Part shown: in pieces, positions 1 to 40,176 of the stretch
How positions within the stretch are numbered: position 1 is the first letter of the stretch
Layout of the letters: the number at the start of each line of letters is the position of its first letter
From: a virus
Taxonomy: Duplodnaviria; Heunggongvirae; Uroviricota; Caudoviricetes
Virus record (IMG/VR): IMGVR_UViG_2698536646_000014
Length of the DNA: 40,176 nucleotides
Reading direction: 5' to 3' (one strand)
The notes under the pieces: model-generated
The model's input: only the letters and a program-made list of their open reading frames with translations
Databases searched by the model: none
Told to the model about the DNA's origin: nothing
Translations under genes and position numbers: made by a program

Positions 1-136
1 CACAACATCCGAGGACAGCATCGTCCGCTGGCCCACAGAAGTCCGGAAAGTCATGGAAGGTCGTTGTTGGGAGGAGGTACAAATTCTCTCATGCAAAAAA
101 TACGTAAAATCGATAATAGCTGGAAATAATTCAATA

Positions 137-198
137 CATGCACTCTCGAAAGTGCATCAGCCAACCGCAGAACGTTATTGCATACAACGTTTCTGCGG
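137..198 (-). terminator. two consecutive hairpins just downstream of tfa; possible end-of-late-operon terminator
   Basis: Inverted repeats atgcact/agtgcat (about 137-156) and ccgcagaacgtt/aacgtttctgcgg (about 165-198), followed on the minus strand by a T-rich stretch. No clean U-tract. Confidence 0.35.
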
Positions 199-212
199 CA
201 TAATCCCAATGA

Positions 213-797
213 TTACTCCCTGACAGGGTTCGTAGGCCACTCAATATCAGGTGCAGTTGACGTATCAACACGGTTCAGCAATACCCGATACTTTTTCCAT
301 GCTTCCAGCAACGAGATTTCTTCCTCCGTTGCAATTTCCAGATCTGCAGCATCCTGAAGCGGCGCAATATGCTCACTGGCTACCTGCATCAGGTTGTTTT
401 TTGTTTCTTCCGCCTCCCGGATCCGGAACAGTTTTTCTGCTTCCGTATCCTTCACCCAGGCTGTGCCGTTCCACTTCTGAAACTCCCCTTCCGGCGATAA
501 CCAGGTAACATTTTCCGGTAACGGACCGAGTTCAGAAATAAATAACGCGTCGCCGGAAGCCACGTCATAAACCGTTTTACCCCGATGATCTTCAACGAGA
601 TGCCACGATGACTCATCACTGTTGAAAACAGCCACGAAGCCAGCCGGAATATCTGGCGGTGCAATATCGGTACTGTTTGCTGGCAGACCTGTATGAGGCG
701 GAATATATGCATCACCTTCACCAATAAATTCATTAGTTCCGGCCAGCAGATTATAAATTTTTATGGTCCGTGGTTGTTCACTCATTCTGAATGCCAT
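213..797 (-). CDS. tfa: tail fiber assembly protein Tfa
   Basis: 194-aa ORF, near-identical over its length to lambda Tfa as recalled ([26 protein letters not shown]...). Start ATG overlaps the stf stop by 1 nt. Confidence 0.93.
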
Positions 798-3700
798 TAT
801 GCAAGCCTCACAATATAGTTAAATGCGATGTTTTTGACGGTGTTTTCCGCGTTACCCGCAGCGTTAACGGTGATGGTATGTCCATGTGAACCAATCGCAA
901 CGGAGTGCGTATGAGCACCAATACCGACAGTATGCGCGTGTGCACCTGCAGATGCTGCTGTGCCGGACAGTGAATGGCTATGATTACCATCTATACTGGT
1001 ATTCGCTAACCACCCCGTAGACATACCTACTGAGCCTTGTACACCCCAGGTATTTTGACCTGAGCTNNNNNNNNNNNNNNNNNNNNNNNNNNNNNNNNNN
1101 NNNNNNNNNNNNNNNNNNNNNNNNNNNNNNNNNNNNNNNNNNNNNNNNNNNNNNNNNNNNNNNNNNNNNNNNNNNNNNNNNNNNNNNNNNNNNNNNNNNN
1201 NNNNNNNNNNNNNNNNNNNNNNNNNNNNNNNNNNNNNNNNNNNNNNNNNNNNNNNNNNNNNNNNNNNNNNNNNNNNNNNNNNNNNNNNNNNNNNNNNNNN
1301 NNNNNNNNNNNNNNNNNNNNNNNNNNNNNNNNNNNNNNNNNNNNNNNNNNNNNNNNNNNNNNNNNNNNNNNNNNNNNNNNNNNNNNNNNNNNNNNNNNNN
1401 NNNNNNNNNNNNNNNNNNNNNNNNNNNNNNNNNNNNNNNNNNNNNNNNNNNNNNNNNNNNNNNNNNNNNNNNNNNNNNNNNNNNNNNNNNNNNNNNNNNN
1501 NNNNNNNNNNNNNNNNNNNNNNNNNNNNNNNNNNNNNNNNNNNNNNNNNNNNNNNNNNNNNNNNNNNNNNTAAGTATCTTTAAAAACACTGGGGTTAAAT
1601 CGACGGCCATCTCTATGGCTGTGATTACCAGCTGCATTCGTGCTGCCACTTAAACTATGGGTATGCGCACCAGTGTTATTCGTGGATTTAGTGCCGTAAT
1701 CAAACGACGATGTGGTTTTCGTCCCCAAATCCGTACTGGATGCGCTGGCGCTGTGGGTATGCGATTTAATGCCGTCCTGTTCCTGAGACAATACGGCCCG
1801 ACCACTGGCAGGTTTGCCCTTAATCGTCCAGCCACGCATATCAGGGATCACGCCTGACGGATAAGCCGCTGCAAGTTTCGGGTATGCAGATTTGTCAAAA
1901 GCCTGCCCCTGCATCAGGGCATAGCCAGACGGAACGGTATCTGATGGCCACGGGATTGGTGCGCCAGGCGGATAAAACTGCTCTGATGGCGTATAGAGTG
2001 AATAAACTGTACCGTCCGTTAACCCTTCCGGCTTATTAGCAGAATATGCTGGTGACGTATGAATCGTCACGCTGGCATTACTGGTATAATCCCATTGAAT
2101 ATTTACACCAGTCGCATAATTTCCGATTGCAACGTAAATATCGTAAGTATCACCAGATGTATTAACCCAGGCAAAATTTGTAAACCCTGTCAATGTGCGC
2201 TGCCATAAAGCACCAGTAATCCCCTTCGGATTACCATTACCTGCACGTAAAACAAGTTCAGATATACCTGCCTGTTGAGGTGACCCCACGTTAAATCCAG
2301 CGCCACCAATCAACGTAATTGAAACAACAGAACTCGCCTGTGGCATGGTTACCGTTGCTAATTTGAACCAACCAGCACCACCGCTGAATGACATTGTTGT
2401 TGAGTTAAGCGTACCAATATCTTTCGGCGTCAGTGTTATATCCGCTGAAAGCGCCTTACCATTCACCTTACGGGCAGAAGGTACCCGACCATTCGCATTG
2501 TCATTAGCTGCTTTCACTGCTTTCGGTGTCGCAGCAAGCGTTTCAGATGTGCTGTTGGTTGCACTACTGAGCTGGACAATTCCTTTTTGTGCTGTCGTAG
2601 CGTCCTGTGCGGTGTATTTCCCGTTAGCCAGGTCATACGCGGCCTTAACGGCTTTTGGCGTTGCCGCCTGTGACTCGGAAGTGCTGTTAGTCGCACTGCT
2701 GAGCTGAACTATCCCTTTCTGTGCTGTCGTTGCATCCTGTGCGGTGTATTTCCCGTTAGCCAGGTCATACGCGGCCTTAACGGCTTTTGGCGTTGCCGCC
2801 TGTGACTCGGAAGTGCTGTTGGTCGCACTGCTGAGCTGTACTATCCCCTTTTTCGTCGTGCTCGCATCCTCAAGCGCCACGGCGGATGCAATATCCTCTG
2901 CCCGTTTTGCTGCTGTCTCGGCGCGCGTTGCCGCGGATTCCGCCGTACTTTTGCTCTGTGCTGCCGCTGCCGCACTGCCAGCAGCCTCTGTCGCCTTCGT
3001 GGATGCCGTCGTGGCGCTGCCCCTCGCTGCTGACGCCTGTCTGGTCGCCTCATCTTTTGAAGCAGACGCAGATGATGCCGATGACGCCGCCGAACTGGCG
3101 GACGATGCGGCAGCCGTTTTTGAGGATTCTGCGCTGGTTTCCGACGCTTTCGCGTTCGTTTCGGATGTCTTCGCTGCGGAAGCAGACCTCGCTGCTGCGC
3201 TGGCCTGTTCAGTGGCTTCGCCAGCCTTCGTTGTGGCTGTTGAAGCGGATGATGCGGCGCTTTCTGCCGATTTTCCGGCGGCGGTGGCACTGACTGCTGC
3301 CTCCTCTGCCTTAATGGACGCCTCACGGGCCGATGATGCAGCTGCTGTCTCAGAGTCTGCCGCAGCTGAGGCGCTCTGTTCCGCTGCCGTTTCAGAAGAC
3401 TTAGCATTCGTCTCGGACGTTTTTGCCGCCTTCACGGAATTTCCTGCCGCCGTTGCCGAGGAGGCTGCACTGCTGGCGCTTGTGGAGGCGTTCGTTTCTG
3501 ATGATTTTGCCGCCTCTTTGGAGGCCGCCGCATCTCTGGCTGAAGTGGCGGCTTCTGACGCTTTCGTTGTCGCAGTGGATGCAGAAGTGGCTGCTGATTT
3601 TTGTGACGCTGCAGCATTCGTTTCTGACGTTTTCGCCGCACCGGCACTGGTGGCCGCCGCGCTTTTTGAGGACTCTGCAGCGGCAGCACTTTTTGATGCT

Positions 3701-4580
3701 TCAGTGGCCTTTGTTGATGCCGTTCCTGCGCTGGAAGACGCCTCCTGAGCCGAAGTCGCGGCCTGTCCGGCTGACGTGCTGGCTGCACGCGCTGAGCCTG
3801 CAGCATCAGTCGCATGGGTTGCCGCCTCACGGGCAGATGTGCCGGCATCACTGGCTGACTTCTTCGCGGCTGCCGTGTTCTGTGCCACCGCGGACGCGTT
3901 ACGCGCCACCTCTTCCACCATCAGTTCAAAACGGCGCAGAGCCTCCGGACGGGCATCATCCTCCGTCATGGCACCGAGAAAATCATTCAGCGTACCGGGT
4001 CGGGAATCTTCATACACGGTGATGGTCCCGGCATGTGACGGCGGGAATCCTTCCACCAACAGAATAACGCTGTACTGACCGTACTCAANNNNNNNNNNNN
4101 NNNNNNNNNNNNNNNNNNNNNNNNNNNNNNNNNNNNNNNNNNNNNNNNNNNNNTTGCCGCCTCACGGGCTGATGTGCTGGCATCGCTGGCTGATTTCTTC
4201 GCGGCTGCCGTGTTCTGTGCCACCGCGGACGCGTTACGCGCCACCTCTTCCACCATCAGTTCAAAGCGGCGCAGTGCCTCAGGACGGGCATCATCCTCCG
4301 TCATGGCACCGAGAAAATCATTCAGCGTACCGGGTCGGGAATCTTCATACACGGTGATGGTCCCGGCATGTGACGGCGGGAATCCTTCCACCAACAGAAT
4401 AACGCTGTACTGACCGTACTCAACGTCCATGCTGTAACGCCCGGCTTCATCCGGATTTTCTGAGGCCAGCGTGTTCACCACCACCGTGGTGCTGTTACGT
4501 TTTGCTTTCAGCTGGATTGTGCAGTTCTGTACCGGTTTTCCTGTGCCGTCTTTCAGTACACCTGAAATCTTTACTGCCAT
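797..4580 (-). CDS. stf: side tail fiber protein Stf, interrupted by two scaffold gaps; reading frame across gaps not recoverable
   Basis: N-terminus [26 protein letters not shown] and C-terminus ...[31 protein letters not shown] match lambda Stf. Ala/Ser-rich shaft with phage-tail-fibre repeats. True start is the ATG at 4580 (track start 4586 is GTG), preceded by GGGGTG. Confidence 0.85.
1067..1570. other. assembly gap (run of N) inside stf
   Basis: Continuous n characters; the translated X-run in the ORF track is an artefact. Confidence 1.
2520..2860 (-). repeat. about 3.3 tandem copies of a 132-bp unit inside stf, encoding a 44-aa tail-fibre repeat
   Basis: Direct repeats gtgctgtt(g/a)gt(t/c)gcact... 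seen three times; protein repeat [44 protein letters not shown] x3. Confidence 0.85.
4089..4153. other. assembly gap (run of N) inside stf, flanked by near-identical duplicated sequence
   Basis: About 265 bp on each side (about 3822-4088 and 4154-4420) are roughly 97% identical, consistent with unmerged contig ends or collapsed paralogous stf copies. Confidence 0.9.
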
Positions 4581-4589
4581 ATTCACCCC

Positions 4590-4618
4590 ACAAAAAAGCC
4601 CGCCTGAACCGGCGGGCT
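4590..4618 (-). terminator. intrinsic terminator between lom and stf
   Basis: Minus strand: agcccgcc-ggttca-ggcgggct hairpin followed by TTTTTTG. Confidence 0.7.
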
Positions 4619-4644
4619 GTCATAACACTGTGTTACCTGGCTAA

Positions 4645-5244
4645 TCAGAATTTATAACCGACACCCACGATGAAACCGTCAGTGCGCCAGTCGCCACTGC
4701 CGGAGCCTTCATAAGCAATATCAATGGCCACGGATTCGGTCGGGTTAAACTGCACGCCAGCTCCCCACGCCAGAGACGTGTTGCTGTGGCGACCGTCATC
4801 ACTTCCGGTCAGCACATCGTGCGTTTTCCCCTTGTTGTCAGTTACGCGAAGATAATCCCCGGAGAAAGTCGACACACGGCTGTAAGCCACACCCGCCATC
4901 GCATACGCGCTGAACCATTCATTCACGCGCACAGACGGCCCCGCCATTACGCTGAACCAGCGGTTACGAACGGAATCTTCATGCCAGCGGGTATCGCTGT
5001 AACGGGTCAGCTGGCGATTCTTGTCTCCTGCATAGCTGAATGACGTCACCAGCCCCAGTGTGTCCGTAAACTCATAACGGTATTTCACGTTAATCCCGTT
5101 CAGATCATCACTGCCGGGGACGTTCGTCGAGGCATGAAGATACCCCGCGCTCAGCGTGGACTGATGTTCAGACGCCCATGCAGGCGCACCGGATACGGCC
5201 AGACAAATGGCTGCGGACAAAATTGCTGCACAAACTTTACGCAT
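4645..5244 (-). CDS. lom: outer membrane protein Lom (Ail/Lom family)
   Basis: 199-aa ORF with signal peptide (MRKVCAAILSAAICLAVSGAPAWA) and beta-barrel ending ...GVGYKF; matches lambda Lom. RBS GAGAGGT. Confidence 0.9.
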   Translation of the reverse strand: MRKVCAAILSAAICLAVSGAPAWASEHQSTLSAGYLHASTNVPGSDDLNGINVKYRYEFTDTLGLVTSFSYAGDKNRQLTRYSDTRWHEDSVRNRWFSVMAGPSVRVNEWFSAYAMAGVAYSRVSTFSGDYLRVTDNKGKTHDVLTGSDDGRHSNTSLAWGAGVQFNPTESVAIDIAYEGSGSGDWRTDGFIVGVGYKF

Positions 5245-5265
5245 AATTACCTCTCGCTTTTCTGC

Positions 5266-5292
5266 AATAAAAAAGGCGTCATTCCTGACGCC
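5266..5292 (-). terminator. intrinsic terminator between J and lom
   Basis: Hairpin ggcgtca-ttcc-tgacgcc flanked by an A-run (plus strand) / T-run (minus strand). Confidence 0.6.
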
Positions 5293-5314
5293 CTTTATTG
5301 GGGTTATAAATATT

Positions 5315-8300
5315 TCAACGAATACTGATGCCGGAAGCGGCTTTTTTGGTCACAATCACCGTACAGTCGGTGATATTGCCTGCCCCCTGATTGCCTTTCT
5401 GGAAAATCTTAAACTCCAGAGTGACGCTTCCCCTGCCACTCGGCATATCAATAACTGCACTGTAACTACCGGGAATGGCCCCTTTAGTTTCTCTGGATGC
5501 GATTAATACGCCGTTTTTGCGAACTTCAAAACCATAACCCGTGTATCGCGTGCCTCCTGGGTTATTTCCGCTCCCCGGATCGTCATACGCTATACCGTTA
5601 AAAATAATGGGCGGAATAATAATCTGGCGGTCAAAGTTATGATCATCGCTGATGGTGACTGTAACCGTACCGTTTGGTGTTTCCGTGTTACCCCACGTAC
5701 CGACTTTTTTCGGGAAGGCTTTTGATACAGCTTTAACGAAATCTCCTCTGACCTGGGTCGCCTCCAGCATGCCCTTAATCGTACAGTTCTGGTTAATCGT
5801 GACATTGTTGAGCGTCCCTGAATTTGCATTCACATTACCGCTGATATCCGCATTTTTAGCGGTCAGCTTTCCGTCTGGTGTCAGGGAAAATGCCGGCGGA
5901 TTTCCACCGCTGGTAATGGTGGGAGCCGTCAGGCGTTTCAGGAACACGTCATTCATGAATATCTGGTTGCCCTGCGCCACAAACATCGGCGTTTCATTCC
6001 CGTTTGCCGGGTCAATAAACGCGATACGGTTAGCGGCAACCAGAAACTGGCTCAGTTTGCCTTCCTCCGTGTCCTCCATGCTGAGGCCAATACCCGCGAC
6101 ATAATGTTTGCCGTCTTTGGTCTGCTCAATTTTGACGCCCCACATGGCATTCCACTTATCGTTGGCGTCCTTCCACTCTTTCGAAAACTCCTCCAGTCTG
6201 CTGGCGTTATCCTCCGTCAGGTCGACTTTTTCCAGCAGCTCCTGGCCGAGATGGGATTCGGTTATCTGGCCTTTGAAAAAATCCAGGTAACCTTCCGCAT
6301 CATCGCTCGCCCGACCGACAGCCTCCACGAATGCTGATTTGCCGACGGTGTTCACACTGCGGATATAAAAGTAATAATCATGGCCCGGCTTAATATTGAT
6401 ACTGGCGGCTATCCAGTACAGCCCCGTGCCAAGGTAGCGGGCTGTGGTTTCAACCTGCCTGATATCCGCAATCCGTTTTTCCGAGAACCAGAACTCAAAC
6501 TGTACCGTCGGGTCATAAACCGCAAGATGCGGCGTGGCGGTTATCTGAAAATAGCCCGGCGTCAGCTCAATCCGCGACGGCGCTGCCGGTGCGGCAATCC
6601 GGAACGATACCGACGCCGGATCGCCCTGCTGCCCCCACGCATTTACTGCCCGGACTGTCAGCCTGTAGTTCCCCAGAGCCAGTTGTGTGAAGCGGTAAGT
6701 GGTTTCCGTCGTCCGGGCCGTGCTGACCAGCCGCTCACGGCCGTCATCCGCTGCCACGGTCAGGCGAAGCAGGAAGCTCACGCCCTTCACCACCTTCGGC
6801 GTGTCCCAGCGGGCCAGCACCTGGTATTCCCCGCTGTCTGCGGTGACTTCTGCGGTCAGGTGCTGCACCGCTGGCGGCGTGACACCATTTACCGTGCCGC
6901 TCTGGTCGCCGTCAAAGTGCGCCCCGTTATCCACGATGGCCTCTTTTTCCGGTACATGCTGCACGGCAGTGATGGCATACGTGCCGTCGTCGTTCTCACG
7001 GATACTCACGCAGCGGAACAGGCGCTGGCGCAGCGTCGGCAGCTTCAGCCCCCATACGCTGTATTCAGCAACGCCGTCAGGAACACGGCTCACTTTCACC
7101 TTCACGCCGTCGGTGACGGACTGAACCTCCACGCTGACCGGACTCCCCTGCCCGTCAACCAGGCTTATCAGCGTGGTGCCGGAAGATGGCAGCGTGATTT
7201 CACGGTCGAGCGTCAGCGTCCGGGTCTGGCTGTTTACCGCCAGCACGCGCCCGCCGGTGCGGATACCGGCATAGTCATCATCGCAGATTTCAATGACATC
7301 GCCCGGTACATGGCGAAGCCCTTCGGCACCCACGCTGAAGTCCACGGTCTGCGTTTCCAGCAGTTCTGTTTTAATCAGCCACAGCCCGGCGCGGTGTGCC
7401 TGCCCCCGGCTGGTACAGCCAAAAGCATCCATCTTCGTGACGTTACGACCGTAACGGGCAATGGCCTGCGTGTCCTCCACAAGCTCTGTCGCCGTCTCCC
7501 AGCCGTTATTCGGGTCAATCCAGTTCACCTCAACGGCATTATGGCGGTCCTTCAGGGCGCTGAANTGGGTCAGCATATCCCACAGACACCAGGCCATGTT
7601 GTTGCTGTATGCTGGCTTAAACGTTCCGTCCCAGATACCGCTGTATTGCCGCGTCTGCGGGTTATAGCTCGACGGCACCTGCAGAATGCGCCCGCGCAGA
7701 TGATAATTACGGCTCACCTGCTGGCTGCCGAACTGCTCCGAATCCACCTGCACGCCGACCAGTGCCGTGTTCGGGTAGCACTGTTTCACATCGATGATTT
7801 CGGTGTATGACGACCAGAGCGTTTTGTTCTGCAGCTGGTCTGTGGTGCTGTCCGGCGTCATCCTGCGCATCCGTATATTGAACGGGCGCGGCGGCAGGTT
7901 ACCCACCACCACCGAGGCCAGATACTGCGAGGTGGTTTTGCCCTTAATGGTGATGTCTTTTTCCGTCACCCAGCCACCATTACGTTGTATCTGAACCAGC
8001 AGGCGGACTTCCGACGGATTCCTGTCCCCCTTTGAGGTGGTTTCCACCAGTGCCTGCACACCGAAGGTAAAGCGCAGACGGTCAATGTTTGCCGACGTGA
8101 TGGTCCGGGTGATCGGCGTGTCGTATTTCACTTCCGTACCCAGTACCGTCTCGGAACCTGATGATTCAAATCCCTCCGGCGGTGTCTGTTCCTGCTCACC
8201 TGCCCGGAACACCACCGTGACACCAGAGATGTTGGTATTCCCCTCACTGTCCAGCACCGGTGTACTGTTCAGCAGCACGCTTTTTAATCCATCCACCGGA

Positions 8301-8410
8301 CCTTCAACCGGCCCTTCGCTGATGGTATCGATCACACTCAGCAACTGCGTGGACTTCAGGTTGTCCTTTGCTTCGCGCGGGGTATGCCCCTTACTGCTGC
8401 CTTTACCCAT
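5315..8410 (-). CDS. J: tail tip / host specificity protein J (central tail fibre); one ambiguous base, about 100 residues missing relative to lambda J, non-lambda C-terminal domain
   Basis: [28 protein letters not shown]... matches lambda J through most of its length. Single n at 7565 sits where about 100 aa of lambda J (HPRYGMGK...APFRYS) are absent. Last roughly 150 aa do not match the lambda LamB-binding domain. Confidence 0.9.
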
Positions 8411-8470
8411 TCCTCACGCTCCATAAACGACAAAACCGCCCGGAGGCGGTTTCACATAAAACATTTTGCA

Positions 8471-9118
8471 TCAGCGACCAATCACCACAACCTGACCACC
8501 ATCCCCTTCGTCTGCCGTGCTGATCTCCTGAGAAACCACACGTGACCCCACGCGCATTTCACCGTACAGAACAGGCAGAACATTGCCCTGGGCAACCATG
8601 TTATCCAGTGAGGAGAAATAGGTGTTCTGTTTGCCGTTATCTGTACTGGCTGCCGTGGGCGTCCTGGCTTTCGGTGCCAGCATCTGCGCCACTCCGCCCA
8701 GGATCATACTGGCCCCTGCCGCATACATGCCCGATACAGCCGCGGCCCCCAGCCAGCCCACAGGGTTCCACCATGCCACCGCAATCAGCGCCGCCCCAAG
8801 CACCACCTGAAACACACCGCCACTTTTAGCTCCCGCCAGACGCGGCACGATGTGGATCACGGCACCATTTGCCAGCGGCTCATTAAGACGGGCAGATAAT
8901 TCATTTTCGCCTGCATCACGCCCGGCAATGCGCACCTGATACCAGCCCTCATTCAGTTTCTGACGAAACGCCGGGATCTGCATGGCCAGCGCCCGGATGG
9001 CTTCGGACCCCGTTTTCACTCGAAGGTCGATGCGGCGGCCAAATCGTTGTAAATCCCCGTAAAGGCAGATGCGTGCCATGCCCGGTGACGCCAGAGGGAG
9101 TGTGTGCGTCGCTGCCAT
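8471..9118 (-). CDS. I: tail assembly protein I
   Basis: MAATHTLPLASPGMARICLYGDLQRFGRRIDLRVKTG... matches lambda I; overlaps K by about 100 bp as in lambda. Confidence 0.9.
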   Translation of the reverse strand: MAATHTLPLASPGMARICLYGDLQRFGRRIDLRVKTGSEAIRALAMQIPAFRQKLNEGWYQVRIAGRDAGENELSARLNEPLANGAVIHIVPRLAGAKSGGVFQVVLGAALIAVAWWNPVGWLGAAAVSGMYAAGASMILGGVAQMLAPKARTPTAASTDNGKQNTYFSSLDNMVAQGNVLPVLYGEMRVGSRVVSQEISTADEGDGGQVVVIGR

Positions 9119-9759
9119 TTGTCGGTATACCTCTCTCGTTTGCTCAGTTGTTCAGGAATATGGTGCAGCAGCTCGCCGTCACCACAGTAAATGGCGGCAT
9201 GATTCGGCACCGATGAACCAAAACAGCACAGCAGCACATCGCCCGGCTGCGCCGCTGACAACGGCACCTGATACAGCCCTGTAGCCTCCAGATTATCCAG
9301 ATAGAGATTCTGACCATTACGCCACCAGTCGTCCTCACGATGAAAATCTGGCATCTCAATTCCCGCCAGATGGTAAGCGTCCCGGAACAGCGTGTAACAG
9401 TCCGTCACCCCGTGCTCAAAGCGCCGCCCGGTAAGATGTGGCACACAGCGGAACTTGTGAATCGCCCCCCGGCAGACCAGCCACCACGGCAAATCACTCT
9501 GCACCTGCAGCCGCCGGTCGGCCTCACTCAGCCAGGGCAGACCACCGGGGTGGCTGTGGACCAGCGCCACAATCTCACCCTGCATCTCTGCCCGCAGCCA
9601 GTCCTCCGGCGACATCCGGAAATACTCCTCCGGCTCACCGGAGATATTCACGCAGGGAAAATATCTTTCCCCCTCCGGTGTTCTCACCACGAAGCCGCAC
9701 GACTCCGCTGGCGCACATCGCCGGGCGTGCGCCAGAATCGCTGATTCTGTCTCTGTCAT
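9016..9759 (-). CDS. K: tail assembly protein K (JAB/MPN + NlpC/P60-like)
   Basis: MTETESAILAHARRCAPAESCGFVV..., HSHP motif and C-terminal Cys/His residues; matches lambda K as recalled. Confidence 0.85.
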   Translation of the reverse strand: MTETESAILAHARRCAPAESCGFVVRTPEGERYFPCVNISGEPEEYFRMSPEDWLRAEMQGEIVALVHSHPGGLPWLSEADRRLQVQSDLPWWLVCRGAIHKFRCVPHLTGRRFEHGVTDCYTLFRDAYHLAGIEMPDFHREDDWWRNGQNLYLDNLEATGLYQVPLSAAQPGDVLLCCFGSSVPNHAAIYCGDGELLHHIPEQLSKRERYTDKWQRRTHSLWRHRAWHASAFTGIYNDLAAASTFE

Positions 9760-9764
9760 GGGAT

Positions 9765-10463
9765 TTACTGCGAAAGTTTGTTAATGGAAAGGAAGCCGCC
9801 AAAGTTGCCGACGTTATTGCGAAACTTACAGCCGCTCAGGCATTTGCTGCATTTATCCTTCGTGATATCGGACGTCGGCTGATCATATTCATCCGCGACC
9901 GCCGGACCGTGATAACCGCACTCATCGCCGCGATAGGTCCAGGTGCAGGTGTTGGCCAGCATGATACGTCCCGGAAAAACGGCACCGTCCGTTTCCGTCG
10001 GCGTGGACAGTACAAAAGAGGCACTCACCGCGCTCAGTTCGCTGCACTGCTCGATGCGCCAGCGGCTGATCACCTCCTGCTCCGGATCGGCGTCACTGTT
10101 TCCGTTGACGAAGTTCACCGCATCCAGAAAACGGGCGTAAACCTTACGCCGGACCACCGTTCCGCCGACCAGACTCTGCAGATCTTCCGCCATCCCGGTG
10201 ACCATGCCGTGCAGGTTAGAAACCGTCAGTGTCGGACGGGCAGCACTGCCCTTGCCGTTCAGTTCAAATCCCGTCCCCTGAATGGGATACGCCTGATACT
10301 GTCGCCCCTGCCAGGTGACCGGCTCACCTTTTTCGTTCTGCTCATTACAGAAAAAATAACGTTCTCCACCGACCTCTGTCAGATCGATTTCCCAGAGCAC
10401 CACCTGGGCTGACTGAGTGAGGCGTGTCGTCTCATGATGTGTTTCCTGTGGAATATCCTGCAT
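9765..10463 (-). CDS. L: minor tail protein L
   Basis: 232-aa ORF MQDIPQETHHETTRLTQSAQVVLWEIDLTEVGGERYFFCNEQ..., matches lambda L in length and sequence. Confidence 0.9.
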   Translation of the reverse strand: MQDIPQETHHETTRLTQSAQVVLWEIDLTEVGGERYFFCNEQNEKGEPVTWQGRQYQAYPIQGTGFELNGKGSAARPTLTVSNLHGMVTGMAEDLQSLVGGTVVRRKVYARFLDAVNFVNGNSDADPEQEVISRWRIEQCSELSAVSASFVLSTPTETDGAVFPGRIMLANTCTWTYRGDECGYHGPAVADEYDQPTSDITKDKCSKCLSGCKFRNNVGNFGGFLSINKLSQ

Positions 10464-10472
10464 CAGAGACTC

Positions 10473-10802
10473 CTATGCCACGACCTGTTCAAAATCTGCC
10501 GTTATGGTTACCCACAACGCCCCCACGCTTGCCGACCATTTACGACAAACCACCCTGATCGGCTTCCAGTCATAAGGTGGCGTCCACTGAAATGCGCGGA
10601 CGCCACCGTGCCGTTCCAGAAAGGCTTTTAAAGATGGGTGTTCACATTTACGAACACGTATCGTCACGCTGTAAGTCGACAACTGGTTATTCAGTCCCGC
10701 CGCACGACGCTGTTCATAACCATCGCCCAGCTTCACTGTCACCACTTTCGGCTCTGATACCACATTCATATCCGGGCGCACTTTCCAGTGAAACGTCTCC
10801 AT
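10473..10802 (-). CDS. M: minor tail protein M
   Basis: 109-aa ORF METFHWKVRPDMNVVSEPKVVTVKLGDGYEQRRAAGLNNQL...; same length as lambda M; start overlaps the H stop (TAATG). Confidence 0.9.
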   Translation of the reverse strand: METFHWKVRPDMNVVSEPKVVTVKLGDGYEQRRAAGLNNQLSTYSVTIRVRKCEHPSLKAFLERHGGVRAFQWTPPYDWKPIRVVCRKWSASVGALWVTITADFEQVVA

Positions 10803-13800
10803 TACCGATATGCTCCACTTAACCGACCACCATCACGGGCCTGCTGTTGCATAAAGTCCGCTGCCGCTTTTTTCCCAAGGTCATAAACCACCTTCAGGGC
10901 AGCCGGACCTATCTGCCCGTTCGTGCCATCGTTATTGATCTCGATGTTGTACTGCGGGGCAAACATCGCCATACCTGAACCACCAATATCCGCCACAACC
11001 CCCAGCTTACCGTCAGCACCACGACGCAGTGGCAGAATGGCTTCAGGTCCCGCTTCCCCCATCACACCCGCGCCTTTTGCAAAAGCAAAAAACGTCGGAC
11101 GGTTAACCACCGTGCCACTGTAACGACTCAAATCAGCAGACTGATAAATCCCCCCATTGGCATTCAGGGAAAGGCTGCTGAGATCAAATCCCAGTACACT
11201 GCCAATCCCTTTTATCGATTTCATCATGGTTGCCTGCGCCAGGATTTTCGCCATATCTGACAGCACAGAAGAGGTGAAGGATTTGAAATTGAGTTTGCCG
11301 GTAGTGACAAAAGTTGCCAGGCCATTTCCCATGTTGCTGAAGGCTGACGAGAACACCTGTTCTGCTGTTCCTGCCGTATTATCTGCATCCACGGTAAAAT
11401 CCTGAAATGCACGCAGGACTCCGTTTTTCCAGTTACCCTGCACAACTTCAAGCTGTTGCCAGTAACGGCGATTCTCATTCAGTTGTCGGTTCAGGCTCTC
11501 CGTCAGCGCCTGCTCGGCCTTTCTGTAGTCATCCGTGTTATATGTTCCTTTCTGCTCACTATCCCGCCTCAACTGCTCCAGCTGTTGCTGGTATTTCTGG
11601 CGAAGACTCAGTTGTACCTGATATCGCTGCCGCTGCTGATCACCCATACCCACCGTGGCGATATCCAGGTCATGTTGCTGACGCTGAGCGCGCTCTTCTT
11701 CAGCCAGTTGACTGGTCAGCTGAATTGTTTTTTTCTTCAGCTCGTTGAGTGCCGTCTGTTTCTGAAGCTCCTGCTGTTTTACATCCAGCAGCGTCAGTGC
11801 CTGAATCAGTTCATCTTTACGGGCCAGCACACTCTTTTCATCTGCCGTCAGTTTTTTCCCGTCCAGGTCGCTGATGCGCTGCTGCAGAGCCAGAAGCTGT
11901 TTATGCGCTTCTGTCATCCTTTCCGTGGCAATGCCTGCTGACTGTCTGGCAGCAGCAATCTGTCCTTCCACCTGTGCCTGTTGCTGACTGTACTGCAGCA
12001 ATAACCGGGTGGCCTCATCATTACGGGGTTCGCGTGTTTTTTTCTTACCGGATGCCAGGGCTTTCTCGTAACGTTCATTTTCACGTTGTATCGCCGCATC
12101 CCTGACAGCCTGATCGGCGTACTGCATGGAATTAATACGCGCAATTTCACGCTGATGTCGTGCTGCTTCCGTTTCATTCATCCGGTTCAGTGCAGCATTT
12201 TCAGCATTACGGCGTTTCTGTTGCTCCTGATAATTCCGCTCTGCCTGCTCTTTTGCATCCTGCAAATCCTTCTGGCGTTTTTTCTCCTGAAGCTCGTTAA
12301 GACGCTGCTGATCGTACTCAACCTGAGAAGATGATGCCGTCCAGGGGAGTCTTTTCGCCCGCGACACTTTCTCCTGTAAAGCGGAAATCTGTTCATCCAG
12401 CGAGTCTTCACGACCAATATTCATGGCCGCATCCCAGAAACGACTCCATAAATCAGACAGATACTTCAGCGTACTGCCCAGCGCATTGAGGTTATTATCA
12501 ATATCCGCAGTACGCCGACCGGTTTCCTCTGCCAGTGCAGACATGGCTATCCGTGCCGCATCACTGGACCGCCCCTGTTCCCCAAGGACGCGTATCTGCT
12601 CAAGCTGAGTGGCAGTAAGAAAATGCAGCTCATTGTCCAGAGCCTTCGCGGCATTTACAGGATCATCCTTCAGCCGCTTAAACTGATTTATGGTATCGCT
12701 GACCGACTGGCCAACCGATCGCTCCATCTGTGCGGCAGCTCTCGCCACCATACCGATATCGTTTCCACGAAATGCACCACTCCCCACCACCTGAGCCAGC
12801 GCACCGGCTGCAGCATGTTGCGTAATACCATTCCCGGAAATAGCACGACTGAGCGTCCACAGCTGCCCGGCAGTGACTCCGGCATAATGCCCCGTCAGCG
12901 ACAACTGGCGGTTAAATTCTTCCCCCTCCTTCTGACCGTCATACCAGGCTTTACCCAGACCATAGACAGCCGCGGCAATACCGCCAATAACCCCGCCCAG
13001 CATCATGCCTTTCGGTGACATCAGTGTGTCTATCCATCCGGCACGGTTAGCCAGCGTTATTCCGGACCCCCTCAGCGCCCCTAAATTGCCGCGGGCCAGT
13101 TCACCTATCAGAACGCCTATCTCCTGGCGGGCTGCTGCACTTTTCAGACCCAGCGAATGCGTGGCTTTTCCTGCCTGCTCCATTTTGCGGATATACACTT
13201 CTGCAGCACTGCTTACCCCCAGCTGGGCAGCCTTAGCACGAAGCAACTCAGAAGATGAAAGATTCTGGCGGGTTGCCTGCTCTTTAAGCTGACGGATAAA
13301 CGCCACTTTCTGTCGGGTAGCCTCTTCCTCAGCCTGTGTAAGAACACGGGTTTTCGCCGTAACCTCAGAAATCAGCGCCAGATAATCCTGCTGACCAATC
13401 CCGCCACTGTTTCTGGCCTGTCGGATCTGCTGCTGAATACGCTGTAATTCCTGCAGCCCCGCACTGGCCTGTTTCACACTGTCAATCTGACGATAAAACG
13501 CAGCAGCCGCTTTATCCTGAGCCTCCGCCAGAGCCATGGCCTGCGCCTGTTCCTCGCGCATTTTCTGGCTCAGTGCCTCCATGCGCTGGCGGGTTTTCTC
13601 CACCTCGCGGGACATGCGTTCATGAGCCTGTGCGTTCTTCTCCACCGTCTGCGCATGGACGGATGCGGCTGTTGCAGCCGAAGAAGCCGCCTGCGTTGTC
13701 TGCCGGGCGGCCTGAGTCTGACGCTCCATAAAACGCTGCATACGGGCAGAAGACCGTTCTGCATCGCTGGCTGCACCATTCAGAAGGTTTTTGATACGGG

Positions 13801-13867
13801 GAATTTCATTTTTAAACTCTGCCGCATCAATCCCCAAATCAATGACCAGGTTGGCTATCTGGTCCAT
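10802..13867 (-). CDS. H: tail tape measure protein H
   Basis: Coiled-coil-rich ORF of about 1021 aa; N-terminus MDQIANLVIDLGIDAAEF and C-terminus ...NNDGTNGQIGPAALKVVYD... match lambda H ends. Start trimmed to the ATG preceded by GGAGGTG (track start is an alternative upstream codon). Confidence 0.88.
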   Translation of the reverse strand: MDQIANLVIDLGIDAAEFKNEIPRIKNLLNGAASDAERSSARMQRFMERQTQAARQTTQAASSAATAASVHAQTVEKNAQAHERMSREVEKTRQRMEALSQKMREEQAQAMALAEAQDKAAAAFYRQIDSVKQASAGLQELQRIQQQIRQARNSGGIGQQDYLALISEVTAKTRVLTQAEEEATRQKVAFIRQLKEQATRQNLSSSELLRAKAAQLGVSSAAEVYIRKMEQAGKATHSLGLKSAAARQEIGVLIGELARGNLGALRGSGITLANRAGWIDTLMSPKGMMLGGVIGGIAAAVYGLGKAWYDGQKEGEEFNRQLSLTGHYAGVTAGQLWTLSRAISGNGITQHAAAGALAQVVGSGAFRGNDIGMVARAAAQMERSVGQSVSDTINQFKRLKDDPVNAAKALDNELHFLTATQLEQIRVLGEQGRSSDAARIAMSALAEETGRRTADIDNNLNALGSTLKYLSDLWSRFWDAAMNIGREDSLDEQISALQEKVSRAKRLPWTASSSQVEYDQQRLNELQEKKRQKDLQDAKEQAERNYQEQQKRRNAENAALNRMNETEAARHQREIARINSMQYADQAVRDAAIQRENERYEKALASGKKKTREPRNDEATRLLLQYSQQQAQVEGQIAAARQSAGIATERMTEAHKQLLALQQRISDLDGKKLTADEKSVLARKDELIQALTLLDVKQQELQKQTALNELKKKTIQLTSQLAEEERAQRQQHDLDIATVGMGDQQRQRYQVQLSLRQKYQQQLEQLRRDSEQKGTYNTDDYRKAEQALTESLNRQLNENRRYWQQLEVVQGNWKNGVLRAFQDFTVDADNTAGTAEQVFSSAFSNMGNGLATFVTTGKLNFKSFTSSVLSDMAKILAQATMMKSIKGIGSVLGFDLSSLSLNANGGIYQSADLSRYSGTVVNRPTFFAFAKGAGVMGEAGPEAILPLRRGADGKLGVVADIGGSGMAMFAPQYNIEINNDGTNGQIGPAALKVVYDLGKKAAADFMQQQARDGGRLSGAYR

Positions 13868-14168
13868 AACGCACACCTCCGGAAATACCTTCCCCAAGAT
13901 GCATCAGTTCTTCGTCCGTTCGCTCCGGTATCCCGTTCTCTTCCGGTAAAAGGCTGAAATCAGCCACCGCAGCATCACTGCTGCCGGACACCATTCTCAC
14001 GATCAATGCCTTCAGCGAGGCAAACTGCGCATCCATCCACACATCACTGAAGCTCTGCATCCGGAAATAATCGCCCCACTGACCAAGCTCAGTGGCCGAC
14101 ATTTCCGACAGCATCCGCCGCCAGTCTGCCCGCCGGAACTCCCGGGCAAGCCGCATGACAAACTGCAT
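13839..14168 (-). CDS. T: tail assembly chaperone T segment, expressed as a G-T fusion by -1 programmed frameshift
   Basis: ORF in the -1 frame relative to G, overlapping the G 3' end and the H 5' end; conserved G/T arrangement of lambdoid tail operons. Confidence 0.75.
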   Translation of the reverse strand: MQFVMRLAREFRRADWRRMLSEMSATELGQWGDYFRMQSFSDVWMDAQFASLKALIVRMVSGSSDAAVADFSLLPEENGIPERTDEELMHLGEGISGGVRYGPDSQPGH

Positions 14169-14176
14169 TTCCCGCG

Positions 14177-14566
14177 TCAGGACTTTTCCGGCGTCAGCCC
14201 CTCATGCTCCAAATCCCCGGCATTATCAATGGCCCCCATACCGCTCAGCGACAGAACCATCTCCGCCCCCGCACCCAGGGCATCATACGACCATGTTGTA
14301 ATAACGGATGCGTAAAGCGTCTCAACATCCTGAGACTGTTCCGCATTCCACAGTGAGCGGGAAACCAGCCAGGCATTGATATCCATCCCCATCCGCAGAA
14401 AAGCAATCTGTCGTTCAGCCTCCGGCAGTTCTCCCTCCCCGGCATCAAACTTTGCCGTTCGCTGCTGAACAAACGTCAGATATTCAATTCTCTGCAGCCC
14501 GGACAGCTCACTGAGCACCACGGACTGTTTTTCATAATTAAACGTGTCCTGTTTCAGAAACATCAT
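14177..14566 (-). CDS. G: tail assembly chaperone G
   Basis: ORF MMFLKQDTFNYEKQSVVLSELSGLQRIEYL... resembles lambda G (MFLK... start); ATG-ATG start preceded by AGGTGGAG. Track start at 14605 is an upstream TTG running through a hairpin. Confidence 0.85.
   Translation of the reverse strand: MMFLKQDTFNYEKQSVVLSELSGLQRIEYLTFVQQRTAKFDAGEGELPEAERQIAFLRMGMDINAWLVSRSLWNAEQSQDVETLYASVITTWSYDALGAGAEMVLSLSGMGAIDNAGDLEHEGLTPEKS
14183..14189 (-). promoter_or_regulatory. candidate -1 frameshift slippery heptamer G-GAA-AAG for G-T fusion
   Basis: Heptamer lies 2 codons before the G stop, inside the window where the T frame is open; analogous to lambda G-GGA-AAG. Coordinates approximate. Confidence 0.45.
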
Positions 14567-14585
14567 GTTCTCCACCTGTAAAAAA

Positions 14586-14603
14586 GCCCCGAATAACCGG
14601 GGC
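14586..14603 (-). terminator. hairpin plus T-run between V and G (possible attenuator)
   Basis: gccccg-aataac-cggggc stem-loop followed on the minus strand by TTTTT, immediately before the G ribosome-binding site. Confidence 0.45.
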
Positions 14604-14623
14604 AAATGATGAGTATCGTCCTG

Positions 14624-15367
14624 TTAACCTGCTGCGCTGACAGTCACCGTAGCCACTGCCACAAAATTCCCGTCAGCGGTCATGCCCACAATGCTGACAC
14701 TGCCCTGCTTCACGCCTTTCACCGTGGCCACAAGCCCGTTCAGGGTCACCGTGGCAGTCTGTGGATCTGTCGAATGCACACTGATCGCTTTGTCACTGGC
14801 TCCGTCAGGTTTTACTGTAAAGGTCAGCGTGGTGGTTGCTCCCACTTTTACACTGGCAGATGCCGGTGCCACCGTCAGCCCGGTAACGCTCACTGTTTCA
14901 GTGCCTTCCTCTGCCAGATACGGACGCCCCACACCGCTGATTTTCACTGTGCGGGTCATCACGTCTTTTGAGGCAATGGTTTTACCCAGTGAACTCAGCC
15001 AGCCACGGAAAACATCAACAGTACCGTTGGGATATTTGATACGAAACGCGCAGACTTCACCGGAGTCGAACAACTGAACCAGTTTTTTCTGCCCGCTGTC
15101 ACCCGGACGCCAGGCCAGCGTCGCCGAAGTATCACCAACGGATTTCTGCCCCTGGGTTGTCGTTTTCCAGTCTGCATCTTCATCATCGAGATAAGTGTCA
15201 TCTTCTGCATCAGCGGTCATTTCGCCAGGTTGCAGATCCTTCACCATCGCAAGACGCAGCCAGTCAGTGTCCGATAAAGGGTTCGCAAACGCATCGCCCT
15301 TGCCGGTATACATCCAGAACGTCGTTCCCGCACCTTTCGTTTTTGCCAGTGGATTTGGTGTGGTCAT
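14624..15367 (-). CDS. V: major tail protein V
   Basis: MTTPNPLAKTKGAGTTFWMY...NGTVDVFRGW... matches lambda V, including the C-terminal Ig-like domain. Start trimmed to the ATG preceded by AAGGAGGTG. Confidence 0.92.
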   Translation of the reverse strand: MTTPNPLAKTKGAGTTFWMYTGKGDAFANPLSDTDWLRLAMVKDLQPGEMTADAEDDTYLDDEDADWKTTTQGQKSVGDTSATLAWRPGDSGQKKLVQLFDSGEVCAFRIKYPNGTVDVFRGWLSSLGKTIASKDVMTRTVKISGVGRPYLAEEGTETVSVTGLTVAPASASVKVGATTTLTFTVKPDGASDKAISVHSTDPQTATVTLNGLVATVKGVKQGSVSIVGMTADGNFVAVATVTVSAAG

Positions 15368-15377
15368 TACCACCTCC

Positions 15378-15791
15378 TTAATTCGTGTACGTGATCTGGT
15401 ACGTGATTTCCGCCATCGCCCAGGTGGCCATCTCATTATCACGTTGATAGTTAAAACCGAGTGGGATCAGGGTGTCGATGAGTCCGGAAAGTGCTGGTAC
15501 ATCATTCAAGGCCGGGAAAATGGTGCTCTCCATCCACATATCCAGCTCTGAATCCGGTGCCTGTGCCCGGATGAAGACAGCAATATGCAGAACAGCCTGC
15601 CAGTCATCTTCATCCGTCATTTTTCCGGTGTACTGAGCATCACTCAGCCACACCGCCACGGCAGGCAGTTCCTGCGCATCAACAAATGCCGGAAGCCCGT
15701 CAAAAAACGTGGCGCTGTCTCCACACTGTTCCCGAAGGCGTGCCAGTACGACCTGGCGGATTTGTGTATGTCGGTTCATCGGGTCAGCCAT
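15378..15791 (-). CDS. U: tail terminator protein U
   Basis: ...ATFFDGLPAFVDAQELPAVAVWLSDAQYTG... similar to lambda U (GATFFDGRPAVFDEADFPAVAV...). Confidence 0.85.
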   Translation of the reverse strand: MADPMNRHTQIRQVVLARLREQCGDSATFFDGLPAFVDAQELPAVAVWLSDAQYTGKMTDEDDWQAVLHIAVFIRAQAPDSELDMWMESTIFPALNDVPALSGLIDTLIPLGFNYQRDNEMATWAMAEITYQITYTN

Positions 15792-16354
15792 AACCTCAGT
15801 TGTTGTTTCAGTGCATACCCCAGCTGTTTCGGCATTTCCGCAGCAATGATGCGGTCGCGGGCATCTTCAAATGCCTGTGTCAGCGGTCCGGACAGCGGGA
15901 TTTTCACCACATCAATGGGGTAACGATTTTTGCCATCAATACGCCGCATCACATGCCAGCGACCATTCGCCAGTTGCTGAATAAACGCATCCCGGAAAAG
16001 ATATTTACCCACCTTCAGCACACTGCCACGGTACTGCAGTTTTCCACCACGCCGGGCCAGTCTGACCCGGGCTGTCCCCAGCTTAATGGCGGGCAGATTG
16101 CCCCGGTTAACGCGGATCCTGGCCGTCATTTTTCCTGACGGACTGGCTTTAAACACCCGGACACGCTGACGTACCAGTTTCAGGGGGATCCCTTTCACCT
16201 GGTTATCTCCCGCAACGGTATTCCCGGCAACCTGCCGGGTGGCAACCGAGACCGCTTTCTGTGCCACACGGTTTATCGCCCATGCGCTGGCCTGTGGCAC
16301 CATACGGGTATCAAGGCTGTTCAGATTGCGGATGGCATTCTCAAGCCCCTTCAT
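15776..16354 (-). CDS. Z: tail completion protein Z
   Basis: 192-aa ORF, same length as lambda Z; RBS AGAGGTG; position immediately upstream of U. Confidence 0.8.
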   Translation of the reverse strand: MKGLENAIRNLNSLDTRMVPQASAWAINRVAQKAVSVATRQVAGNTVAGDNQVKGIPLKLVRQRVRVFKASPSGKMTARIRVNRGNLPAIKLGTARVRLARRGGKLQYRGSVLKVGKYLFRDAFIQQLANGRWHVMRRIDGKNRYPIDVVKIPLSGPLTQAFEDARDRIIAAEMPKQLGYALKQQLRLWLTR

Positions 16355-16365
16355 CCCACACCTCT

Positions 16366-16641
16366 TTACTCAATAAAGATCATTGGCTTACCGTTAAAGC
16401 GTTCATGCCGTGTGACCGTCCATTGTTGTCCGTCATAAACAACGCGATCCCCGCGCCGTGGGCGGTATCCCGAAGAAAACACCACCAGAGAGACCGCAGG
16501 TCCGGACAGAGCATTCAGCTCTGCCAGTGTTTCTCCCGGGATCACAGTCATATCGACATCATTAATCGAGGCTGTCTTTCCCATCTTTCTGACCGTGATC
16601 GCATCCATACGCGCTGCCAGCCGGGAAAAGGGATCAGACAT
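16366..16641 (-). CDS. putative head-tail joining / head completion protein (FII-position)
   Basis: 91-aa ORF between the capsid module and Z; start overlaps the upstream gene stop (ATGTCTGA). Not lambda FII by sequence; assignment by position. Confidence 0.5.
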   Translation of the reverse strand: MSDPFSRLAARMDAITVRKMGKTASINDVDMTVIPGETLAELNALSGPAVSLVVFSSGYRPRRGDRVVYDGQQWTVTRHERFNGKPMIFIE

Positions 16642-16957
16642 TGAGTTTTACCGGCACTTCTTCTGCACTGGTTCCGGCATCTGCCCAGACAACCCCGACC
16701 AGCGGATCAGAGCCGCTGTTAGTCAGCTGAACTTTTCCGGACTTCAGATAAACCTTCTTACCCGTTTTCATGTCATCCGTTTTCAGCTTAGGCAGCATAA
16801 ACACACCTTCGGTCAGGCCGTCGCCTGTTTCACCCTGTGGAATATCGGTCAGTGCCACCGCAAAAACATCACCCACCTGCACCAGATCTCCGCTGCTGAT
16901 GGCTGCACTGGCAACAATCGCCACCGTTTTTCCTTCTTCTACAAAATTCTTTGCCAT
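16634..16957 (-). CDS. small head protein (DUF2190-like; putative decoration/stabilisation)
   Basis: MAKNFVEEGKTVAIVASAAISSGDLVQVGDVFAVALTDIPQGETGDG...; immediately downstream of the capsid gene; GGAGA RBS before the internal ATG. Confidence 0.5.
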   Translation of the reverse strand: MAKNFVEEGKTVAIVASAAISSGDLVQVGDVFAVALTDIPQGETGDGLTEGVFMLPKLKTDDMKTGKKVYLKSGKVQLTNSGSDPLVGVVWADAGTSAEEVPVKLNV

Positions 16958-17043
16958 AACTGTCTCCGCACAGCCCCGTTCAGGGGCTGATTTCAGGTAC
17001 AAAAAAAGCCCTTACGGGCCATCAGAGTTGTTGTCTGCGACGT

Positions 17044-19002
17044 TTACGCCGTACATTTCACCAGACCGCGGTGATCAACTGGCGCGACACCGGCGTCAAT
17101 ACGCACTTTCGTTGTCACGCCATCCACACTGAAGCCCTCCATCTGATCAATATATGGCGTATCCACACCGTTGAGATAAGCCACTTCAATCGTATCGGAG
17201 CCTTTTGACGCAGCCAGGTAGAAGGTGGTCTGGCTGTTATCATCAAGACGAGGCTCTGCAATAACGGTCGCAAAATCTTTCACCGGGTTAATAATACCGG
17301 CGTTAATGTCGGCCCCCTTGACACTTGAGGAGCGAATGACCTGGTTAGCAACAGACTCCATCGCCGTCGGTACCAGTACGAACGCAGGACGAATATTCAG
17401 ATGACGCTCCCCCTCTTTCTGAACGCGCATCAACTGGCGGGCTTTATCCAGCGATGCCACGTCCATTGCAGCGCTATCCAGTACGTTTGCATGTTTCGCT
17501 TTATCGAACAGACTTACATTATCTGTGGAGATTTTCGGGTTAGACGTCAGAATGGCATAAACCAGATCGGCAATAGTGGATTTCGCCGCACGGCCCAGTT
17601 TCATCGGGACATCGGTCAGCATATTCAGATCATCATTGATAATGGCCTGACGGGTGATACTGAACAGCTCGCCATAGGTCGCCAGTGCAATAGTGGCCTG
17701 TTTATCTCCGGTGGTGACGTATTTATATTCCGCCCCTTCACGCACCTGACGCAGAGCACTGAAGCCCCCCATACCCACACGATGGGCAATTTTAAAATCA
17801 GACAACTGACCTTTCCGCGTCCACTGTTCATAGGTTTCAGGGGCATCTTCCCAGCCCTGCAGAATGGCTTTGTTCGCAACATCCAGCAGAATATTACCGA
17901 AGTCAGACGTACTGTGTGTGAACGCCGCACCGACCATCTGCATCGGGTTATAACTGGAAACCCCAATACCCCGTTCAGTCAGTGACATACGGGCATATTC
18001 ACGCAGGGTCATCCCGTTGTAGACATTATCACGTTCGGTTTTTTCAAATCCGGCACGCGCCATCAGCGCCTGGCGGATCCCGTCCCCCACAAAATTACCG
18101 TTTCCGGCATAAATATGAGCCGGGGTATTTTTATTGGATGGCGTGGACTCGCGCCCCATCTCGTTCAACAGCTTTTCGCGGGCCTGCTCCAGCGAACATT
18201 CAGGATCGGCAAGACACTGAGCCTGCAGCGTCTGATAACGCCCGCCAAACATGGCAAACAGATCATTAATACCGTTTACACGCGCTTTTTGCTCTGCCAG
18301 TACCTGCGCACGGATACTGTTTTCATCCACCACGGGTGCTGCTGCCTGCACTGGCGTCCGGGAGGCTGCAGGTTCATCATCCTGTACGCGTGGAGCACTG
18401 TTGCGTGGCGGAGTAATCATGTTTCGAATGGATTCCGGCATCTTTTTAAATTCCTCTGTACGTTTTGACTGAATACATGCCATTGCCTTAACGGCTGGCG
18501 TCACCTGATCAGCAAATCCCTGTGCCAGACATTCGGCACCGGACATCCAGGTCTCATCCGCCAGCATGGCAGCAATTTCATCGGTGGTTTTCCCGGTTTT
18601 CTGTGCATAAGCGGGTAACAGAACCGCCTCAACCTTATCGAGCAGGTCGGCATAGGTGCGCATGTCCTCCGCATCACCGCCCGTAAAGCCAAATGGTTTA
18701 TGAATCATCATGAAGGTGTTTTCCGGCATAATGACCGGGTTTCCCACCATCGCAATGACCGACGCCATTGACGCCGCCACACCGTCGACATAAACGGTAA
18801 TGGACGCACCATGTGTTTTCAGCGCATTAAAAATGGCGATGCCTTCAAAGACATCGCCACCCGGTGAATTAATATGGAGATTAATGTGGGTGATATCGCC
18901 CAGTGCATTCAGATCACTGATAAACTGCTTCGCTGTAACACCCCAGAAACCAATCTCGTCATAAATATAAATATCCGCGTCACTCTGGTGACCAGCCTGC
19001 AT
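17044..19002 (-). CDS. ClpP-like (S14) prohead protease fused to HK97-fold major capsid protein
   Basis: N-terminal ClpP-like segment (...INSPGGDVFEGIAIFNALKTHGASITVYVDGVAASMASVIAM...) and long C-terminal capsid-like region, directly downstream of portal. Start uncertain (ATG at 19002 chosen; weak RBS). Confidence 0.7.
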   Translation of the reverse strand: MQAGHQSDADIYIYDEIGFWGVTAKQFISDLNALGDITHINLHINSPGGDVFEGIAIFNALKTHGASITVYVDGVAASMASVIAMVGNPVIMPENTFMMIHKPFGFTGGDAEDMRTYADLLDKVEAVLLPAYAQKTGKTTDEIAAMLADETWMSGAECLAQGFADQVTPAVKAMACIQSKRTEEFKKMPESIRNMITPPRNSAPRVQDDEPAASRTPVQAAAPVVDENSIRAQVLAEQKARVNGINDLFAMFGGRYQTLQAQCLADPECSLEQAREKLLNEMGRESTPSNKNTPAHIYAGNGNFVGDGIRQALMARAGFEKTERDNVYNGMTLREYARMSLTERGIGVSSYNPMQMVGAAFTHSTSDFGNILLDVANKAILQGWEDAPETYEQWTRKGQLSDFKIAHRVGMGGFSALRQVREGAEYKYVTTGDKQATIALATYGELFSITRQAIINDDLNMLTDVPMKLGRAAKSTIADLVYAILTSNPKISTDNVSLFDKAKHANVLDSAAMDVASLDKARQLMRVQKEGERHLNIRPAFVLVPTAMESVANQVIRSSSVKGADINAGIINPVKDFATVIAEPRLDDNSQTTFYLAASKGSDTIEVAYLNGVDTPYIDQMEGFSVDGVTTKVRIDAGVAPVDHRGLVKCTA

Positions 19003-19015
19003 CCTGAACCAGGAA

Positions 19016-20524
19016 TTATTCTTCGGACTGGTCGTCGGTGTGCTGCGGCTCCTGTCGTTTCGTTGCGGCACTGCTGCCTCCTTTATCACTGGCCGGATCG
19101 GTATCAAATACCAGATCCAGCTTGCGGTTTTCATCAATTTCGGCCTTGCGCCGACGTTTGACATCATCCGGATTACGACCACCTGCACGTACCCAGTCTG
19201 ATTCTGTCGCCGCTCCACCACGAATCTGGATTTTCCAGGCCTCAGCCTCCTTAACAGGGTCAATCCACGGCATCACCGGTCCGGAATACACCGCGGTATA
19301 CAGTGAAGAACGGTCAAGATCGCGGGGTAGCCTGATAACACCGGATGCCACAGCCTGTTTCAGCCATGCACGATACATCGGGCGGGTGACGGCACCAATA
19401 AACCAGTCCTGCAGGATCAGGTAGCCATCAGTAGATTCAACCAGCTCCTGACGCTGGGCGCTGTAAGTGCCGTTATAGTTGCGCGCTGTACTGGAAAAAC
19501 TCAGACGACTGCCCGCCGCCACGGCACGCAACTGACCATTACGAAAAGTTTCAAGGTTAGGATTGGGGCGATCCGACTTCACCATTCCGATTTCTTCGCC
19601 GGGTTTCAGATCGTCGTAAATAATGCCTGGCTGAATGGTAAGCTCGCGTTCCTTATCCTTGCTGCCATTACCATCCGGTTCATAGCTCTGCCCGTCGCCT
19701 TTGCGGATGTACATCCCCAGAGCAGCGGCGATCCTTGCTGCAGTCAGCTCATAATCTTCATAATCTTTCAGGGCACTGAGGCGGATCAGCACACCGGACA
19801 ACAAAGACGTCCCGCGCATCTGGTGCAGACGGCGAACAAATTTAAGATGCAGCATTCGCTCTGCATCCACTTCTTTGGTTTCCATCTGCCGTCCGGATAC
19901 GGGACGGCTTTTATACACCAGATATTTTTCGGGACGCCCCCAGTCATCAACAAACACGCCCTGATTCAGCCTGTTGCTCTCATCACTGGTCATGGGAATA
20001 AAGTCCGGCTCGAGCGCCTCCAGCCAGAAATGAACACCGGCAGAAGGCGTCAGGCTGTTTATGCGCCCGGAAACCATCTGGGCAAACACCTCACCATCGC
20101 GCAGCCAGGTACGCAGCATCAGACGTTCCAGCATCGGACGGGTAAACTGCCCGGTGACTTCCGGGCTGACAGACCATTCACTCCATCGGGTGCGAATCTC
20201 CGCAGCCAGGTCACGGGCAATGGCCCCATTGCGTAATACCGGATGTGGCTCGACAATAATCCCGTTTTTCCCCACCACCCGTTCTTCCAGCTTGTCAAAT
20301 ACACCAATAACCAGATCGTGGTTGTTATCAAGGTAACGGGCCTGCTCACGTAACGACACGGCCCCGTACTGGCTTAACTGGTCGGCAGTTCGGTTTTCCC
20401 GCCGGCCTTTGTGTGTCCGCGTCGTTTTTACGGCCTCATAAGCCTGGATCACCGCACGGGAACGCAGCCTTGCCGCTTTCCATCCTGGTGAAAAAACGCC
20501 AATCACATCATCAAGAATTGCCAT
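19016..20524 (-). CDS. portal protein (lambda B family)
   Basis: About 500-aa ORF following the gpW-like gene and terminase; start ATG overlaps the gpW-like stop (TGATG). Confidence 0.8.
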   Translation of the reverse strand: MAILDDVIGVFSPGWKAARLRSRAVIQAYEAVKTTRTHKGRRENRTADQLSQYGAVSLREQARYLDNNHDLVIGVFDKLEERVVGKNGIIVEPHPVLRNGAIARDLAAEIRTRWSEWSVSPEVTGQFTRPMLERLMLRTWLRDGEVFAQMVSGRINSLTPSAGVHFWLEALEPDFIPMTSDESNRLNQGVFVDDWGRPEKYLVYKSRPVSGRQMETKEVDAERMLHLKFVRRLHQMRGTSLLSGVLIRLSALKDYEDYELTAARIAAALGMYIRKGDGQSYEPDGNGSKDKERELTIQPGIIYDDLKPGEEIGMVKSDRPNPNLETFRNGQLRAVAAGSRLSFSSTARNYNGTYSAQRQELVESTDGYLILQDWFIGAVTRPMYRAWLKQAVASGVIRLPRDLDRSSLYTAVYSGPVMPWIDPVKEAEAWKIQIRGGAATESDWVRAGGRNPDDVKRRRKAEIDENRKLDLVFDTDPASDKGGSSAATKRQEPQHTDDQSEE

Positions 20525-20736
20525 CAGAACCTCGCCAGCCGGTACCCGGGATGCCCCCGTCGTCGTGTAATCAGAGCCGCAAGGCGGCGCTCCCACTCCT
20601 GCCGTCCCTGCCGGATCTCAGATAAGTTTTCCATGGTCATCTGCTGACCATTAAAGGTGACGGATTTTCCGTCCAGCACCGCCATTTCAGCTTCCGTATA
20701 ACGCTGAATCATGGCTTCAATATCATTCTGGTTCAT
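20524..20736 (-). CDS. head-tail joining protein, gpW-like
   Basis: About 70-aa ORF between terminase large subunit and portal; RRRG C-terminal motif as in lambda W; ATGA overlap with terminase stop; GGAGG RBS. Confidence 0.65.
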   Translation of the reverse strand: MNQNDIEAMIQRYTEAEMAVLDGKSVTFNGQQMTMENLSEIRQGRQEWERRLAALITRRRGHPGYRLARF

Positions 20737-22835
20737 AACCATCCTCCGGAAGTCAGCCAGGGGTTAACATCGTCAGTTACTGTTTTCTTCCGTTTTTGTT
20801 TTTTAACAGGCGTGGATACCGGTTCCGGTGAGGGTGACGGTTCGGTACTGTCCGGGACACACTCCAGCCAGGTTTCCCGGCTCGCCCACTCCGGTGCATC
20901 CGGCCAGCGGATCTTTTCGTATCCATGCAGAATGACCAGAGCCTCGGCATACACCATCAGGTCAAAAGCTTCGTTGGCACCGCGACCCGGCTTACTCCAT
21001 TTCCCGTCACTGCTCCGCTCTTCATACGTCAGTTCGTCGTAAAACCAGCTCCCCAGCCAGTCAGGGAAATGCACATAGCCGGGACCTGGCGAGTCACGCC
21101 ATAACGCGTTATTCACCCGGTCTTTCAGTGCATCCGTCTGAAGAAGCCAGAGCGGCACATCACCTGCGGCCTGCGCCCGTCGGCCCGTTCGTCCGGTGTT
21201 ATCAGGGAATGTACGGGTGATCAGTTTTGCGCGCCGGATGCTGTCGCCCTTAAACAGGTAAATACGTTTACCAAGGCCATCACGACGGCAACGACGCCAG
21301 AATTTATAGGCATTATCAGTGACCCCGTCTTCACCGCCGGAGTCCACCGCCATTGCCATCAGTCGCATTTGTTGAGAAGGATCGGAGGCCAGCGGCCAGC
21401 TTTTATGAAAAACATCCGTCAGCAGGACATCCCAGTCTTCCGGATAGCTGGCCGGATCAATTCGCTGGCTCTCCCCGTCGCTGTCACCGCGCAATGACTG
21501 CGTGATGTTGTAACGATCAATAATCCAGCGTTCGCCACGGCTGCCATAGCCCGTTACCTGAACCACAAAACGGCGATGACGTCCCGCCTGCACATCCACT
21601 GTCGCCACAAGGAAATTAACGCCATCCGGCACACTGCGGGAAGGAACTGGCTCTGCCCGCTGCTCAAGCAGTTCACTTTTTCGTTGCTCCATGCTGGCGC
21701 GGGGAAGATAAGGTAATCCCCAGTCGGTATTGATAACCGTCTTGAGTGTTTCTTCACTTCCGGTTGTCTCGTATTCCTGTTCTGCAGTAAGCAGTTTGTA
21801 AACGAGTTGCGAGAGTGTCTGGTAAGCAGCTGCCGGACCCTCCATCCAGAATGACGCAATACGTGAGCGTCGGGGATCACCATAACGACTGCCATCCGCA
21901 TTGATGGATTCACCATCCCGCAACCAGACCCCACGTCCGTTCAGCTCACGTTTGTGTTCAGGCATAATCCGTCCTGAACAGGAAGGACACTGAATATAAG
22001 CCGCCTCACTTGCCAGCACGGGATCGGCAATATCACGGAAACCAGCAACCACATCGCCGCAGGGCTGAAAATACTCACCACAGTGTGGACAGGGCCAGTA
22101 CCAGCGACGGCGATCGCCACGGTTATAGAGCGACAGTATCCCCGTGGTTGGTGGAGCCTCATGCGGTGAAGTCCGTCGCCATTTCACATCCTTCACATCC
22201 CTGCCGGGGGAACTCTCCACAAGCGTCATACCACTGGACATAAATGTTGTGGTACGTTTTGAGGCAAGAGAGAAAGCATCCCCCTCGCCATCAATATCTT
22301 CCGGAAAACGGTCATAATCCGTCAGCGCGACGCATTTATAATCTGATGAGGACATGATATTGACTGACGGCCAGCCGATTTTCAGGTAGTTACCAGCAAG
22401 GAATGTTCTGTCATAAACGTTGTTGTCATTTTTGTTCGGACTCAGGCGACTGACCACTTCCGGGCTGACGCGAAACGTTCTGGCGAGTCGTTTTTTGGAG
22501 TGTTCGCGGGCTTTTTCCTCCGTCATCTGAATGATCAGCATATCAGCAGGATCGCAAATCACGTTGTAAATCACCCAGCCGTCAATCAGGCCGATAGTCT
22601 TGCCGGTTCGTGCCGGGCCAACAAATATCACTGCGTCGTATTCACGCGAGGCCAGGCAGTTCATCGGCTCAATAACATACGGTGCCACCAGCGGATCCCA
22701 CGGGACTGAGTTCCCTGCCCCCATGGGCACCCGCATATACTGAGCAACGGCATCAGCAACCCGCATTCGTCTCGGTGCGCGAAGGATATAACCTGAATCG
22801 GTTCGTGCTGCCTTTGCGGTTTCCTGATTCAGCAT
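20733..22835 (-). CDS. terminase large subunit (gpA family)
   Basis: 700-aa ORF with Walker-A-like GPARTGKT and a CPHCGE zinc-finger-like motif resembling lambda gpA CPHCGEE; follows the small-subunit gene. Confidence 0.85.
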   Translation of the reverse strand: MLNQETAKAARTDSGYILRAPRRMRVADAVAQYMRVPMGAGNSVPWDPLVAPYVIEPMNCLASREYDAVIFVGPARTGKTIGLIDGWVIYNVICDPADMLIIQMTEEKAREHSKKRLARTFRVSPEVVSRLSPNKNDNNVYDRTFLAGNYLKIGWPSVNIMSSSDYKCVALTDYDRFPEDIDGEGDAFSLASKRTTTFMSSGMTLVESSPGRDVKDVKWRRTSPHEAPPTTGILSLYNRGDRRRWYWPCPHCGEYFQPCGDVVAGFRDIADPVLASEAAYIQCPSCSGRIMPEHKRELNGRGVWLRDGESINADGSRYGDPRRSRIASFWMEGPAAAYQTLSQLVYKLLTAEQEYETTGSEETLKTVINTDWGLPYLPRASMEQRKSELLEQRAEPVPSRSVPDGVNFLVATVDVQAGRHRRFVVQVTGYGSRGERWIIDRYNITQSLRGDSDGESQRIDPASYPEDWDVLLTDVFHKSWPLASDPSQQMRLMAMAVDSGGEDGVTDNAYKFWRRCRRDGLGKRIYLFKGDSIRRAKLITRTFPDNTGRTGRRAQAAGDVPLWLLQTDALKDRVNNALWRDSPGPGYVHFPDWLGSWFYDELTYEERSSDGKWSKPGRGANEAFDLMVYAEALVILHGYEKIRWPDAPEWASRETWLECVPDSTEPSPSPEPVSTPVKKQKRKKTVTDDVNPWLTSGGWL

Positions 22836-23329
22836 TACTCCTCCTGCTGTAATTCCTCCTCATCATCCGCACCTGCTTCAGTCACCCGCAGGGCTATCTG
22901 ATCGCGCAGATCATCAATAATGGACTGAACACGGCTCACAGCGGCAGGCTGCAGACCGCAGTCACGTTCCAGAATATCCGGTAATGTCTCCAGCACCTGC
23001 ACGACCGCTTTTGCCCAGATGGCAAACTCCCGTCTGACATCACTGGCCGGAATGAGTTGTGCCGTTTCCTGTTCGAACTTAAGACGCTCACGTTCAGACT
23101 GATACCAGGCTTTGCGCTCATGCGCGTCCATTTCGCCTTCTGCAACCGGCGGTGGCAATGCCAGAAATGCCGACACAATATCAACCACCCGATAAAGCTT
23201 GAGGTTGCTTTCATGCCCCCCTGCAACGGGTAGATTTTGCAGCCTTGCCGCAGCAGTCTGGCGATGTACACCTGACAGTGCCGCCAGTTGACTGATATTC
23301 AGCGTCAGATTTTTTAACTCTCGATCCAT
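22835..23329 (-). CDS. terminase small subunit (Nu1-like)
   Basis: 164-aa ORF with N-terminal HTH-like segment (LNISQLAALSGVHRQT) and acidic C-terminus; immediately downstream of cos; TAATG overlap with large subunit start. Confidence 0.75.
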   Translation of the reverse strand: MDRELKNLTLNISQLAALSGVHRQTAAARLQNLPVAGGHESNLKLYRVVDIVSAFLALPPPVAEGEMDAHERKAWYQSERERLKFEQETAQLIPASDVRREFAIWAKAVVQVLETLPDILERDCGLQPAAVSRVQSIIDDLRDQIALRVTEAGADDEEELQQEE

Positions 23330-23479
23330 ACCCGCTCCAGAATGTTTTAAACATGCATCTCGCGAACAACTTTAGGCAAACGGTGTTAGTGATGAACAAA
23401 AAACAATCAAAATCGACACCATAAAAACAAAACCACTGTAATATCAATCTATTACAGTGGTGGTGATGACGAATGAAAT

Positions 23480-23530
23480 TTCAAAAACTAGCCTTTTTCC
23501 GCGACGCTCCCGCCCCGTGGCAGGCCACTC
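23480..23530 (-). other. cos site (cosN-like); cosB probably between it and the Nu1-like start
   Basis: Minus-strand ACGGGGCGGGAGCGTCGCGG, versus lambda cosN ACGGGGCGGCGACCTCGCGG as recalled, about 170 bp upstream of the small terminase start; followed by AT-rich stretch. Confidence 0.7.
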
Positions 23531-24144
23531 CACCGGGAGGACCCGTCAGCCTGACAGACATGACGAACGTCTGATACAGCGCCTTGCATGAATGGCATCG
23601 GGATAATCCAGAAAGGAATAGCATCGTGCCCACAAGAATCTGTGTGAGTATCCTGTTTCTTCCACCCCCGCACAGGACTGGCGAGCATGAGGGACAAACC
23701 CGCGAACCATAAACGCGGTAAAAACCCGGTGTGCATCGTTTTTGATTATTCCCGCACACTCTCGCAGAAGGAGTTCCCCGTCGGGCTACGGTCTCTGTTA
23801 ATACGGGAATACGGCGACGATACAGCGCATGATGTGTCAGGCTTGAATACCTTTATCCGTTAAAAGGGATATCAGTTAAGTTATCCCGTGTAGGGTATAA
23901 GCCATTATCAAAGCCACTCTGTAGGGAGTGGCTTTTGTAATGGCAATAAAAAGCCCCGCGAATGCGAGGCTAAATCCAGGTATTTTTAATGACTGGCTCT
24001 TATTTCAACGCAGCCCCTTACCGCGCGCCAGATGCTCAACTTCAAGCATCAGCAATGAGATGTTTAATCTGGATTCACTCCAGAAGTGATCACCACCCTG
24101 TCTACAGAGCCAAATGTGAAGGATGATGAGTAAAATTATCGCTA

Positions 24145-24612
24145 TCATCGAAGGCATTGCGTCCTGATATATTCCTGAAGCGTTCTCAGTGCTGTCTGGT
24201 CTCTGATGATTCCGTCCCGGATACCGAGAACGTTTCGTCCAGCAACTGGAGAGAGTTCGACGGTGGCATCATTGCCCATGCCGGAGGCGCTGGAGGTTTC
24301 GGCTGAGGATGGCACAGAGCATTTTCCTTTGACGAGCACCCGACCACCATTATCAAGCTTGCGCCGAAGAGCATCATTTTCAGCTTTCGCATCAGCCAAC
24401 TCCTTCGTGTATTTAGCATCGAGTACATCAGCAGCACGCTGGCGTTGCTGCATGTCAGTAATGGTGGCGGTCGCCTGCTTCAGCTCACTGACTTTTTTAT
24501 CACGCTGTTCTTTGTAGGCGATGGCGTTATCACGGTAATGATTGACCGCCCACGACAGGCAGACGATGATGCAGATAACCAGAGCATAAATAATCGCGGC
24601 GACTCTGCTCAC
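24145..24612 (-). CDS. Rz: i-spanin Rz
   Basis: [34 protein letters not shown]... matches lambda Rz N-terminus; GTG start overlapping the endolysin stop (GTGA). Confidence 0.85.
24186..24392 (-). CDS. Rz1: o-spanin Rz1 (lipoprotein) embedded in Rz in an alternative frame
   Basis: [21 protein letters not shown]... with lipobox VVGC and proline-rich segment PKPPAPPAW, like lambda Rz1. Confidence 0.8.
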
Positions 24613-25142
24613 TGATCTATCCCCCAACAGGCTAATGCGCTTTCCTGGTCACGACGAATAACCTGTCCATAGCAGTTATTTGAACGTATGCGGCAATCGC
24701 GCCCACCATCTTTTATCCACCAGCGAATCGCCTCGCATGCACCTTTACGATCACCAGCATTCAGCCGCTTATAAAACGTCGACGGAAAACACTTACCGGG
24801 GCCAATGTTATAGGGACAAAATGACGCGATACCCGCTTTTTGTGGCTCGGTCAGTGGTACTTTAATATTGCGCTCCACCCATGCCAGCGCCTTATCACGC
24901 TCAATGGCGTTGACCTGGTCGCATTTTTCCTTCGACAGTTTCATACCGGGAAAAACGGGTTTTCCATCCACCATCGTGGCACCCCGACAGATGGTCCAGA
25001 TGCCGGACCCATCGCGGTATGCCGTTGTGTGGTTACCTTCTTTTTCATCCAGAAACTGGTCGAGAATATCAGGCGCGGGCGCACCGACGGCAATCAGTGC
25101 CAGAACGGCAGCCGACAGGCCGTATCTGATTTTTGCGTTCAT
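24609..25142 (-). CDS. R: SAR endolysin (T4-lysozyme-like muramidase), phage-21 R type
   Basis: N-terminal Gly/Ala-rich weakly hydrophobic segment ([14 protein letters not shown]), T4-lysozyme-like catalytic region, C-terminus ...ACWGIDQ resembling R21 ...CLWGQQ. Confidence 0.8.
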
Positions 25143-25197
25143 GGATATTTATCAGGATTTATCGGTTTCTGCCCACGGACAGGTTTATCTGTTCCGG

Positions 25198-25414
25198 TCA
25201 GTGACTTAAGGTTGTGATTCCGGAGGAGTCTTCAGAGAACCAGTAATTCTTCCTGGTAGCTTTCCTTTGTAGGTTATCCAAACATTCTGCGCATCTANNN
25301 NNNNNNNNNNNNNNNNNNNNNNNNNNNNNNNNNNNNNNNNNNAAACCAGTACCCGGCACTACCTGCTGAGGTGCCATAGGCGACACCCGTTGTTAACTTA
25401 TCCATGGATTTCAT
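25198..25414 (-). CDS. S: pinholin (S21-like) with dual-start motif; interrupted by scaffold gap, C-terminal frame unresolved
   Basis: N-terminus [24 protein letters not shown] matches S21 (dual starts at M1 and M4); GAGGTG RBS; remainder lost in the N-run at 25298-25342. Confidence 0.6.
25298..25342. other. assembly gap (run of N) inside the holin gene
   Basis: Continuous n characters. Confidence 1.
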
Positions 25415-25447
25415 AACCCCACCTCGCAGATGCGGGTGCTGTGTAAT

Positions 25448-25477
25448 GGAAATAAAAAGGCCACCTGACGTGGCCAC
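25448..25477 (-). terminator. intrinsic terminator between methyltransferase gene and holin
   Basis: ggccac-ctgac-gtggcc hairpin followed on the minus strand by TTTTTATTT. Confidence 0.65.
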
Positions 25478-25481
25478 CAGA

Positions 25482-26534
25482 TTATTTCCCCACCAGCTCG
25501 TTTATCTCTTTCACTGTCTGATTAAACCGCTCTGACTCAAGCTCAACACCTAAGGCCCGACGCCCCAGCGCCATTGCTGCTTTTATTGTGGAACCGGATC
25601 CCATAAAAAAATCAGCAACCAGATCACCTGGTCGACTACTGGCATTGATTATTTGCCTGAGCATATCCGCCGGTTTCTCACACGGATGTTTCCCCGGGTA
25701 GAACTGAACGGGTTTATGCATCCAGACATCGGTATAAGGCACGGAGACTGATACGGAGAAATAGCGCCGGAGAGATTTAAACTCATCCAGCAATTCAGAA
25801 TATTTACGATTCAGTGAATCATAAGATGCCACCAGCTGGTGGTGTGGTTGTTCCAGTTGTTGTTCCTGAAACTTCTCTGCCGCTATACGGGAAAACAGTG
25901 CCTGTAACTTCCGATAGTCAGCCTCATTCGGCAACTGCCACTGACTGGCACCAAACCAGTGGGAAACCATATTTTTCTTACCTGTGGCTTCGGCAATTTG
26001 TTTTGCCGTTATACCCAGTTCGGCACGAGCATCCCTGAAATACGATATCAGCGGTGCCATTATGTGCTGTTTGAGTTCCCTTTCTTTTGCCGCATAGCCG
26101 TCACTTTTGCCGCGATATGGCCCCTGGTAATGTTCAGCAAACAGAACGCGCTCTGTGGCAGGAAAATATGCGCGCAGACTTTCTTTATTACACCCATTCC
26201 AACGTCCGGACGGCTTCGCCCAGATGATATGGTTAAGCACGTTGAAACGTTCACGCATCATGATCTCAATATCAGATGCCAGGCGATGCCCACAGAACAG
26301 GTAAAGGCTTCCGGCAGGTTTCAACACCCGCCAGAACTGGGCCAGACAGTGGTCCAGCCACTTAAGGTAATCTTCGTCCCCTTTCCACTGATTGTCCCAA
26401 CCGTTGGGTTTCACCTTGAAGTAAGGCGGATCGGTAACAATCAGGTCAATGGAATCATCAGGCAGGGACTGAATAAAATGCAGGCAATCAGCGTTGATTA
26501 AATCAACACTGTTTATTTTTACAGTATTTTTCAT
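25482..26534 (-). CDS. orphan DNA methyltransferase (beta-class amino-MTase; probably N6-adenine)
   Basis: 350-aa ORF with motif IV DPPY near the N-terminus ([11 protein letters not shown]) and motif I FxGxG near the C-terminus (DFFMGSGST); no adjacent restriction gene. Confidence 0.8.
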
Positions 26535-26684
26535 GGATCAGTAAGCGTAACTCTGGTAGGCTCACTCTGCTTTTGCGCTAAAGCAGTGGGCCGTGGTTCG
26601 CTTGTGACCAGTAAGCATGAGCGAATGGCTGGCAGGTGCTACCAACACCCACCAGCCGCCCATTTTCACAGCAGGAAACCGCCA

Positions 26685-26888
26685 TTACTGGCAGCGTCTG
26701 AATTTATTCCCGTACCCGCCGTTATCCTTCGCCAGACCCGCCAGAACTAACTGAGTCAGTATTAACTGGCACCGGGCTTCGCTTACTCCGGTAGTTCTCG
26801 TCATCATGCGTGGCGTTACCCACTTGTCAGCAGGTAAGAAATGAAGGACTGCGGCGGCGGTTTCTGTCATATCTTGCTGTTTTAGCAT
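26685..26888 (-). CDS. small hypothetical protein (possible winged-helix DNA-binding)
   Basis: 67-aa ORF from internal ATG with AAGGGA RBS-like sequence; no recognisable homology. Confidence 0.3.
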   Translation of the reverse strand: MLKQQDMTETAAAVLHFLPADKWVTPRMMTRTTGVSEARCQLILTQLVLAGLAKDNGGYGNKFRRCQ

Positions 26889-27005
26889 GTCTTTTTCCCT
26901 TCTGGTTAACATGACATACCAATAACTCTTGTCTAAAAAGCCAGCAAGATAAAAAGTCAGTATTCACGACCACCAGCGTGTTTACTGTACTGCACCAAGT
27001 TTACG

Positions 27006-27034
27006 GGTACAAAAAACCCGCTCAGTGGCGGGTT
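27006..27034 (-). terminator. terminator hairpin, second copy of the tR'-like element, downstream of the lipoprotein gene
   Basis: ggtacaaaaaacccgctcagtggcgggtt, near-identical to the element at 27682-27710 (2 mismatches in 29 bp). Confidence 0.6.
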
Positions 27035-27111
27035 GCTATCACAGCTATATATTTACTTATTATGCCGTTACTAACATTTATCTTCGACATATAATCGAAA
27101 ACAAGGTTTGC

Positions 27112-27537
27112 TTAAAACTCTGCTTTCATTTTATCCGGGAATTTTTTATTTGCAGCATAATAACTACCAAGTACATAAGCGTTCATTTGCTGCTCTACAT
27201 CAACCCGACATGCCGCACTAGAACAAGCTCCACTGATAAGCCCAAAAGAACTCCCTTTAGCAGAGAGATCAGCTTTGATTTCCTCTACAGTGTTTTTCCC
27301 CATAGCAACTACACACCCTGTCACAATATATCTAGCTTTCACATCATCCATGCTAAGGATAGTAGTTTTCGCAATTTTGCTGTATCCATCATTTTTATAA
27401 ACATCCATGGCAAACGCACGGCAATCTGTATAATACGGACTTGCTTTAACTTGCGAATACTCAGGTAATTTCATACCTGCACAACCAACTAAACAAAAAC
27501 CTATCGCTGCTATTAATACCTTTTTCATTACAGTCAT
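27112..27537 (-). CDS. lipoprotein of unknown function (moron)
   Basis: Signal peptide and lipobox (MKKVLIAAIGFCLVGCAG); AT-rich codon usage unlike the surrounding phage genes; flanked by duplicated terminator hairpins. Confidence 0.7.
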   Translation of the reverse strand: MTVMKKVLIAAIGFCLVGCAGMKLPEYSQVKASPYYTDCRAFAMDVYKNDGYSKIAKTTILSMDDVKARYIVTGCVVAMGKNTVEEIKADLSAKGSSFGLISGACSSAACRVDVEQQMNAYVLGSYYAANKKFPDKMKAEF

Positions 27538-27681
27538 AACCTAGAAGCATCATTGAAACTAATTTATTAAATAACCATCGAGTTTCTGGAATACAGACGT
27601 TAACCATCTCTCCAAAATCTAAAAGATAATAAGAAAAAATGTTTAACGCACCAATCCATTTCATAGTTTCATGAGACATCA

Positions 27682-27713
27682 GGCACAAAAAACCCGCTCA
27701 GCGGCGGGTTTTT
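27682..27713 (-). terminator. tR'-like intrinsic terminator (bidirectional) downstream of the late promoter
   Basis: acaaaaaacccgc-tcagcg-gcgggttttt; A-run and T-run on both sides. Confidence 0.7.
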
Positions 27714-27756
27714 GACATTTACCAACGGTAGACATACAAGGCCCATCGTTGAGAAA

Positions 27757-27785
27757 ATCTTATCCATATTTTTTGAAAAATGCAA
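27757..27785 (-). promoter_or_regulatory. pR'-like late promoter downstream of Q
   Basis: Minus strand TTGCAT - 17 bp - TAAGAT, about 35 bp after the Q stop and about 60 nt before the terminator hairpin. Confidence 0.55.
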
Positions 27786-27816
27786 GTATCACGTCGACAT
27801 CTTCGGCGAAAATTAT

Positions 27817-28569
27817 CTATCTTGTCACTTTTCTCAATTGCGATTCAGCATACGCTTCTTCCTGCCAGCACTTTGTAACCAGTTTATTAATAACGTCTGC
27901 ATATCCTTTGTACCACTGATAATCCGTCAGGTCCGGTACCAGTTTCTGGACATGATGCCGCGCCAGTGTGGTTGGTAAACGGCTAAACCGGTTGCCATTG
28001 CAACGCCCACAAATCTTATAAACAGGCACACCATGAAGCCGGGTTCTTTTTTCATCCAGGACAATACCTTTACCCTTACACCCTCTGCACGCTGTGCTGA
28101 CTTCTCCCTTACCATGGCAATGCTGACATAGTTCCTTCACCCACTCTTCCTTGATAACAGATTCCCCGCTTCTGGAGTGTTTCACCACTTCGCGCAATAC
28201 ATTATGAAATCCAGTACCAGCACAATGCTCACAGCGAGCCTTACTTGCCGCAGACCTGGAATAATCAGCAAAGGCAAAATTCACAAGGTAAGGGATGATC
28301 TGTAACCGGGTTTCTTCACTCAATTTGTTCAATGTCGGGTTATCCAGTGCCATCGCGTAATTGAGCAGACCTTCAATCGCAAATTGAGGATCCTGAACAC
28401 CAACTTTTGCCAGGAATAAGGCAAACCCAAGCGGTGCTTTCGACTGCACCATCCCCTGCGCAGCCATCACATCCGTAATCGTTAAACCACCTGAGCCTGT
28501 CGCCGGTGCGTCATCGCTCAATTTTGGAGATTTTGGGGAGTAATATTTTGGTAAGGCTTCAAGGTTCAT
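27817..28569 (-). CDS. late-gene antiterminator Q (Cys-rich, phage-82 / QuuQ-like type)
   Basis: 250-aa ORF from the ATG preceded by GGAGAA; several CxxC pairs (CEHCAGTG, CQHCHGKG, CRGCKGKG, CGRCNG); located just upstream of the pR'/tR' pair and lysis genes. Confidence 0.7.
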   Translation of the reverse strand: MNLEALPKYYSPKSPKLSDDAPATGSGGLTITDVMAAQGMVQSKAPLGFALFLAKVGVQDPQFAIEGLLNYAMALDNPTLNKLSEETRLQIIPYLVNFAFADYSRSAASKARCEHCAGTGFHNVLREVVKHSRSGESVIKEEWVKELCQHCHGKGEVSTACRGCKGKGIVLDEKRTRLHGVPVYKICGRCNGNRFSRLPTTLARHHVQKLVPDLTDYQWYKGYADVINKLVTKCWQEEAYAESQLRKVTR

Positions 28570-28582
28570 GCTCGTTCTCCAC

Positions 28583-29578
28583 TTACGCCAATACGCCAAT
28601 TGCCAGCGCACGATCGATAAAACGAAATATCAGCTCCAGCTGGGAGCCATACTTCTCTTCAAATGCCACGGTATCCGCATGCAGCTCGTCGTGATGCTTT
28701 CTGCACAAAGGCAACACAAAGAGGTCATGCGCTTTTGTACCCATTCCACCCTGACCGTGGCCTATCAGGTGGTGGGGATCATCAGCAGGCTTTCCACAAC
28801 ATGCACACGGCTGTGTCTTAACCCAGCGCGTGTACTTTTCATTAACCCAGCGGCGGCGTTTTGGGCGTAACATAAAAGACTCCGGCGACTCCGGATCCAC
28901 TTTCAGCGCCAGCACCTTTTTTGCCTTATCCTGGATGATGCTGGTGGCAGGAACCGAAGGCACAAGGTCACTTTCCCGGGTGACAGACGGCACAACAGGC
29001 TTTGGTAATCTCAGTGCCTTACGGGCTGCACTTTCCGGTAAGGCATCCGCCAGGTCATTACGAATCAGCCACCAGCACAGTTCCGGCATTGTCACAACGT
29101 GACTATCATCAAAACCGAGATCCCGACGCACAACAGACAACACCCAGCGGGCACAGTTATCCGTTGCCATTGATTCCAGCCGTTCCGTGAACTGATCGCG
29201 CAGCTGGTTATCGCAGTGCCAGCACAGACGGATTGCGCCCGGAGCGTGTCGCATTGTGGTCATGTTCTCGCTGTGCCAGTCGGAATGAGGCCACTGGCAG
29301 CCTTTTTCACGAAGTAACCAGCTTTCAAGACATTCCACGCCACCAGCACGACGGATCACTGCCTCATTGCGGAACACGGCCCGAACGGCAGGATCATCCG
29401 CCAGCGGTTGTGATGCCGCCGGAACGGCACCACTGGCGAAAGATGAATAACGTTCCGGCTCAGGCTCCAGCAGAACACGCCCCTGCATAAACAGGGGCAT
29501 CAGCTCTGAACCTGGCCTGAACAATACGATCCCCATACGCGGGGCAATTTCAGGGGTCAGTAGTGCTCTCACGGTCAC
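28583..29578 (-). CDS. DUF968-like (YdfU-like) protein with C-terminal HNH/NinG-like Cys/His motif
   Basis: 331-aa ORF ending ...PCACCGKPADDPHHLIGHGQGG...CRKHHDELH; immediately upstream of Q. Start uncertain (GTG at 29578 or internal ATG). Confidence 0.55.
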   Translation of the reverse strand: MTVRALLTPEIAPRMGIVLFRPGSELMPLFMQGRVLLEPEPERYSSFASGAVPAASQPLADDPAVRAVFRNEAVIRRAGGVECLESWLLREKGCQWPHSDWHSENMTTMRHAPGAIRLCWHCDNQLRDQFTERLESMATDNCARWVLSVVRRDLGFDDSHVVTMPELCWWLIRNDLADALPESAARKALRLPKPVVPSVTRESDLVPSVPATSIIQDKAKKVLALKVDPESPESFMLRPKRRRWVNEKYTRWVKTQPCACCGKPADDPHHLIGHGQGGMGTKAHDLFVLPLCRKHHDELHADTVAFEEKYGSQLELIFRFIDRALAIGVLA

Positions 29579-29579
29579 C

Positions 29580-30389
29580 TCAATGAACGGTATCGAGCAG
29601 CTTTAACAGCTCAGGGAATCGGGATTCGAAGAAATGCGGCTGCGTCTCGCGCGGATTTGCAGGACTGGTGATGTTCTTGCCGAACATGCAGCCTTTCGCC
29701 GTCAGCGACCAGAATTTTTTGATGTTGTTAATCGCGGTACGGCTGTATCGTTCGCGTTGTTCAACGATCCCCAGCTTCACCATCTGGTGATATGCCTGAT
29801 TAGCCGTCAGGCGGATACCATACTGCTTCAGCAGTGCACTCAGCGACAGCGTGGGGCGACTTGAGCCATCAGGCGCGTCAGCAGGAGCATCAATGGCATA
29901 GCGCGGTGCCAGATTCGGTAAGCCAACAGCCTCCTGAAGCTTCTGACAGGCTCCAAGCACTGATGAGTTAGACAGATTTAATTCCCGGCGCATAAAGTCC
30001 AGCAGGATCACGCCAGCCTGCATCTTGTCAGCAGCCTGTCCGGATAATTTTTCCGGTGCGCTGGTTACCATGTCGAAAGTACGGATCACCTTCAGATGGA
30101 ATGACGGGCTGATCCACATTGCATAGGCATACACCAGTTCTTTGCAGACATACGTCCCCTGGTTATTTCCGCCATTAATGACGCTAACTGGTTGATTTTG
30201 TTCCAGAGGCGGAATTCCACCCTCGGTGAAAAGTTGTTCAATCAATTCACAGGTTTGCTTATTGGAGAGCCAGTATTTCGGGCGGTTTTTTTGTTCTCCC
30301 CCGGCTGCCCTGTGCAGATCGTTCAGGCTGTAACGCCCATAAGCATCACGACGAACTTCAATACCATCAATGACCATCAGATTATTCAT
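29580..30389 (-). CDS. KilA-N domain protein (antirepressor-like)
   Basis: N-terminus MNNLMVIDGIEVRRDAYGRYSLNDLHRAAGGEQ...PKYWL typical of KilA-N; GAGGAGA RBS. Confidence 0.65.
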   Translation of the reverse strand: MNNLMVIDGIEVRRDAYGRYSLNDLHRAAGGEQKNRPKYWLSNKQTCELIEQLFTEGGIPPLEQNQPVSVINGGNNQGTYVCKELVYAYAMWISPSFHLKVIRTFDMVTSAPEKLSGQAADKMQAGVILLDFMRRELNLSNSSVLGACQKLQEAVGLPNLAPRYAIDAPADAPDGSSRPTLSLSALLKQYGIRLTANQAYHQMVKLGIVEQRERYSRTAINNIKKFWSLTAKGCMFGKNITSPANPRETQPHFFESRFPELLKLLDTVH

Positions 30390-30408
30390 ACTTCGTTTCT
30401 CCTCTTGA

Positions 30409-30798
30409 TCAGGCGGCTGCACCCGCCGGTTTCTCATACTTACTGATAGTGATCTCGACCTTCCCTTTCTGGATAACCGGTCCCCACTCCACCAGCATTC
30501 TTTTCACCTGGCTGTCGTCTTCCCACACCCCCGCGTGGGTCAGGGCGTCAAACAGCGCCTTGTTATAGTTGTCCAGATCGCGGATCCGGTTATCCGGAGG
30601 AAACAACACGATCTCCACTGAAGCAGGTGCCGACGTTGGTTTTGGCAGACGACGTAACTGCTCAACTATTGCTGCGCACGCCGCGCTCTGAAATTTTCGC
30701 CCCGCCGCGCTTATCAGGCTCTTACCAGCAAATGCCCCTTTGTTGGGGTGTCGCCAGTACGTGTTCACGCTGGGCGGGAAAGGCAGGATCAGCTTCAT
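30409..30798 (-). CDS. rusA: Holliday junction resolvase RusA
   Basis: 129-aa ORF with PPSVNTYWRH and RDLDNYNKALFDALTHAGVWEDD motifs, like DLP12 RusA (PPSNNRYYRH, RRDLDNLQKAAFDAL). Confidence 0.85.
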   Translation of the reverse strand: MKLILPFPPSVNTYWRHPNKGAFAGKSLISAAGRKFQSAACAAIVEQLRRLPKPTSAPASVEIVLFPPDNRIRDLDNYNKALFDALTHAGVWEDDSQVKRMLVEWGPVIQKGKVEITISKYEKPAGAAA

Positions 30799-31121
30799 AC
30801 TTTCAGGCCTCTCTCATGTAACCAGTGGGTTGCACGCAGCCTGGCGTTTTCCTCACCGGCAAGCAGTGAGCGGATAATCCCGACCGCCTCGCTGTCGTCG
30901 TCCTTCACCGCGGTATGAAGAGTGATACCCCGGGCCATGCCACGCTTTATCGTGATGACGCCTTTTTTCTCCAGTGCGCGAAGATGTTCCACCGCTGCAT
31001 TCACTGAACGGTATCCCAGCATGGTTGCCACCTCCTGATTGGTTGGCGGGAAGCCACGTTCTTTCTGGTAAGAAATCAGCATATCCAGCACCTGCTGCTG
31101 GCATTGAGTTAACGTCGTCAT
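30795..31121 (-). CDS. LexA N-terminal DNA-binding-domain homologue lacking the S24 peptidase domain
   Basis: 108-aa ORF: ...LTQCQQQVLDMLISYQKERGFPPTNQEVATMLGYRSVNAAVEHLRALEKKGVITIKRG..., versus LexA ...[55 protein letters not shown]. ATGA overlaps on both sides. Confidence 0.65.
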   Translation of the reverse strand: MTTLTQCQQQVLDMLISYQKERGFPPTNQEVATMLGYRSVNAAVEHLRALEKKGVITIKRGMARGITLHTAVKDDDSEAVGIIRSLLAGEENARLRATHWLHERGLKV

Positions 31122-31771
31122 GCCGCCATCTCCCTGACCAGTTTTTCCGCCTGCTGGCGAACCTGCGCCAGAAACGCCTCACCACATGCCTCAAGTTCAT
31201 CGCGCCCGATGTAGCTGATTGCCGGTCCCTTCCAGGTCTTGTCGAAAACAGCAATAGCACCAGCGAAGAAAGCGCCTGTCGGCACCTGCTTCTCGTCCTT
31301 CGGGATAAACCAGGCAGGCAGTTCAAAACCAATACGCCCGCGAATAAAAGCAATATGATCTGCATCTTCCGGCCACCACACTTCGCTGGTGGCAGCTTTG
31401 ATCAGGAAAACATAGCGTCCGCCCTTATCACGCATGGCACTGGCATGTTTCATGATGTAACGCATGCCGGTGATGTATTGCCCTTCATGCTGACTGGCGC
31501 GGCTGTACGGGGGATTACCAAAGGCAGCACCTTTAAGCTCCGCAAGACGTTCAGACCAGTCATGCGCCAGCGCGTTGTCTTCCGCAGTGTAATAAGCGGC
31601 ACATTTGGCGTTATCACCATCAGTGAACAGATCCAGAACAAACGGGCCAAACAGGGTGTTAATTCCCCAGAAAATGTTATCCGGCGTGCGCCACTGATCG
31701 CCCACTTCCTTCAGTTCATGGGCTGGTTTGTTCCGCAGCTCCACCAGCGCCTGGCAATATTTATTACTCAT
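31118..31771 (-). CDS. phage Dam-family N6-adenine DNA methyltransferase
   Basis: About 217-aa ORF with NPPYS motif (AAFGNPPYSRA); nin-region position typical of small phage Dam methylases. Confidence 0.7.
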   Translation of the reverse strand: MSNKYCQALVELRNKPAHELKEVGDQWRTPDNIFWGINTLFGPFVLDLFTDGDNAKCAAYYTAEDNALAHDWSERLAELKGAAFGNPPYSRASQHEGQYITGMRYIMKHASAMRDKGGRYVFLIKAATSEVWWPEDADHIAFIRGRIGFELPAWFIPKDEKQVPTGAFFAGAIAVFDKTWKGPAISYIGRDELEACGEAFLAQVRQQAEKLVREMAA

Positions 31772-32259
31772 TAAGCCCCCACGTAATTCCCTGACAGATA
31801 CCACTCTTCACCCGATGCAGCGCGCTTGCTGCTTTTCCGTAAGCACCGCTCACGACGCGCCAGAAAATTGTTTCGTTCTGGCTGGGAGTGGCTTTCACGG
31901 AATGCCGCCATCCACACCGTTGCAGCACGACGGTATAAGCCCCTGGACTCCAGTTCTTCCGCCTGGCGGGTCAGGCACAAAATCACCCGGGGATCGTTAG
32001 TGCCGACATAGAAATTGCGCACAGGTCTGGTTTCACGAACTGGTTGTGGTTCCGGCTCCTGCGCTCTCTCAGTCAGGCGTGGGAAATGTCTGCGTGTATC
32101 TCCTTCATAACGGTGAGCCACACGCCCACTCTGACGTAACTTGCTTGCTGACTGCAGAACGCGCTGCCGTGAGTAACCTGCAAAAGCATCCGCAATGTCT
32201 CCGGAAGTACACCCCGGATGGGCTTCAATGAATTTCTGAACTTCATTCAAAAGACTCAT
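31771..32259 (-). CDS. hypothetical protein (possible N-terminal winged-helix regulator)
   Basis: About 163-aa ORF; start ATG preceded by AGGGGGTG; no recognisable catalytic motif. Confidence 0.4.
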   Translation of the reverse strand: MSLLNEVQKFIEAHPGCTSGDIADAFAGYSRQRVLQSASKLRQSGRVAHRYEGDTRRHFPRLTERAQEPEPQPVRETRPVRNFYVGTNDPRVILCLTRQAEELESRGLYRRAATVWMAAFRESHSQPERNNFLARRERCLRKSSKRAASGEEWYLSGNYVGA

Positions 32260-32261
32260 GA

Positions 32262-33080
32262 TCACCCCCTGAATCCTGCCGGGATCTGGCTGTAGTCCAC
32301 GTTGTCGTAACTGGCTTTGAAGTACGGGTCCTCGCGTCTGGCTGCAGATACCGCAGGAACTTCCCAGAATTCTTCGAAATGACGATCCGGACCAAAGAAC
32401 GTGACAGCCTGTTTCACAAATTGTGTGCCGCTGTTACCCATCGCAGATACCCATCCCGCGTAGCGTTTCACACCTTCCAGCATGGTTTCGGGGTTTACTC
32501 CCTCATTCAAACGGGCTTTCCAGGCTTTGAAGGCTGCAGATTTTGAATTGCCACCAGCACGTTTGGGATATGCCAGCCATGCCTGCTCAAACTCCGGAGA
32601 GTATTCCGGTCGGTTTGAACGAACTCGCACGGACTCATCAACTGATGCACCAACAGCTATTGGTTCATTGACTGGTTCTTTGACTGGTTCAAAAGAGTGA
32701 CTGGTTCTGGGTGAATCTCCTGCACTACCCCCTGGTGCAACTCCTGCACTACCTGGTGAATTTGCTGCACCAGATAGTGAATTATTTGCACTACCCCCTA
32801 GTGAATCTCCTGCACCATCCAGATGAAGGAGATAGATATTACTTGAGTTACCTTTTTCACCTTTCCGGGTGACTTTTTTTACCAGCCCGGACTCACAAAG
32901 GGCCGCAATATGATTCATCACAGAACGTTTGCTAATTTCGCACTGGTCAGCAATATGCTGGTAGCTGGGCCAGCACTCACCCTGATCGCTGGCATTATCA
33001 GCCAGCTTGATCAGAACCAGTTTTCGCAATGGATTACCCACTCGAATTTTCATCGCTTTAACCATCAGCTCCATACTCAT
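32262..33080 (-). CDS. replication initiator, lambda O-like (N-terminal wHTH, internal iterons)
   Basis: N-terminal HTH region (KIRVGNPLRKLVLIKLADNASDQGECWPSYQHIADQCEISKRSVMNHIAALCESGLV), Gly/Ser/Ala-rich linker encoded by a DNA repeat array, GGAGGTG RBS. Confidence 0.6.
   Translation of the reverse strand: MSMELMVKAMKIRVGNPLRKLVLIKLADNASDQGECWPSYQHIADQCEISKRSVMNHIAALCESGLVKKVTRKGEKGNSSNIYLLHLDGAGDSLGGSANNSLSGAANSPGSAGVAPGGSAGDSPRTSHSFEPVKEPVNEPIAVGASVDESVRVRSNRPEYSPEFEQAWLAYPKRAGGNSKSAAFKAWKARLNEGVNPETMLEGVKRYAGWVSAMGNSGTQFVKQAVTFFGPDRHFEEFWEVPAVSAARREDPYFKASYDNVDYSQIPAGFRG
32660..32860. repeat. iteron-like direct repeats plus adjacent AT-rich stretch inside the initiator gene (candidate ori)
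   Basis: Repeated units tgactggttc (x3), gtgaatctcctgcac (x2), tgcactaccccct (x2), followed by agatgaaggagatagatattacttgag; same architecture as lambda ori within O. Coordinates approximate. Confidence 0.55.
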
Positions 33081-33313
33081 GCTGCACCTCCGAGATGCTT
33101 CATGTTTTTTCCGGAGCGAAAGGCTATAAGCGGCATACTGACGCGGTAATTACGGCCCAGCGGTTCACAAATCACCTTCTGGCATTCACGGTCAACCAGG
33201 CTAACACGTAGAACATGCCCTGCAGGCGTGGTGTACCACTGCCCAACTGTAGGAATTGATATTTTTTTACGCTGAAGCAAACGGCAAATATTGAGGATCA
33301 ACGGATTAAGCAT
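33077..33313 (-). CDS. hypothetical small protein
   Basis: 78-aa ORF with ATG start overlapping the upstream gene stop by 8 nt (ATGCTTAA); ends 1 nt into the initiator start. Confidence 0.4.
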   Translation of the reverse strand: MLNPLILNICRLLQRKKISIPTVGQWYTTPAGHVLRVSLVDRECQKVICEPLGRNYRVSMPLIAFRSGKNMKHLGGAA

Positions 33314-34142
33314 GACGATGCCCTCCGCTGATATTCAGGAGACGGTGAATATGAAAATTAGCCTTATCCGCCAGACGAATACGTTCAGCTTGCAAGTTAA
33401 GAAGGGTTTCTACCAGAACCTGATGTGCCTGCGGATCCGAAAGAGTTACCTTGCGCAGAGCACGTAGTGCAGTTGTTACATAACTGAGTTTATGTAAGTC
33501 TTCATCATTCAGACGAGTGAGGGCTGGGACAGTAGCCATGATGGCAGCCTCCTTGATCGGTGAAATACTTCCACCACCGGAAACGCCAATTTCGCTGGTG
33601 GTGAACTGAACGGGGTTGGCGTAACCGGTGATCAAGGAAACCGGCGCATCTTTCGATGCCCCCGCCCAGCCCACCATAACTTTGATGTGAGCAAATGCGG
33701 ACGATAAAAAAGACGCTGGCGCGTCATATATCGCCTTGATCAATTCCAGGACGCCAATCCCGGCACCCGCTTTATAAGGTGCCTGAACAGTGTAACGTCC
33801 CGGAATGGCAGAATCAATGTGCTGGTGGTCCTTCACACTCAACAAAATCACGCCTGAATTTCCACAAAGGACTAAAGCACTCATGCGGGTAGTCTTTGCG
33901 AAGATAGATAACGCGCTGTGTTTCTGGCTCCCAACGAATAACATGAACATAAAGTCCTCTTCCGTCACGAAACCAGCGGTTAAGTTCCTGCACAACTCGC
34001 CCCCCACAGTCAGGTAAAGTTCTCTGTGGTTACTTACAGCCAGGTGATTTGGTAATCTGCATTCATGCCGTAACAACAGGTGTTCAGCGACGCTGACCAC
34101 CAGCTGTTGCGACAAACGGTTATTTGCCGTTAAACTGTTCAT
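33306..34142 (-). CDS. hypothetical early-operon protein
   Basis: 278-aa ORF; ATGA overlap with the upstream YdaT-like gene; no family recognised. Confidence 0.45.
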   Translation of the reverse strand: MNSLTANNRLSQQLVVSVAEHLLLRHECRLPNHLAVSNHRELYLTVGGELCRNLTAGFVTEEDFMFMLFVGSQKHSALSIFAKTTRMSALVLCGNSGVILLSVKDHQHIDSAIPGRYTVQAPYKAGAGIGVLELIKAIYDAPASFLSSAFAHIKVMVGWAGASKDAPVSLITGYANPVQFTTSEIGVSGGGSISPIKEAAIMATVPALTRLNDEDLHKLSYVTTALRALRKVTLSDPQAHQVLVETLLNLQAERIRLADKANFHIHRLLNISGGHRHA

Positions 34143-34702
34143 GCGTTAGTTTCTCCACAGACACAAAACGCCACGACGCCCGGAGCTGCACACTCGCGGG
34201 CGTCACTCTTTTCTGGAGCGCAAAAGATTTTGTAGACCAGTGCTGCATGCTCCTGGAGCTTCGAAATTGACAGATACAACTCATCATTAATTGCTGTCTG
34301 CTCGTGTGGCTCCACTACCCCATCTTCGATTGCCGAACGAATCTGCTTTGAGTAACTCCCGATCTGTTCGATGACTTCCAGCAGGCGCTGGTTTATATCG
34401 GCGTTCTCTACTTCCTCAATTTCAGGAAGCGATACAAACACCCCACCAGCAGACTGTGCGACAGCATCCGCAATGTAGTGAGTGCCAGCCGCGCGCTGTA
34501 AAATCATTGCCCATCCCAGCGGGAAAATCTGATCGCCATCTGCACGAAGGCGGTTGAATAAAGCGTTCTCTGTTACATCCAGCCACTCAGCAGCTTCAGC
34601 GTAACCCCCCGGCAACGCCGCGATAGTTTTTCTGACAGCTTTCACGTACCACTCAGGCTGTTTTTCTACTTTCCAGTGATGCTTACCCACGGTTAGCCTC
34701 AT
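34139..34702 (-). CDS. early regulatory protein (putative CII-like / YdaT-family)
   Basis: 187-aa ORF directly downstream of the cro-like gene; family assignment by position and vague resemblance only. Confidence 0.35.
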   Translation of the reverse strand: MRLTVGKHHWKVEKQPEWYVKAVRKTIAALPGGYAEAAEWLDVTENALFNRLRADGDQIFPLGWAMILQRAAGTHYIADAVAQSAGGVFVSLPEIEEVENADINQRLLEVIEQIGSYSKQIRSAIEDGVVEPHEQTAINDELYLSISKLQEHAALVYKIFCAPEKSDARECAAPGVVAFCVCGETNA

Positions 34703-34733
34703 CGTTCTGTGGTTAAAAATTGAAGGTGTTCTG

Positions 34734-34934
34734 TTAATCTTTCGGATAGATATCCGGTCTTAAGTCAGATTTCGTAATTGCACCTGACGTGCATTGCTCA
34801 AGTTTTTTAGCCAGCACAAAACTGGCTTTTTTATAACCATTGAAAACCAGCCGTAAGTAGCCTGGTGTTGAGCCAACTTTTCCGGCCAACTCACCCTGCT
34901 GTTCTTTGGTTAAAGAGTCCCAATACGCTTTCAT
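34734..34934 (-). CDS. Cro-like HTH repressor (YdaS-like)
   Basis: 66-aa product MKAYWDSLTKEQQGELAGKVGSTPGYLRLVFNGYKK...SDLRPDIY; divergent from the CI-like gene; GGAGGT RBS. Track start at 35237 is implausible because it overlaps cI. Confidence 0.65.
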   Translation of the reverse strand: MKAYWDSLTKEQQGELAGKVGSTPGYLRLVFNGYKKASFVLAKKLEQCTSGAITKSDLRPDIYPKD

Positions 34935-35024
34935 ACAATATGTACCTCCGGTATACATATTACATGATTGAGATGAACCTTCAAGATACTTGTACCTTAT
35001 CGGTACAAAGGTTTTAATTTCTTT
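34935..35024. promoter_or_regulatory. immunity-region divergent promoter/operator region (OR-like)
   Basis: Palindromes TTGTACCTTATCGGTACAA (about 34990-35008) and ATGTACCTCCGGTATACAT (about 34940-34958); minus-strand PR-like TTGAAG - 16 bp - TAATAT; cI ATG almost leaderless. Confidence 0.6.
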
Positions 35025-35699
35025 ATGAAAACAGTCCATGACATCCGGCGGTCTAACGCCAGAAAACTGAGAGATGGTGTTGGCGGGAATTCTTCCTTTG
35101 CCACCATGATTGATCGCGAGCCAACCCAGACCAGCAGGTTTATGGGAGATGGTGCAACTAAAAATATCGGTGACAGCATGGCACGGCACATCGAAAAATG
35201 TTTCGACCTGCCTGTCGGATGGCTTGATCAAGAACACCAGACAACGAACATCACAAAAAAACCTGACGTTTCAATCACTAACAAACAAATAACGTTAGTC
35301 CCTGTCATATCATGGGTACAGGCCGGAGCATGGAAAGAAGTTGGCTATTCTGAGGTTGATTTGAGCACAGCAGAAACTTATCCCTGCCCTGTACCCTGTG
35401 GCGAAATGACTTATATCTTGCGGGTGATTGGTGATTCAATGATTGATGAGTACCGCCCGGGAGACATGATTTTTGTTGATCCTGAAGTCCCTGCCTGCCA
35501 CGGTGACGACGTTATTGCATTGATGCACGATACAGGCGAAACCACCTTCAAGCGGTTGATAGAAGATGGAACACAGCGTTATCTCAAAGCATTAAACCCA
35601 AACTGGCCTGAGCCTTACATTAAGATTAACGGTAATTGCTCTATAATTGGTACAGTGATTTTCTCAGGAAAACCAAGAAGATACATAATAAAGGCCTAA
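35025..35699 (+). CDS. CI-type prophage repressor (N-terminal HTH, C-terminal S24 LexA-like peptidase)
   Basis: 224-aa ORF with C-terminal autocleavage domain: GDSM serine motif and downstream lysine (TFKRL), PGD turn. Confidence 0.85.
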   Translation: MKTVHDIRRSNARKLRDGVGGNSSFATMIDREPTQTSRFMGDGATKNIGDSMARHIEKCFDLPVGWLDQEHQTTNITKKPDVSITNKQITLVPVISWVQAGAWKEVGYSEVDLSTAETYPCPVPCGEMTYILRVIGDSMIDEYRPGDMIFVDPEVPACHGDDVIALMHDTGETTFKRLIEDGTQRYLKALNPNWPEPYIKINGNCSIIGTVIFSGKPRRYIIKA

Positions 35700-35710
35700 T
35701 CAATATTTAT

Positions 35711-35735
35711 AACCTGCTTCGGCAGGTTTTTTTAT
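35711..35735 (+). terminator. intrinsic terminator after the cI-like gene
   Basis: acctgc-ttcg-gcaggt followed by TTTTTTT. Confidence 0.75.
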
Positions 35736-35737
35736 AC

Positions 35738-35766
35738 TTGACAATGTACCTTTGGGATACATAATG
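35738..35766 (+). promoter_or_regulatory. pL-like early-left promoter with embedded operator
   Basis: TTGACA - 17 bp - ATAATG; the spacer contains ATGTACCTTTGGGATACAT, same half-site as the OR palindromes. Confidence 0.65.
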
Positions 35767-36201
35767 TATCTAAAAGAAACACAGCACAGGCAAGATTAAA
35801 CAAAATTTGGTTGTAACACGGCGTATGGCACATGCGTCGTTAGCGGTCTGGGGACGTTAAAGGGGACAATCCACTCCTTGCTCGGGCAAACAAACCAGGT
35901 AGCCGGAATGTGCAAGTCAATGATGATGCTGATAAGACGCCTAACCAGCGTGGCGATTCGGTTTGACGCCTGGGAAGAGACCAGGGTGCAACGATGAGGA
36001 CATTTATGGAACCGCGACAAAGTGTGGTGCCGTAACTGGCTAAGTGCTCTCAGCGTTGTGGTGAATGCGCAGGCTGATGCGCGAAAGACATTGCAGCTAA
36101 TGCGGAAAAGAGCTGTTCGGCGGGGCAATTAAACGCCCGTGAGAGTCTGAAATAACCGCAAGCCGGAGATCAGCACCGGTCACCACAACAGCCACTGCTT
36201 T

Positions 36202-36247
36202 GGCGGTACCAGTTTGTACACTTGCTTCCGGCTGGTACCGCTCTTTT
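36202..36247 (+). terminator. strong hairpin plus T-run at the end of the untranslated leader
   Basis: 10-bp arms gcggtaccag / ctggtaccgc around a 19-nt loop, followed by CTCTTTTT. Coordinates approximate (1-2 bp). Confidence 0.55.
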
Positions 36248-36385
36248 TACAAAACAGAGAAGAGCATCACCGGACGACGGGCTCATAACCAAATCCATCC
36301 GGGCGGCTGCCACCGCAGGTGTTCTTCTCTGTTTTGTGGAGAAACCAACCGACCTTGCAGGGTCGATATGATTAGGAGCAGCAAA

Positions 36386-36748
36386 ATGGCTAGCGAACGC
36401 AGTACTGATGTGCAGGCATTTATTGGGGAGCTGGACGGCGGCGTATTTGAAACCAAAATCGGCGCAGTTCTCAGTGAAGTCGCTTCCGGTGTGATGAACA
36501 CGAAAACCAAAGGTAAGGTCTCACTCAACCTGGAAATCGAACCATTTGATGAGAACCGTGTGAAAATCAAACACAAACTCTCATATGTTCGCCCGACTAA
36601 CCGCGGGAAAATTTCCGAAGAAGACACCACCGAAACGCCGATGTATGTCAATCGCGGTGGTCGCCTGACTATTCTGCAGGAAGACCAGGGACAATTACTG
36701 ACTCTTGCCGGTGAACCTGACGGAAAACTCCGCGCAGCAGGTCATTAA
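36386..36748 (+). CDS. hypothetical protein, YfdP-like
   Basis: 120-aa ORF from the ATG preceded by AGGAG; upstream part of the track ORF runs through the terminator hairpin and is not coding. Confidence 0.55.
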   Translation: MASERSTDVQAFIGELDGGVFETKIGAVLSEVASGVMNTKTKGKVSLNLEIEPFDENRVKIKHKLSYVRPTNRGKISEEDTTETPMYVNRGGRLTILQEDQGQLLTLAGEPDGKLRAAGH

Positions 36749-36813
36749 TATCGTTCTTAATTAACCGATTATTTATCTCATCACTGAATATCTTTATATA
36801 GTGAGGACTTATT

Positions 36814-37638
36814 ATGTCTCAGAACTTAGACGCAACCGCAATTAATCAAATCCATGCCCTTATTTCTGCTCAGGGTGTTAATGAAATTATCAGTAAGATT
36901 GGTGCCGATGCTGTGGCATTGCCTGAGAATTTCCGCATTCATGATCTGGAAAAATTAAATTTAAATCGTTTCCGTTTCCGTGGTGCGCTTTCCACTGCCA
37001 GCATCGATGACTTTACTCGTTATTCTAAAGATCTTGCAGATGAAGGCACCCGCTGCTTTATCGATGCTGATAATATGCGTGCCGTCAGTGTTCTTAACCT
37101 GGGTACTATTGATGAACCAGGTCACGCAGATAACACCGCCACTCTCAAACTGAAAAAGACAGCTCCGTTCTCTGCTCTGTTGTCTGTTAATGGCGAGCGT
37201 AACTCCCAGAAGTCACTGGCAGAATGGATTGAAGACTGGGCCGACTACCTTGTGGGCTTTGATGCTAATGGTGACGCCATTCAGGCAACCAAAGCGGCTG
37301 CGGCGATCCGTAAAATCACAATTGAAGCGAACCAGACCGCTGATTTTGAAGATAATGACTTCAGCGGCAAACGCTCCCTGATGGAGTCTGTCGAAGCGAA
37401 GACCAAAGACATTATGCCAGTGGCATTTGAATTTAAATGCGTTCCGTTTGAAGGTCTGAAAGAACGTCCGTTTAAATTACGCCTCAGCATTATCACTGGC
37501 GATCGTCCTGTACTGGTTCTGCGCATTATTCAGCTGGAAGCGGTACAGGAAGAAATGGCTAACGAATTTCGTGATCTGCTTGTTGAGAAATTCAAAGACA
37601 GCAAAGTAGAAACCTTTATTGGTACTTTCACCGCCTGA
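36814..37638 (+). CDS. YfdQ-like protein (DUF2303)
   Basis: 274-aa ORF, same length as E. coli CPS-53 YfdQ as recalled; follows the YfdP-like gene. Confidence 0.55.
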
Positions 37639-37649
37639 TTTCATTACTG

Positions 37650-37673
37650 CAAATGCCCCTGCGGGGGCATTTA
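37650..37673 (+). terminator. terminator-like hairpin after the YfdQ-like gene
   Basis: tgcccc-tgcg-ggggca followed by TTTA; weak U-tract. Confidence 0.45.
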
Positions 37674-37814
37674 CGGAAGCGATAATTTTAACTATTGCCG
37701 CCCCTATAAAGAACCATTAAACAATAACGTGACGTAGCTATTGATAGTAAATGAAGCACTTGCAAAATAATTGCATTGCGTATATATACACACATGTGTT
37801 GTATTACAGCGATA

Positions 37815-38609
37815 ATGGTAAAGCAAATGATTAACTCTGAAGCAATTGAGCAACTAATGTGGCTATGGTCCTTATTTGACATTAAATTCTTATCTATTCT
37901 TGCCGCTGCCTTCACTATATATTTTGGCGTGCAAAAAATATCAAAAAAGGTGACAGTGTCGTATTCAGCAAATGCAAGTAGAATATATGACATGCATATA
38001 TCAACCATAATCCTGAATAATAAAAGAGATAATGCAATTGCTATATCTTCAATCAATATGGAGGTTGAAGGTAAAGGGATACTACAAGTTATTAAATTTG
38101 ACTCCCCTCTTCTTTTAAAGAACTATGATTCTTTAAAAGTTGAACCACCAAAATTTAGCAGCCTTTACAATAATGATGGCGTAGTTAAGTTAGATATTTC
38201 TGATAAGTTTCATTTTTATATAATCACGACATCTGGAGATGAAATTAAATGTATTTCTGAAAATAAATATGTAGCACCAAACATGGAAAACAAAATAGCT
38301 ACAGACATAAGAAAATTTAATGGCATTGTCTTAACAAACAGAATGTCTTATATTTTTTTCTATGCAAATGACAACGGAGAGAAATACTGCATAATAGATG
38401 TTTCATTGTTCATAAATGGTGACAACCCATTTCATTTTAATTTTTTAAAAGAAGATGAATTAAGAGATTTTTCTAGCATCCTTATTAGTTACGGATATCA
38501 CCAACAGTTTAAAAGTTATGCATTGTTTAAAATAGACAACCATCTTGCTCCTTCTTTGGTTTTAAATAAATCAATGATAGAAAATAATATTATTGAAATG
38601 AATAAGTAA
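37815..38609 (+). CDS. AT-rich gene for an N-terminally membrane-anchored protein of unknown function (candidate exclusion/abortive-infection protein)
   Basis: About 264 aa; one N-terminal hydrophobic helix (LMWLWSLFDIKFLSILAAAFTIYFGV); Asn/Lys/Ile-rich; very low GC versus neighbours; own promoter-like TTGCAA - about 17 bp - TATATA (about 37760-37788). Start 37815 or 37827. Confidence 0.6.
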   Translation: MVKQMINSEAIEQLMWLWSLFDIKFLSILAAAFTIYFGVQKISKKVTVSYSANASRIYDMHISTIILNNKRDNAIAISSINMEVEGKGILQVIKFDSPLLLKNYDSLKVEPPKFSSLYNNDGVVKLDISDKFHFYIITTSGDEIKCISENKYVAPNMENKIATDIRKFNGIVLTNRMSYIFFYANDNGEKYCIIDVSLFINGDNPFHFNFLKEDELRDFSSILISYGYHQQFKSYALFKIDNHLAPSLVLNKSMIENNIIEMNK

Positions 38610-38645
38610 CTCACCGGGTGCAGCCGGTTATGATGGAGAAATGAT

Positions 38646-38927
38646 ATGAATACCTTGTTTTTACTGATGGCTGAATTCAATACCCCAAACATTGAACTCT
38701 CAGCAGTTAGTCAAAAATACTTTGGTATGAGTCCAGCCACAGCAGAAGCAAAAGCAAACGCTTGTAAGTTGCCTGTACCTACATATCGCATCGGTACATC
38801 ACAAAAAGCAAAACGTTGCATCAATATTCAGGATCTTGCGGAATACATAGACAAAAGACGAGAAGAAGGACGTATCGAGTGGGAACAGGTCAGAACAGGC
38901 AAACAGAAGGGCAAAGAACATCACTAA
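38646..38927 (+). CDS. PrtN-like transcriptional activator (pyocin-activator family)
   Basis: 93-aa ORF MNTLFLLMAEFNTPNIELSAVSQKYFGMSPATAEAKANACKLPVPTYRIGTSQKAKRCINIQDLAEYIDKRREEG; GGAGA RBS. Confidence 0.6.
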   Translation: MNTLFLLMAEFNTPNIELSAVSQKYFGMSPATAEAKANACKLPVPTYRIGTSQKAKRCINIQDLAEYIDKRREEGRIEWEQVRTGKQKGKEHH

Positions 38928-38929
38928 AG

Positions 38930-38956
38930 AAAAAACCCGCCTAAAGGCGGGTTTTC
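38930..38956. terminator. bidirectional intrinsic terminator between convergent operons
   Basis: aaaaaacccgcc-taaa-ggcgggtttt. Confidence 0.75.
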
Positions 38957-38974
38957 AAAAAGCACCAGCTATGA

Positions 38975-39148
38975 TCATGCTGCTTTGCGACGACGAAGCT
39001 TACCCTGCTGCTCTTTACCAGAGACAGTAGCGTGAGTGAACGCATTAGGAGCAGCCTTCATCAGAACTTCAACAGCAGCACCCATACCTGCGAATGCTTT
39101 CATTGTGTCGAACTTAACCTGTGGCTTGGTTGCTTTTTGATCTTCCAT
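38975..39148 (-). CDS. small basic protein (57 aa), not in ORF track
   Basis: ATG preceded by GGAG at 8 nt; translation MEDQKATKPQVKFDTMKAFAGMGAAVEVLMKAAPNAFTHATVSGKEQQGKLRRRKAA; ends 2 bp before the bidirectional terminator. Confidence 0.4.
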   Translation of the reverse strand: MEDQKATKPQVKFDTMKAFAGMGAAVEVLMKAAPNAFTHATVSGKEQQGKLRRRKAA

Positions 39149-39187
39149 AGAAAACTCCAGAAGCTATACCGAAACAATTCCTGTTGT

Positions 39188-39607
39188 TTACTCATCATCA
39201 ATAGATGATACGCAATATTTATTTTTAAATTTAAGGTTCTTTGGCGTAACTTCATCAGATATATCAAAACCGTCCAGAATTCTATTGAATGTAGCTTCTG
39301 GCATATCATCATGAACGGAAATCTCACCCGATCGCTGCTTTCTAACCATGTTATCCACTCGCCAAATTATAGCTTCAGCGTAAACAACATAACTTGGATG
39401 CTTGATAAAGCGATGATCACCAGAATTCAAGACGCAAGACGGATCGTGGGGGACACCATCCTTGATACTAGAAATATTAACAACTAAAACACAATAACAA
39501 TCGTTAACGGGGTAATAAACAGGATCATTACAAATCACATGAAGATGATTGCATGGCCCAGTTGGGGCAAGCACAGTTCCTTTCCTGTATGGCTGATAAT
39601 CCGTCAT
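39188..39607 (-). CDS. 139-aa protein of unknown function; candidate toxin/effector partner of the upstream Panacea-domain gene
   Basis: ATG overlaps the upstream gene stop (ATGA); no membrane segment; several Cys/His; no family recognised. Confidence 0.55.
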   Translation of the reverse strand: MTDYQPYRKGTVLAPTGPCNHLHVICNDPVYYPVNDCYCVLVVNISSIKDGVPHDPSCVLNSGDHRFIKHPSYVVYAEAIIWRVDNMVRKQRSGEISVHDDMPEATFNRILDGFDISDEVTPKNLKFKNKYCVSSIDDE

Positions 39608-40176
39608 GATAATTGCAAAGAAAATTCCTTAAGTTTCTGAGATTCTTCCATTTTGCCAATTATACGATTAGCCTCATCCTCGCTTTTACCCTCACTGATC
39701 AGCATTTCTTTCAGGTCTATAGGCTTACGAGAATTGCCAGGATTGTGCCACTCTGGACAAACGCTTTCTAAATGCGTCATGTTTGCGAGATCAAATCGGT
39801 TCATATGCCCATACAGAGAATAGATTTCATCTAAAATCCGGATATCTGCACGGCTCAACTCATCAAAGACCTCGTCTGCATCCATTTCCCTCGGATCTGA
39901 ACGCAACAACACATCATGCCCGTTCGTCTCTATCAGGTTGTACCAGTAGTCACCAATACCTTCAGCCTTACCACGAATCAAGTTCAGCGTATTCGACATG
40001 ACTGGACCAAATTTCATAGAGTAAAGGCTATCTTCGCCGATCATCCTGCCATGCTTCAAAATCGACTTGCGGTTAGACAGATAGAGCAGCTTCATCAATT
40101 TCAGATATGCCATGCGCCCACCTCGCTTAAGAAGTAGGTATGCAGCCATTTGAGCTACTTTTTCTTCGCAAAACAT
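39604..40176 (-). CDS. Panacea-domain (DUF4065) protein, putative PanA-type antitoxin; ORF reaches the window edge
   Basis: N-terminal signature ...AAYLLLKRGGRMAYLKLMKLLYLSNRKS...YSMKFGPV (KLqKLLY...GPV pattern). First in-window codon is ATG at 40174-40176, so true start could lie beyond the window. Confidence 0.6.
   Translation of the reverse strand: MFCEEKVAQMAAYLLLKRGGRMAYLKLMKLLYLSNRKSILKHGRMIGEDSLYSMKFGPVMSNTLNLIRGKAEGIGDYWYNLIETNGHDVLLRSDPREMDADEVFDELSRADIRILDEIYSLYGHMNRFDLANMTHLESVCPEWHNPGNSRKPIDLKEMLISEGKSEDEANRIIGKMEESQKLKEFSLQLS

Follow-up and report, generated by a model that had tools for sequence, protein, structure and literature searches.

Introduction

The h434 host-range allele has been in use in lambda genetics for decades. 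It is the allele of gene J in phage 434 (OL657226, CPT_434_21) and is present in the lambda h434 imm21 hybrid (OM418627) as well, and both the allele and its hybrid have already been sequenced (PMC9119081). Host specificity resides in the gpJ C-terminus (PMC11101478, PMC3509688), and swapping 434 J into lambda moves adsorption from LamB to OmpC, which is the receptor of 434 itself (PMC11101478, PMC3509688, PMC12502783). Structurally, the lambda receptor-binding domain (RBD) engages LamB with loops L1-L4, and a spreading of the domain base is relayed via the straight fiber and the helical shaft so that the hub opens (PMC11101478). For 434, an AlphaFold3 model from a 2025 study docks J on trimeric OmpC through three loops, and the RBDs of lambda, 434 and phi330 share 35-40% pairwise identity, with contact loops that are not conserved (PMC12502783). 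OmpC dependence was established by knockout and complementation for phi330, a siphophage of EHEC (PMC12502783), and OmpC use has been reported for the J protein of Salmonella Gifsy-1, whose C-terminus is 18% identical to that of lambda (PMC12312913).

Here we compare these systems with gene J of a Caudoviricetes DNA stretch of 40,176 nucleotides (IMG/VR record IMGVR_UViG_2698536646_000014), hereafter the window. A first reading of the letters had proposed that J of this virus is lambda-like until its last ~150 residues, which would diverge completely, and that the phage probably uses an outer-membrane receptor other than LamB (hereafter the original prediction).

A lambda-like gene J with a 434-type tip

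The J region of the window, as delineated from the list of open reading frames, their translations, Pfam matches and the alignments described below, contains the following features:

5315..8410, minus strand: gene J (tail tip attachment / central tail fiber protein)
5810..8410, minus strand: lambda-like part of J, residues 1-867
7565..7565, no strand: single N standing for ~319 nt (106 codons) within the hub / Phage-tail_3 domain, at the place of lambda J residues 282-387
5318..5809, minus strand: 434-type (h434) cassette, J residues 868-1031
5321..5728, minus strand: Ig-like RBD proper (Pfam PF12421, Ig_GpJ_C), J residues 895-1030
5269..5292, minus strand: GC-rich hairpin followed by a T-run downstream of J, likely an intrinsic terminator
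4645..5244, minus strand: gene for a Lom/Ail-family outer-membrane protein
213-797, minus strand: tail fiber assembly protein Tfa

The open reading frame of 1031 codons at 5315..8410 encodes a homologue of lambda J, in which the Pfam domains FNIII-A_GpJ, Phage-tail_3, Ig_J, Ig_J_second, Phage_Tail_Tip and Ig_GpJ_C follow each other in this order, all above their cut-offs. This is the architecture of a gpJ, with two FNIII/Ig domains, a hub, a tail-tip fiber domain and a C-terminal Ig-like RBD. The flanking genes stand in lambda order, with Pfam matches to Phage_min_tail (M), Phage_tail_L, JAB plus NlpC/P60 (K) and Lambda_tail_I upstream, and to Ail_Lom, phage_tail_N (the N-terminus of Stf) and Caudo_TAP (Tfa) downstream, which makes up an M-L-K-I-J-lom-stf-tfa cluster. 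Given this domain architecture and the M, L, K, I, Lom, Stf and Tfa neighbors, we identify the frame as gene J of a lambda-like prophage. Over its full length, the gene is 95-96% identical in DNA to J of 434, ev207, mEp460 and lambda h434 imm21.

The protein was aligned with lambda J (NC_001416) and with 434 J (OL657226), and identities were counted on either side of residue 868. Upstream, residues 1-867 are equally close to the two references (843/866 identical, or 97.3%, to lambda J and likewise 843/866, or 97.3%, to 434 J), and this part spans the hub domains, the two FNIII/Ig domains, the alpha-helical shaft and the greater part of the central straight fiber. Downstream, residues 868-1031 retain only 65 of 153 identities to lambda J (42%, with a further 17 gap columns) and 159 of 164 to 434 J (97%), the contrast between 97.3% and 42%, both measured against lambda J, being highly significant (Fisher exact p = 1.5e-62). 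The same break is seen in the DNA, where identity to lambda is 177/191 (92.7%) at 6000-5810 and 247/470 (52.6%, plus 39 gap columns) at 5809-5313, with the change falling within ~15 nt of 5809, and where the cassette is identical to 434 at 485 of 497 nt (97.6%). J of 434 itself loses identity to lambda at the same alignment columns, i.e., at the same junction.

J in the window is thus a mosaic, and the original prediction of a lambda-like protein with a divergent end holds in its core, the divergent part being ~164 rather than 150 residues long. The span that it had given for this part (5315-5800) is essentially right, as the break lies at ~5809, and the 31-residue peptide quoted from it is found at J residues 899-929 (window 5624-5716).

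The tip carries the h434 allele, as indicated by the identity of the cassette to 434 in both protein and DNA and by the shared junction to the lambda-like body; domain architecture and breakpoint relative to lambda are common to 434 J and J in the window, and the two proteins differ at five residues of the cassette, with 23 further substitutions in the remainder of J. It does not carry the LamB-binding allele of lambda, since the 42% identity and the 17 gap columns concern lambda J 974-1132, a segment that includes the receptor-contact loops.

The 434-like block runs past the J stop, through the hairpin terminator and into the Lom/Ail gene. The terminator stem (5275-5292), read on the minus strand, is followed by TTTTTTATT, and the equivalent site in the 434 record, in the J-lom interval, is marked as a terminator. 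The Lom protein (Pfam Ail_Lom, E = 1.5e-122) is identical to the 434 Ail/PagC/OmpX protein at 194 of 199 residues (97%). At the DNA level, similarity of lom to lambda is patchy between 5105 and 4772, and lambda similarity resumes at ~4772.

Length of J and probable assembly joins

As read, J is 1031 aa long rather than 1132-1137, and the missing length lies at a single position. The alignments with lambda J and with 434 J both show a 106-column gap at 7565, where the local sequence is ...ACC CAN TTC AGC... and where the frame is kept with 106 codons unread, so that J would reach ~1137 aa if the gap were filled. A contig of E. coli SCPM-O-B-8794 has 319 nt at that point, between its positions 3782 and 4102. 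Taken literally, the absence of lambda residues 282-387 with the frame preserved across the N would correspond to a real in-frame deletion of 106 codons in the hub, which would leave J defective and make its RBD a relic without current function. We regard this as highly improbable, as the junction consists of an N and not of called bases, as the remainder of J is free of stop codons and frameshifts and 97% identical to functional phages, and as further N runs occur at three places in the window (1067-1570, 4089-4153 and 25298-25342), of which the second has duplicated flanks of ~250 bp typical of scaffolded drafts.

This second run, 65 N inside stf, is bordered by 4421-4168 and 4086-3833, which both match lambda 19809-20062, and the stf reading frame changes across it; run and duplicated flanks look like a scaffolding artifact. 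With several N runs in the window and the duplication around stf, we interpret these N as joins introduced when a draft assembly was scaffolded, and the N at 7565 is most likely such an assembly join rather than a biological deletion.

The tip as a lambda-type receptor-binding domain

The h434 cassette includes the final layers of the central straight fiber in addition to the RBD, with the last ~27 fiber residues preceding the Pfam domain. The domain itself scores 89 bits with PF12421, for which the cut-off is 26.2 (E = 3.7e-25), over profile positions 1-134 of 135, and the lambda gpJ chains in the PDB match the tip over the whole domain (8xcj/8xck, E = 2e-49; 8iyk, E = 2e-48). The motifs DDHxFDRQI, DMPxGRG and KKxAxGIS are kept as in lambda. 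The statement that the end of J diverges completely was therefore too strong, for the tail aligns end to end with the lambda domain at 42% identity, passes the PF12421 cut-off and matches lambda gpJ in the PDB (E = 2e-49). We also considered a non-homologous C-terminus of a different fold, which is rejected by the lambda alignment and by the PDB and Pfam matches.

Judged from sequence comparison, the tip is the same domain as the lambda RBD with different loops, its predicted fold being fixed by the matches to PF12421 and to solved lambda gpJ. Relative to the LamB-binding lambda gpJ RBD (8XCJ/8XCK; PF12421), it belongs to the same family, shares the framework motifs and follows a straight fiber that is identical upstream, including lambda 902-933, and it differs by indels at three sites (+2 after FPKKVG, +6 in GIAYDDPG and -6 near the C-terminal loop). 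The 42% identity to lambda agrees with the 35-40% published between RBD classes (PMC12502783). Among solved structures, the best match to the last 201 residues of J is an entry named 'A8 gpJ 713' (PDB 9wca/9wcb, E = 2e-57, whole RBD aligned), which belongs to another allele class, its domain differing from the one in the window by numerous substitutions and indels. A literature search for a paper describing PDB 9wca 'A8 gpJ 713' found none.

Distribution of the tip among phages and E. coli genomes

A tblastn search with the last 171 aa of J (5315-5830) against 50,697 phage records matched 243 of them, with a bimodal distribution of identities, 74 of the records being at 90% identity or higher, 169 under 60% and none in the interval, which fits discrete exchangeable cassettes. 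The tip was 100% identical in nine records, namely mEp332, vB_EcoS-569R4, PhiR34_1, PhiR42_1, PhiR68_2, ev243 (two accessions), Kati and phiSTEC1575-Stx2k, and 98-99% identical in many long-tailed Stx-converting phages. Over the same 171 aa, identity was 97.1% to phage 434 and 96.5% to lambda h434 imm21. With the exact allele present in nine records, this is a widespread natural form of the h434 class and not a specialized derivative.

In bacterial genomes, megablast with the 516-nt tip DNA (at least 80% identity required) detected it in 2313 of 5426 complete E. coli genomes, or ~43%, as many as 7 copies being found in one genome, and 2288 of the 2316 matching records were at 90% identity or above. 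An exact 72-nt RBD string over the window-specific substitutions gave one match among species-representative genomes, in E. coli SCPM-O-B-8794 (JAATUR010000020.1, 6331-6402), on a related contig (93-98% identity). Overall, the tip allele goes back to the classical genetics of lambda/434 hybrids, and it is one of the most frequent J tips in E. coli.

Predicted receptor and entry

OmpC, in the manner of the h434 type, is the likely receptor of this phage, since phage 434 and the lambda h434 hybrids adsorb to OmpC. In the alignment with J proteins of known receptor specificity, the tip shares 159/164 residues with OmpC-using 434 and 65/153 with lambda. The proposal of a receptor other than LamB is supported by the 97% identity to the 434 tip together with the literature linking 434 to OmpC, and identity to the LamB-binding domain of lambda, which would have spoken against it if high, is only 42%. 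A search of the literature for adsorption or knockout data on the phages with 100% identical tips (mEp332, ev243, PhiR34, Kati-type, phiSTEC1575) and on mEp460 found nothing usable, and a paper that works with phages of this kind, reached via ECOR13, contains no data on J and OmpC. By their published descriptions (PMC12502783, PMC12312913), phi330 and Gifsy-1 share the design of J in the window, with a conserved N-terminal part of ~960-970 residues and a swapped C-terminal RBD, and their tips are separate RBD classes.

A 434-type origin could nonetheless be combined with a changed specificity. The cassette differs from that of 434 (residue in the window given first) by N913D, R993G, I1002V, Q1004H and G1009R, and four of the five substitutions cluster at 993-1009, beside the loop that carries the 6-residue deletion relative to lambda. 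This loop aligns with lambda J 1104-1107, which we take to be the sites of OmpF-enabling mutations. In addition, one J substitution is enough to add OmpC use in phage 21 (PMC11336670), so small changes in J can shift specificity. It is thus conceivable that the tip is of 434 type by descent and that the five substitutions retuned it, either toward another porin (OmpF, LamB or another trimeric beta-barrel) or toward certain OmpC alleles, in which case the K-12 OmpC would be the wrong receptor. We consider this unlikely, given the overall 97% identity to 434 and the occurrence of the exact allele in nine phage records, several of which list K-12 MG1655 or ECOR13 as host. Similarly, we give little credence to the idea that the variant N913, R993, I1002, Q1004, G1009, found in at least nine phages, differs in specificity from 434 by preferring certain wild E. 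coli OmpC alleles or by using two porins. If it did, what is called the h434 class of E. coli prophages, common as it is, would consist of functionally distinct sub-alleles tracking OmpC polymorphism.

Returning to OmpC as the 434-type receptor, we hold it to be very probable that the mosaic J, with its lambda-like body and h434 cassette, mediates adsorption to OmpC rather than LamB with a lambda-like trigger. At the level of the gene, the lambda-like J body is joined at ~5809 to the h434 cassette, and the 434-type sequence extends across the J terminator into lom. The cassette encodes a trimeric Ig-like RBD of the lambda type with different distal loops, and the virion would adsorb through it to the trimeric porin OmpC, and not to LamB, by homology with 434 and the lambda h434 hybrids. 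Receptor engagement would then be relayed via the conserved central straight fiber and the helical shaft, and the tail tip would open as in lambda; we infer the same trigger mechanism because everything upstream of residue 868 is lambda-like.

The side tail fiber may add a receptor contact of its own, and the stf gene in the window is broken by two N runs (1067-1570 and 4089-4153). Tfa is identical to its lambda counterpart at 183 of 194 residues (94%), which suggests that the side-fiber tip is probably of the Ur-lambda type. As the Stf of Ur-lambda has been reported to target OmpC (PMC12312913), the J tip and the side fibers might both address OmpC.

A separate observation concerns the central straight fiber. 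Residues 796-827 of J (5930-6025, minus strand) correspond to lambda J 902-933, including F924, and are 100% conserved. In lambda, this stretch of 32 residues triggers HepS, the abortive-infection nuclease of Gifsy-1 (PMC13043305). With the trigger stretch fully kept, the phage is predicted to be sensitive to HepS.

The rest of the prophage

Outside the 434-like block, the prophage is not 434. For the head, tail and early regions, the nearest phages are mEp460 and the ECOR-derived PhiR55_1, PhiR40_1 and PhiR47_1. This composition is ordinary lambdoid mosaicism.

Two further regions are mentioned here as observations in their own right. Downstream of the gene for a CI-like repressor (35025-35699), where lambda has rexAB, 36200-38609 contains three co-oriented open reading frames on the plus strand:

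36200-36748, plus strand: open reading frame matching phrog_204
36814-37638, plus strand: open reading frame with a DUF2303 domain
37776-38609, plus strand: open reading frame matching phrog_14996 (~34% GC)

None of the three had a PADLOC match, and they are candidates for lysogen-expressed morons. In the late region, a gene for a DNA methylase (N6_N4_Mtase, 25482-26534, minus strand) adjoins the run of 45 N at 25298-25342.

Conclusions

Nothing in this locus departs from what is known, as it consists of a long-known h434 tip on a lambda-like prophage, and the finding is real but ordinary. For the prophage, it provides a likely receptor, OmpC, and beyond this annotation it matters little. For lambdoid phages more broadly, it adds another case of receptor-binding tips being exchanged between J genes in cassette form. 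Since tip-like DNA is present in ~43% of complete E. coli genomes, the h434-type tip is the common state and not an exception. The lambda reference, with its LamB receptor, should not be taken as representative of lambda-like prophages. Receptor prediction in this group is best based on the last ~165 residues of J, and not on overall J similarity.

Follow-up and report, generated by a model that had tools for sequence, protein, structure and literature searches.

The window analysed here (the whole stretch of 40,176 nucleotides, IMG/VR virus record IMGVR_UViG_2698536646_000014) is an mEp460/Ayreon-like lambdoid (pro)phage, and it carries on its minus strand two genes for orphan DNA methyltransferases (MTases), one in the late region ahead of the lysis genes and one in the early-right block. 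The late region contains the following features, listed from 5' to 3' on the minus strand:

27817 to 28611, minus strand: late antiterminator Q, a lambda-Q family member that carries a zinc-finger insertion (PF03589, E 7e-54)
27745 to 27785, minus strand: pR'-like late promoter (TTGCAT, 17 nt, TAAGAT, then CTCAACGATGGG)
27682 to 27713, minus strand: tR'-like terminator, the first to follow the late promoter, a hairpin with a U-tract (-13.9 kcal/mol)
27112 to 27537, minus strand: low-GC, lipoprotein-like moron gene (141 aa, phrog_4748)
27006 to 27034, minus strand: second intrinsic terminator, a hairpin with a U-tract
26685 to 26912, minus strand: small ORF of 75 aa from its longest start and 67 aa as annotated (PHROG 331, function-unknown category)
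26556 to 26674, minus strand: conserved structured RNA leader of 119 nt, with a P1-P2-P3 5' domain and a P4/P5 3' domain
26535 to 26547, minus strand: segment CGCUUACUGAUCC before the start codon, able to pair with GGUCACAAGCG of the leader
25482 to 26534, minus strand: late-operon orphan gene of 350 aa with an intact ORF, predicted to encode a beta-class N6-adenine MTase of the M.EcoGII family
25450 to 25475, minus strand: third hairpin resembling a terminator, after the MTase stop codon and ahead of the holin gene (-19.5 kcal/mol, z -3.8)
25198 to 25414, minus strand: holin gene, named 'Holin' in Ayreon, whose end coordinate is approximate because a 45-base N-masked stretch at 25298-25342 interrupts the gene
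24609 to 25142, minus strand: endolysin (phage lysozyme; PF00959, E 1e-24)

The late promoter aligns collinearly (alignment A2) with lambda pR', which reads TTGACT, 17 nt, TAAATT and then CTCAACGATGGG; the roles of these elements in lambda are well established. The Q protein matches the lambda Q chains 7UBM and 4MO1, and its gene probably begins at the annotated start, 28569. The second terminator is a 29-nt direct repeat of the first with 93% identity, and the two copies bracket the lipoprotein-like moron gene. Both are annotated as terminators in phage Ayreon, and the third hairpin is so annotated in Ayreon and SfV; the cassette as such is annotated in these two phages, and the order MTase-then-lysis genes is also seen in an N15-like and a VHML-like phage. 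The small ORF matches phrog_331 at E 3e-26 and usually accompanies the MTase: it lies 5' of that gene in SfV, phiP27, Morganella IME1369_02, Hafnia yong2, and Stx2 phages (48-54% identity), and is absent in OS31, YDC107_1, and MAR. Because the 350-aa gene has the Q/pR'/tR' region on one side and the lysis genes on the other, Q-dependent late expression is its natural reading, and this anatomy (Q, pR'-like promoter, terminators, and holin) supports the label of late-operon cargo. An earlier note had proposed this position between tR' and the lysis genes; it holds, with three terminators in fact, and with holin and lysozyme following. The span of 25448-26534 that had been given for the gene contains the ORF itself but, at its start, takes in the downstream terminator.

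In a profile search, the late MTase matched the full Pfam profile PF01555 (N6_N4_Mtase) at E 2e-42, with the match spanning residues 29-341 around a large central insertion. DPPY at residues 35-38 is N-terminal and is followed by FMGSG at residues 310-314 toward the C-terminus, which is the beta-class motif order. The protein is collinear with M.EcoGII end to end (281 of 349 residues identical, 2 gaps, ~80%; 60 of 78 identical in the target-recognition domain (TRD), residues 160-237), shares 310 of 350 residues (~89%) with the reconstructed ancestor Anc291 and 246 of 350 (70%) with SUPREM, and these identities are good to about ±1-2% because the three reference sequences come from a machine-read PDF supplementary table that may hold a few OCR errors. 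Its identity to p25 of Serratia phage OS31 is 64%. Anc291 and SUPREM were active in experiments and displayed no recognition motif (PMC11551740), while OS31 p25, encoded directly 5' of a holin gene, shields many unrelated restriction sites (PMC7556043). By these pairwise identities, which define the placement, the late MTase appears to sit among enzymes that experimentally have no sequence specificity, and we assign it to the M.EcoGII family of non-specific adenine MTases. It would accordingly be expected to have the fold of that family, a Rossmann core interrupted by a helical, helix-turn-helix (HTH)-containing TRD, and would methylate N6 of adenine in practically any sequence context. The same protein, at 100% identity, is found in phage Ayreon and in an E. 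coli A14 prophage, where PGAP names it 'DNA-methyltransferase'. By megablast, 1255 of 5426 complete E. coli genomes, about a quarter, have a match, which is at least 99% identical in 607 records.

M.EcoGII/M.EcoGI of E. coli O104:H4 C227-11 (EGT69837.1; 349 aa as compared to 350 aa here) is likewise prophage-borne and orphan, with the same order of DPPY, TRD, and FxGxG, and in related Stx phages the order is Q, then a small ORF, and then the MTase, as in the window. The two differ in ~20% of their sequence, the window enzyme being closer to Anc291; the window gene lies directly before a holin gene, whereas the context of M.EcoGII is tRNA genes and stx; and M.EcoGII's activity is characterised while that of the window allele is predicted. 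PhiOS31_p25 (Serratia phage vB_SspS_OS31), which was relaxed or non-specific in a restriction-protection assay, shares with the window gene both its place directly before the holin and the leader RNA 5' of the MTase (locus L005, 2871-2982); it differs in having a putative toxin-antitoxin pair upstream instead of the phrog_331 ORF, and another type of Q.

The second MTase gene lies in the early-right region:

31118 to 31771, minus strand: small orphan Dam-family N6-adenine MTase of the phage type (217 aa), in the nin-like block

Its product matches the PF05869 (Dam) profile at E 1e-45 and 156 bits (cut-off 28.1) and the TIGR01712 equivalog phage_N6A_met at 255.6 bits (cut-off 97.05), and PGAP names the gene 'phage N-6-adenine-methyltransferase'. 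NPPYS occupies residues 86-90, and in an alignment with the Dam proteins of 933W, HP1, and T1, residues D25, W27, T29, P30, L46, D47, and others are invariant. Like M.EcoVT2Dam/933W p34, T1 Dam, and HP1 Dam (PF05869/TIGR01712), it is a small N6-adenine MTase without a discrete TRD, sharing with them the invariants D..W.TP, LD, NPPYS, S..W, and GR..F, and lambdoid members of the family also have their genes in the early or nin region. It differs from the 933W, T1, and HP1 proteins by two insertions, one after NPPYS and one near residue 165, and falls in a subgroup with ST64B sb44 (70%) and the proteins of Chi-like phages (~46%). A PDB sequence search with the protein returned no match. It is 24-30% identical to members characterised as GATC-specific and, judged by family membership, probably modifies GATC; such an enzyme would keep fast-replicating phage DNA fully methylated. 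GATC depletion was considered as a clue to this specificity and is uninformative: GATC has an observed/expected ratio of 0.75 in the window, near those of other palindromes. We also considered that the Dam-like gene and the neighbouring ORF with a LexA DNA-binding domain form a two-part enzyme. This was rejected, as the C-terminal extension of the longer ST64B Dam (297 aa) has no Pfam match and is unrelated to the LexA domain (BLASTP E>2).

Inspection of the neighbouring genes revealed no nuclease-like gene adjoining either MTase, as would be expected of a type II restriction-modification system: the late gene is flanked by the 75-aa phrog_331 ORF and the holin, and the Dam-like gene by a PerC-like ORF and the LexA-domain ORF. 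The nearest gene with a nuclease motif encodes a DUF968/HNH protein (28583-29578) and adjoins neither MTase. DUF968/HNH genes are common in the nin region of lambdoid phages. Much of what the earlier note had claimed from the DNA letters is therefore confirmed, namely two orphan amino-MTases, one of 350 aa and beta class with DPPY preceding FxGxG and one of the Dam family with NPPY in the nin-like block; the catalytic motifs are intact in both proteins. The note had rightly called the late enzyme an amino-MTase while missing its membership of the well-characterised M.EcoGII family. Both genes are real, their kinds have been described before in phages, and the pair is already annotated in GenBank and RefSeq; the MTase finding as such is already known. 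We give it little weight, the family of the late enzyme being biochemically characterised. M.EcoGII-type enzymes serve as tools for adenine-methylation footprinting and for the engineering of RNA methylation. The only unexpected element at the locus is the structured, conserved RNA leader just 5' of the late MTase, and this is the part that is worth following.

The leader ends 21 nt before the ATG of the MTase. Using covariance models, it was found on the MTase strand in 31 MTase loci (model R1) and then in 40 (model R2), and its secondary structure is established by covariation. Specifically, 24 of 37 pairs vary on both sides, there are 125 compensatory cells as compared to 36 ± 5.5 in shuffles, and 81% of cells are paired on a MAFFT alignment made blind to structure, as compared to 32-43% when the strands are slid. 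The 21-nt spacing to the ATG is fixed in 34 of the 40 MTase-derived loci and in 54 of 58 matches retrieved by pattern. Several stretches, AAUGGGCG, GCCAU, UCAC, ACC, and GCCCA, are nearly invariant beyond what pairing would need, and AUGGGC has two mutually exclusive partners, GCUCAU and GCCCA, with compensatory changes in members L048 and L061.

A further helix can form between the leader and the region of the start codon. The leader segment involved overlaps the 3' strand of P1, and for most members the duplex is predicted at -10 to -13 kcal/mol, with means of -10.4 kcal/mol for cognate, -8.7 for non-cognate, and -5.8 for shuffled partners. In the alignment, 78.5% of cells are paired in this helix, compared to 26-42% when slid and 72.7 ± 1.2% when partners are permuted (0 of 500 permutations reach the observed value), and AU-to-GC double changes or the reverse occur at three of its pairs.

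Rfam 15 contained no match to the leader at E<=1 when searched with the region 25300-27900 of the window and nine diverse loci carrying the element. Sub-threshold matches to other Rfam families elsewhere (STnc130, and the Trp and Leu leaders at the tR' hairpin) were put down to chance. Three other identities for the leader were considered. A small ORF starting at a conserved AUG and containing tandem Trp codons was rejected: members differ by 1- and 2-nt indels, stop codons are not conserved, and the tandem Trp codons are missing in the leaders of Proteus, Providencia, and Acerihabitans. An internal extended -10 promoter at the conserved TGTGAAAAT is disfavoured, because its TGTG covaries with UCACA as helix P1 (for instance CGUGA/UCACG in the holin-linked class described below), and the RNA must therefore start upstream. 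Finally, the leader is not the same element as the known prophage sRNAs (AgvB, AsxR, the EcOnc series, the Pas sRNAs, and StxS), which are 51-74 nt long, bear a terminator, and lie 3' of moron genes or between pR' and tR'.

The leader is not confined to MTase genes. A diverged form sits 5' of holin genes, and MTase-less examples of the 5' domain lie 5' of unrelated holins; in 25 viral contigs the order is Q, element, holin. Phage lambda itself has a match to model R2 between tR' and S (45014-45100; 46.6 bits, E 2e-8) that covers the P1-P2-P3 domain and folds at -36.1 kcal/mol (z -4.05), and HK620 has a weak one (29.9 bits). Thus, a homologous 5'-domain structure is present ahead of the lysis genes in the late leader of lambda and its relatives; the lambda late leader shares this domain with the window and differs in lacking both the 3' domain and an MTase. 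Conversely, homologues of the MTase in Xenorhabdus, Photorhabdus, and many Vibrio have no leader. Because a subclass without an MTase exists, MTase-specific regulation cannot be the sole role of the leader.

What the leader does can be inferred from these features. Because P1 would compete with the helix that sequesters the start-codon region, a post-transcriptional gate on translation of the late MTase is probable. The 5' hairpin domain, being shared with holin-proximal leaders and with lambda, is most simply an RNase III-type processing and regulatory element; the title of Daniels et al. 1988, as cited in PMC7547250, places sites of RNase III processing in the late leader of lambda. The window element may be a late leader that is gated by RNase III or behaves like a switch. 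We also considered that it is a switch sensing a metabolite or the MTase (SAM, SAH, or autoregulation by the enzyme), instead of or besides an RNase III site. Its several stems, the near-invariant nucleotides in excess of pairing requirements, the alternative partners of AUGGGC, the competition between P1 and the helix covering the start codon, and the constant distance to the ATG would all suit a switch. Yet the leader is unlike every riboswitch class in Rfam 15, and the presence of the 5' domain without an MTase, ahead of unrelated holins and in lambda, is better explained by a general late-leader processing element, making a switch of this kind unlikely, if a serious candidate.

Our tentative proposal, to which we give slightly less than even odds, is that the leader represents an undescribed family of cis-acting late-operon RNAs in temperate phages of Enterobacterales and Vibrionales, with a lambda-like hairpin domain, that gate translation of MTase or lysis genes. 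In this family, RNase III would probably act on the P1-P2-P3 domain; the MTase-linked class would extend this domain into a switch 21 nt 5' of the gene for a toxic, non-specific MTase, and the other class would gate translation of the lysis cassette. Candidate cues are the level of RNase III, a small ligand (SAM or SAH, for example), and the MTase itself, and the last option could include methylation of adenines in the leader. A gate of this type could explain how a genome-wide adenine methylase stays harmless until the last minutes of infection; moreover, it ties control of the MTase to a structure that is also in the classical lambda late leader, and it would give the RNA databases one more well-supported family.

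In a Q-dependent late unit with two intrinsic terminators ahead of it, the late MTase should be silent in the lysogen, and the published near-identical genes point the same way: M.EcoGI/II gives no methylation signal in the native lysogen, and constitutive expression of M.EcoGII-type enzymes slows growth (PMC5778455), while M.EcoMV, 99% identical to M.EcoGI, has no transcript in EC958 by RT-PCR (PMC4659465); silence and toxicity are also covered by a review (PMC12707154). After induction, Q-modified RNA polymerase would read through, and the MTase would be made alongside lysis and morphogenesis proteins and heavily methylate replicated phage DNA ahead of packaging. Progeny would thereby be shielded broadly, whatever the host, from adenine-sensitive restriction systems, at the cost of sensitivity to methyl-adenine-dependent (type IV) nucleases. 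Because homologues are silent in lysogens and harmful when expressed, the data favour protection of progeny DNA and disfavour epigenetic action on the host, the two roles that the earlier note had offered side by side; the former would be in line with the accepted hypothesis for the M.EcoGII family. We found no report in the accessible literature of hyper-methylated virion DNA in such lambdoid phages or of the MTase raising plating efficiency on restricting hosts. A functional analogue is Mom of phage Mu, a late, lysogen-silent, and toxic DNA modification of a temperate phage with broad anti-restriction effect, and the parallel to M.EcoGII-type enzymes has been drawn (PMC12707154); Mom differs in its unrelated protein and chemistry (adenine carbamoylmethylation) and in its regulation by Com and Dam. 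Taken as a whole, we consider this explanation, two solitary adenine MTases of known kinds (the late M.EcoGII-type and the Dam-family enzyme) and a leader that probably gates translation, about 80% probable.

Alternatively, the late MTase could act mainly on the phage's own programme, by methylating late mRNA or the leader RNA or by leaving a mark for packaging or lysis timing. This would account for the conserved position beside the lysis cassette, with MTase-then-holin synteny held in lambdoid, N15-like, and VHML-like phages; a structured leader with conserved adenines is common to the MTase-linked and holin-linked classes, and M.EcoGII does methylate RNA and DNA:RNA hybrids (PMC5778455; PMC11551740). 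We regard it as highly improbable: the RNA activity of M.EcoGII is ~100-fold below its DNA activity (PMC11551740, Suppl. Table S3), the gene is missing or deleted in many viable relatives, including 933W-type Stx phages and relatives of Ayreon, and avoidance of toxicity explains the late position equally well. Also highly improbable is a late MTase of the ordinary site-specific orphan type, with a defined recognition sequence and guarding against one particular restriction system. PGAP names some alleles 'site-specific DNA-methyltransferase', the central TRD has an HTH-type four-helix bundle (PMC11551740), and 18 of 78 TRD residues differ from M.EcoGII; however, M.EcoGII, OS31 p25, and the ancestors that bracket the window sequence are all non-specific, and M.PflMI, the nearest site-specific relative that the literature names, falls outside this clade. 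Least probable of all is that one or both MTases act in the lysogen as epigenetic regulators of host genes: a prophage precedent exists in M.EcoGIII of an Stx-phage restriction-modification system, which alters host transcription (PMC6602927), and the small ORF 5' of the MTase contains a weak sigma-70-like match of a kind that occurs at chance number, but the late promoter and the MTase have two terminators between them, the near-identical enzymes are silent in lysogens and deleterious when constitutively expressed, and a GATC-specific phage Dam would be masked by host Dam, which already methylates ~98-99.9% of GATC sites.

Both genes singled out in the earlier note are orphan phage methyltransferases of known families, and neither has a nuclease gene as a neighbor. 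All genes in the part of the window that holds the late methyltransferase lie on the minus strand, and the features considered here are:

31118-31771, minus strand: Dam-family ORF, 217 aa (PF05869 (Dam), E 1e-45)
27817-28611, minus strand: Q antiterminator (PF03589, with matches to the lambda Q chains 7UBM and 4MO1)
after Q, minus strand: promoter-like stretch with pR' geometry
~27682-27713, minus strand: terminator 1, hairpin/U-tract
27112-27537, minus strand: low-GC, lipoprotein-like ORF, 141 aa
27006-27034, minus strand: terminator 2, a 29-nt direct repeat of terminator 1 (93% identity)
26685-26912, minus strand: small ORF, 75 aa (phrog_331, no assigned function)
26556-26674, minus strand: leader RNA, 119 nt, ending 21 nt before the late methyltransferase ATG
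25482-26534, minus strand: late methyltransferase ORF, 350 aa (PF01555)
25450-25475, minus strand: terminator 3-like hairpin between late methyltransferase and holin
from 25414, minus strand: holin, partly N-masked
24609-25142, minus strand: lysozyme, 3' of the holin
24145-24627, minus strand: spanin-like lysis-protein ORF, after the lysozyme and before terminase

In the Pfam search, the late methyltransferase covered the entire PF01555 (N6_N4_Mtase) profile (E 2e-42) with a big insertion in the center, and its DPPY (residues 35-38) and FMGSG (residues 310-314) motifs follow the beta-class order, confirming the proposed beta-class amino-methyltransferase with DPPY and then FxGxG. The span first assigned to it, 25448-26534, contains the 350-aa gene, but its left end takes in the terminator 3' of the gene. 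Across the 2.5 kb from Q to the holin, identity is 98.6% with phage Ayreon and 98.5% with mEp460, where the annotation of the gene reads 'DNA methylase', and the protein is 100% identical to the Ayreon protein and to that of an E. coli A14 prophage gene (PGAP name 'DNA-methyltransferase'). By megablast, 1255 of 5426 complete E. coli genomes match the gene, which is at least 99% identical in 607 records. Compared with M.EcoGII as given in Supplementary Table S1 of PMC11551740, a machine-read table in which some letters are possibly wrong, 281 of 349 residues are identical with two gaps (N-terminal core, 119/134; target-recognition domain, spanning residues 160-237, 60/78; C-terminal core, 68/91). 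Anc291, a reconstructed ancestor, is closer than M.EcoGII (310/350 identical), and SUPREM shares 246/350 residues; for both, methylation of DNA and RNA has been shown to follow no discernible motif (PMC11551740). A more distant homologue, p25 of Serratia phage OS31 (64% identity), protects HinfI, PfeI, SchI, Hin1II, Tru1I, TasI and MboI sites (PMC7556043), and its gene adjoins the holin gene on the upstream side. We conclude that the late methyltransferase is of the M.EcoGII type, a predicted non-specific adenine methylase whose activity and timing are likewise predicted.

The prophage-borne M.EcoGII leaves no methylation in the lysogen that naturally carries it, and its constitutive expression slows growth (PMC5778455). 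For M.EcoMV of EC958, which shares 99% identity with M.EcoGI, the lysogen makes no transcript (PMC4659465). Because near-identical enzymes thus show no methylation or no transcript in native lysogens, epigenetic action on the host in the lysogen, one of the two roles considered earlier, is disfavored. The earlier note is correct in what it observed and right in part in how it read it. The late-operon position, lysogen silence and presumed anti-restriction role of M.EcoGII-type enzymes are already in the literature.

The proposed placement of the gene between tR' and the lysis genes was also correct, and the terminators number three. In the alignment, lambda pR' reads TTGACT, 17 nt, TAAATT, 6 nt, AACGATGGG, and the stretch in the window TTGCAT, 17 nt, TAAGAT, 6 nt, AACGATGGG, which is the geometry of lambda pR'; the AACGAT element is known as the sigma-70-dependent pause site for Q loading. 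Q, of the lambda-Q family, contains a zinc-finger insertion of the DnaJ type, CXXCXGXG (PF00684, E 2e-8), and a Q of this type also lies 5' of the holin-linked leader class described below (comparison loci L123 and L137). The 29-nt terminators at 27006-27034 and 27682-27710 bracket the lipoprotein-like gene (GC ~39%, phrog_4748), which looks like a moron that came in when tR' underwent recombination or was duplicated; the stretch similar to cdtI and PhiR40_1-type phages begins precisely at terminator 2. N runs occupy 1067-1570, 4089-4153, 7565 and 25298-25342. Because the last, of 45 bases, splits the holin gene, its frame and end are not fixable; the first, of 504 bases, is what makes the GC value of the composition profile artificially low at 1001-2000.

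SfV, phiP27, Stx2a_WGPS2, 1720a-02, Morganella IME1369_02 and Hafnia yong2 share an arrangement of Q, small ORF, ~150 nt and methyltransferase, followed either by a terminator and the holin or by tRNAs and stx, and a methyltransferase homologue lies directly 5' of the lysis genes in the N15-like YDC107_1 and the VHML-like Vibrio phage MAR. In 933W-type Stx2a phages, only the last ~35 codons of an M.EcoGII-type methyltransferase are left (20966-21070 of the 933W locus, L004); this remnant, seen in many Stx2a phages, has the pR'-proximal terminators on one side and the tRNA/stx genes on the other and suggests that the gene was deleted from a methyltransferase-bearing ancestor of the stx late region. 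Expression at the latest possible stage fits a toxic enzyme that has to act on nothing but DNA about to be packaged. The small ORF has no Pfam match; it is methyltransferase-linked in phages of Escherichia, Shigella, Morganella, Hafnia, Providencia and Citrobacter, with an identity of only ~50%, is missing in OS31 and in N15-like and VHML-like phages, and is followed by a terminator-like hairpin in several phages. Just 3' of the methyltransferase gene in a Hafnia psychrotolerans prophage (L036) lies a Sib antitoxin RNA (RF00113, 105 bits; 3782-3928, plus strand), so that the same moron site has taken up a type I toxin-antitoxin module.

In phages of Escherichia, Shigella, Morganella and Hafnia, the 150 nt that separate the small ORF from the methyltransferase have 79% mean column identity at the DNA level, with 1-nt indels, and are better conserved than the small-ORF protein (48-54% amino-acid identity). 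With a first covariance model based on five sequences, 31 of 84 sources (the window and 83 loci) contain the leader element, and a second gave 40 matches, 34 of them with the ATG 21 nt past the leader end; all matches of both models are on the methyltransferase strand. They include OS31 (L005 2871-2982) and Vibrio phage MAR, both without the small ORF; other copies are at L007 2811-2933 and L123 2191-2308. Paired cells amount to 89% (30-46% when slid), 24 of 37 pairs change on both sides, and there are 125 compensatory cells against 36 ± 5.5 in shuffles (0/500 as high); in the long P3 hairpin, 12 of the 14 pairs covary. Even in a structure-blind MAFFT alignment, pairing is 81% versus 32-43% slid, with 54 versus 23 ± 4 compensatory cells. 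Because G-U pairs are abundant, the RNA lies on the methyltransferase-sense strand. A terminator-type hairpin is nearly always found 5' of the element. The window and nine diverse loci had no leader match in Rfam 15 at E ≤ 1, no description of the element was found in the literature searched, and it was not found with methyltransferase homologues of Xenorhabdus, Photorhabdus, Psychromonas and most Vibrio. We conclude that the leader RNA is a well-supported structural observation, separate from the methyltransferase finding.

The leader also has alternative pairings. With RNAalifold on the MAFFT alignment, an alternative pairing of the invariant AUGGGC with GCCCA is predicted, supported by compensatory changes in comparison loci L048 and L061. 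The segment (A/G)G(A/G)UCAC-AAGCG, which overlaps the P1 3' strand, has a possible pairing partner in CGCUU-AC-UGAUC(U/C), located at -14 to -2 relative to the AUG; therefore, P1 cannot form while the start-codon region is sequestered, and vice versa. This start-region helix has 78.5% of cells paired versus 26-42% slid and 72.7 ± 1.2% permuted (0/500), includes AU-to-GC double changes in either direction, and in the N15-like lineage is formed by a wholly different yet complementary pair, AGCUAU/AUAGCU. The choice between P1 and this helix has the logic of a translational switch, a function that we predict from the pairing. Of note, the late methyltransferase has no canonical Shine-Dalgarno sequence at 26532-26541 (minus strand) or at the corresponding sites of most copies from Enterobacterales; the conserved UGAUC(U/C) directly before the AUG is complementary to GAUCA near the 16S rRNA 3' end and matched by G(A/G)UCAC in the leader, and codons 4-9 contain a conserved ACUGU...ACAGU hairpin.

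Leader copies were also collected from IMG/VR by a DNA pattern independent of the methyltransferase, giving 58 model-positive loci out of 80: the methyltransferase starts exactly 21 nt downstream in 54, is truncated in one and is missing in three. A targeted pattern retrieved 25 contigs of a diverged, methyltransferase-less leader subclass, all with the order Q, terminator, element, 36-193 nt, holin and endolysin; the holins belong to at least five unrelated families, and the structure is kept by compensatory changes. The element is, therefore, linked to more than the methyltransferase alone. With filters off, the model also matches phage lambda 45014-45100 (L011 1215-1301) between orf-64 and S (46.6 bits, E 2e-8), in the P1-P2-P3 domain only (fold -36.1 kcal/mol, z -4.05), and HK620 has a weak match upstream of S. 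An interrupted helix of ~20 bp is a typical RNase III substrate. We conjecture that the RNase III sites reported for the lambda late leader (Daniels et al. 1988, cited in PMC7547250) are those of the 45014-45100 hairpin. In our working model, the 5' domain would be a conserved hairpin that serves processing and regulation of the late leader, to which the methyltransferase-linked class adds the 3' domain and the helix pairing with the start-codon region.

The second, small Dam-family enzyme with NPPY was likewise correctly identified: the protein scores 255.6 bits against the NCBIfam equivalog TIGR01712 'phage N-6-adenine-methyltransferase' (cut-off 97) and has NPPY at residue 86. Identical or near-identical copies are found in PhiR40_1, 1720a-02 and Stx2a_WGPS2, all of which also carry the late methyltransferase; because Ayreon lacks the gene at the equivalent slot, it is a separate mosaic module. 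Identity to the 933W (VT-2 type), HP1 and T1 Dam proteins is 24-30%, with the invariant motifs common to all and two insertions relative to them, and GATC specificity is predicted from membership of the family. GATC frequency in the window is unremarkable. The gene is flanked by a PerC-like ORF (1-nt overlap) and a LexA-DNA-binding-domain ORF (4-nt overlap) in a tightly packed early-right block, whose other minus-strand ORFs encode a DUF968 protein with an HNH motif (28583-29578), a KilA-N protein (29580-30437), the LexA DNA-binding-domain-only protein without the protease domain (30795-31121) and the PerC-family regulator (31771-32265). RefSeq phage records often misname the Dam-family protein 'phosphoadenosine phosphosulfate reductase', a label that appears to have propagated from fusion proteins (phrog_33262), and the ST64B homologue has an unrelated 85-aa C-terminal extension.

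Follow-up and report, generated by a model that had tools for sequence, protein, structure and literature searches.

A lipoprotein cassette framed by two near-identical terminators behind Q in a lambda-like Escherichia coli prophage: a candidate moron

How did a small, AT-rich lipoprotein gene come to lie between two near-identical hairpins directly behind the late antiterminator gene of a lambda-like prophage, and from which promoter would it be transcribed? The question is raised by a stretch of 40,176 nucleotides from a tailed-phage record (IMG/VR, IMGVR_UViG_2698536646_000014), which was analysed as a whole and is called the window throughout. An initial annotation of this DNA had proposed a lipoprotein moron, bracketed by a duplicated terminator hairpin and inserted by recombination at the terminator. 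A moron is a stretch of additional DNA separating genes that adjoin each other in relatives; it deviates in base composition, has its own promoter and terminator and is expressed in the prophage (PMC3594210). In our analysis it appears reasonably probable, though by no means certain, that the 676-bp unit of leader, lipoprotein gene and terminator is such a moron, located directly downstream of tR′ in a lambda-like E. coli prophage.

Organisation of the region downstream of Q

The minus strand holds every gene from 24.6 to 30.4 kb, and transcription runs from high to low coordinates. A DUF968 gene (28583-29578) is followed by Q, a 106-nt spacer and the first hairpin (copy A), then by a 144-nt leader, the lipoprotein gene, a 77-nt trailer and the second hairpin (copy B). 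Beyond copy B lie a 75-aa winged-helix-like ORF, the methyltransferase gene and the holin, lysozyme and Rz/Rz1 genes. Otherwise the window is made up of a lambda-like prophage, which encodes a cI-like repressor, a terminase, a J-type tail tip and, at 4645-5244, a Lom/Ail homologue. The features that the following text refers to are, in order of transcription:

27817-28569, minus strand: antiterminator Q, 250 aa (Pfam PF03589, 5e-54; phrog_127; BLASTP against lambda Q)
27742-27785, minus strand: pR′-like late promoter (direct comparison with lambda 44,540-44,600)
27682-27710, minus strand: terminator copy A, tR′ on sequence grounds (AACCCGCCGCTGAGCGGGTTTTTTGTGCC; repeat, fold and annotation in phage Ayreon; the pR′ RNA is predicted to end there)
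27538-27681, minus strand: non-coding leader of the cassette (an overlapping ORF was judged spurious)
27626-27654, minus strand: candidate cassette promoter TTGGTG-17-TATTAT (prediction only)
27112-27537, minus strand: lipoprotein gene, 141 aa, starting with MTVMKKVLIAAIGFCLVGC (phrog_4748, lipobox, conservation)
27006-27034, minus strand: terminator copy B, closing the cassette (AACCCGCCACTGAGCGGGTTTTTTGTACC; repeat, top match of the terminator scan, fold and Ayreon annotation)
26685-26912, minus strand: small winged-helix-like ORF, 75 aa, homologue of SfV orf47 (phrog_331; weak MarR/TrmB matches)
25482-26534, minus strand: N6/N4 DNA methyltransferase, a resident gene of the late region (PF01555, 2e-42; PADLOC MTase_II)

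A repeat search recovered two 29-nt copies at 27006-27034 and 27682-27710, which are identical at 27 of 29 positions (93%) and lie 676 nt apart from start to start. The coordinates and the description in the initial annotation, two near-identical 29-bp elements about 680 bp apart, were thus correct. With a degenerate 26-nt pattern, no further site was matched in the 40 kb of the window, and no match arose in 100 dinucleotide shuffles. On the minus strand, both copies read as intrinsic terminators (AACCCGCCRCTGAGCGGGTTTTTTGTRCC) of the sequence AACCCGCC(G/A)CTGAGCGGGTTTTTTGT(G/A)CC, each with a 7-bp G+C stem, a 6-nt loop and six T. The predicted folding energies are -16.5 kcal/mol for copy A and -13.3 kcal/mol for copy B. 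Copy B (27034-27015) was the top-scoring site in a terminator scan of 24.5-29 kb. Copy A was absent from the output of that scan and was identified via the repeat, its fold and the record of phage Ayreon, in which both hairpins were annotated as terminators by its authors. An Rfam search with the leader and the terminators returned nothing at the gathering score, and the sub-threshold matches were terminator look-alikes.

The product of Q shares 34% identity with lambda Q (BLASTP, E 1e-41) and has, in comparison to it, an extra insertion of about 48 aa with a CxxC zinc finger; matching records name the gene Q or ydfT. The spacer of 106 nt between Q and the terminator aligns position for position with lambda pR′ and is nearly invariant across phages with this Q. 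Its -35 element is TTGCAT (27785-27780; TTGACT in lambda) and its -10 element TAAGAT (27762-27757; TAAATT in lambda), with a spacing of 17 nt and a discriminator of 6 nt in the window and in lambda alike. The start-region stretch CTCAACGATGGG is identical to that of lambda pR′, and so is AACGATGGG at 27750-27742. In lambda, Q loads at a sigma-70-dependent pause, which is induced by an AACGAT element where the transcript begins. By analogy with lambda, transcription would start near 27750 and stop in the T-tract near 27687, yielding a pR′ RNA of about 65 nt; the hairpin of copy A lies about 40-65 nt downstream of this predicted start (about +40 to +65). Judged by its sequence, the Q-adjacent copy A is tR′. 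The earlier placement of the upstream copy at the expected site of tR′ holds in the sense of transcription, that is, for the copy at 27682-27710: the promoter is collinear with that of lambda, and Q is a homologue of lambda Q.

The DNA between the two hairpins (27035-27681) has a GC content of 0.357. Q reaches 0.474, orf47 and the methylase gene together 0.491, and the window as a whole 0.514. The gene is as AT-rich as initially described, against flanks of 0.47-0.49. In the leader, the candidate promoter TTGGTG-17-TATTAT is weak, with 8 of 12 consensus positions matched, and escaped a standard scan. The related Salmonella cassette described below has TTGGTA-18-TATCAT at an equivalent position and distance to the gene, with a diverged spacer sequence. 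A TTGGTR -35 element as a promoter signature of the whole family was rejected, as the position is kept only between the E. coli and the Salmonella cassettes. The ORF at 27461-27688 (phrog_37626) that overlaps the leader was likewise rejected as a gene, because the frame stops after five codons in the Salmonella counterpart of the leader. In a shorter form, this ORF is annotated in Ayreon and in the Stx2k phage.

The lipoprotein and its homologues

The predicted signal peptide, MKK-VLIAAIGFC-LVG-C19, consists of a basic region, a hydrophobic region and the lipobox LVGC, followed by Ala at position +2. A lipoprotein prediction had been recommended in the initial annotation. It was carried out with two lipobox patterns written by hand, G+LPPv2 and PROSITE PS00013, and eight of eight homologues were matched by at least one of them. 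The assignment as a lipoprotein is therefore well founded, with a predicted signal peptide and lipobox that are canonical and conserved in all homologues. Residue +2 is Ala in seven homologues and Ser in one. According to the sorting rule of E. coli, lipoproteins without Asp at +2 are directed to the outer membrane. Four further cysteines are invariant (C39, C75, C105 and C110), which fits a disulfide-bonded periplasmic domain. The AF2 model is all-alpha, with five helices (pLDDT 79, pTM 0.75). With a dN/dS of 0.05-0.13 at a dS near saturation, the gene is conserved and under purifying selection, hence a real gene.

The family is small, with nine clusters among 5.8 billion sequences and only eight proteins in an exhaustive HMM search of 1.84 billion representatives. 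The exact protein sequence is found on at least 1,000 contigs, where the label is always hypothetical or an automatic 'lipoprotein'. Pfam, NCBIfam and PADLOC gave nothing for this protein and PHROGs only phrog_4748, a family of unknown function. A profile search of the PDB yielded chance-level matches only, and there was no informative fold match. No sequence or fold homology to Bor, Lom, gp15, Cor or Llp was detected. The homology search proposed earlier for adhesin, serum-resistance or exclusion functions was thus performed, and its outcome contained no match pointing to any function.

Homologues reside in several other contexts. In Salmonella prophages, a gene of 74-76% identity lies directly behind a different Q of the DUF1133 type. 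Hairpin A, the leader and the gene are all covered by its homology to the window (27714-27104), after which come a different hairpin (AACCCGCATTGCGCGGGTTTTT), a truncated methylase gene and a holin gene. Another homologue, 66% identical, is encoded on the opposite strand, with the Rz lysis gene on one side and the terminase genes on the other; in lambda, this is the slot of bor. Prophages of S. diarizonae carry a homologue beside VapBC in the early region, and a Buttiauxella plasmid with phage replication genes carries one as well. On two Serratia chromosomes the homologue lies between emrB and a methyltransferase/trxC cluster, in a third Serratia genome beside a LysR regulator and a hydrolase. 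The lipoprotein gene is a mobile accessory gene. Given the antisense, early-region, plasmid and Serratia homologues, its expression cannot in general depend on the late operon.

Occupancy of the site and possible exchange at the hairpin

The region is 98-100% identical in mEp460, Ayreon, 15 Stx2c phage records and many E. coli chromosomes. The published phages mEp460 and Ayreon hold the 676-bp unit with the gene always labelled hypothetical, and the cassette is present in all 15 Stx2c phage records of the collection. Among complete E. coli genomes, its core occurs in 215 of 5,426, always at full length and with 97.8-100% identity; carriers include the ST131 strain JJ1886, avian pathogenic (APEC) strains and O157 and O111 strains. 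A literature search found no paper on the cassette or the lipoprotein and no transcriptome from a lysogen with the cassette, and mEp460 appeared only as a prophage-typing label.

The same flanks also occur without the cassette. SfV and vB_EcoM-720R4 share Q, the spacer, orf47 and the methylase gene, lack the cassette and have exactly one hairpin. In their alignment with the window, the gap equals one repeat plus the cargo and the junction falls inside the repeat. The orf47 homologue, which is the first resident gene past the insertion point in the window, directly follows the single terminator in SfV and 720R4. This is the comparison with relatives that the initial annotation had called for. 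It agrees with an insert, as SfV and 720R4 are empty and the unit is not universally present with the same boundaries. A near-contiguous junction from Q to orf47 was found in up to 257 of the 5,426 E. coli genomes, a count that includes sites with other, shorter inserts such as that of APEC O18. Many more genomes match one half of the junction only, and there the alignment stops at the hairpin. Among viral contigs, every E. coli-type cassette with upstream DNA in the locus follows this Q, and the DNA after copy B varies between orf47 plus methylase, the holin gene directly, and other modules.

Other cargo occupies the same junction. Phage Lys8385Vzw has the same Q and spacer and a hairpin with a variant loop, followed at once by unrelated DNA and stx1AB; its homology to the window stops at 27687. 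In APEC O18, the same Q and spacer precede an ORF for a cytoplasmic protein of 176 aa with its own, different terminator. Another strain combines a different Q and a lipoprotein gene on the opposite strand with the same hairpin and orf47. In phiSTEC1575-Stx2k the order is Q, terminator, lipoprotein gene, terminator, a wHTH ORF, an HTH ORF, tRNAs and stx2k; in Stx2c phages it is Q, terminator, lipoprotein gene, terminator, orf47, methylase and stx2c. The comparison with the cargo position of stx made in the initial annotation is borne out by Lys8385Vzw, with stx1AB behind the same Q, and by the position of the cassette between Q and stx2 in Stx2k and Stx2c phages.

Whether the cargo entered by recombination at the terminator was the weakest claim of the initial annotation. 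The exact 24-mer AACCCGCCRCTGAGCGGGTTTTTT occurs at at least 130 sites among the viral-contig matches listed, with 40 clusters of left and 36 of right flanks, most of them unrelated to this region. In a sample of 120 hairpins of the form AACCCGC-N6-GCGGGTTTTTT, the loop CRCTGA was present in 13 and was the commonest of at least 74 loop variants. Since the hairpin is so common in unrelated phages, its duplication is no proof of recombination at the terminator. A stock part of this kind fits a recombination junction, yet two copies could also arise without an event at the hairpin. Sequences of at least three kinds precede the hairpin and continue through it into one and the same downstream module; two of them adjoin known Q genes and are probable pR′ leaders. 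Left and right modules are re-assorted at the hairpin. Five independent breakpoints of homology were located at the hairpins (27714, 27691, 27687, 27034 and 27011) and three others away from them (26970, 26900 and 26713). The claim thus stands in part: breakpoints cluster at the hairpins, but the hairpin is found in at least 40 unrelated contexts.

Three other origins of the hairpin pair were considered. The pair may be a coincidental reuse of a stock terminator, the cargo having come with its own copy through illegitimate recombination or as part of a larger module. The abundance of the 24-mer and of its loop is in line with such reuse, and the Salmonella cassette and the APEC O18 cargo do end in different terminators. 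We regard it as unlikely nevertheless. The identity of the window copies continues for 5 nt past the T-tract (GTRCC), which unrelated contexts lack; the empty sites hold one copy with the junction inside the repeat; several independent mosaic junctions fall within a few bases of the hairpins; and the G or A variants of loop and tail are combined differently in different phages. The extended identity, the single-copy empty site and the five breakpoints favour a real junction, though the cargo may still have arrived with its own hairpin copy. A somewhat better case, which we nonetheless doubt, can be made for a cassette ancestral to this Q lineage, with SfV, 720R4 and the other empty sites being deletions between direct repeats. 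Recombination between direct repeats of 29 nt can remove the DNA between them precisely, and repeat-mediated deletion in the 'empty' phages would give the same picture as insertion. Moreover, GTGCCTTGATGT after the single terminator of SfV resembles the first bases of the leader (GTGCCTGATGT), and the cassette is about as diverse as the flanking Q. Against this, a foreign origin is indicated by the low GC content and by homologues in unrelated contexts; near-contiguous junctions are no rarer than filled ones, and other cargo is found at the same site.

A discrete insert between direct repeats also recalls a transposable or miniature mobile element with a target-site duplication. This reading was rejected as extremely improbable: the unit contains no transposase or integrase and no terminal inverted repeats, the hairpin being the sole inverted pairing; 29 nt far exceed known target duplications; the repeat is the terminator that already exists in the empty site; and the census of E. 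coli genomes and viral contigs found the 647-bp core only in this prophage context. Taken together, recombination via the short homology of the terminators and longer homology of the flanks is the probable route by which the cassette was gained and is exchanged or lost. A more far-reaching joint reading treats the tR′ hairpin as a homology anchor at which modules of Q/pR′ and cargo (the lipoprotein gene, stx1 and other ORFs) are swapped by short-homology recombination, with precise gain and loss from hairpin to hairpin, and the lipoprotein as a new family that masks receptors or protects the envelope. We consider this combination improbable as a whole. Under it, the lipoprotein would be the first product of the late transcript, encoded between Q and stx2 in Stx2c and Stx2k phages.

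Expression of the cassette and comparison with known systems

With regard to the definition of morons, the unit is extra DNA between Q and orf47, deviates in GC content and ends in its own predicted terminator, copy B. As a moron, it would behave as follows. In the lysogen, constitutive transcripts from pR′ would stop at copy A, and TTGGTG-17-TATTAT, a weak sigma-70 promoter within the cassette, would drive its expression. Copy B would halt this transcript before orf47, the methylase gene and the lysis genes and is, judging from its sequence, predicted to insulate the downstream late genes from the cassette. After induction, Q-modified RNA polymerase would read through both copies, so that the lipoprotein would also be made as the first late product. 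The protein would be exported by Sec and lipidated at Cys19 and, with Ala rather than Asp at +2, Lol would sort it to the outer membrane. The mature part would fold as a small helical domain facing the periplasm with two disulfides. As to its role, an envelope-modifying lysogenic conversion, such as receptor masking, superinfection exclusion or protection against envelope stress or serum, is a guess by analogy with Bor, Cor and Llp.

The cassette is co-oriented with the late operon and directly follows tR′; it could be a purely late gene. Such a gene would have no promoter of its own, would be made only from pR′ by Q-dependent read-through and would serve a lytic role, either in blocking the phage's own receptor against loss of progeny on debris, as T5 Llp does, or in modulating lysis. 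Its orientation and its place as first gene past tR′ are in accordance with this alternative, as are the Salmonella homologue, which likewise lies directly after a (different) Q and before the holin gene, and the modest candidate promoter, with its 8 of 12 matches and its absence from the standard scan. A late gene would, however, leave copy B without purpose. A late promoter cannot drive those homologues that are encoded on the strand opposite to lysis and terminase genes, within an early region, on a phage-plasmid or on Serratia chromosomes, and the -35/-10 pair is kept in the Salmonella leader despite the diverged spacer. On balance, a purely late gene seems quite unlikely to us, and a moron remains the preferred interpretation.

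Read in this manner, the cassette is an ordinary, classical moron at the Q-proximal cargo slot, which was already present, unremarked, in published phage genomes. It leaves current concepts unchanged and adds one uncharacterised envelope protein and one well-documented junction. It is a natural example of accessory genes slotted behind a lambdoid late antiterminator, in the slot of the Shiga toxin genes, with a second terminator that is predicted to keep transcription of the cassette out of the lysis genes. About 4% of complete E. coli genomes encode the lipoprotein. The cassette and its two terminators separate pR′ from stx2 in Stx2c and Stx2k phages and may thus influence toxin expression.

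Several known systems invite comparison. The unit of pR′, 6S RNA and tR′ in lambda shares with the window a homologous Q and a collinear promoter with CTCAACGATGGG, followed by an intrinsic terminator. The 6S RNA, however, measures 194 nt compared to the approximately 65 nt predicted here, and the window differs further in the zinc-finger insertion of Q and in the second terminator copy 676 bp further on. Among small outer-membrane lipoproteins of phages with disulfides, Llp of T5 and Cor of phi80, N15 and the mEp phages offer a tentative functional analogy, the one that we favour. The mature lipoprotein is about twice as large as these proteins, is predicted to be all-helical and has no detectable homology to them.

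The morons of lambdoid phages, for example gene 15 of HK97 and bor and lom of lambda, were defined by Juhala and Hendrix (reviewed in PMC3594210). The cassette resembles them as extra DNA of deviant composition with its own terminator, probably its own promoter, and a gene for an envelope protein, but differs in that its terminator is a near-copy of the resident tR′. Lambda Bor is an outer-membrane lipoprotein too; bor, however, follows Rz on the opposite strand, whereas the cassette lies on the late strand behind tR′. The cargo of Stx phages shares the slot behind Q, pR′ and tR′. With this very Q allele, stx1AB follows the terminator, and in Stx2c and Stx2k phages the cassette is situated on the path from pR′ to stx2. 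In place of the toxin and tRNA genes of those phages, the window has a single small gene with a dedicated second terminator.

Terminator hairpins and the Q junction

Enterobacterial phage contigs (loci L067-L186) carry the exact 24-nt terminator AACCCGCCRCTGAGCGGGTTTTTT at no fewer than 130 sites, whose flanks represent 40 or more unrelated contexts; this recurrence may reflect spread or convergence. Among the hairpins sampled, it was the commonest loop variant of the class AACCCGC-N6-GCGGGTTTTTT. Directly 5′ of copy A, the tR′ hairpin adjoining the antiterminator gene Q, the window carries GGTAAATGTCAAA (27711-27723, minus strand), which is common to the window and 11 viral contigs and supplies an A-tract mirroring the T-tract, giving the shape of a bidirectional terminator. 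At this position, the cassette-bearing phages mEp460 and Ayreon and the cassette-free phage SfV have GATAAGATTTAAG instead.

The window Q (27820-28569, minus strand) contains a 48-aa insertion in comparison to lambda Q, which bears extra CxxC pairs and matches the DnaJ-type CXXCXGXG (6e-9). Despite this insertion, the lambda sequence CTCAACGATGGG is kept in the pR′ start region of the window.

On the plus strand, opposite to the late operon, 26907-27043 matches the Rfam family of the Salmonella sRNA STnc130 over its full length but below threshold (26 bits, with the gathering score at 55; E 0.25). The match takes in copy B (the distal hairpin) as well as the beginning of orf47, and is probably due to chance or to distant prophage homology.

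Lipoprotein homologues and other cargo

Homologues of the window lipoprotein with 55-58% identity were detected in two Serratia loci (L013 and L014, 3004-3441 in both). They reside in the core chromosome outside any prophage, with emrB on one side and a methyltransferase/trxC cluster on the other, and the phage lipoprotein gene could derive from this chromosomal homologue. On a Buttiauxella plasmid (L005, 6446-6745) and a viral contig (L062, 3437-3736), a second conserved small lipoprotein gene follows the homologue at a distance of about 10 nt or less. Its product comprises 99 aa with the mature start CAFPDKDGDFG. The adjoining gene pair suggests an ancestral two-gene operon; the window cassette is devoid of the second gene.

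Other cargo at the Q/terminator junction
L010, 2683-3213: 176-aa ORF, alternative cargo at the same Q/tR′ junction in E. coli APEC O18
L011, 3271-3717, plus strand: 148-aa lipoprotein (MNKITVLLLSATIISGC...), unrelated to the window lipoprotein

Inspection by eye revealed no evident signal peptide in the APEC O18 ORF. The tR′ hairpin directly before it has a disrupted T-tract, and the ORF is followed by its own terminator, ACCGCGTTCTCGCGGTTTTTTT, which differs from the tR′ hairpin. The 148-aa lipoprotein gene lies on the opposite strand. The Q preceding it differs from that of the window and is short (121 aa), and the gene is placed immediately before the terminator and orf47 module that the window also has.

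Late region and second moron

In Salmonella prophages (L004, 6479-6808; L055-L065), all that is present of the DNA methyltransferase behind the cassette is its C-terminal third, about 72% identical, and the holin comes next. This fragment is a relic of the late-region layout that the window also shows.

N runs in the window
1067-1570: 504 bases
4089-4153: 65 bases
7565: 1 base
25298-25342: 45 bases

The last run breaks up the holin region, which comes directly after the methylase, and the ORFs there contain X runs because of this interruption.

No bor-like gene was present in the window between the Rz and terminase genes (23330-24145). The tail-fibre region contains the following gene:

4645-5244, minus strand: full-length homologue of the Ail/Lom outer-membrane protein (PF06316, 1.5e-122)

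Besides the lipoprotein cassette, this Ail/Lom homologue is a second classical moron of the prophage.

Follow-up and report, generated by a model that had tools for sequence, protein, structure and literature searches.

The 108-aa product of a small gene in an E. coli prophage, for which we coined the name LexN in the present analysis, is best explained as a sequence-specific DNA-binding regulator derived from proteobacterial LexA. The gene, which is genuine and evolves under purifying selection, lies within a 40,176-nt stretch of DNA (hereafter the window, meaning the whole stretch analysed). Its product retains the LexA-type winged helix and carries no protease. Since LexN genes are already annotated in thousands of genomes, and a phage-encoded LexA domain without its protease is a known kind of protein, what is new here is a conserved amphipathic two-helix hairpin, a fixed early-lytic slot, retained base contacts, and a conserved SOS box. 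We consider it quite possible, if short of probable, that LexN serves as a cleavage-proof LexA surrogate that would occupy SOS boxes during lytic growth. The features on which this discussion draws are collected in Table 1.

Table 1 Features of the window that bear on LexN and its setting
Feature	Position	Strand	Basis
LexN gene, 108-aa stand-alone LexA-type DNA-binding protein	30795..31121	-	ORF, PF01726, PHROG 362
Predicted winged helix-turn-helix, LexN codons 1-69	30915..31121	-	AlphaFold2, 3jso superposition, conserved contacts
Predicted helical hairpin, LexN codons 75-108	30798..30899	-	AlphaFold2, family alignment, dN/dS
Dam-type N6-adenine DNA methyltransferase, upstream of LexN	31118..31804	-	Pfam PF05869 E = 1e-45
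RusA Holliday-junction resolvase, downstream of LexN	30409..30798	-	Pfam PF05866 E = 2.4e-15
CI-type repressor with S24 peptidase domain	35025..35699	+	Pfam PF00717 E = 1.5e-26
Candidate target, SOS box CACTGTTTATTTTTACAGTA	26507..26526	.	Perfect CTGT-N8-ACAG

An initial annotation made by eye had likened this product to the N-terminal domain of host LexA, and both pairwise and profile alignments bear the comparison out with significant similarity. By profile match, LexN belongs to PF01726 and to PHROG 362: residues 1-65 cover all 65 positions of the Pfam LexA_DNA_bind profile with a score of 69.5 bits (E = 2.1e-19; the cut-off is 23.7), and residues 1-108 align with positions 1-106 of 106 in phrog_362 (E = 4.3e-59). 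A search of PDB sequences returned the E. coli LexA DNA-binding domain 1lea (E = 8.9e-16, LexN residues 2-69), and BLASTP against the E. coli LexA sequence gave 43% identity across 90 residues (E = 1e-21). The motifs PPT, GYRS, and NAAVEHLRALEKKGVI are all found in the translation, which reads from ATG to stop MTTLTQCQQQVLDMLISYQKERGFPPTNQEVATMLGYRSVNAAVEHLRALEKKGVITIKRGMARGITLHTAVKDDDSEAVGIIRSLLAGEENARLRATHWLHERGLKV, and an intact Shine-Dalgarno-like GGAG precedes the ATG by 8-9 nt. PADLOC assigned LexN to no defense system and returned only a marginal match of the wHTH type.

The same annotation held that the product stops before the S24 peptidase domain and would thereby be insensitive to RecA-stimulated cleavage, and our searches support both points. 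Pfam detected no S24 peptidase (PF00717) in LexN, tblastn with the LexA C-terminal domain found no similarity near the gene, and the protein, which ends at residue 108 (...ERGLKV), has no Ser/Lys catalytic dyad. A LexA winged helix without any S24 peptidase cannot undergo RecA-stimulated self-cleavage. Residues A88-G89 of the window clade do lie opposite A84-G85 of LexA, but they fall within a predicted helix and are not conserved in the family. The NCBIfam equivalog model for lexA (TIGR00498) matches LexN over positions 1-91 of 203 with 71.3 bits, below its cut-off of 110.95. Because the S24 domain and a conserved cleavage site are missing and the curated score is not reached, LexN does not qualify as a LexA repressor proper. 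The description of LexN as a LexA domain without its autocleavage half was thus accurate, but it overlooked a conserved helical tail of 35 aa, with which LexN is more than a bare domain.

The LexN model that we built with AlphaFold2 on 17 family members (pLDDT 83.6) comprises wHTH helices at residues 6-22, 28-35, and 40-52 and wing strands at 56-58 and 66-68, with the recognition helix (40-52) reading SVNAAVEHLRALE. It superimposes on LexA in the DNA complex 3jso with an rmsd of 0.9-1.0 Å over 67-68 residues (1.0 Å over 68) at 50% identity. According to a review of the crystal structure of LexA on DNA, the bases are contacted mainly by S39, N41, A42, and E45 (PMC11442139); the LexA contact residues considered here were drawn from such secondary sources. 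In our alignment all four residues are kept in LexN together with the wing residues R64-G65-I66, and both sets are also kept in most relatives of only 40-50% identity. Position 44 is different. E44 contacts DNA in an older NMR-based model of LexA (PMC3091678, PMC13416735) and was found in every canonical full-length-type LexA match that we checked, whereas LexN has V at this position and the family has V, T, F, A, L, or Y, never E. Contacts 42 and 45 are also altered in some relatives (NTIAGH in P0086, D45 in P0125, L45 in P0175, and T45 in a Klebsiella variant), and family specificity is therefore not uniformly LexA-like. A phage repressor that evolves an operator of its own would not be expected to preserve the LexA contacts, so their retention counts in favor of LexA-type sites; binding of SOS boxes by LexN is plausible from its sequence.

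The tail occupies the place of the LexA protease and dimerization domain. Its two predicted helices (75-88 and 93-103, pLDDT about 90) follow a floppy linker at residues 71-74, and positions 82, 83, 86, 87, 97, 100, and 101 are hydrophobic in all 17 aligned members, with A97 and L101 invariant in family alignments even when relatives of 40-50% identity are included. LexN fits the family pattern, E-A-x2-h-h-R-x-L-L ... A-R-x-R-A-x2-W-L, and the total length of 104-116 aa that goes with it. The tail is under purifying selection, with dN/dS of 0.19 in the mEp390-type clade (L093), where the winged helix has 0.20, and of 0.16 in the window clade, where the winged helix has 0.015. A search for tail homologues among Pfam families and PDB sequences matched no family, and a profile of 11 tails run against the PDB yielded only repeat-summed noise from designed PPR/solenoid proteins (per-domain E about 95).

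A tail that is helical, amphipathic, conserved in three clades, and constrained like the DNA-binding domain fits a structural role such as dimerization. Because a double-width hydrophobic stripe on a helical hairpin resembles the dimer interface of a four-helix bundle, we infer that the hairpin is probably a dimerization module standing in for that of LexA. Such a module would matter, since the LexA N-terminal fragment alone binds DNA 10-1000 times more weakly (PMC11442139), meaning that full LexA affinity needs a dimer, and since the 1-84 fragment left by cleavage is, moreover, cleared by ClpXP and Lon. We also considered the tail as a relic of the cleavage site or a pseudo-substrate, and rejected this as the main reading because relatives do not share the Ala-Gly pair and an amphipathic helix is predicted there with confidence.

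The window is a lambdoid E. coli prophage of the e14 / CPS-53 / SfV-like kind. The prophage setting assumed by the initial annotation is confirmed by its own S24-type CI repressor, a CII-like gene, replication genes, Q, and genes for lysis, terminase, and tail. Along the minus strand, cro-like, CII-like, and Ash-family genes are followed by an HTH_36/DnaD_N replication gene, a PerC-like gene, the Dam-type methylase, and LexN; RusA, KilA-N, DUF968/HNH, the antiterminator Q, and a second (N6_N4) DNA methylase come next, and beyond these lie the lysis genes, the terminase, and the head and tail genes. LexN overlaps the genes on both sides, its start overlapping the stop of the Dam-type methyltransferase (ATGA) and its stop overlapping the start of RusA (ATGA).

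The CI gene is divergent from the LexN operon, and it is this CI repressor, not LexN, that constitutes the RecA-sensitive induction switch of the prophage. In a near-identical prophage region (L001), whose LexN is 100% identical, the CI gene is annotated as ymfK / LexA family protein. LexN itself sits in a tightly packed early-lytic region between the replication genes and Q, and we found no sigma-70-like site on the coding strand from the immunity region to LexN, nor one directly upstream of the gene. Its position suggests that LexN is a delayed-early lytic gene, transcribed only after CI inactivation or infection. The earlier suggestion that the prophage might use it to control its own induction is therefore unlikely, given the early-lytic slot and the lack of an adjacent promoter, and any modulation of the SOS response by LexN would come after induction or during infection.

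This arrangement recurs widely. Across 190 related loci in three clades, RusA lies directly after LexN in nearly all, followed by an antirepressor (KilA-N or ANT), DUF968, and Q. The gene before LexN is usually a methylase of varying family (Dam; MT-A70 with a 75-aa ORF; Dam with a C5 methylase), and in about 30 of the loci it is PerC. The link to RusA is not obligatory: in Salmonella phage 118970_sal3 and Yersinia phage YeP3, a RusA with 60-80% identity to that of the window comes directly after Dam with no LexN between them, and LexN is absent beside most phage RusA genes. The same slot in Klebsiella phage Kp4866-6 holds a LexA-type domain joined to a different C-terminal domain of 90 aa. 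The constancy of the operon position in three clades, with no promoter-like site directly upstream, is an observation that speaks for a surrogate.

A single strong SOS box is present in the window, near the start of the late DNA methylase gene (25482-26534, minus strand), where it takes up codons 3-9. Scored with a matrix of 21 E. coli boxes, it reaches 22.3 bits, whereas 50 shuffles gave 19.8 at most. Homologous methylase genes in phages of Citrobacter, Klebsiella, Morganella, and Providencia share the box, and since it survives changes in the encoded peptide, it is probably a real LexA site. Of the 190 related loci, 65 contain strong boxes (3-13 in shuffled controls), with one recurrent box sitting inside a cI coding sequence. 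These boxes, that of the window included, speak for a surrogate. The SOS-boxed methylase gene is also found in phages without an annotated LexN, so the box and the protein are not strictly linked, and the boxes are candidate targets of LexN. CTGT/ACAG inverted repeats at spacings of 0-20 showed no enrichment in the window beyond this one N8 box, the isolated non-N8 CTGT palindromes being those at 14335 and 23435 only. No private operator conserved across clades was identified, and LexA-type boxes are the sole conserved candidates.

From these data we infer how a surrogate might dimerize, which DNA it would read, and what its physiological effect would be. CI inactivation or infection would lead to LexN being made early in lytic growth; the protein would dimerize via its helical hairpin, and the dimer would bind CTGT-type LexA operator half-sites as a LexA stand-in that RecA* could not inactivate. 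As host LexA was being destroyed, LexN would restore repression at LexA-controlled promoters, and its targets would include the host SOS regulon, whatever LexA controls in co-resident prophages and on colicin plasmids, and the LexA boxes of its own phage group. The Val-Ala-Ala C-terminus exposed by cleavage is the ClpXP degron of the LexA 1-84 fragment, and LexN presumably lacks such a C-terminal degron. In the LexA-DNA structure of Zhang and colleagues from 2010, wing-wing contacts between the N-terminal domains reportedly set the half-site spacing, and a different dimerizer could therefore still read N8 boxes.

The LexN gene is common in E. coli. Its DNA is present in 2233 of 5426 complete genomes (about 40%), with up to four copies per genome, nearly all of which share at least 95% nucleotide identity over more than 80% of the gene. 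Among phages it is carried by SfV (as orf42), SfII, SfIV, cdtI, mEp460, mEp390, several Stx2a/Stx2c/Stx2k phages, and others. PGAP labels the E. coli copies 'LexA repressor', 'LexA family protein', or 'LexA family transcriptional regulator', and the RefSeq protein WP_001610361.1 ('LexA repressor') is 100% identical to LexN. Phage records use 'LexA-like' and 'LexA DNA binding domain protein' but also, incorrectly, 'SOS-response repressor and protease LexA' and 'RecA-mediated autopeptidases', while PHROG 362 is labeled 'transcriptional repressor'. The public labels 'LexA repressor', 'SOS-response repressor and protease LexA', and 'RecA-mediated autopeptidases' claim more than the sequence supports. 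A literature search that included SfV orf42 and truncated or phage-encoded LexA found no functional study of the enterobacterial protein. That so large a share of complete E. coli genomes should carry a RecA-proof, ClpXP-proof, hairpin-dimerizing LexA surrogate that shuts the SOS response down again is, in our judgment, possible but on the unlikely side.

Several characterized systems resemble LexN in part. The N-terminal domain of E. coli LexA (1-69; 1lea, 3jso) has the same fold, about 50% identity, and the same contacts and wing; unlike LexA, LexN has no S24/dimerization domain, no catalytic Ser/Lys, no conserved Ala-Gly, and a replaced E44, and it adds a helical hairpin and is encoded by a phage, within an early-lytic operon. 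In length, the natural protein nearest to LexN is the LexA 1-84 cleavage fragment, but LexN has a conserved tail of its own. If SOS boxes are bound, non-cleavable LexA (Ind-), whose activity RecA* cannot remove, would be a functional model of LexN, although Ind- mutants retain the C-terminal dimerization domain that LexN is without.

Among phage proteins, gp6 of the Bacillus tectivirus GIL01 is a truncated LexA homologue of 66 aa that activates the late promoter P3 from a palindrome of its own, GaCACAn nTGTGaC (PMC6182141). Like LexN, it is a phage-encoded LexA-type winged helix without a protease and is expressed early, and its phage likewise uses host LexA boxes. In contrast to LexN, gp6 has no helical tail, and its binding site and activator role are established. 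BLASTP of gp6 against LexN gave no alignment at E <= 100, which indicates independent derivation, gp6 having come from a Gram-positive LexA. As the sole characterized truncated phage LexA homologue, gp6 is also an observation against a surrogate, given its different palindrome and its activation of transcription. A second GIL01 protein, gp7, offers a functional precedent: in cells with damaged DNA it prevents the LexA regulon from opening, and a co-resident prophage is thereby suppressed (PMC9700832). It parallels the role proposed for LexN as a phage factor through which LexA-controlled promoters stay repressed under DNA damage (PMC4551915, PMC9700832), but gp7 is a small binder of host LexA that is not a LexA homologue and, unlike the proposed LexN, does not itself bind DNA. 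By analogy, then, gp6 is the closest characterized analogue in architecture, and the lexA(Ind-) alleles and gp7 are the closest in proposed effect. BlaI/MecI (Rv1846c), YtrA-type GntR, and MntR offer an architectural analogy in their N-terminal wHTH and short helical dimer tail. Their whole-chain Foldseek matches to LexN are weak (ranks 16-46), and the high rmsd of 7-12 Å and identity of 13-23% provide no evidence that the tails are homologous.

The main alternative to a surrogate is that LexN, like GIL01 gp6, is a phage-specific transcription factor that has drifted to a private phage operator, leaving host SOS boxes untouched and activating or repressing phage genes, for example those of the late or nin region. 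Since gp6 works exactly so (PMC6182141), LexN lies just upstream of Q and the late region, and many unrelated phages commonly carry LexA-type domains of 65-150 aa that stand alone, this is a real possibility. The substitutions at position 44 throughout the family, and at 42 and 45 in some members, point the same way and count against a surrogate. We nevertheless consider it on the unlikely side, as the window clade retains all four main LexA base contacts, non-N8 CTGT palindromes are not enriched in the window and no cross-clade operator emerged, and LexN is common to phages with differing early modules (methylase, antirepressor). If it did prove correct, LexN would be a second, independent case of the gp6 solution, a useful finding but not a surprising one. 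The near-constant adjacency of LexN and RusA in the three clades, and the methylase of varying family that usually lies upstream (with the exception of the PerC loci), raise a different prospect, namely that LexN is not a transcription factor but an accessory DNA-binding protein of a recombination or modification module, working with RusA and/or the adjacent methyltransferase to target or modulate junction resolution or methylation. The Klebsiella phage slot, which keeps a LexA-type domain while changing the C-terminal domain, is also compatible with such a role. We think it improbable, however, considering that RusA proteins of 60-80% identity follow Dam without LexN and most phage RusA genes lack it, that adjacency in the nin region is explicable by overlapping genes inherited as a block, and that a LexA-type recognition helix with conserved contacts suggests sequence-specific operator binding.

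It is highly improbable that LexN acts at the protein level as a decoy, its tail binding RecA*, host LexA, or phage CI and altering cleavage rather than acting on DNA. This idea draws on HMMER and BLASTP alignments that extend to LexA residue 86, placing the tail opposite LexA residues 71-86 and the 'LLAGE' of LexN opposite the LexA cleavage site 'VAAGE'. Yet other members of the family have LANEE, VERES, LTRKE, IDDQP, and others in place of the Ala-Gly segment, which in LexN is predicted to form an amphipathic helix, whereas LexA offers its active site a strand-loop, and a pure decoy would have no need of conserved DNA-contact residues. A truncated version of a host gene in a mosaic region could also be a functionless, decaying remnant of a captured lexA, but this reading is effectively refuted by selection and conservation: dN/dS is 0.06-0.2 over both parts of the protein, relatives with as little as 40% identity still have the full-length architecture, the GGAG and the coupled start/stop overlaps are intact, and the E. 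coli copies are both numerous and nearly uniform.

If the surrogate reading is true, LexN would hold down competing prophages, the release of colicins, mutagenesis by the SOS response, and perhaps defenses linked to it. Its carriers would then include Stx2a-, Stx2c-, and Stx2k-converting phages and Shigella serotype-converting phages, and the conserved boxes that lie within the late methylase gene and, in related loci, within cI would belong to the same circuit. Should SOS boxes be bound, the host response to DNA damage would be reset in lytic growth by a gene that is very common among prophages, with a bearing on the induction of Shiga-toxin phages, competition among prophages, colicin release, and SOS mutagenesis under antibiotics, and a swap of dimerization domain would have turned a host master repressor non-inducible.

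Beyond its close E. coli copies, LexN has distant kin. A HMMER search of 1.84 billion representatives recovered end-to-end relatives at only 40-52% identity (P0125, P0126, P0129, P0130, P0139, P0163, P0175, and P0244). The tailed family spans the LexN, mEp390, and L082 types together with prophages of Kosakonia, Enterobacter, and Buttiauxella, and a scan of genome contigs with an 8-sequence profile and a narrow pattern placed tailed relatives in Shigella, Kosakonia, Buttiauxella, and Enterobacter only.

The window contains a single consensus-grade LexA/SOS box (CTGT-N8-ACAG). It overlaps codons 3-9 of the gene for the late N6_N4 DNA methylase, and a tR'-like terminator (27034-27015) precedes it by about 480 nt. 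This box is kept in methylase homologues from Citrobacter phiNP, Klebsiella Kp4866-6, Morganella IME1369_02, and Providencia PSTRCR_117lys, despite variation in the peptide encoded across it (KINSV vs NLNSV). Its persistence where the peptide has changed suggests that host LexA has a functional site here, where the late region begins.

An SOS box also occurs in the CI-type repressor gene of related loci, where it falls in the coding sequence for the linker region of an HTH + S24 protein (locus L003; see the table). The same box was found in 20 related loci, and the prophages that carry it in the CI-type gene also have the same LexA-domain gene as the window (LexN, 30795-31121).

Features discussed in the text, with positions in the window unless a related locus is named
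Feature	Position (strand)	Location or detail
LexA/SOS box CACTGTTTATTTTTACAGTA	26507-26526	inside late methylase gene 25482-26534 (-)
Near-consensus SOS box TACTGTTTTTACATACAGTA	L003 3043-3062	within CI-type repressor gene 2579-3271 (-)
Perfect 11-bp inverted repeat CCACTGTAATA-TCAATC-TATTACAGTGG	23433-23460	AT-rich gap
Early Dam-type methyltransferase	31118-31804	PF05869
Late N6_N4 methyltransferase	25482-26534 (-)	PF01555
PerC-family protein, 164 aa, yfdN-like	31771-32265 (-)	PF06069, E 8e-9
LexA-type winged-helix gene	L218 11369-11872 (-)	Klebsiella phage Kp4866-6

The perfect inverted repeat contains CTGT-N14-ACAG and is located just upstream of a small-terminase-like gene (22835-23329, -); it may be a cos-/terminase-related site or a regulator site.

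LexA-type DNA-binding domains occur in other architectures as well. In the Klebsiella phage Kp4866-6 locus (L218), a LexA-type gene occupies the LexN slot, here between C5 methylase and RusA genes, and its winged helix (recognition helix SPNAAATHL) is 64.7% identical to that of LexN over residues 1-68. A different, unassigned C-terminal domain of ~90 aa replaces the LexN-type hairpin. Four proteins from the representative library (P0132, P0148, P0158, and P0184) each carry a tandem pair of LexA_DNA_bind domains per chain; these chains are apparently covalent pseudo-dimers, another way of arriving at a LexA-type dimer with no protease.

The prophage encodes two DNA methyltransferases, one early and one late. 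At the early position, related phages have the Dam-type enzyme swapped for MT-A70 or a C5 methylase added. Directly upstream of the Dam gene, and part of the conserved early module, is the PerC-family gene; PerC-type proteins are virulence-gene activators in pathogenic E. coli.

Public records mislabel both LexN and the Dam gene adjoining it: the protease-less LexN appears as 'SOS-response repressor and protease LexA', 'RecA-mediated autopeptidases', or 'LexA repressor', and several phage entries in RefSeq list the Dam gene as 'phosphoadenosine phosphosulfate reductase'.

Follow-up and report, generated by a model that had tools for sequence, protein, structure and literature searches.

The analyzed stretch of DNA, herein referred to as the window (40,176 nucleotides of a virus of the Caudoviricetes, IMG/VR record IMGVR_UViG_2698536646_000014), contains two sets of short direct repeats inside the gene for an O-like replication initiator. 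These repeats very probably serve an SfV-type lambdoid prophage as its origin of vegetative replication, located within its own initiator gene. A sequence-only reading of this DNA had previously described dense short direct repeats at 32660-32860, placed them in the linker-coding sequence of an O-like initiator, and likened the arrangement to lambda ori. Both repeat sets were indeed located in this region by TRF and by a repeat search, and the repeat units, for which a repeat finder had been proposed, could be defined as five 15-bp sites and a 12-nt array. The repeat anatomy and the position of the linker fit the likeness to lambda, and we read the repeats, whose invariant bases follow the DNA dyad and whose sequences co-vary with the recognition helix of the initiator, as a probable in-gene origin of the lambda type.

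The initiator is approximately 99% identical to the SfV protein annotated as orf39 "replication protein". The 951-bp gene region (32200-33150) shows approximately 98-99% identity with SfV orf39, mEp460, cdtI, and the Stx2a/Stx2c-converting phages. Matches to this region were found in 2,719 of the 5,426 complete genomes of E. coli, and most of the region was found in 882 of them. Genes are ordered as in SfV: cI, cro, a CII-like gene, an Ash-family gene, a small ORF, the initiator gene, a PerC-like gene, dam, a LexA-like gene, and rusA. The initiator gene belongs to the cI-cro-cII early-right operon and occupies the place of lambda O.

From its N- to its C-terminus, the initiator has a winged-helix domain, a linker encoded by the iterons, a helical domain, and a tail resembling that of DnaT (Table 1). 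Its best Pfam match is HTH_36 (PF13730), covering aa 17-67 with 44.1 bits (cut-off 25; E-value 1.8e-11). The lambda O family, Phage_rep_O, was absent among the Pfam matches at E-values up to 0.01. DnaD_N matches the N-terminus just under the Pfam cut-off. PHROG 270, "replication initiation protein", matches the whole initiator (2.4e-88), the "replication initiation O-like" PHROGs (phrog_8540 and phrog_391) match only its N-terminal half, and PHROG 1701, "DnaD-like helicase loader", matches aa 145-249 (8.8e-33). The N-terminal half (aa 1 to approximately 140) and the C-terminal half (approximately aa 142-272) recombine independently among phages, as was seen by tblastn. The repeats encode aa 87-142, LDGAGDSLGGSANNSLSGAANSPGSAGVAPGGSAGDSPRTSHSFEPVKEPVNEPIA, a low-complexity Gly/Ser/Ala linker between the HTH_36 match and the exchangeable C-terminal domain, which starts at approximately aa 142-155. 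The core of the latter is predicted to be a small helical bundle and is presumed to be the partner-recruiting domain. A PDB sequence search with the whole initiator or with its last 36 aa found no solved structures. No sigma-70-like promoter was found inside the initiator gene, and no Rfam family reached its gathering score at the repeats, where the sole match, mir-875, was at chance level (22 bits).

Table 1. Features of the initiator gene and of the putative origin inside it; positions are those of the window, and iterons are numbered in gene order.
Feature	Positions	Strand	Basis
Initiator gene, 272 aa + stop	32262..33080	-	ORF list, Pfam, PHROG, SfV orf39 identity
N-terminal winged-helix DNA-binding domain, aa 1-86	32823..33080	-	Pfam match aa 17-67, alignment, helix/iteron table
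AT-richer, easily melted flank adjoining iteron 1	32816..32880	.	GC, stability, family trough
Iteron 1, GTGCAGGAGATTCAC	32801..32815	-	Pattern match
Iteron 2, GTGCAAATAATTCAC	32777..32791	-	Pattern match
Iteron 3, GTGCAGCAAATTCAC	32756..32770	-	Pattern match
Iteron 4, GTGCAGGAGTTGCAC	32735..32749	-	Pattern match
Iteron 5, GTGCAGGAGATTCAC, abutting the conserved 12-mer element	32711..32725	-	Pattern match
Family-conserved 12-mer element, CCAGAACCAGTCACTCTTTTGAACCAGTCAAAGAACCAGTCAATGAACCAATAG	32657..32710	-	Repeat search, TRF, conservation in relatives, family stability profile
C-terminal core domain, aa 155-245, YSPEFEQAW...TFFGPDRHFEEFW	32346..32618	-	
Extreme C-terminal tail, YSQIPAGFRG	32265..32294	-	Translation, DnaT comparison, BLAST, pLDDT

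The first repeat set is an array with a 24-nt period at 32711-32815 (4.6 copies by TRF), and the repeat search recovered the same family. On the gene (minus) strand, its unit is a 15-bp dyad-symmetric iteron, GTGCA-N5-T(T/G)CAC, found in five copies with start-to-start spacing of 24, 21, 21, and 24 nt. For the pattern GTGCANNNNNTKCAC, 0.31 matches would be expected in the 40-kb window; 6 were found, all within the 105 bp of the array, and none of 100 shuffles reached 6. In iteron 4, the 5-nt arms show perfect complementarity, so that this site matches the pattern on both strands. Apart from the two repeat sets, the window has a single tandem array, a 132-nt repeat at 2549-2853, and no other short-period array occurs in the 40 kb.

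The repeats behave as DNA elements rather than as a peptide pattern. Written in codon register, the iteron is xGT GCA nnn nnT TCA Cnn. Its invariant bases include four at wobble positions (T, A, T, A) and the base that opens the following codon, and the encoded residues differ between units (G/S, G/N/A, D/N/V, S/A, and L/P). Therefore, the conserved pattern tracks the DNA dyad and not the protein. Variation among alleles points in the same direction: only 5 of the 56 third positions in the iteron and 12-mer region are variable, compared with 50 of 217 elsewhere in the gene, a modest difference (Fisher p=0.024). This count was made on 60 distinct 819-nt alleles from viral contigs, with loci ranked by the protein identity of the N-terminal domain; the loci related by protein alignment are 99-100% identical only, and they served for counting polymorphism and not for measuring divergence.

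Divergent relatives of the initiator were reached both by tblastn and by a scan with the conserved 12-mer DNA, the latter of which biases the set. The scan of viral contigs yielded 120 loci with 115 distinct proteins, which have one common N-terminal scaffold and many different C-termini. Iterons of the type GTGCA-N5-TTCAC were found in five copies in the window, SfV, and Aeromonas phage AsXd-1, in eight copies in cdtI, following a 66-bp duplication, and in three intact copies in ST64B, where two further units no longer fit the pattern. Vibrio D67 has three copies of GTGAY-N5-GTCAC, and Min27 has three copies of GGGCAGGAGCTGCCC. Elsewhere in the family, other dyad sites are found at the same place, including GTGACAGAGAGTCAC, GTGAAAAATCTGCAC, GTGTAAAAATTACAC, and TGCCACCAGATGGCA. 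Copy number changes by whole units, from the 8 iterons of cdtI to between 1 and 10 in Min27-type genes. Directly upstream of the conserved 12-mer element, each class has 3 to 6 or more dyad sites of the 5-N5-5 form, spaced by 21-24 bp.

The sequence of the iterons co-varies with that of the recognition-helix region of the initiator (approximately aa 49-66, ISKRSVMNHIAALCESGL in the window). At least nine iteron classes were found among approximately 95 relatives, each paired with its own recognition helix whatever the C-terminal domain. Thus, helix SKRSVMNHIAALCESGL is paired with iteron GTGCAGGAGATTCAC, helix SRSTVKSHIRALEEMGL with GGGCAGGAGCTGCCC, helix TRRSAINHIEYLIKMGL with GTGAAAATTTTGCAC, and helix SKTAVRNHIDALE.MGL with TGCCACCAGATGGCA. 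A given pair of helix and iteron was found on three or more unrelated C-termini. This pairing is as expected if a DNA-binding domain and its cognate sites are inherited as a unit, and it provides the strongest indirect evidence that the initiator would bind the repeats. Together with the invariant bases that follow the dyad, it bears out the view of the repeats as DNA elements.

The second repeat set is a 12-nt array found by TRF at 32661-32691, and the same family was again recovered by the repeat search. The window contains the core GAACCAGTCA exactly three times, at 32698-32707, 32681-32690, and 32669-32678 (start-to-start 17 and 12 nt), and a partial fourth copy is located at 32657-32666. 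At the DNA level, the sequence AGAACCAGTCACTCTTTTGAACCAGTCAA(T/A)GAACC, with its rare Arg codon AGA, is conserved whatever the iteron class or the type of C-terminal domain. For the viral-contig set, this conservation is circular, since the set was retrieved with the 12-mer DNA pattern, and it is testable only in relatives retrieved by protein. Among the latter, S135, RAH1, and Stx2a_F451 retain the element. In mEp010, AACCAGTCA is retained in another reading frame and encodes N-Q-S rather than T-S-H. Pseudomonas phi2 has four GAACCGTCA-type units with a 12-nt period. In the distant Vibrio D79, the element is missing and an AT-rich stretch is found in its place. Conservation across reading frames and relatives therefore indicates a constraint on the DNA within part of the family, and the 12-mer block is a second candidate for an unwinding or helicase-loading region.

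The first candidate for such a region adjoins iteron 1 and encodes the wing of the DNA-binding domain. Its GC content is 0.37-0.38 (measured at 32800-32880), that is, the flank is only moderately AT-rich, with approximately 63% AT. Within the gene, the lowest stability belongs to the 40-mer at 32820-32860, which lies at the 98th percentile of the window; for the flank with the 12-mers (32650-32700), the stability rank is at the 85-89th percentile. In the 76 distinct family loci, two troughs of low stability bracket the iteron array. The least stable 40-mer is found in the trough just upstream of the first iteron in about half of these loci and in the trough over the 12-mer element in roughly a third. 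The sequence-only reading had described an AT-rich stretch following the repeats. The stretch is present, but with the gene on the minus strand, it precedes the iterons in gene order; the short 12-mers occupy the side equivalent to that of the AT-rich region in lambda. Either the flank at 32816-32880 or the 12-mer block at 32657-32710 could be the unwinding region. No DnaA boxes or IHF consensus sites were found at 32200-33150 with one mismatch allowed.

Based on these features, the following mechanism can be proposed. Dimers of the N-terminal winged-helix domain would bind the five dyad-symmetric iterons. Since the sites are approximately two helical turns apart, the bound dimers would be arranged on one face of the DNA and may form an O-some-like complex. 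This complex would destabilize one of its flanks, either the AT-richer stretch or the GAACCAGTCA 12-mer block. The C-terminal domain and the tail would then bring the helicase, which is the least certain step of the mechanism. The helicase would have to be the host DnaB, because the phage encodes neither a helicase nor a loader. Most likely, the initiator would recruit the host DnaB-DnaC or the PriA/DnaT restart machinery, and the host-DnaT-like tail, ...SQIPAGFRG, may act as the docking peptide. The parts of this account that the sequences show directly are the repeat anatomy, the constraint on the DNA, the co-variation of helix and iteron, the lack of a loader gene, and the identity of the tail.

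The absence of a P/DnaC-like loader gene downstream, previously noted from the sequence, was borne out. The next gene encodes a protein of 164 aa that belongs to the PerC family of regulators (Pfam, 7.7e-09) and matches PHROG 1324, "transcriptional activator". This protein was also considered as a helicase loader and rejected, being a PerC-family protein that is missing from the inducible phage cdtI. No homologues of DnaC, DnaB, P, or primase-helicase were found in the window by tblastn with nine seeds (best E-value 0.19). Among relatives with the same N-terminal domain, most of the other types of C-terminus are directly followed by genes for a partner, namely DnaC and DnaB, DnaB alone, a lambda-P-like protein, a DnaC-like protein, or a primase-helicase. 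For the GFRG-tailed C-terminal type, a partner gene was never found immediately downstream. Of 314 lambdoid phages of Enterobacterales, 34 encode only an O homologue, the replication of O-only lambdoid phages is not understood, and none of these phages has been studied (PMC12315714, 2025). The earlier idea that helicase recruitment uses a different partner agrees with this published open question.

The initiator of the window ends with ...NVDYSQIPAGFRG, and E. coli DnaT ends with ...SEPDSQIPPGFRG (the DnaT sequence was confirmed against PDB 2ru8_A and 9zbt_D). Eight of ten residues are alike between the tail YSQIPAGFRG and DSQIPPGFRG of DnaT. In a BLAST comparison of the two proteins, only the last 9 residues align, with 88.9% identity (E-value 0.039 in a 9-sequence database), and no similarity to DnaT was detected outside the last 9-10 residues of the initiator by Pfam or by the PDB search with the whole protein and its last 36 aa. 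The tail is predicted to be disordered (pLDDT < 50). The tail of DnaT was found by tblastn in approximately 46 phage genomes, all from Enterobacterales hosts, and nearly all of these matches are in genes annotated as replication proteins.

In these genes, the tail is attached to four different, unrelated preceding domains, represented by (i) mEp460_4F5 and 569R4, (ii) 689R5 and 75/02 Stx, (iii) Gifsy-2, 666R9, and a Klebsiella phage, and (iv) SPN1S, in which the last 79 aa are 65% identical to DnaT 101-179. In the eight architectures inspected for their genomic context, no partner gene was found in five and a DnaC-like gene in three; a DnaB-type helicase was found in none. On the same C-terminal core, the tails ...DYGQSDCNW and ...DKFGKSSDKLTF accompany phage DnaC and DnaB, and the GFRG tail accompanies no phage partner. 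The solo relatives from Vibrio (D67 and D79) share the core domain without the tail. From this distribution, we conclude that the tail is probably a portable short motif for contact with the host. More tentatively, (D/Y)SQIP(A/P)GFRG may be a docking motif common to the host DnaT and many enterobacterial phage initiators. For DnaT itself, a 2026 study of the preprimosome describes the way in which DnaB/DnaC are recruited as still unknown and contains no discussion of the DnaT tail; DnaT acts at abandoned forks with PriA and PriB and binds no origin (PMC13377028).

The repeats could alternatively be a by-product of a flexible peptide linker that grew by slippage or unequal crossing-over, functionless as DNA. 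The low-complexity composition of the linker, the changes by whole units (for example, the 66-bp duplication in cdtI), and the two units in ST64B that no longer fit the pattern would all agree with such an origin of the array. A peptide repeat, however, needs neither dyad symmetry nor spacing of 21/24 bp, and it would not keep four wobble bases invariant between units whose amino acids vary. Moreover, relatives have unrelated iterons, and hence unrelated peptides, at this same position, in step with their recognition helices, and silent variation is lower in the repeat region, all of which makes this explanation highly improbable. It is also improbable that the iterons are true initiator-binding sites serving as operators or in copy control (autoregulation, titration, or handcuffing), with replication starting elsewhere. 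Iterons in plasmids and P1 do also serve copy control; in the window, the array is accompanied by no strongly AT-rich unwinding element and no DnaA boxes, and approximately 9 kb of the early-left side of the prophage are cut off or lie outside the analysis. Against this explanation, lambda, P22, and phage L have the same arrangement, with in-gene repeats known or presumed to be the origin, the array is bracketed by two low-stability troughs in the 76 family loci, and the window contains no other short-period array. In addition, the iterons, the 12-mers, and the N-terminal domain move as one module between phages with different partners, as would be expected for an origin with its specificity domain.

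With the repeats taken as the origin, there is also some chance, well below even, that the C-terminal helical core contacts the host DnaB/DnaC directly, in the manner of DnaA/DnaD-type proteins, and that the tail is irrelevant or has another purpose, such as proteolysis or regulation. The core is common to tail-less relatives, some of which, such as Vibrio D67 and D79, are solo, and it is this part of the protein that matches the "DnaD-like helicase loader" PHROG 1701. On one and the same core, however, the type of tail switches with the type of partner, and the recurrence of the tail on four unrelated preceding domains and on the host DnaT points to a portable interaction motif. Helicase loading through mimicry of the DnaT tail in O-only lambdoid phages is put forward here with a probability that is likewise well below even.

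If the docking of the tail is correct, the origin complexes of O-only phages would plug into the partner of the host DnaT, either DnaB-DnaC or PriA, and the host DnaB would be loaded at the phage origin without a phage-encoded loader. The motif would then also reveal the helicase-recruiting contact of DnaT that was left open by the 2026 preprimosome structures, and the site of loading or unwinding would lie at the conserved GAACCAGTCA 12-mers. The replication module is present in SfV, cdtI, and the Stx2a/Stx2c-converting phages, and the toxin output of Stx phages is driven by their replication. With the DnaT-like tail and the tracking between tail and partner, the question of helicase loading in O-only phages, open according to the 2025 paper, becomes testable. 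The table of helices and sites, with at least nine classes, could serve the study and engineering of winged-helix specificity and of phage incompatibility. A publication by Weigel and Seitz from 2006 ("Bacteriophage replication modules") reportedly classifies initiator-only modules and may mention SfV. In the searchable literature, which extends to neither that publication nor the SfV genome paper, no prior description of the iterons, the 12-mers, or the PPGFRG tail was found; literature on "Eru" Stx phages mentions HTH_36 proteins and not iterons.

Among known systems, the putative origin can be compared with lambda ori in the O gene. In both cases, direct repeats of approximately 20 bp with internal dyad symmetry are found in the middle of the gene, where they encode a linker that joins the N-terminal winged-helix domain, for origin binding, to the C-terminal domain, for partner binding; both functions are putative for the initiator of the window. 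Both arrays also adjoin an easily melted stretch, and both genes are located in the early-right operon after cro and cII. In contrast to lambda, there are five sites of another sequence here, the initiator matches HTH_36 and not Phage_rep_O, the AT-richest stretch precedes the iterons in gene direction, the conserved GAACCAGTCA 12-mer block is on the lambda-equivalent side, and there is no P gene.

Iteron plasmids (RK2 with TrfA, pPS10 with RepA) also have initiator-binding repeats approximately two helical turns apart and use the host DnaB and DnaC. Their adjoining unwinding element contains short direct repeats (13-mers). Plasmid iterons do not lie within the rep gene, and the initiator binds them as a monomer that has two winged-helix domains. 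The array in the window is similar in the spacing of approximately two helical turns and in the neighborhood of a candidate unwinding region with short repeats. It differs in that its sites are coding and dyad-symmetric, which suggests binding by dimers, and in having no DnaA boxes.

With E. coli DnaT (primosomal protein I), the initiator shares the extreme C-terminus, (D/Y)SQIP(P/A)GFRG. The likeness is limited to the last 9-10 residues, and there is no homology to the N-terminal domain of DnaT or to its C-terminal three-helix ssDNA-binding domain. Some phage initiators, such as that of SPN1S, carry the whole C-terminal domain of DnaT (65% identity over 79 aa).

In-gene iterons were established for lambda O and described for gene 18 of P22 and gene 18 of phage L (PMC8022706). 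The latter two are lambdoid initiators with their own, different in-gene repeats, and their specificity co-varies with the initiator, as appears to be the case here. They differ from the initiator of the window in having a gene for a DnaB-type helicase, gene 12, downstream, whereas no helicase or loader is encoded here. The O-only modules, such as that of phage LLS, have a single O-like gene and no helicase or loader, as in the window; neither iterons nor a tail were described for them (PMC12315714). The phage mEp460_4F5, which is the closest to LLS in its repressor and Cro, has an initiator with the same DnaT-like tail. By these comparisons, the window would contain an in-gene origin of the known lambda kind in a little-described family of initiators. 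For such an origin, the iteron array alone would be expected; the tail is an interesting lead that suggests a testable route of helicase loading in O-only lambdoid phages.

The iterons of the presumed origin adjoin a block in which GAACCAGTCA is directly repeated. Conservation of this block is at the level of the DNA and extends over different hosts and different iteron classes, i.e., pairs of site sequence and recognition helix. Phage mEp010 (locus L217) retains this block, with a different reading frame, and in Pseudomonas phage phi2 (L218) GAACCGTCA is found with a 12-nt period. The block could be an unwinding, helicase-loading or host-factor site. Near-identical initiator genes differ in the number of iterons. 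Eight sites were found in phage cdtI (L006 3063-3947), via a 66-bp duplication, and only three pattern-matching sites in ST64B (L002 3001-3819); Min27-type genes have from one to about 10 sites (loci L093-L212).

The extreme C-terminus of the initiator is shared with host DnaT. This DnaT-like tail follows C-domains (the exchangeable C-terminal domains of the initiators) of at least four unrelated kinds, and in SPN1S the initiator has a complete DnaT C-terminal domain, 65% identical over 79 aa. A search of the literature found no function for the tail. Coordinates of the repeat block and of the tail are listed in the table.

Features of the window and of related loci (window coordinates unless a locus is named)
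Feature	Position	Strand	Remark
C4 antisense RNA	33594-33681	-	Rfam, 82 bits vs gathering score 45
isrK Hfq-binding RNA	33706-33782	-	Rfam, 64 bits vs gathering score 50
Terminator-like hairpin TCACCTTTCCGGGTGA, then T-run	32857-32872	+	Antisense to initiator gene, edge of AT-richer flank
GAACCAGTCA direct-repeat block	32657-32710	-	Adjoins iterons
Initiator C-terminal tail YSQIPAGFRG	32265-32294	-	DnaT: DSQIPPGFRG
Loci listed for DnaT-like tail	L219 1748-2563; L010 2299-3369; L011 2257-3345; L220 1583-2560
PerC-family (yfdN-like) gene	31771-32265	-	GTG start overlaps initiator stop codon
132-nt tandem repeat	2549-2853		Inside large minus-strand ORF; 2.3 copies, 92% matches

The PerC-family gene downstream of the initiator is absent from cdtI and therefore lies outside the replication machinery. 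In the yfdN neighbourhood of E. coli K-12 (H45 and similar matches), the 951-bp query (32200-33150) is kept just for its first 138 nt, which include the start of yfdN and the end of the helix-turn-helix gene next to it; the K-12 matches lack the iteron region.

Terminator-like hairpins numbered six in the scanned region vs 3.7 expected, and the one at the edge of the AT-richer flank may be a chance occurrence. Besides the arrays at the presumed origin, the 132-nt repeat is the sole tandem array of the window. Runs of N, masked or unresolved, occupy 1067-1570, 4089-4153, 7565, and 25298-25342, all outside the region studied.

Both the C4 and isrK matches lie within a 278-aa ORF (33306-34142). 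Matches of this ORF to the Ash family and to PHROG start only at about aa 103, and its true protein is probably shorter than 278 aa. Located just upstream of the replication gene, the C4/isrK region looks like an antisense-controlled antirepressor module of the P1/Gifsy type.

Follow-up and report, generated by a model that had tools for sequence, protein, structure and literature searches.

The palindromes that flank the repressor gene in this viral DNA are very probably the operators of a lambdoid immunity switch of the e14/SfV type, which would comprise five sites, three of them at OR and two at OL. The window (the whole 40,176-nt stretch that was analysed) carries at this place an ordinary lambda-like switch of an already known kind. 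The cI gene (35025–35699, plus strand) is an open reading frame for a 224-residue repressor orthologous to YmfK/CohE of e14, the cryptic prophage of E. coli K-12, and to cI of the Shigella flexneri phage SfV, and is separated by 90 bp from a divergent cro-like frame (34734–34934, minus strand), which coincides with the SfV cro coding sequence. The 66-residue product of the latter is a homologue of SfV cro and of e14 ymfT/croE, and gives a weak YdaS/HTH match in Pfam. The traits that define lambdoid switches are found together here: divergent genes, multiple dyads at pR and the repressor promoter as well as at pL, a repressor with HTH and S24 domains, and, judging from a conserved hexamer, the lack of a Shine-Dalgarno sequence and dRNA-seq of the e14 orthologue, a leaderless maintenance transcript.

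The operator core follows a 6-5-6 pattern, TGTACC-N5-GGTACA, in which the right half may have R as its second base. A preliminary description of this DNA had reported three 19-bp sites with identical 7-bp half-sites, and the motif search places all three where it had put them, at 34941–34957 (S1), 34991–35007 (S2) and 35745–35761 (S3), with two, zero and one mismatches in the 12 specified bases, respectively. As 19-mers without assigned strand, they are the OR1-like S1 (34940–34958, ATGTACCTCCGGTATACAT), the OR3-like S2 (34990–35008, TTGTACCTTATCGGTACAA) and the OL1-like S3 (35744–35762, ATGTACCTTTGGGATACAT). The palindromes are thus real, but the identity of their half-sites was overstated, as perfect dyad symmetry is found in S2 alone, and S1 and S3 have TATACAT and GATACAT, respectively, as right halves. 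The count of three, correct for the sites it included, was also incomplete, as the relatives show a further site in each cluster. These are an OR2-like middle operator (34973–34991, ATGAACCTTCAAGATACTT; as a 17-mer 34974–34990, TGAACCTTCAAGATACT) and the OL2-like S4 (35764–35782, ATGTATCTAAAAGAAACAC; as a 17-mer 35765–35781, TGTATCTAAAAGAAACA), both again without strand and with three mismatches. Between S1 and the middle site (34959–34972) there is no additional operator. The hypervariable trinucleotide at 34970–34972 in this interval is best explained as unconstrained pR spacer.

Four sites with up to two mismatches occur in the 40-kb window against 1.2–1.3 expected by chance, and three of these four flank cI, in about 190 bp of intergenic DNA where 0.006 would be expected, which confirms the earlier observation. 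Matches with three mismatches number 19 in the window for about 11.5–13.6 expected. Because they have three mismatches each, the middle site and S4 are at chance level on sequence alone, and it is only from their positional conservation that they are recognised as candidate operators.

The sites can be placed relative to promoters read from the sequence. The inferred pR (34957–34984, minus strand) has the -35 element TTGAAG (34984–34979), a 16-nt spacer and the -10 element TAATAT (34962–34957), with a start near 34952–34949. The middle operator covers its -35 element; S1 begins at the last bases of its -10 element, at the 3' edge, and runs to about +12, holding in its spacer the Shine-Dalgarno sequence of cro (GGAGG on the minus strand, 34949–34945; CCTCC on the plus strand). 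In the opposite direction, a putative pRM-like promoter (34990–35025, plus strand) would consist of TTGTAC (34990–34995), a 17-nt spacer and TTTAAT (35013–35018), the latter lacking the consensus A at position 2, and would have the first base of the cI start codon (35025) as its start point, with 6 nt between the -10 hexamer and this codon. S2 overlaps the -35 element and the spacer of this promoter. A scan for consensus promoters called neither pR nor the pRM-like promoter. S2 is separated from the ATG by 16 nt when taken as a 19-mer and by 17 nt when taken as a 17-mer, the latter being the figure of about 17 bp given previously. Relative to the start at 35025 the operator centres lie at -26 (S2), -43 (middle site) and -76 (S1), so that S1 and the middle site are 33 bp apart from centre to centre, and the middle site and S2 only 17 bp.

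On the other side of cI, an intrinsic terminator (35711–35735, plus strand; AACCTGC-TTCG-GCAGGTT followed by T7) folds with -10.3 kcal/mol and a z score of -4.45, and is annotated as a terminator in SfV and Ayreon. It is followed by a pL-like promoter (35738–35765, plus strand) with 11 of 12 consensus positions, made up of TTGACA (35738–35743), 16 nt and CATAAT (35760–35765), which is annotated as a promoter in phage Ayreon. As the preliminary description stated, S3 lies inside this promoter, where it fills the spacer between the two hexamers. S4, whose centre is 20 bp from that of S3, covers the end of the -10 element and the transcription start.

The model that we propose from sequence and from analogy with lambdoid phages is that CI dimers would bind the 17–19-bp dyads with the core TGTACC-N5-GGTACA, and that the Cro-like protein would share the same sites. 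Occupation of S1 and the middle site would turn off cro and the early-right operon, occupation of S2 would turn off cI itself in an autorepression loop, and occupation of S3 and S4 would block the early-left operon. The middle site, centred 43 bp upstream of the cI start, occupies the position from which lambda CI bound at OR2 activates pRM, and could act likewise. The repressor would be made from the weak promoter described above as a leaderless mRNA, and repression would be lifted under SOS conditions, when activated RecA would induce self-cleavage of CI between Ala100 and Gly101. We infer in this scheme that the repressor binds, in which order the sites are filled, that the middle site serves for activation, that sites cooperate and that Cro uses them too. 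Two features of the geometry bear on it. The middle site and S2 abut at 17 bp, compared with 23–24 bp in lambda, so that they may not be occupied together; and the best site, S2, overlaps the cI promoter, which makes a lambda-style filling order and positive autoregulation uncertain. A perfectly symmetric and best-conserved site that lies on the -35 element of a leaderless cI promoter, together with an operator specificity kept in three bacterial families by repressors as little as 42% identical, leads to a bolder reading that we regard as rather unlikely: that the switch is wired in a manner unlike that of lambda, with S2 and the middle site filled in alternation or from opposite faces of the helix and with another autoregulatory logic, and that e14 would make K-12 immune to phages of the SfV, cdtI and Stx2c class.

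Conservation among close relatives supports the operator assignment. The loci with a near-identical repressor (cI 99–100% identical) number 82, namely 80 viral contigs plus SfV and Ayreon, and their regulatory regions fall into 42 distinct haplotypes. In S1, recurrent polymorphism is confined to spacer positions 34950–34951 and to one position of the right half, 34953, where A or G is found, G fitting the operator consensus better; in S2 it affects the spacer positions 34997, 34999 and 35000; and the spacer of S3 is hypervariable, with more than a dozen forms. Outside these sites, recurrent changes are found at the trinucleotide of the pR spacer already mentioned and at single bases (35009 and 35022). 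With the exception of 34953, the half-sites are practically invariant over the 82 loci, and hence the palindromes are kept in phages that share the repressor, their loss there having been named earlier as what would speak against operators. Fixed half-sites with free spacers are the pattern expected of sites that would bind a dimer and leave the centre uncontacted. In two of these loci (L076 and L082), S4 is a full dyad, ATGTATCTATAGGATACAT.

The same organisation extends to much more diverged repressors. A family-profile scan restricted to one genome per species gave loci with cI 42–88% identical, among them loci of Atlantibacter, Klebsiella, Leclercia, Pantoea, Rahnella, Edwardsiella, Erwinia, Serratia, Proteus, Morganella, Rosenbergiella, Salinicola and Salinivibrio. 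The comparison covered 27 full-length relatives, from Enterobacterales, Halomonadaceae and Vibrionaceae, and in these the motif occurs at fixed offsets from the cI ATG, about -84, -51 and -34, and in most of them it is found again directly after a TTGACA downstream of the cI terminator; in nearly all relatives with a pL-type promoter this hexamer abuts the operator. About two thirds of the relatives having a pL-type site repeat the motif 20 bp further on. Counting the window as well (28 loci), S1 is kept at about -84, and the middle site is found 16–17 bp upstream of S2 in most loci, with a left half that reads TGTACC in Erwinia, Proteus, Morganella and Halomonadaceae. Of the 25 loci with a pL-type S3, 18 match the motif with up to four mismatches at +20 from that site; in this S4, conservation is stronger in the left half, TGTACC, than in the degenerate right half (GnAACA). 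The information content is concentrated in the half-sites, with 1.82 bits compared with 0.33 bits in the spacer for S2 (28 loci), and 1.90 compared with 0.43 bits for S3 (25 loci). Across taxa the spacers are constrained in S1 and in the middle site, where they carry the cro Shine-Dalgarno sequence and the TTG of the pR -35 element, respectively; the relatives keep these pR signals, the TTG within the middle site and a TAAT beside S1.

Beyond this range of identity the operator changes. Homologues that are 36–40% identical have at the equivalent position palindromes of the type TTAGCA-N3-5-TGCTAA, and their putative recognition helix reads NSSYLSQVRNQ, compared with EPTQTSRFMG here, while all relatives that keep TQxSR keep TGTACC. 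Helix and palindrome thus change together, so that the operator type tracks the DNA-binding domain, in agreement with the earlier proposal that this motif sets the immunity specificity.

The repressor has the architecture expected for such a role. Pfam recognises in it only a Peptidase_S24 domain (residues 93–212), and with a family profile this C-terminal domain matches that of lambda CI (E ~1e-17), while residues 1–86 match the N-terminal domain of Rep from Salmonella phage SPC32H (PDB 5D50; E 2.7e-8), with 35% identity and an rmsd of 2.8 Å over 78 columns. The AlphaFold model predicts a four-helix N-terminal domain (helices 4–19, 22–28, 33–40 and 50–59; pLDDT 84–91), and the best overall structural match of the model found by Foldseek is the full-length lambda repressor 3BDN. 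The predicted self-cleavage residues are Ala100-Gly101, Ser138 and Lys176, Ser and Lys being near-invariant. As predicted from its sequence, CI is therefore a two-domain repressor, with an N-terminal HTH and a self-cleaving C-terminal S24 domain, and the latter fits the description of e14 CohE in the literature as a CI-like, SOS-responsive repressor. A passage in a survey of Stx-phage repressors states that, according to Pfam, one CI clade 'lacks the HTH domain'. Since the HTH is clearly present in the CI analysed here and is missed by Pfam, such calls can be profile misses, and the published claim of HTH-less CI proteins in Stx phages would possibly be correctable if this CI belongs to the clade concerned.

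It had also been suggested that the cI transcript is leaderless, as in lambda, and several observations now strengthen this proposal. In 20 of the 28 loci the last base of a TnTAAT hexamer lies exactly 7 nt upstream of the cI ATG, the bases between hexamer and ATG showing no conservation, and in almost all of the 28 no Shine-Dalgarno-like sequence is found at a usable distance from the ATG. The exceptions are an AAGG in the window, which at 13 nt before the ATG is too far upstream, and an AGGA in one relative. The distant relatives with TTAGCA-type operators also have a -10-like hexamer, 7–8 nt before the ATG. For the e14 orthologue ymfK, which is 97% identical, a leaderless mRNA is already documented: in K-12 it is among only five E. 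coli mRNAs with a leader shorter than 10 nt in dRNA-seq data from 2014 (PMC4681348). Between S2 and the cI ATG, e14 and the window differ by a single base, located in the stretch from the -10 hexamer to the ATG.

Other explanations for the palindromes have to be weighed against the operator reading. That they act as RNA hairpins or terminators, and not as DNA sites for a protein, is very improbable. A terminator scan does flag S2, whose 7-pair stem is followed by AGGTTTTAAT and which folds as RNA with -8.2 kcal/mol (z -2.9); but the folds of S1 and S3 are weak (-5.3 and -5.2 kcal/mol, respectively; z about -1.7) in comparison with the real terminator downstream of cI, and S2 is upstream of both inferred starts and would therefore be transcribed from neither pR nor pRM. 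Moreover, both arms keep the same sequence across taxa, and changes in one arm (for example GGTACA to GATACA or TGTACA) always occur without a matching change in the opposite arm. The hairpin reading is rejected on the weak folding of S1 and S3, the uncompensated arm changes and the location of S2. A chance resemblance among AT-rich promoter sequences, for which the abundance of three-mismatch matches in the window could be adduced, has a practically negligible probability: it is excluded by the enrichment in the DNA flanking cI and by the conservation of position and sequence, with free spacers, across three bacterial families.

More serious, yet still improbable, is the proposal that the sites bind a different regulator, the candidates being Cro alone, the CII-like homologue of YmfL, and a host factor. 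In distant homologues the divergent partner gene changes together with cI, so that co-variation cannot separate CI from Cro. Nevertheless, the sites lie over pR, pL and the cI promoter, precisely the places at which repressors of lambdoid phages act; their dyad symmetry fits a dimeric HTH protein; and the OL sites beside cI are retained in relatives. CII-type activators such as lambda CII bind direct repeats and not dyads, which counts against YmfL, and we know of no host factor with a TGTACC-N5-GGTACA motif, which counts against the last candidate. LexA was considered as well; its consensus dyad is CTGT-N8-ACAG, and the palindromes do not read as such an SOS box. Placement, dyad form and co-variation point to CI and Cro as the proteins that would bind these operators.

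Downstream of the early-left promoter two further elements were observed. A terminator-like hairpin at 36205–36250, followed by TCTTTTT, lies about 440 nt downstream of pL, and is followed on the plus strand by an unannotated candidate structured RNA of about 100 nt (36251–36345). In 12 diverse copies the consensus structure of this candidate has 38 pairs, with 96.5% of the cells paired and compensatory double changes in nine pairs, compared with 41–56% paired and 0–3 compensatory pairs in partner-slid controls, and its strand is fixed by invariant G-U pairs. An Rfam scan of 34000–37000 on both strands (E up to 1) returned only a spurious miRNA match, and ARAGORN found no tRNA or tmRNA in the whole window. 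At this place in e14 of K-12 the annotation gives a 'putative protein YmfH', which the candidate overlaps; xisE follows directly downstream. The long perfect stem would suit RNase III. A reading of the inner hairpin, GGGCUCAUAACCC, as a mimic of the tRNA-fMet anticodon arm is not pressed; in K-12 e14 the loop differs, GGGUUAAUAACCC.

For the field the picture changes little. The immunity type itself is widespread: of 5426 complete E. coli genomes, 2948 contain matches to parts of a 1.5-kb region, and 564 contain 80% or more of its length. It is also present in the Stx2c- and Cdt-I-toxin phages, where repressor control gates toxin release. What is added here is the five-site map, an operator consensus with signatures of selection in three bacterial families, the link to the SPC32H/Gifsy fold and the unusual spacing. 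The map and the consensus could help in predicting cross-immunity among e14, SfV and the toxin phages, and in designing reporter or gel-shift experiments.

The operator region had been annotated before, in 2002 for SfV and in 2004 for e14. In the GenBank record of SfV, the 'putative operator region' at 26377–26445 corresponds exactly to 34940–35008 of the window, its ends coinciding with the start of S1 and the end of S2. For e14, a bioinformatic identification of the repressor and Cro binding sites by Mehta et al. 2004 is reported in a later paper from the same group. The searchable literature yielded no footprint, gel shift or ChIP of the repressor on TGTACC sites; publications on Stx2c/SfV and ymfK contained no experimental mapping of operators; and full-text matches to the TGTACC motif together with operator, repressor or phage were limited to unrelated primers.

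The comparison with known immunity groups, which the preliminary description had called for, assigns the locus to the group of e14 and SfV. A region of 1.1 kb is 95–98% identical to phages cdtI, the Stx2c set, Ayreon, 2H10, SfV and SfIV, the value for SfV being 96%, and E. coli genomes with the identical sequence bear the RefSeq gene names ymfK and ymfT. The cohE(ymfK)/croE(ymfT) region of e14 shares 97% nucleotide identity over 1.1 kb and has all five sites, both promoters and the terminator; a few substitutions distinguish it, affecting the spacers and also the S1 right half, which reads TGTACA in e14. It diverges immediately after S4, and belongs to an element that is itself defective. In SfV, the OL sites carry no annotation, and the early-left leader that follows S4 is present as another allele. 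The half-sites equal those of the group except at a single position, located in the S1 right half, and such near-identity of repressor and operators would imply homoimmunity.

Among better-characterised switches, the N-terminal DNA-binding domain of CI is homologous to that of SPC32H Rep (5D50) and the Gifsy-type repressors, to which it is closer than to that of lambda CI. These repressors, however, are devoid of an S24 domain and are inactivated by LexA-controlled antirepressors (PMC3121763), whereas CI here has a complete S24 domain, and assignment to the antirepressor-controlled class was discarded, the homology being confined to the N-terminal domain. With lambda the locus shares the divergent cI and cro genes, three dyad operators that overlap pR and pRM, one of them centred near -42/-43 of the cI promoter, additional operators at pL downstream of cI and its terminator, a self-cleaving S24 CI with a homologous C-terminal domain, and the leaderless maintenance transcript. 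In contrast to lambda, the half-site is TGTACC with a free 5-bp spacer, the OR spacings are 33 and 17 bp instead of 24 and 23 bp, OL has two sites instead of three, no N gene is reported for SfV-type phages, and the site over the cI promoter has the perfect consensus, whereas OR3 of lambda is weak. It is in the abutting pair formed by the middle site and S2, and in the location of the perfect site over the cI promoter, that the locus departs most from lambda.

Beyond the pL-like promoter at 35738-35765 (plus strand), an untranslated early-left leader of about 620 nt follows OL (35766-36400). In the window and the loci with 99-100% identical cI (L001-L082), this leader is found in at least two alleles that are about 88% identical to each other, and in a further SfV/e14-type allele that is unrelated to the others and starts right after S4, the OL2-like operator at 35764-35782. 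The 3' 200 nt, which harbor a terminator-like hairpin and a candidate structured RNA, are common to all alleles.

The terminator-like hairpin (36205-36250, plus strand) has arms GCGGTACCAG and CTGGTACCGC followed by TCTTTTT, and directly 3' of it lies the structured RNA candidate of about 100 nt, on the same strand, the total span being 36205-36345. Its predicted fold consists of an outer stem of about 24 bp and two inner hairpins. Among 12 diverse copies, the consensus structure comprises 38 pairs that are 96.5% paired, with compensatory double changes in 9 of them, whereas control structures with slid partners are only 41-56% paired. Its orientation on the plus strand is set by invariant G-U pairs. 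No match for the candidate was found in Rfam; its copy in the K-12 e14 prophage lies just upstream of xisE and overlaps the annotation 'putative protein YmfH'. A stem of this length would be a fitting substrate for RNase III.

On the other side of cI, a terminator-like hairpin (AGCCAG-CACAAAA-CTGGCT, then TTTTTT; 34809-34835, plus strand) lies within the cro coding region, antisense to it. It could act as a stop for rightward transcription ahead of cI, or it could have arisen by chance, with four terminator-like sites found in the scanned region versus 2.1 expected. Downstream of cro, on the minus strand, are a CII/CP76-family gene (34139-34702), whose position corresponds to that of ymfL in e14, and a gene for a 278-aa Ash-family protein (33306-34142), which in SfV carries the annotation 'immunity region'. 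In the published comparison of SfIV, N, cII and cIII are given as absent from these phages, yet Pfam detects a CII-family domain downstream of cro.

Elsewhere in the window, only TGCCCCCGGCTGGTACA (7401-7417) matches the operator core with at most two mismatches, in line with the roughly 1.2 such sites expected per window by chance. Masked or unresolved sequence appears as runs of N at 1067-1570, 4089-4153, 7565 and 25298-25342. In a more distant branch of the repressor family (loci L116-L158 on genome contigs; 36-40% identity, recognition helix NSSYLSQVRNQ), TGTACC-N5-GGTACA is replaced by TTAGCA-N3-5-TGCTAA dyads, located upstream of the cI homologue at about 140 bp. A -10-like hexamer is located 7-8 nt before the ATG there as well, which suggests that the entire family shares leaderless repressor mRNAs.

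Pfam recognizes only Peptidase_S24 in cI and misses its N-terminal DNA-binding domain (residues 1-70, 35025-35230), a homologue of the corresponding domain in Rep of phage SPC32H (PDB 5D50). In a published survey of CI proteins from Stx phages, one clade was described, on Pfam evidence, as 'lacking the HTH domain'; there too, Pfam may have overlooked a domain that is present.

Follow-up and report, generated by a model that had tools for sequence, protein, structure and literature searches.

A Putative tRNA-Like RNA Core in the Noncoding Leader between a pL-Like Promoter and yfdP of an N-Less Lambdoid Phage

What occupies the place of gene N in a lambdoid phage that has no gene there? The DNA analyzed here, a stretch of 40,176 nucleotides referred to below as the window, carries a pL-like promoter followed, at the lambda N position, by roughly 600 bp that the first-pass annotation described as an untranslated leader and as possibly holding a nut- or put-like RNA, a small RNA, or a regulated terminator. 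The observation was confirmed. RefSeq/PGAP annotates nothing in this interval, which ends at 36385 after approximately 615 bp without a conserved gene. The absence of long open reading frames (ORFs) is as expected of random sequence, and the unusual feature is a 615-bp gap, under strong DNA-level conservation, in a phage genome. Some part of the leader query was matched in about half of complete E. coli genomes.

RESULTS

Interval downstream of the pL-like promoter

The elements that bound the interval are as follows.

35711 to 35735, plus strand: intrinsic terminator of the cI-like repressor gene ymfK, AACCTGC-TTCG-GCAGGTT (35711 to 35728) plus T7, found by a terminator scan
35738 to 35765, plus strand: pL-like sigma-70 promoter, TTGACA (35738 to 35743), 16-bp spacer, CATAAT (35760 to 35765)
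35745 to 35761, no strand assigned: operator-like palindrome TGTACCTTTGGGATACA, overlapping the promoter, found by a pattern search
36386 to 36748, plus strand: yfdP, first protein-coding gene of the early-left operon, from the RefSeq annotation of an identical prophage (phrog_204, E = 1e-49)

The pL-like promoter lies just 3' of the ymfK terminator and matches the consensus at 11 of 12 positions, and a promoter is also annotated at the same site in the record of phage Ayreon. Its sequence places the probable transcription start near 35772. The palindrome that overlaps it follows the 17-bp pattern TGTACC-N5-GRTACA, of which two more copies lie between cro and cI (34941 to 34957 and 34991 to 35007); the pattern search gave 5 matches on both strands against 0.18 expected, and 5 matches were reached in 0 of 100 shuffles. 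As judged from these operator-like sites, the pL-like promoter is repressor controlled. At the other end of the interval, AGGAG (36374 to 36378) stands 8 nt upstream of the yfdP ATG at 36386, and yfdP is followed by yfdQ (36814 to 37638). The longest plus-strand ORF between these two ends has 39 codons from a TTG (35878 to 35997) and includes the 29 codons counted from the ATG at 35908 (MCKSMMMLIRRL...); the next longest have 36 and 26 codons. The yfdP frame is open upstream as far as a TTG at 36200, and the RefSeq gene start is nevertheless 36386. No PHROG family was found for the ORFs at 35878 to 35997, 36022 to 36132, and 35796 to 36128 (39, 36, and 110 codons), and relatives differ within the interval by whole-segment swaps and by indels that are not multiples of three. 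The interval is noncoding.

A tRNA-like core with covarying helices

The suggestion that the leader carries RNA structure was upheld, and that structure is conserved. One of its elements resembles a tRNA.

36055 to 36189, plus strand: tRNA-like core (module B), consisting of a closing helix, two hairpins, and a variable insert, from comparative analysis

In the predicted fold, 36055 to 36063 pair with 36181 to 36189 to form the closing helix, within which lie a first hairpin (36067 to 36082, GCGC-AGGCTGAT-GCGC), a variable insert of 77 nt located where an anticodon arm would be (36083 to 36159), and a second hairpin (36162 to 36180, G-CCGG-AGATCAGCA-CCGG-T). The hairpins have stems of 4 to 5 bp and mutually complementary loops (GCUGAU/AUCAGC). 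Across relatives, the two halves of the core, GUGGUGAAUGCGCAGGCUGAUGCGC and AAGCCGGAGAUCAGCACCGG(C/U)CACCAC, are nearly invariant and are separated by the hypervariable insert. The 5' half consists of GTGGTGAAT, a 4-bp stem, the AGGCTGAT loop, and the returning stem, and positions 36058 to 36082 of the window are the exact consensus 25-mer. The 3' half reads (A)AG-CCGG-AGATCAGCA-CCGG-(C/T)-CACCAC, and the window carries the commonest variant in the set at 36160 to 36186.

Every pair of the closing helix and of both hairpins can form in the window copy. Among 92 distinct cores, 93.4% of the cells were paired, compared to 28 to 53% when the strands were slid, and changes on both sides were found at 11 pairs; none of these measures was reached in any of 500 shuffles. 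The stem of the first hairpin, for example, takes the form GCGC/GCGC in 125 copies and the form GCAC/GTGC in another 80, with GCTC/GAGC, GCCC/GGGC, GATA/TATC, and GGTC/GACC as further forms. These results demonstrate covariation of all three predicted core helices across the family. The complementarity between the two loops was conserved in 94.6%; variants of the first-hairpin loop are rare, and in three exclusion scans, which yielded few true members, two were wobble compatible, about six were uncompensated, and none was compensatory. The closing-helix pairing continues for 3 bp past the putative site of RNase P cleavage, an unusual feature in a pre-tRNA. A covariance model of the core gave a single match in the window, at 36055 to 36189. 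The evidence for structure is comparative and not thermodynamic, because the folding energy of the whole leader was no better than that of shuffled sequence (z = -0.5) and only 36196 to 36400 stood out (z = -5.1). Hammerhead, HDV-like, twister, and purine-riboswitch-like folds were considered and rejected, as their junctions did not fit by eye and Rfam gave no match. A miniature transposon, suggested by the core halves being imperfect inverted repeats, was also rejected: the stems covary as RNA, and there is about one copy per prophage, in fixed contexts.

Distribution of the core family and its association with tRNA genes

The two nearly invariant halves recur in well over 200 contigs of viral origin and in bacterial genomes, with 50 stretches that include Betaproteobacteria, and the exact 25-mer of the 5' half was found in more than 120 viral contigs and in 50 bacterial stretches, without change from Enterobacterales to Janthinobacterium and Massilia. 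The 3' half was located in 121 of 125 loci, 12 to 162 nt downstream of the 5' half. The family includes phages of Enterobacterales (P1, Stx, T1-like, and Vi1-like) and prophages of Janthinobacterium, Massilia, and Aeromonas. The inserts are diverse, with 131 distinct forms among 260 copies and lengths of 12 to 162 nt. The idea that they are captured host RNA was dropped after a blast comparison of the 131 inserts with the E. coli rrnH operon, in which one type had a 29-nt 16S-like stretch, and pairing of the core loops with rRNA was likewise rejected, as rrnH contains no 7-mers complementary to them.

In many phages that are unrelated to one another, members of this family take the place of tRNA genes. 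The place of GTGGTG is filled, to the nucleotide, by the start of a tRNA-Arg gene in O157 typing phage 9, where this gene follows the same upstream module as here (A1, described below), and in P1, A1 begins directly after trnI and two core copies follow tRNA-Asn/tRNA-Thr. Core copies also adjoin tRNAs in swi2, Gungnir39, Massilia, Janthinobacterium, and Aeromonas. A tRNA on the same strand lay within 1.5 kb of 86 of 259 core copies, about two-thirds having none in the sequence examined. Many copies belong to late operons, where they follow Q/pR'-tR', or to the tRNA arrays of lytic phages. In Ayreon, the Stx2c phages, and PhiR55_1, the flanks are approximately 99% identical and a different interior lies within the same closing helix. 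The RNA is absent from the E. coli K-12 prophage CPS-53, which has ori-like repeats directly upstream of yfdP instead.

The family has no description that we found in Rfam 15 or in the searchable literature, where neither core sequences nor an account of the core turned up. Rfam 15 gave no match at gathering score in the leader of the window, only noise at E ≤ 10, and nothing for homologous modules at five other loci; the families without a match include GOLLD, ROOL, YrlA, C4, isrK, STnc100, and AgvB.

Structured modules upstream of the core

Two further elements precede the core.

35799 to 35985, plus strand: module A1, structured RNA segment, from homology and an alignment of 31 distinct copies
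35990 to 36057, plus strand: long helix of P1 type, 5' strand 35990 to 36005 (AACGATGAGGACATTT) pairing with 36042 to 36057 (AAGTGCTCTCAGCGTT)

A1 has homologues in the trnI-ban spacer of phage P1 and in the leader of the tRNA-Arg gene of O157 typing phage 9, with approximately 79 to 82% identity to P1-like phages and typing phage 9. Homology to the window begins at about 35799 in relatives that have another immunity region. The 31 distinct copies vary in the length of internal segments and contain compensatory changes (for example, CCTGG/CCAGG, CCTCG/CGAGG, and GCCGG/CCGGC); predicted hairpins in the window copy include 35818 to 35840 (ACGGCGTA/TGCGTCGT) and 35969 to 35985 (CCTGG-GAAGAGA-CCAGG). 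The long helix has two mismatches in the window and a 36-nt insert between its strands. When the 13 nt ending 3 nt upstream of the core GTGGTG were used as a query and a partner was sought upstream, at least 12 of the 13 pairs could form in 54% of 169 distinct family contexts, compared to 2.3% after shuffling, and 54 distinct strand pairs with compensatory changes were counted. The leader is a mosaic, in which different segments match different phage groups. Taken together, these comparisons demonstrate that the leader is composed of exchangeable modules of predicted structure: A1, a long covarying helix, and the tRNA-like core.

A terminator-like hairpin and further hairpins before yfdP

Three elements lie between the core and yfdP.

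36202 to 36248, plus strand: intrinsic-terminator-like hairpin plus TTTTT, from sequence and fold
36243 to 36343, plus strand: long branched hairpin with a basal helix of approximately 25 bp, CTTTTTACAAAACAGAGAAGAGCATCACC/GGTGTTCTTCTCTGTTTTGTGGAGAA, from fold
36350 to 36365, plus strand: small hairpin CGACC-TTGCAG-GGTCG just upstream of the yfdP ribosome-binding site, from fold

The arms of the first hairpin are GGCGGTACCAG (36202 to 36212) and CTGGTACCGC (36232 to 36241), with a 19-nt loop between them; the GC-rich stem of 10 to 11 bp (36202 to 36242) is followed by a C and then by the T-run (36244 to 36248). A simple terminator scan missed it because this loop is longer than typical. The leader had been suspected to contain a terminator, and it does contain this terminator-like hairpin, the position of which is kept in SfV, ST64B, phiNP, and Eeyore; the sequence of the stem differs in ST64B and in Eeyore. 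Across the family, a hairpin plus T-run was found within 200 nt downstream of the core in 48% of 172 distinct contexts, compared to 20% of control stretches. We predict that 36202 to 36248 form the 3' end of the noncoding RNA and an attenuator of the yfdP operon. The same hairpin had been placed directly before the first gene; hairpin and T-run are real, but the placement is not, as 137 nt separate them from yfdP. This stretch contains the long hairpin, the 5' arm of which starts with the terminator T-run, and the small hairpin. The helix of the former is kept in a consensus fold of five phages with some compensatory pairs, and by analogy to the lambda N leader, it is a candidate RNase III site. 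The position of the latter is kept in five of five phages with differing sequences.

Search for nut and put elements

Neither of the antitermination elements proposed for the leader was found. Regular-expression scans of 35766 to 36400 detected no full boxA (of the CGCTCTTTA/TGCTCTTTA type) and no following boxB-type hairpin with a GNRA-like pentaloop, which disagrees with a nut element. For an HK022-type put site, blastn against the HK022 pL-nun and cro-downstream regions gave only chance matches of 7 to 11 nt, and the put consensus of two stem-loops, GAACGGC...GUCGG...GGCGGGYUCAGGANGARCGGCAAU, had no match in the leader. A covariance model built from seven put RNAs (HK022 putL and putR, HK639, phiEt88, CobraSix, S9-5, and PdC23) recovered the put sites of HK022 and HK639 that the search set included, with scores of 59 to 97 bits, and gave no match in 35766 to 36385 at E ≤ 10 with filters off. 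Membership of the leader among put RNAs, which a short local resemblance between A1 and put stem I (ACGGCG...CATGCGTCG..AGCG) had brought up, was rejected on the result of this seven-sequence model.

DISCUSSION

We consider it on balance probable that the interval is a stable tRNA-like RNA cassette driven by pL, the terminator of which also attenuates the yfdP operon. Once the repressor leaves the operator at 35745 to 35761, polymerase would make a structured RNA of about 475 nt from about 35772, and the terminator at 36202 to 36248 would halt most transcripts. Enzymes of tRNA processing probably excise the core, with RNase P cutting on the 5' side of GUGGUG, and the excised core would accumulate as a stable RNA, like species 1 and 2 of the T4 tRNA cluster. 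Read-through transcripts would fold the hairpin of approximately 25 bp at 36243 to 36343, a likely RNase III site, after which yfdP and yfdQ would be expressed. In this way, the level of the early-left operon would also be set by the cassette. Because the core is near-invariant from Enterobacterales to Betaproteobacteria, we would guess that the RNA works in trans and that its target is a conserved component of the host by which tRNA shape is recognized. More tentatively, the core may belong to an undescribed and very widespread class of phage tRNA-like RNAs, in which a hypervariable insert is clamped between two halves that together have about 55 near-invariant nucleotides. The target of such RNAs would be some universally conserved machine of the host that reads the shape of tRNA, with RNase P, the ribosome, RNA polymerase, or a tRNA-targeting defense as candidates, and the insert would be under arms-race or cargo selection.

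An unlikely explanation, though one with several points in its favor, is a processive antiterminator acting in cis, put-like in action and unrelated in sequence, in which nascent core or A1 would bind RNA polymerase and let it read through 36202 to 36248 and later terminators, in place of N in this phage group. No N gene stands at the N position, a terminator separates pL from the first gene, and the same layout is seen in SfV, ST64B, phiNP, and Eeyore. The core starts about 10 nt after a pL-like promoter in some prophages (L046, L054, L084, L093, and L126), a position resembling that of putL relative to pL (PMC9378689). Near-invariance across Proteobacteria would fit the binding of a conserved RNA polymerase surface, and the local resemblance of A1 to put stem I points the same way. 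However, the put covariance model found nothing in the leader, many core copies lie in late operons downstream of Q/pR'-tR' or in the tRNA arrays of lytic phages, and the upstream and core modules behave like a tRNA transcription unit. Moreover, the core can be replaced by an unrelated cassette or by tRNA-Arg with the terminator and downstream region still approximately 99% identical or homologous, and therefore it is not needed in cis for that architecture.

The chances are small that the region instead encodes a trans-acting Hfq-type small RNA, such as a GcvB sponge, made up of the 3' end CACCACAACAGCCACUGCUUU, the terminator hairpin, and its U-tail (approximately 36181 to 36248). CACAACA, the consensus of GcvB targets, occurs at 36183 to 36189 just before that hairpin, CA-rich linkers such as CACAACCAAAUCAC are common 3' of the core in the family, and the prophage small RNA AgvB acts on GcvB through this motif (PMC4104026). 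Against this, the conservation of CACAAC is explained by structure, because it belongs to the covarying closing helix, of which it forms the 3' strand, and Rfam matched neither AgvB nor another small RNA family. An AgvB-type anti-sRNA in particular was rejected: AgvB lies in late regions and has its own Rfam family, which has no match here. It is quite improbable that the leader is recombination debris, a decayed patchwork of tRNA-region pieces between functional modules with no role except that of the terminator. Its mosaic make-up and the swapping of interiors between close relatives would fit such debris, but the exact conservation of the 25-nt half as far as Janthinobacterium and Massilia and the compensatory changes in all three core helices and the upstream helix would not; 600 bp of junk are also rarely retained by phages, yet some part of the leader query has a match in about half of complete E. 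coli genomes.

It is very doubtful that one or more small proteins are encoded, whether on the plus strand (35878 to 35997, with 29 or 39 codons, or 36222 to 36371) or on the minus strand (35796 to 36128 or 36170 to 36313). Hypothetical proteins are annotated over the homologous region in some phage records, and ORFs within 36170 to 36371 match phrog_3651 (E = 3e-26) and phrog_33599 (E = 2e-16), so others have annotated genes there; but these matches fall on both strands of the DNA of one hairpin, as is typical of ORF calls in palindromic noncoding sequence. Homologues also have indels of 1, 2, 7, and 25 nt and cassette swaps inside the ORFs, base-pairing governs the substitutions, PGAP calls no gene, and three of the ORFs lack a PHROG family. 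The least probable reading is a lambda-type nut site serving an N-like protein whose gene would lie elsewhere in the phage. The position after pL and two boxA-like strings (TGCTCT at 36045 and CGCTCTTTTTAC at 36239) would speak for it, but a full boxA and a boxB-type hairpin are both absent, and each string is a helix strand, the first in the upstream helix and the second in the terminator stem. In many members of the family, the first string has covaried away from boxA, and no N-like gene was noticed.

Strong selection must act on an RNA with a 25-nt half that does not change between E. coli and Janthinobacterium, and the core probably contacts a conserved host component. Part of the leader occurs in about half of complete E. 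coli genomes and the core occurs in classic phages, yet the core is unannotated in RefSeq and in the curated P1 record, as well as in Rfam 15. If confirmed, the cassette would offer a testable case for the role of the non-tRNA residents of phage tRNA arrays, a long-standing question that dates back to species 1 and 2 of T4. It would also explain the early-left transcription layout of N-less, yfdP-type lambdoid phages and would correct spurious ORF annotations, among them plp/upl in P1 and the PHROG families assigned to the two strands of the hairpin region.

Compared to tRNA and tmRNA, the core has a closing helix that is acceptor-like, a 5' hairpin, and a 3' hairpin that would stack beside the 3' strand of the closing helix. 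Its hairpin loops are complementary where the D and T loops of tRNA touch, the large insert between its halves recalls tmRNA, and in typing phage 9 its position is interchangeable with that of a real tRNA-Arg. In contrast to tRNA, it lacks an anticodon arm, an encoded CCA, and the canonical sequences of the T and D loops; its closing helix is 9 to 10 bp long and has G3-C, not the G3:U70 of tmRNA. ARAGORN found 0 tRNA or tmRNA genes in the window, and RF00005 and the Rfam tmRNA models had no match in the leader at E ≤ 10. In phage T4, the species 1 and 2 RNAs (rnaC and rnaD) are small, stable, noncoding RNAs with tRNA-like features and no known function, cotranscribed and processed with tRNAs. 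They sit in the tRNA array only a few nucleotides from a tRNA, and members of the present family likewise lie in arrays. The core model has no match in the T4 tRNA region and there is no sequence similarity; T4 rnaC has a canonical GGTTCGAATCC T-arm, where the core has AGAUCAGCA instead, and the present family is far more widespread and has a hypervariable insert.

Like the put sites of HK022 (putL/putR), HK639, and phiEt88, the leader lies right after pL of an N-less lambdoid phage, upstream of a terminator, and put RNAs are structured and highly conserved across genera (PMC9378689), as the core is. The core differs from put, which consists of two stem-loops of about 70 nt, in being a predicted three-way junction with an insert, in occurring also in tRNA arrays and late operons, and in being replaceable by other cassettes. 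GOLLD and ROOL are large, ornate noncoding RNAs of phages and prophages that often lie beside tRNA genes and whose function is unknown. The leader RNA would resemble them as a modular structure of several hundred nucleotides beside tRNA slots, and it differs in matching no Rfam family, in its proteobacterial hosts, and in a conserved part of only about 60 nt that is split by a variable insert. The lambda N leader contains nutL and an RNase III-sensitive hairpin before the N ribosome-binding site. The present leader is likewise long and structured, follows pL, and has a large hairpin (36243 to 36343) just upstream of the ribosome-binding site of the first gene; unlike that of lambda, it has neither nut nor N, yfdP comes first, and an intrinsic terminator lies within it.

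A non-coding RNA locus follows the pL-like promoter

The immunity region in the window is of the e14 type. Its features are listed here with those of the leader, the interval from the pL-like promoter to the yfdP start codon (~35766-36385).

Features of the immunity region and leader
Ends near 34734, minus strand: ymfT, cro-like gene
35025-35699, plus strand: ymfK, LexA-family cI-like repressor
35711-35728: terminator hairpin and T-run, 3' of ymfK
35738-35765: pL-like promoter (TTGACA at 35738, 16-bp spacer, CATAAT to 35765; 11 of 12 consensus matches)
35745-35761: 17-bp palindrome TGTACC-N5-GRTACA, overlapping the promoter
35781-35795: start of a post-pL element
35799-35985: module A1
35990-36005 with 36042-36057: upstream helix, two mismatches
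36055-36189: core, a tRNA-like RNA element
36202-36212 (GGCGGTACCAG) with 36232-36241 (CTGGTACCGC), then TTTTT at 36244-36248: terminator-like hairpin
36386: ATG of yfdP, the next annotated gene after the promoter, with AGGAG 8 nt upstream

Two more copies of the operator-like palindrome lie between cro and cI, and the pattern has five matches on both strands versus 0.18 expected. Because the promoter match is overlapped by a palindrome that recurs between these two genes, the promoter is a putative repressor-controlled pL analogue, and its orientation relative to cI is that of lambda pL. Rfam matches at the gathering score within the window were a C4 antisense RNA (33594-33681, minus strand, 82 bits), isrK (33706-33782, minus strand, 64 bits), and IS009 (256-454, minus strand, 221 bits). 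The first two form a P1/P7 immI-like and Gifsy IsrK-like RNA pair within the pR operon of this e14-immunity lambdoid prophage, under the ORF annotated "immunity region" in phage Ayreon.

The interval downstream of the promoter is a non-coding, modular, structured RNA locus. RefSeq annotates no feature between promoter and yfdP in a prophage identical across the 701-bp leader query, and the longest plus-strand ORFs of the leader are 39 (TTG start), 36, and 26 codons, bearing out the first-pass annotation, which had noticed a long gene-free interval at this position. That annotation had also placed a hairpin with a T-run directly before the first gene; the arms and T-run are present but lie 137 nt upstream of it. 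No PHROG family was matched by leader ORFs of 39, 36, and 110 codons. Two families, phrog_3651 and phrog_33599, matched ORFs at 36170-36371 that run in opposite directions through a single conserved hairpin. Because these matches hit both strands of one hairpin, homologues have 2- and 25-nt indels within the ORFs, and substitutions keep base pairs, the two families were probably built from mis-annotated non-coding sequence.

The core has a covarying fold

A 25-mer, GTGGTGAATGCGCAGGCTGATGCGC (36058-36082), is found exactly in more than 120 IMG/VR contigs among the matches listed. A second conserved block, (A)AGCCGGAGATCAGCACCGG(C/T)CACCAC, follows it by 12 to 162 nt (median, 74) in 121 of 125 loci. 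Nearly every lineage has its own insert between the two halves; 260 copies comprise 131 distinct ones. Three elements make up the predicted fold.

Predicted elements of the core
Closing helix: NNU-GUGGUG with CACCAC-ANN
First hairpin: GCGC-AGGCUGAU-GCGC
Second hairpin: (G)CCGG-AGAUCAGCA-CCGG(C), directly adjoining the 3' strand of the closing helix

In an alignment of 92 distinct cores (alignment A1) with the insert removed, standard pairs filled 93.4% of cells versus 28 to 53% when partners were slid, 11 of 24 pairs had changes on both sides, and none of 500 shuffles reached any of five pairing measures. Compensatory changes occurred in all four pairs of the first hairpin and in four of the five pairs of the second, and the outer three pairs of the closing helix alternate among GTT/AAC, GAT/ATC, GGT/ACC, ATT/AAT, CCT/AGG, and GGG/CCC. 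Stem-variant scans were run with the consensus base excluded at single stem positions. The first stem is GCGC/GCGC in 125 copies and GCAC/GTGC in 80, and further stems are GCAC/GTGT, GCTC/GAGC, GCCC/GGGC, GTGC/GCAC, GATA/TATC, GGTC/GACC, GCAT/ATGC, and GCTT/AAGT. Because the search patterns fixed both the first loop and the closing helix's 5' strand, the lack of variation at these positions here reflects the search design. The loops of the two hairpins, GCUGAU and AUCAGC, are complementary; covariation did not support their pairing. Few true members have an altered first loop, two of them wobble compatible and about six uncompensated.

One insert type (L063, L072, L082, and L085, four of the compared loci) includes a 29-nt stretch with 90% identity to nt 254-282 of E. 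coli 16S rRNA (GGTGGGGTAACGGCTCACCTAGGCGACGA; E = 2e-5 in a small search), and a tRNA-like sequence lies inside the core insert of contig L110 and of a Geobacteraceae contig.

The core is flanked by conserved modules

The leader query matches 178 phage records and 2,663 of 5,426 complete E. coli genomes, including 484 plasmid places, and it is a mosaic whose separate segments match separate phage groups. Segment 35805-36061 is ~80% identical to P1-like phages and to O157 typing phage 9 and its relatives TL-2011b and HEMP4; in P1 its homologue begins right after the tRNA-Ile CCA in the trnI-ban spacer, and in O157 typing phage 9 it immediately precedes a tRNA-Arg gene. A 40-bp stretch (~36043-36085) is ~92% identical to many unrelated phages, including Klebsiella Vi1-like and T1-like, Erwinia, Edwardsiella, and Cronobacter phages; in swi2 and Erwinia phage Gungnir39 it occupies unannotated DNA 200 to 300 nt upstream of tRNA-Met. 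Segment 36201-36386 matches SfV/SfIV-type phages.

Upstream of the core, the 13 nt ending 3 nt before GTGGTG can pair (at least 12 of 13) with sequence further upstream in 54% of 169 distinct contexts versus 2.3% when shuffled. This helix occurs as 54 distinct strand pairs, such as GGTAAGAGCATTG/CAGTGCTCTTTCC, GTTGAGAACACTG/CAGTGTTCTCAAC, TGTAACGACGCTT/GAGCGTCGTTACA, and ACAAATCAACCTG/TAGGTTGATTTAT, and encloses its own variable insert, which in other phages often contains a GGTTCGAnTCC T-arm-like hairpin. Module A1, aligned with 31 distinct copies, has conserved hairpins with compensatory changes and internal segments of variable length. A further upstream module (GCGACUUUGCGGACUUUUUAGAAACUGA...GGCCCGGUGUGAUUAAUAAUGGGCRCACAAC) occurs both in a lytic phage of the T1-like group and in the leader of a lambdoid late operon (L024 4100-4310; L005, swi2, 1250-1400); full RNAs are thus 500 to 600 nt, with several alternative 5' modules. 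In SfV-type phages, pL is directly followed by a conserved element of ~70 nt, CAGCGAACAGGCAGGACGCCCACGAAGUAGCCGCC-hairpin-GAUGAUUCGCUG (SfV locus L329, 403-486; ST64B, phiNP, and Eeyore, leader ~115-185), whose hairpin covaries (CCUGG/CCAGG, CCGGU/ACCGG, CCCGG/CCGGG); the window retains only its first ~15 nt, followed by the P1-like module A1.

Downstream, the predicted fold of 36196-36400 is far more stable than those of shuffled sequence (z = -5.1). SfV, ST64B, phiNP, and Eeyore share the layout of cI, pL, a 0.7- to 1.0-kb leader, and a yfdP-like gene. SfV, ST64B, and Eeyore carry a diverged core, GUGGUGAAUGCG-GCUCAG-CGCA ... CCGGG-AGGCA-CCCGG-CACCACAAC, that the core model does not match, and phiNP has a different interior. 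The consensus fold of the window with these four phages keeps the terminator hairpin, which differs in sequence in ST64B and Eeyore and is always followed by five or six U; a helix of ~25 bp in which the terminator's U-run forms the beginning of the 5' arm; and a small hairpin ahead of the ribosome-binding site. Across the family, a hairpin and T-run lie within 200 nt downstream in 48% of 172 distinct contexts (median, 81 nt) versus 20% of control stretches.

The core shares its genomic slots with tRNAs

The core is one member of a large phage family, strongly conserved, whose genomic slots are also used by tRNAs. A same-strand tRNA lies within 1.5 kb of 86 of 259 core copies. O157 typing phage 9 has module A1 and the helix, then a genuine tRNA-Arg starting at the exact G of GTGGTG, then the same kind of trailer hairpin and terminator. 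The close relatives Ayreon, Stx2c phages, cdtI, and PhiR55_1, ~99% identical to the window on both flanks, carry an unrelated sequence of ~95 nt within the closing helix that they share with it, GUUGUGGU...CCACCACAAC; the swap is bounded by GTTGTGGT and CCACCACAAC in Ayreon, a Stx2c phage, and PhiR55_1 (Ayreon locus L001, about 2860-2965; also L324 and L325). The slot behaves as a cassette site for stable RNAs.

In the ban operon of P1 (L003, AF234172), tRNA-Asn/tRNA-Thr are followed by two core copies (1575-1632 and 1808-1909), of which one is compact and lacks an insert. The minus-strand ORFs plp and upl are annotated over these copies and may for that reason be spurious. Downstream of the copies, 2071-2190 has a sub-threshold Rfam match to STnc100 (33 bits; gathering score, 47; E = 6e-4), of which the window leader has no counterpart. 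Many lambdoid contigs carry the RNA between Q/pR'-tR' and the holin gene, a site that in Stx phages is known to hold tRNAs and stx genes, and in five prophage contigs the core starts ~10 nt after a pL-like promoter without the upstream modules. The exact 25-mer also occurs in 50 bacterial genome stretches, several adjoining tRNA genes, with hosts including Janthinobacterium, Massilia, Undibacterium, and Xenophilus (Betaproteobacteria), Aeromonas, Marinobacterium, Moraxellaceae, and Lysobacterales. Such conservation, spanning proteobacterial classes, suggests that the RNA has a conserved host partner.

Identity of the RNA

The RNA is best read as a phage tRNA-like or structured stable RNA, a known kind; that it represents a truly new functional class is somewhat less likely than not. 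The family is apparently undescribed so far: core sequences were absent from the literature searched, Rfam 15 had no match at the gathering score or at E ≤ 10 in the leader or in the homologous modules of five other loci, ARAGORN found no tRNA or tmRNA in the window, and the core model did not match T4 rnaC/rnaD.

The main rival explanation is a put-like function, with the core an RNA polymerase-binding antiterminator. The position of the RNA and its extreme conservation fit this. Two observations weaken it: a tRNA or an unrelated cassette can stand in for the core between identical flanks, and late operons and tRNA arrays hold many of the copies. Blastn of the leader against HK022 regions returned chance matches only, and a model of seven put RNAs run with filters off, which scored the HK022 and HK639 put sites in the search set at 59 to 97 bits, found nothing in the leader at E ≤ 10 and did not match the post-pL element. 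Its best window match (34051-34138, minus strand) scored only 10 bits (E = 0.9) and is probably noise; it falls within the pR operon, close to where the "immunity region" ORF starts. Motif scans of the leader for nut sites (boxA plus boxB) were likewise negative. The first-pass reading of the leader was partly supported: its nut- and put-like parts were not borne out by the searches it had proposed, and its suggestion of RNA structure stood, with compensatory changes in the core helices and the upstream helix.

For the stable tRNA-like RNA, we envisage that pL would drive a ~475-nt transcript ending mostly at 36248, from which the core would be processed like a tRNA and persist, and that read-through transcripts would be processed at the long hairpin and express yfdP-yfdQ. 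The K-12 prophage CPS-53 (L128 3240-3604) has yfdP/yfdQ and lacks the whole RNA leader, which may be why the RNA escaped study in K-12; there, yfdP is directly preceded by iteron-like repeats (GATTTTGACGGGTCA and similar).
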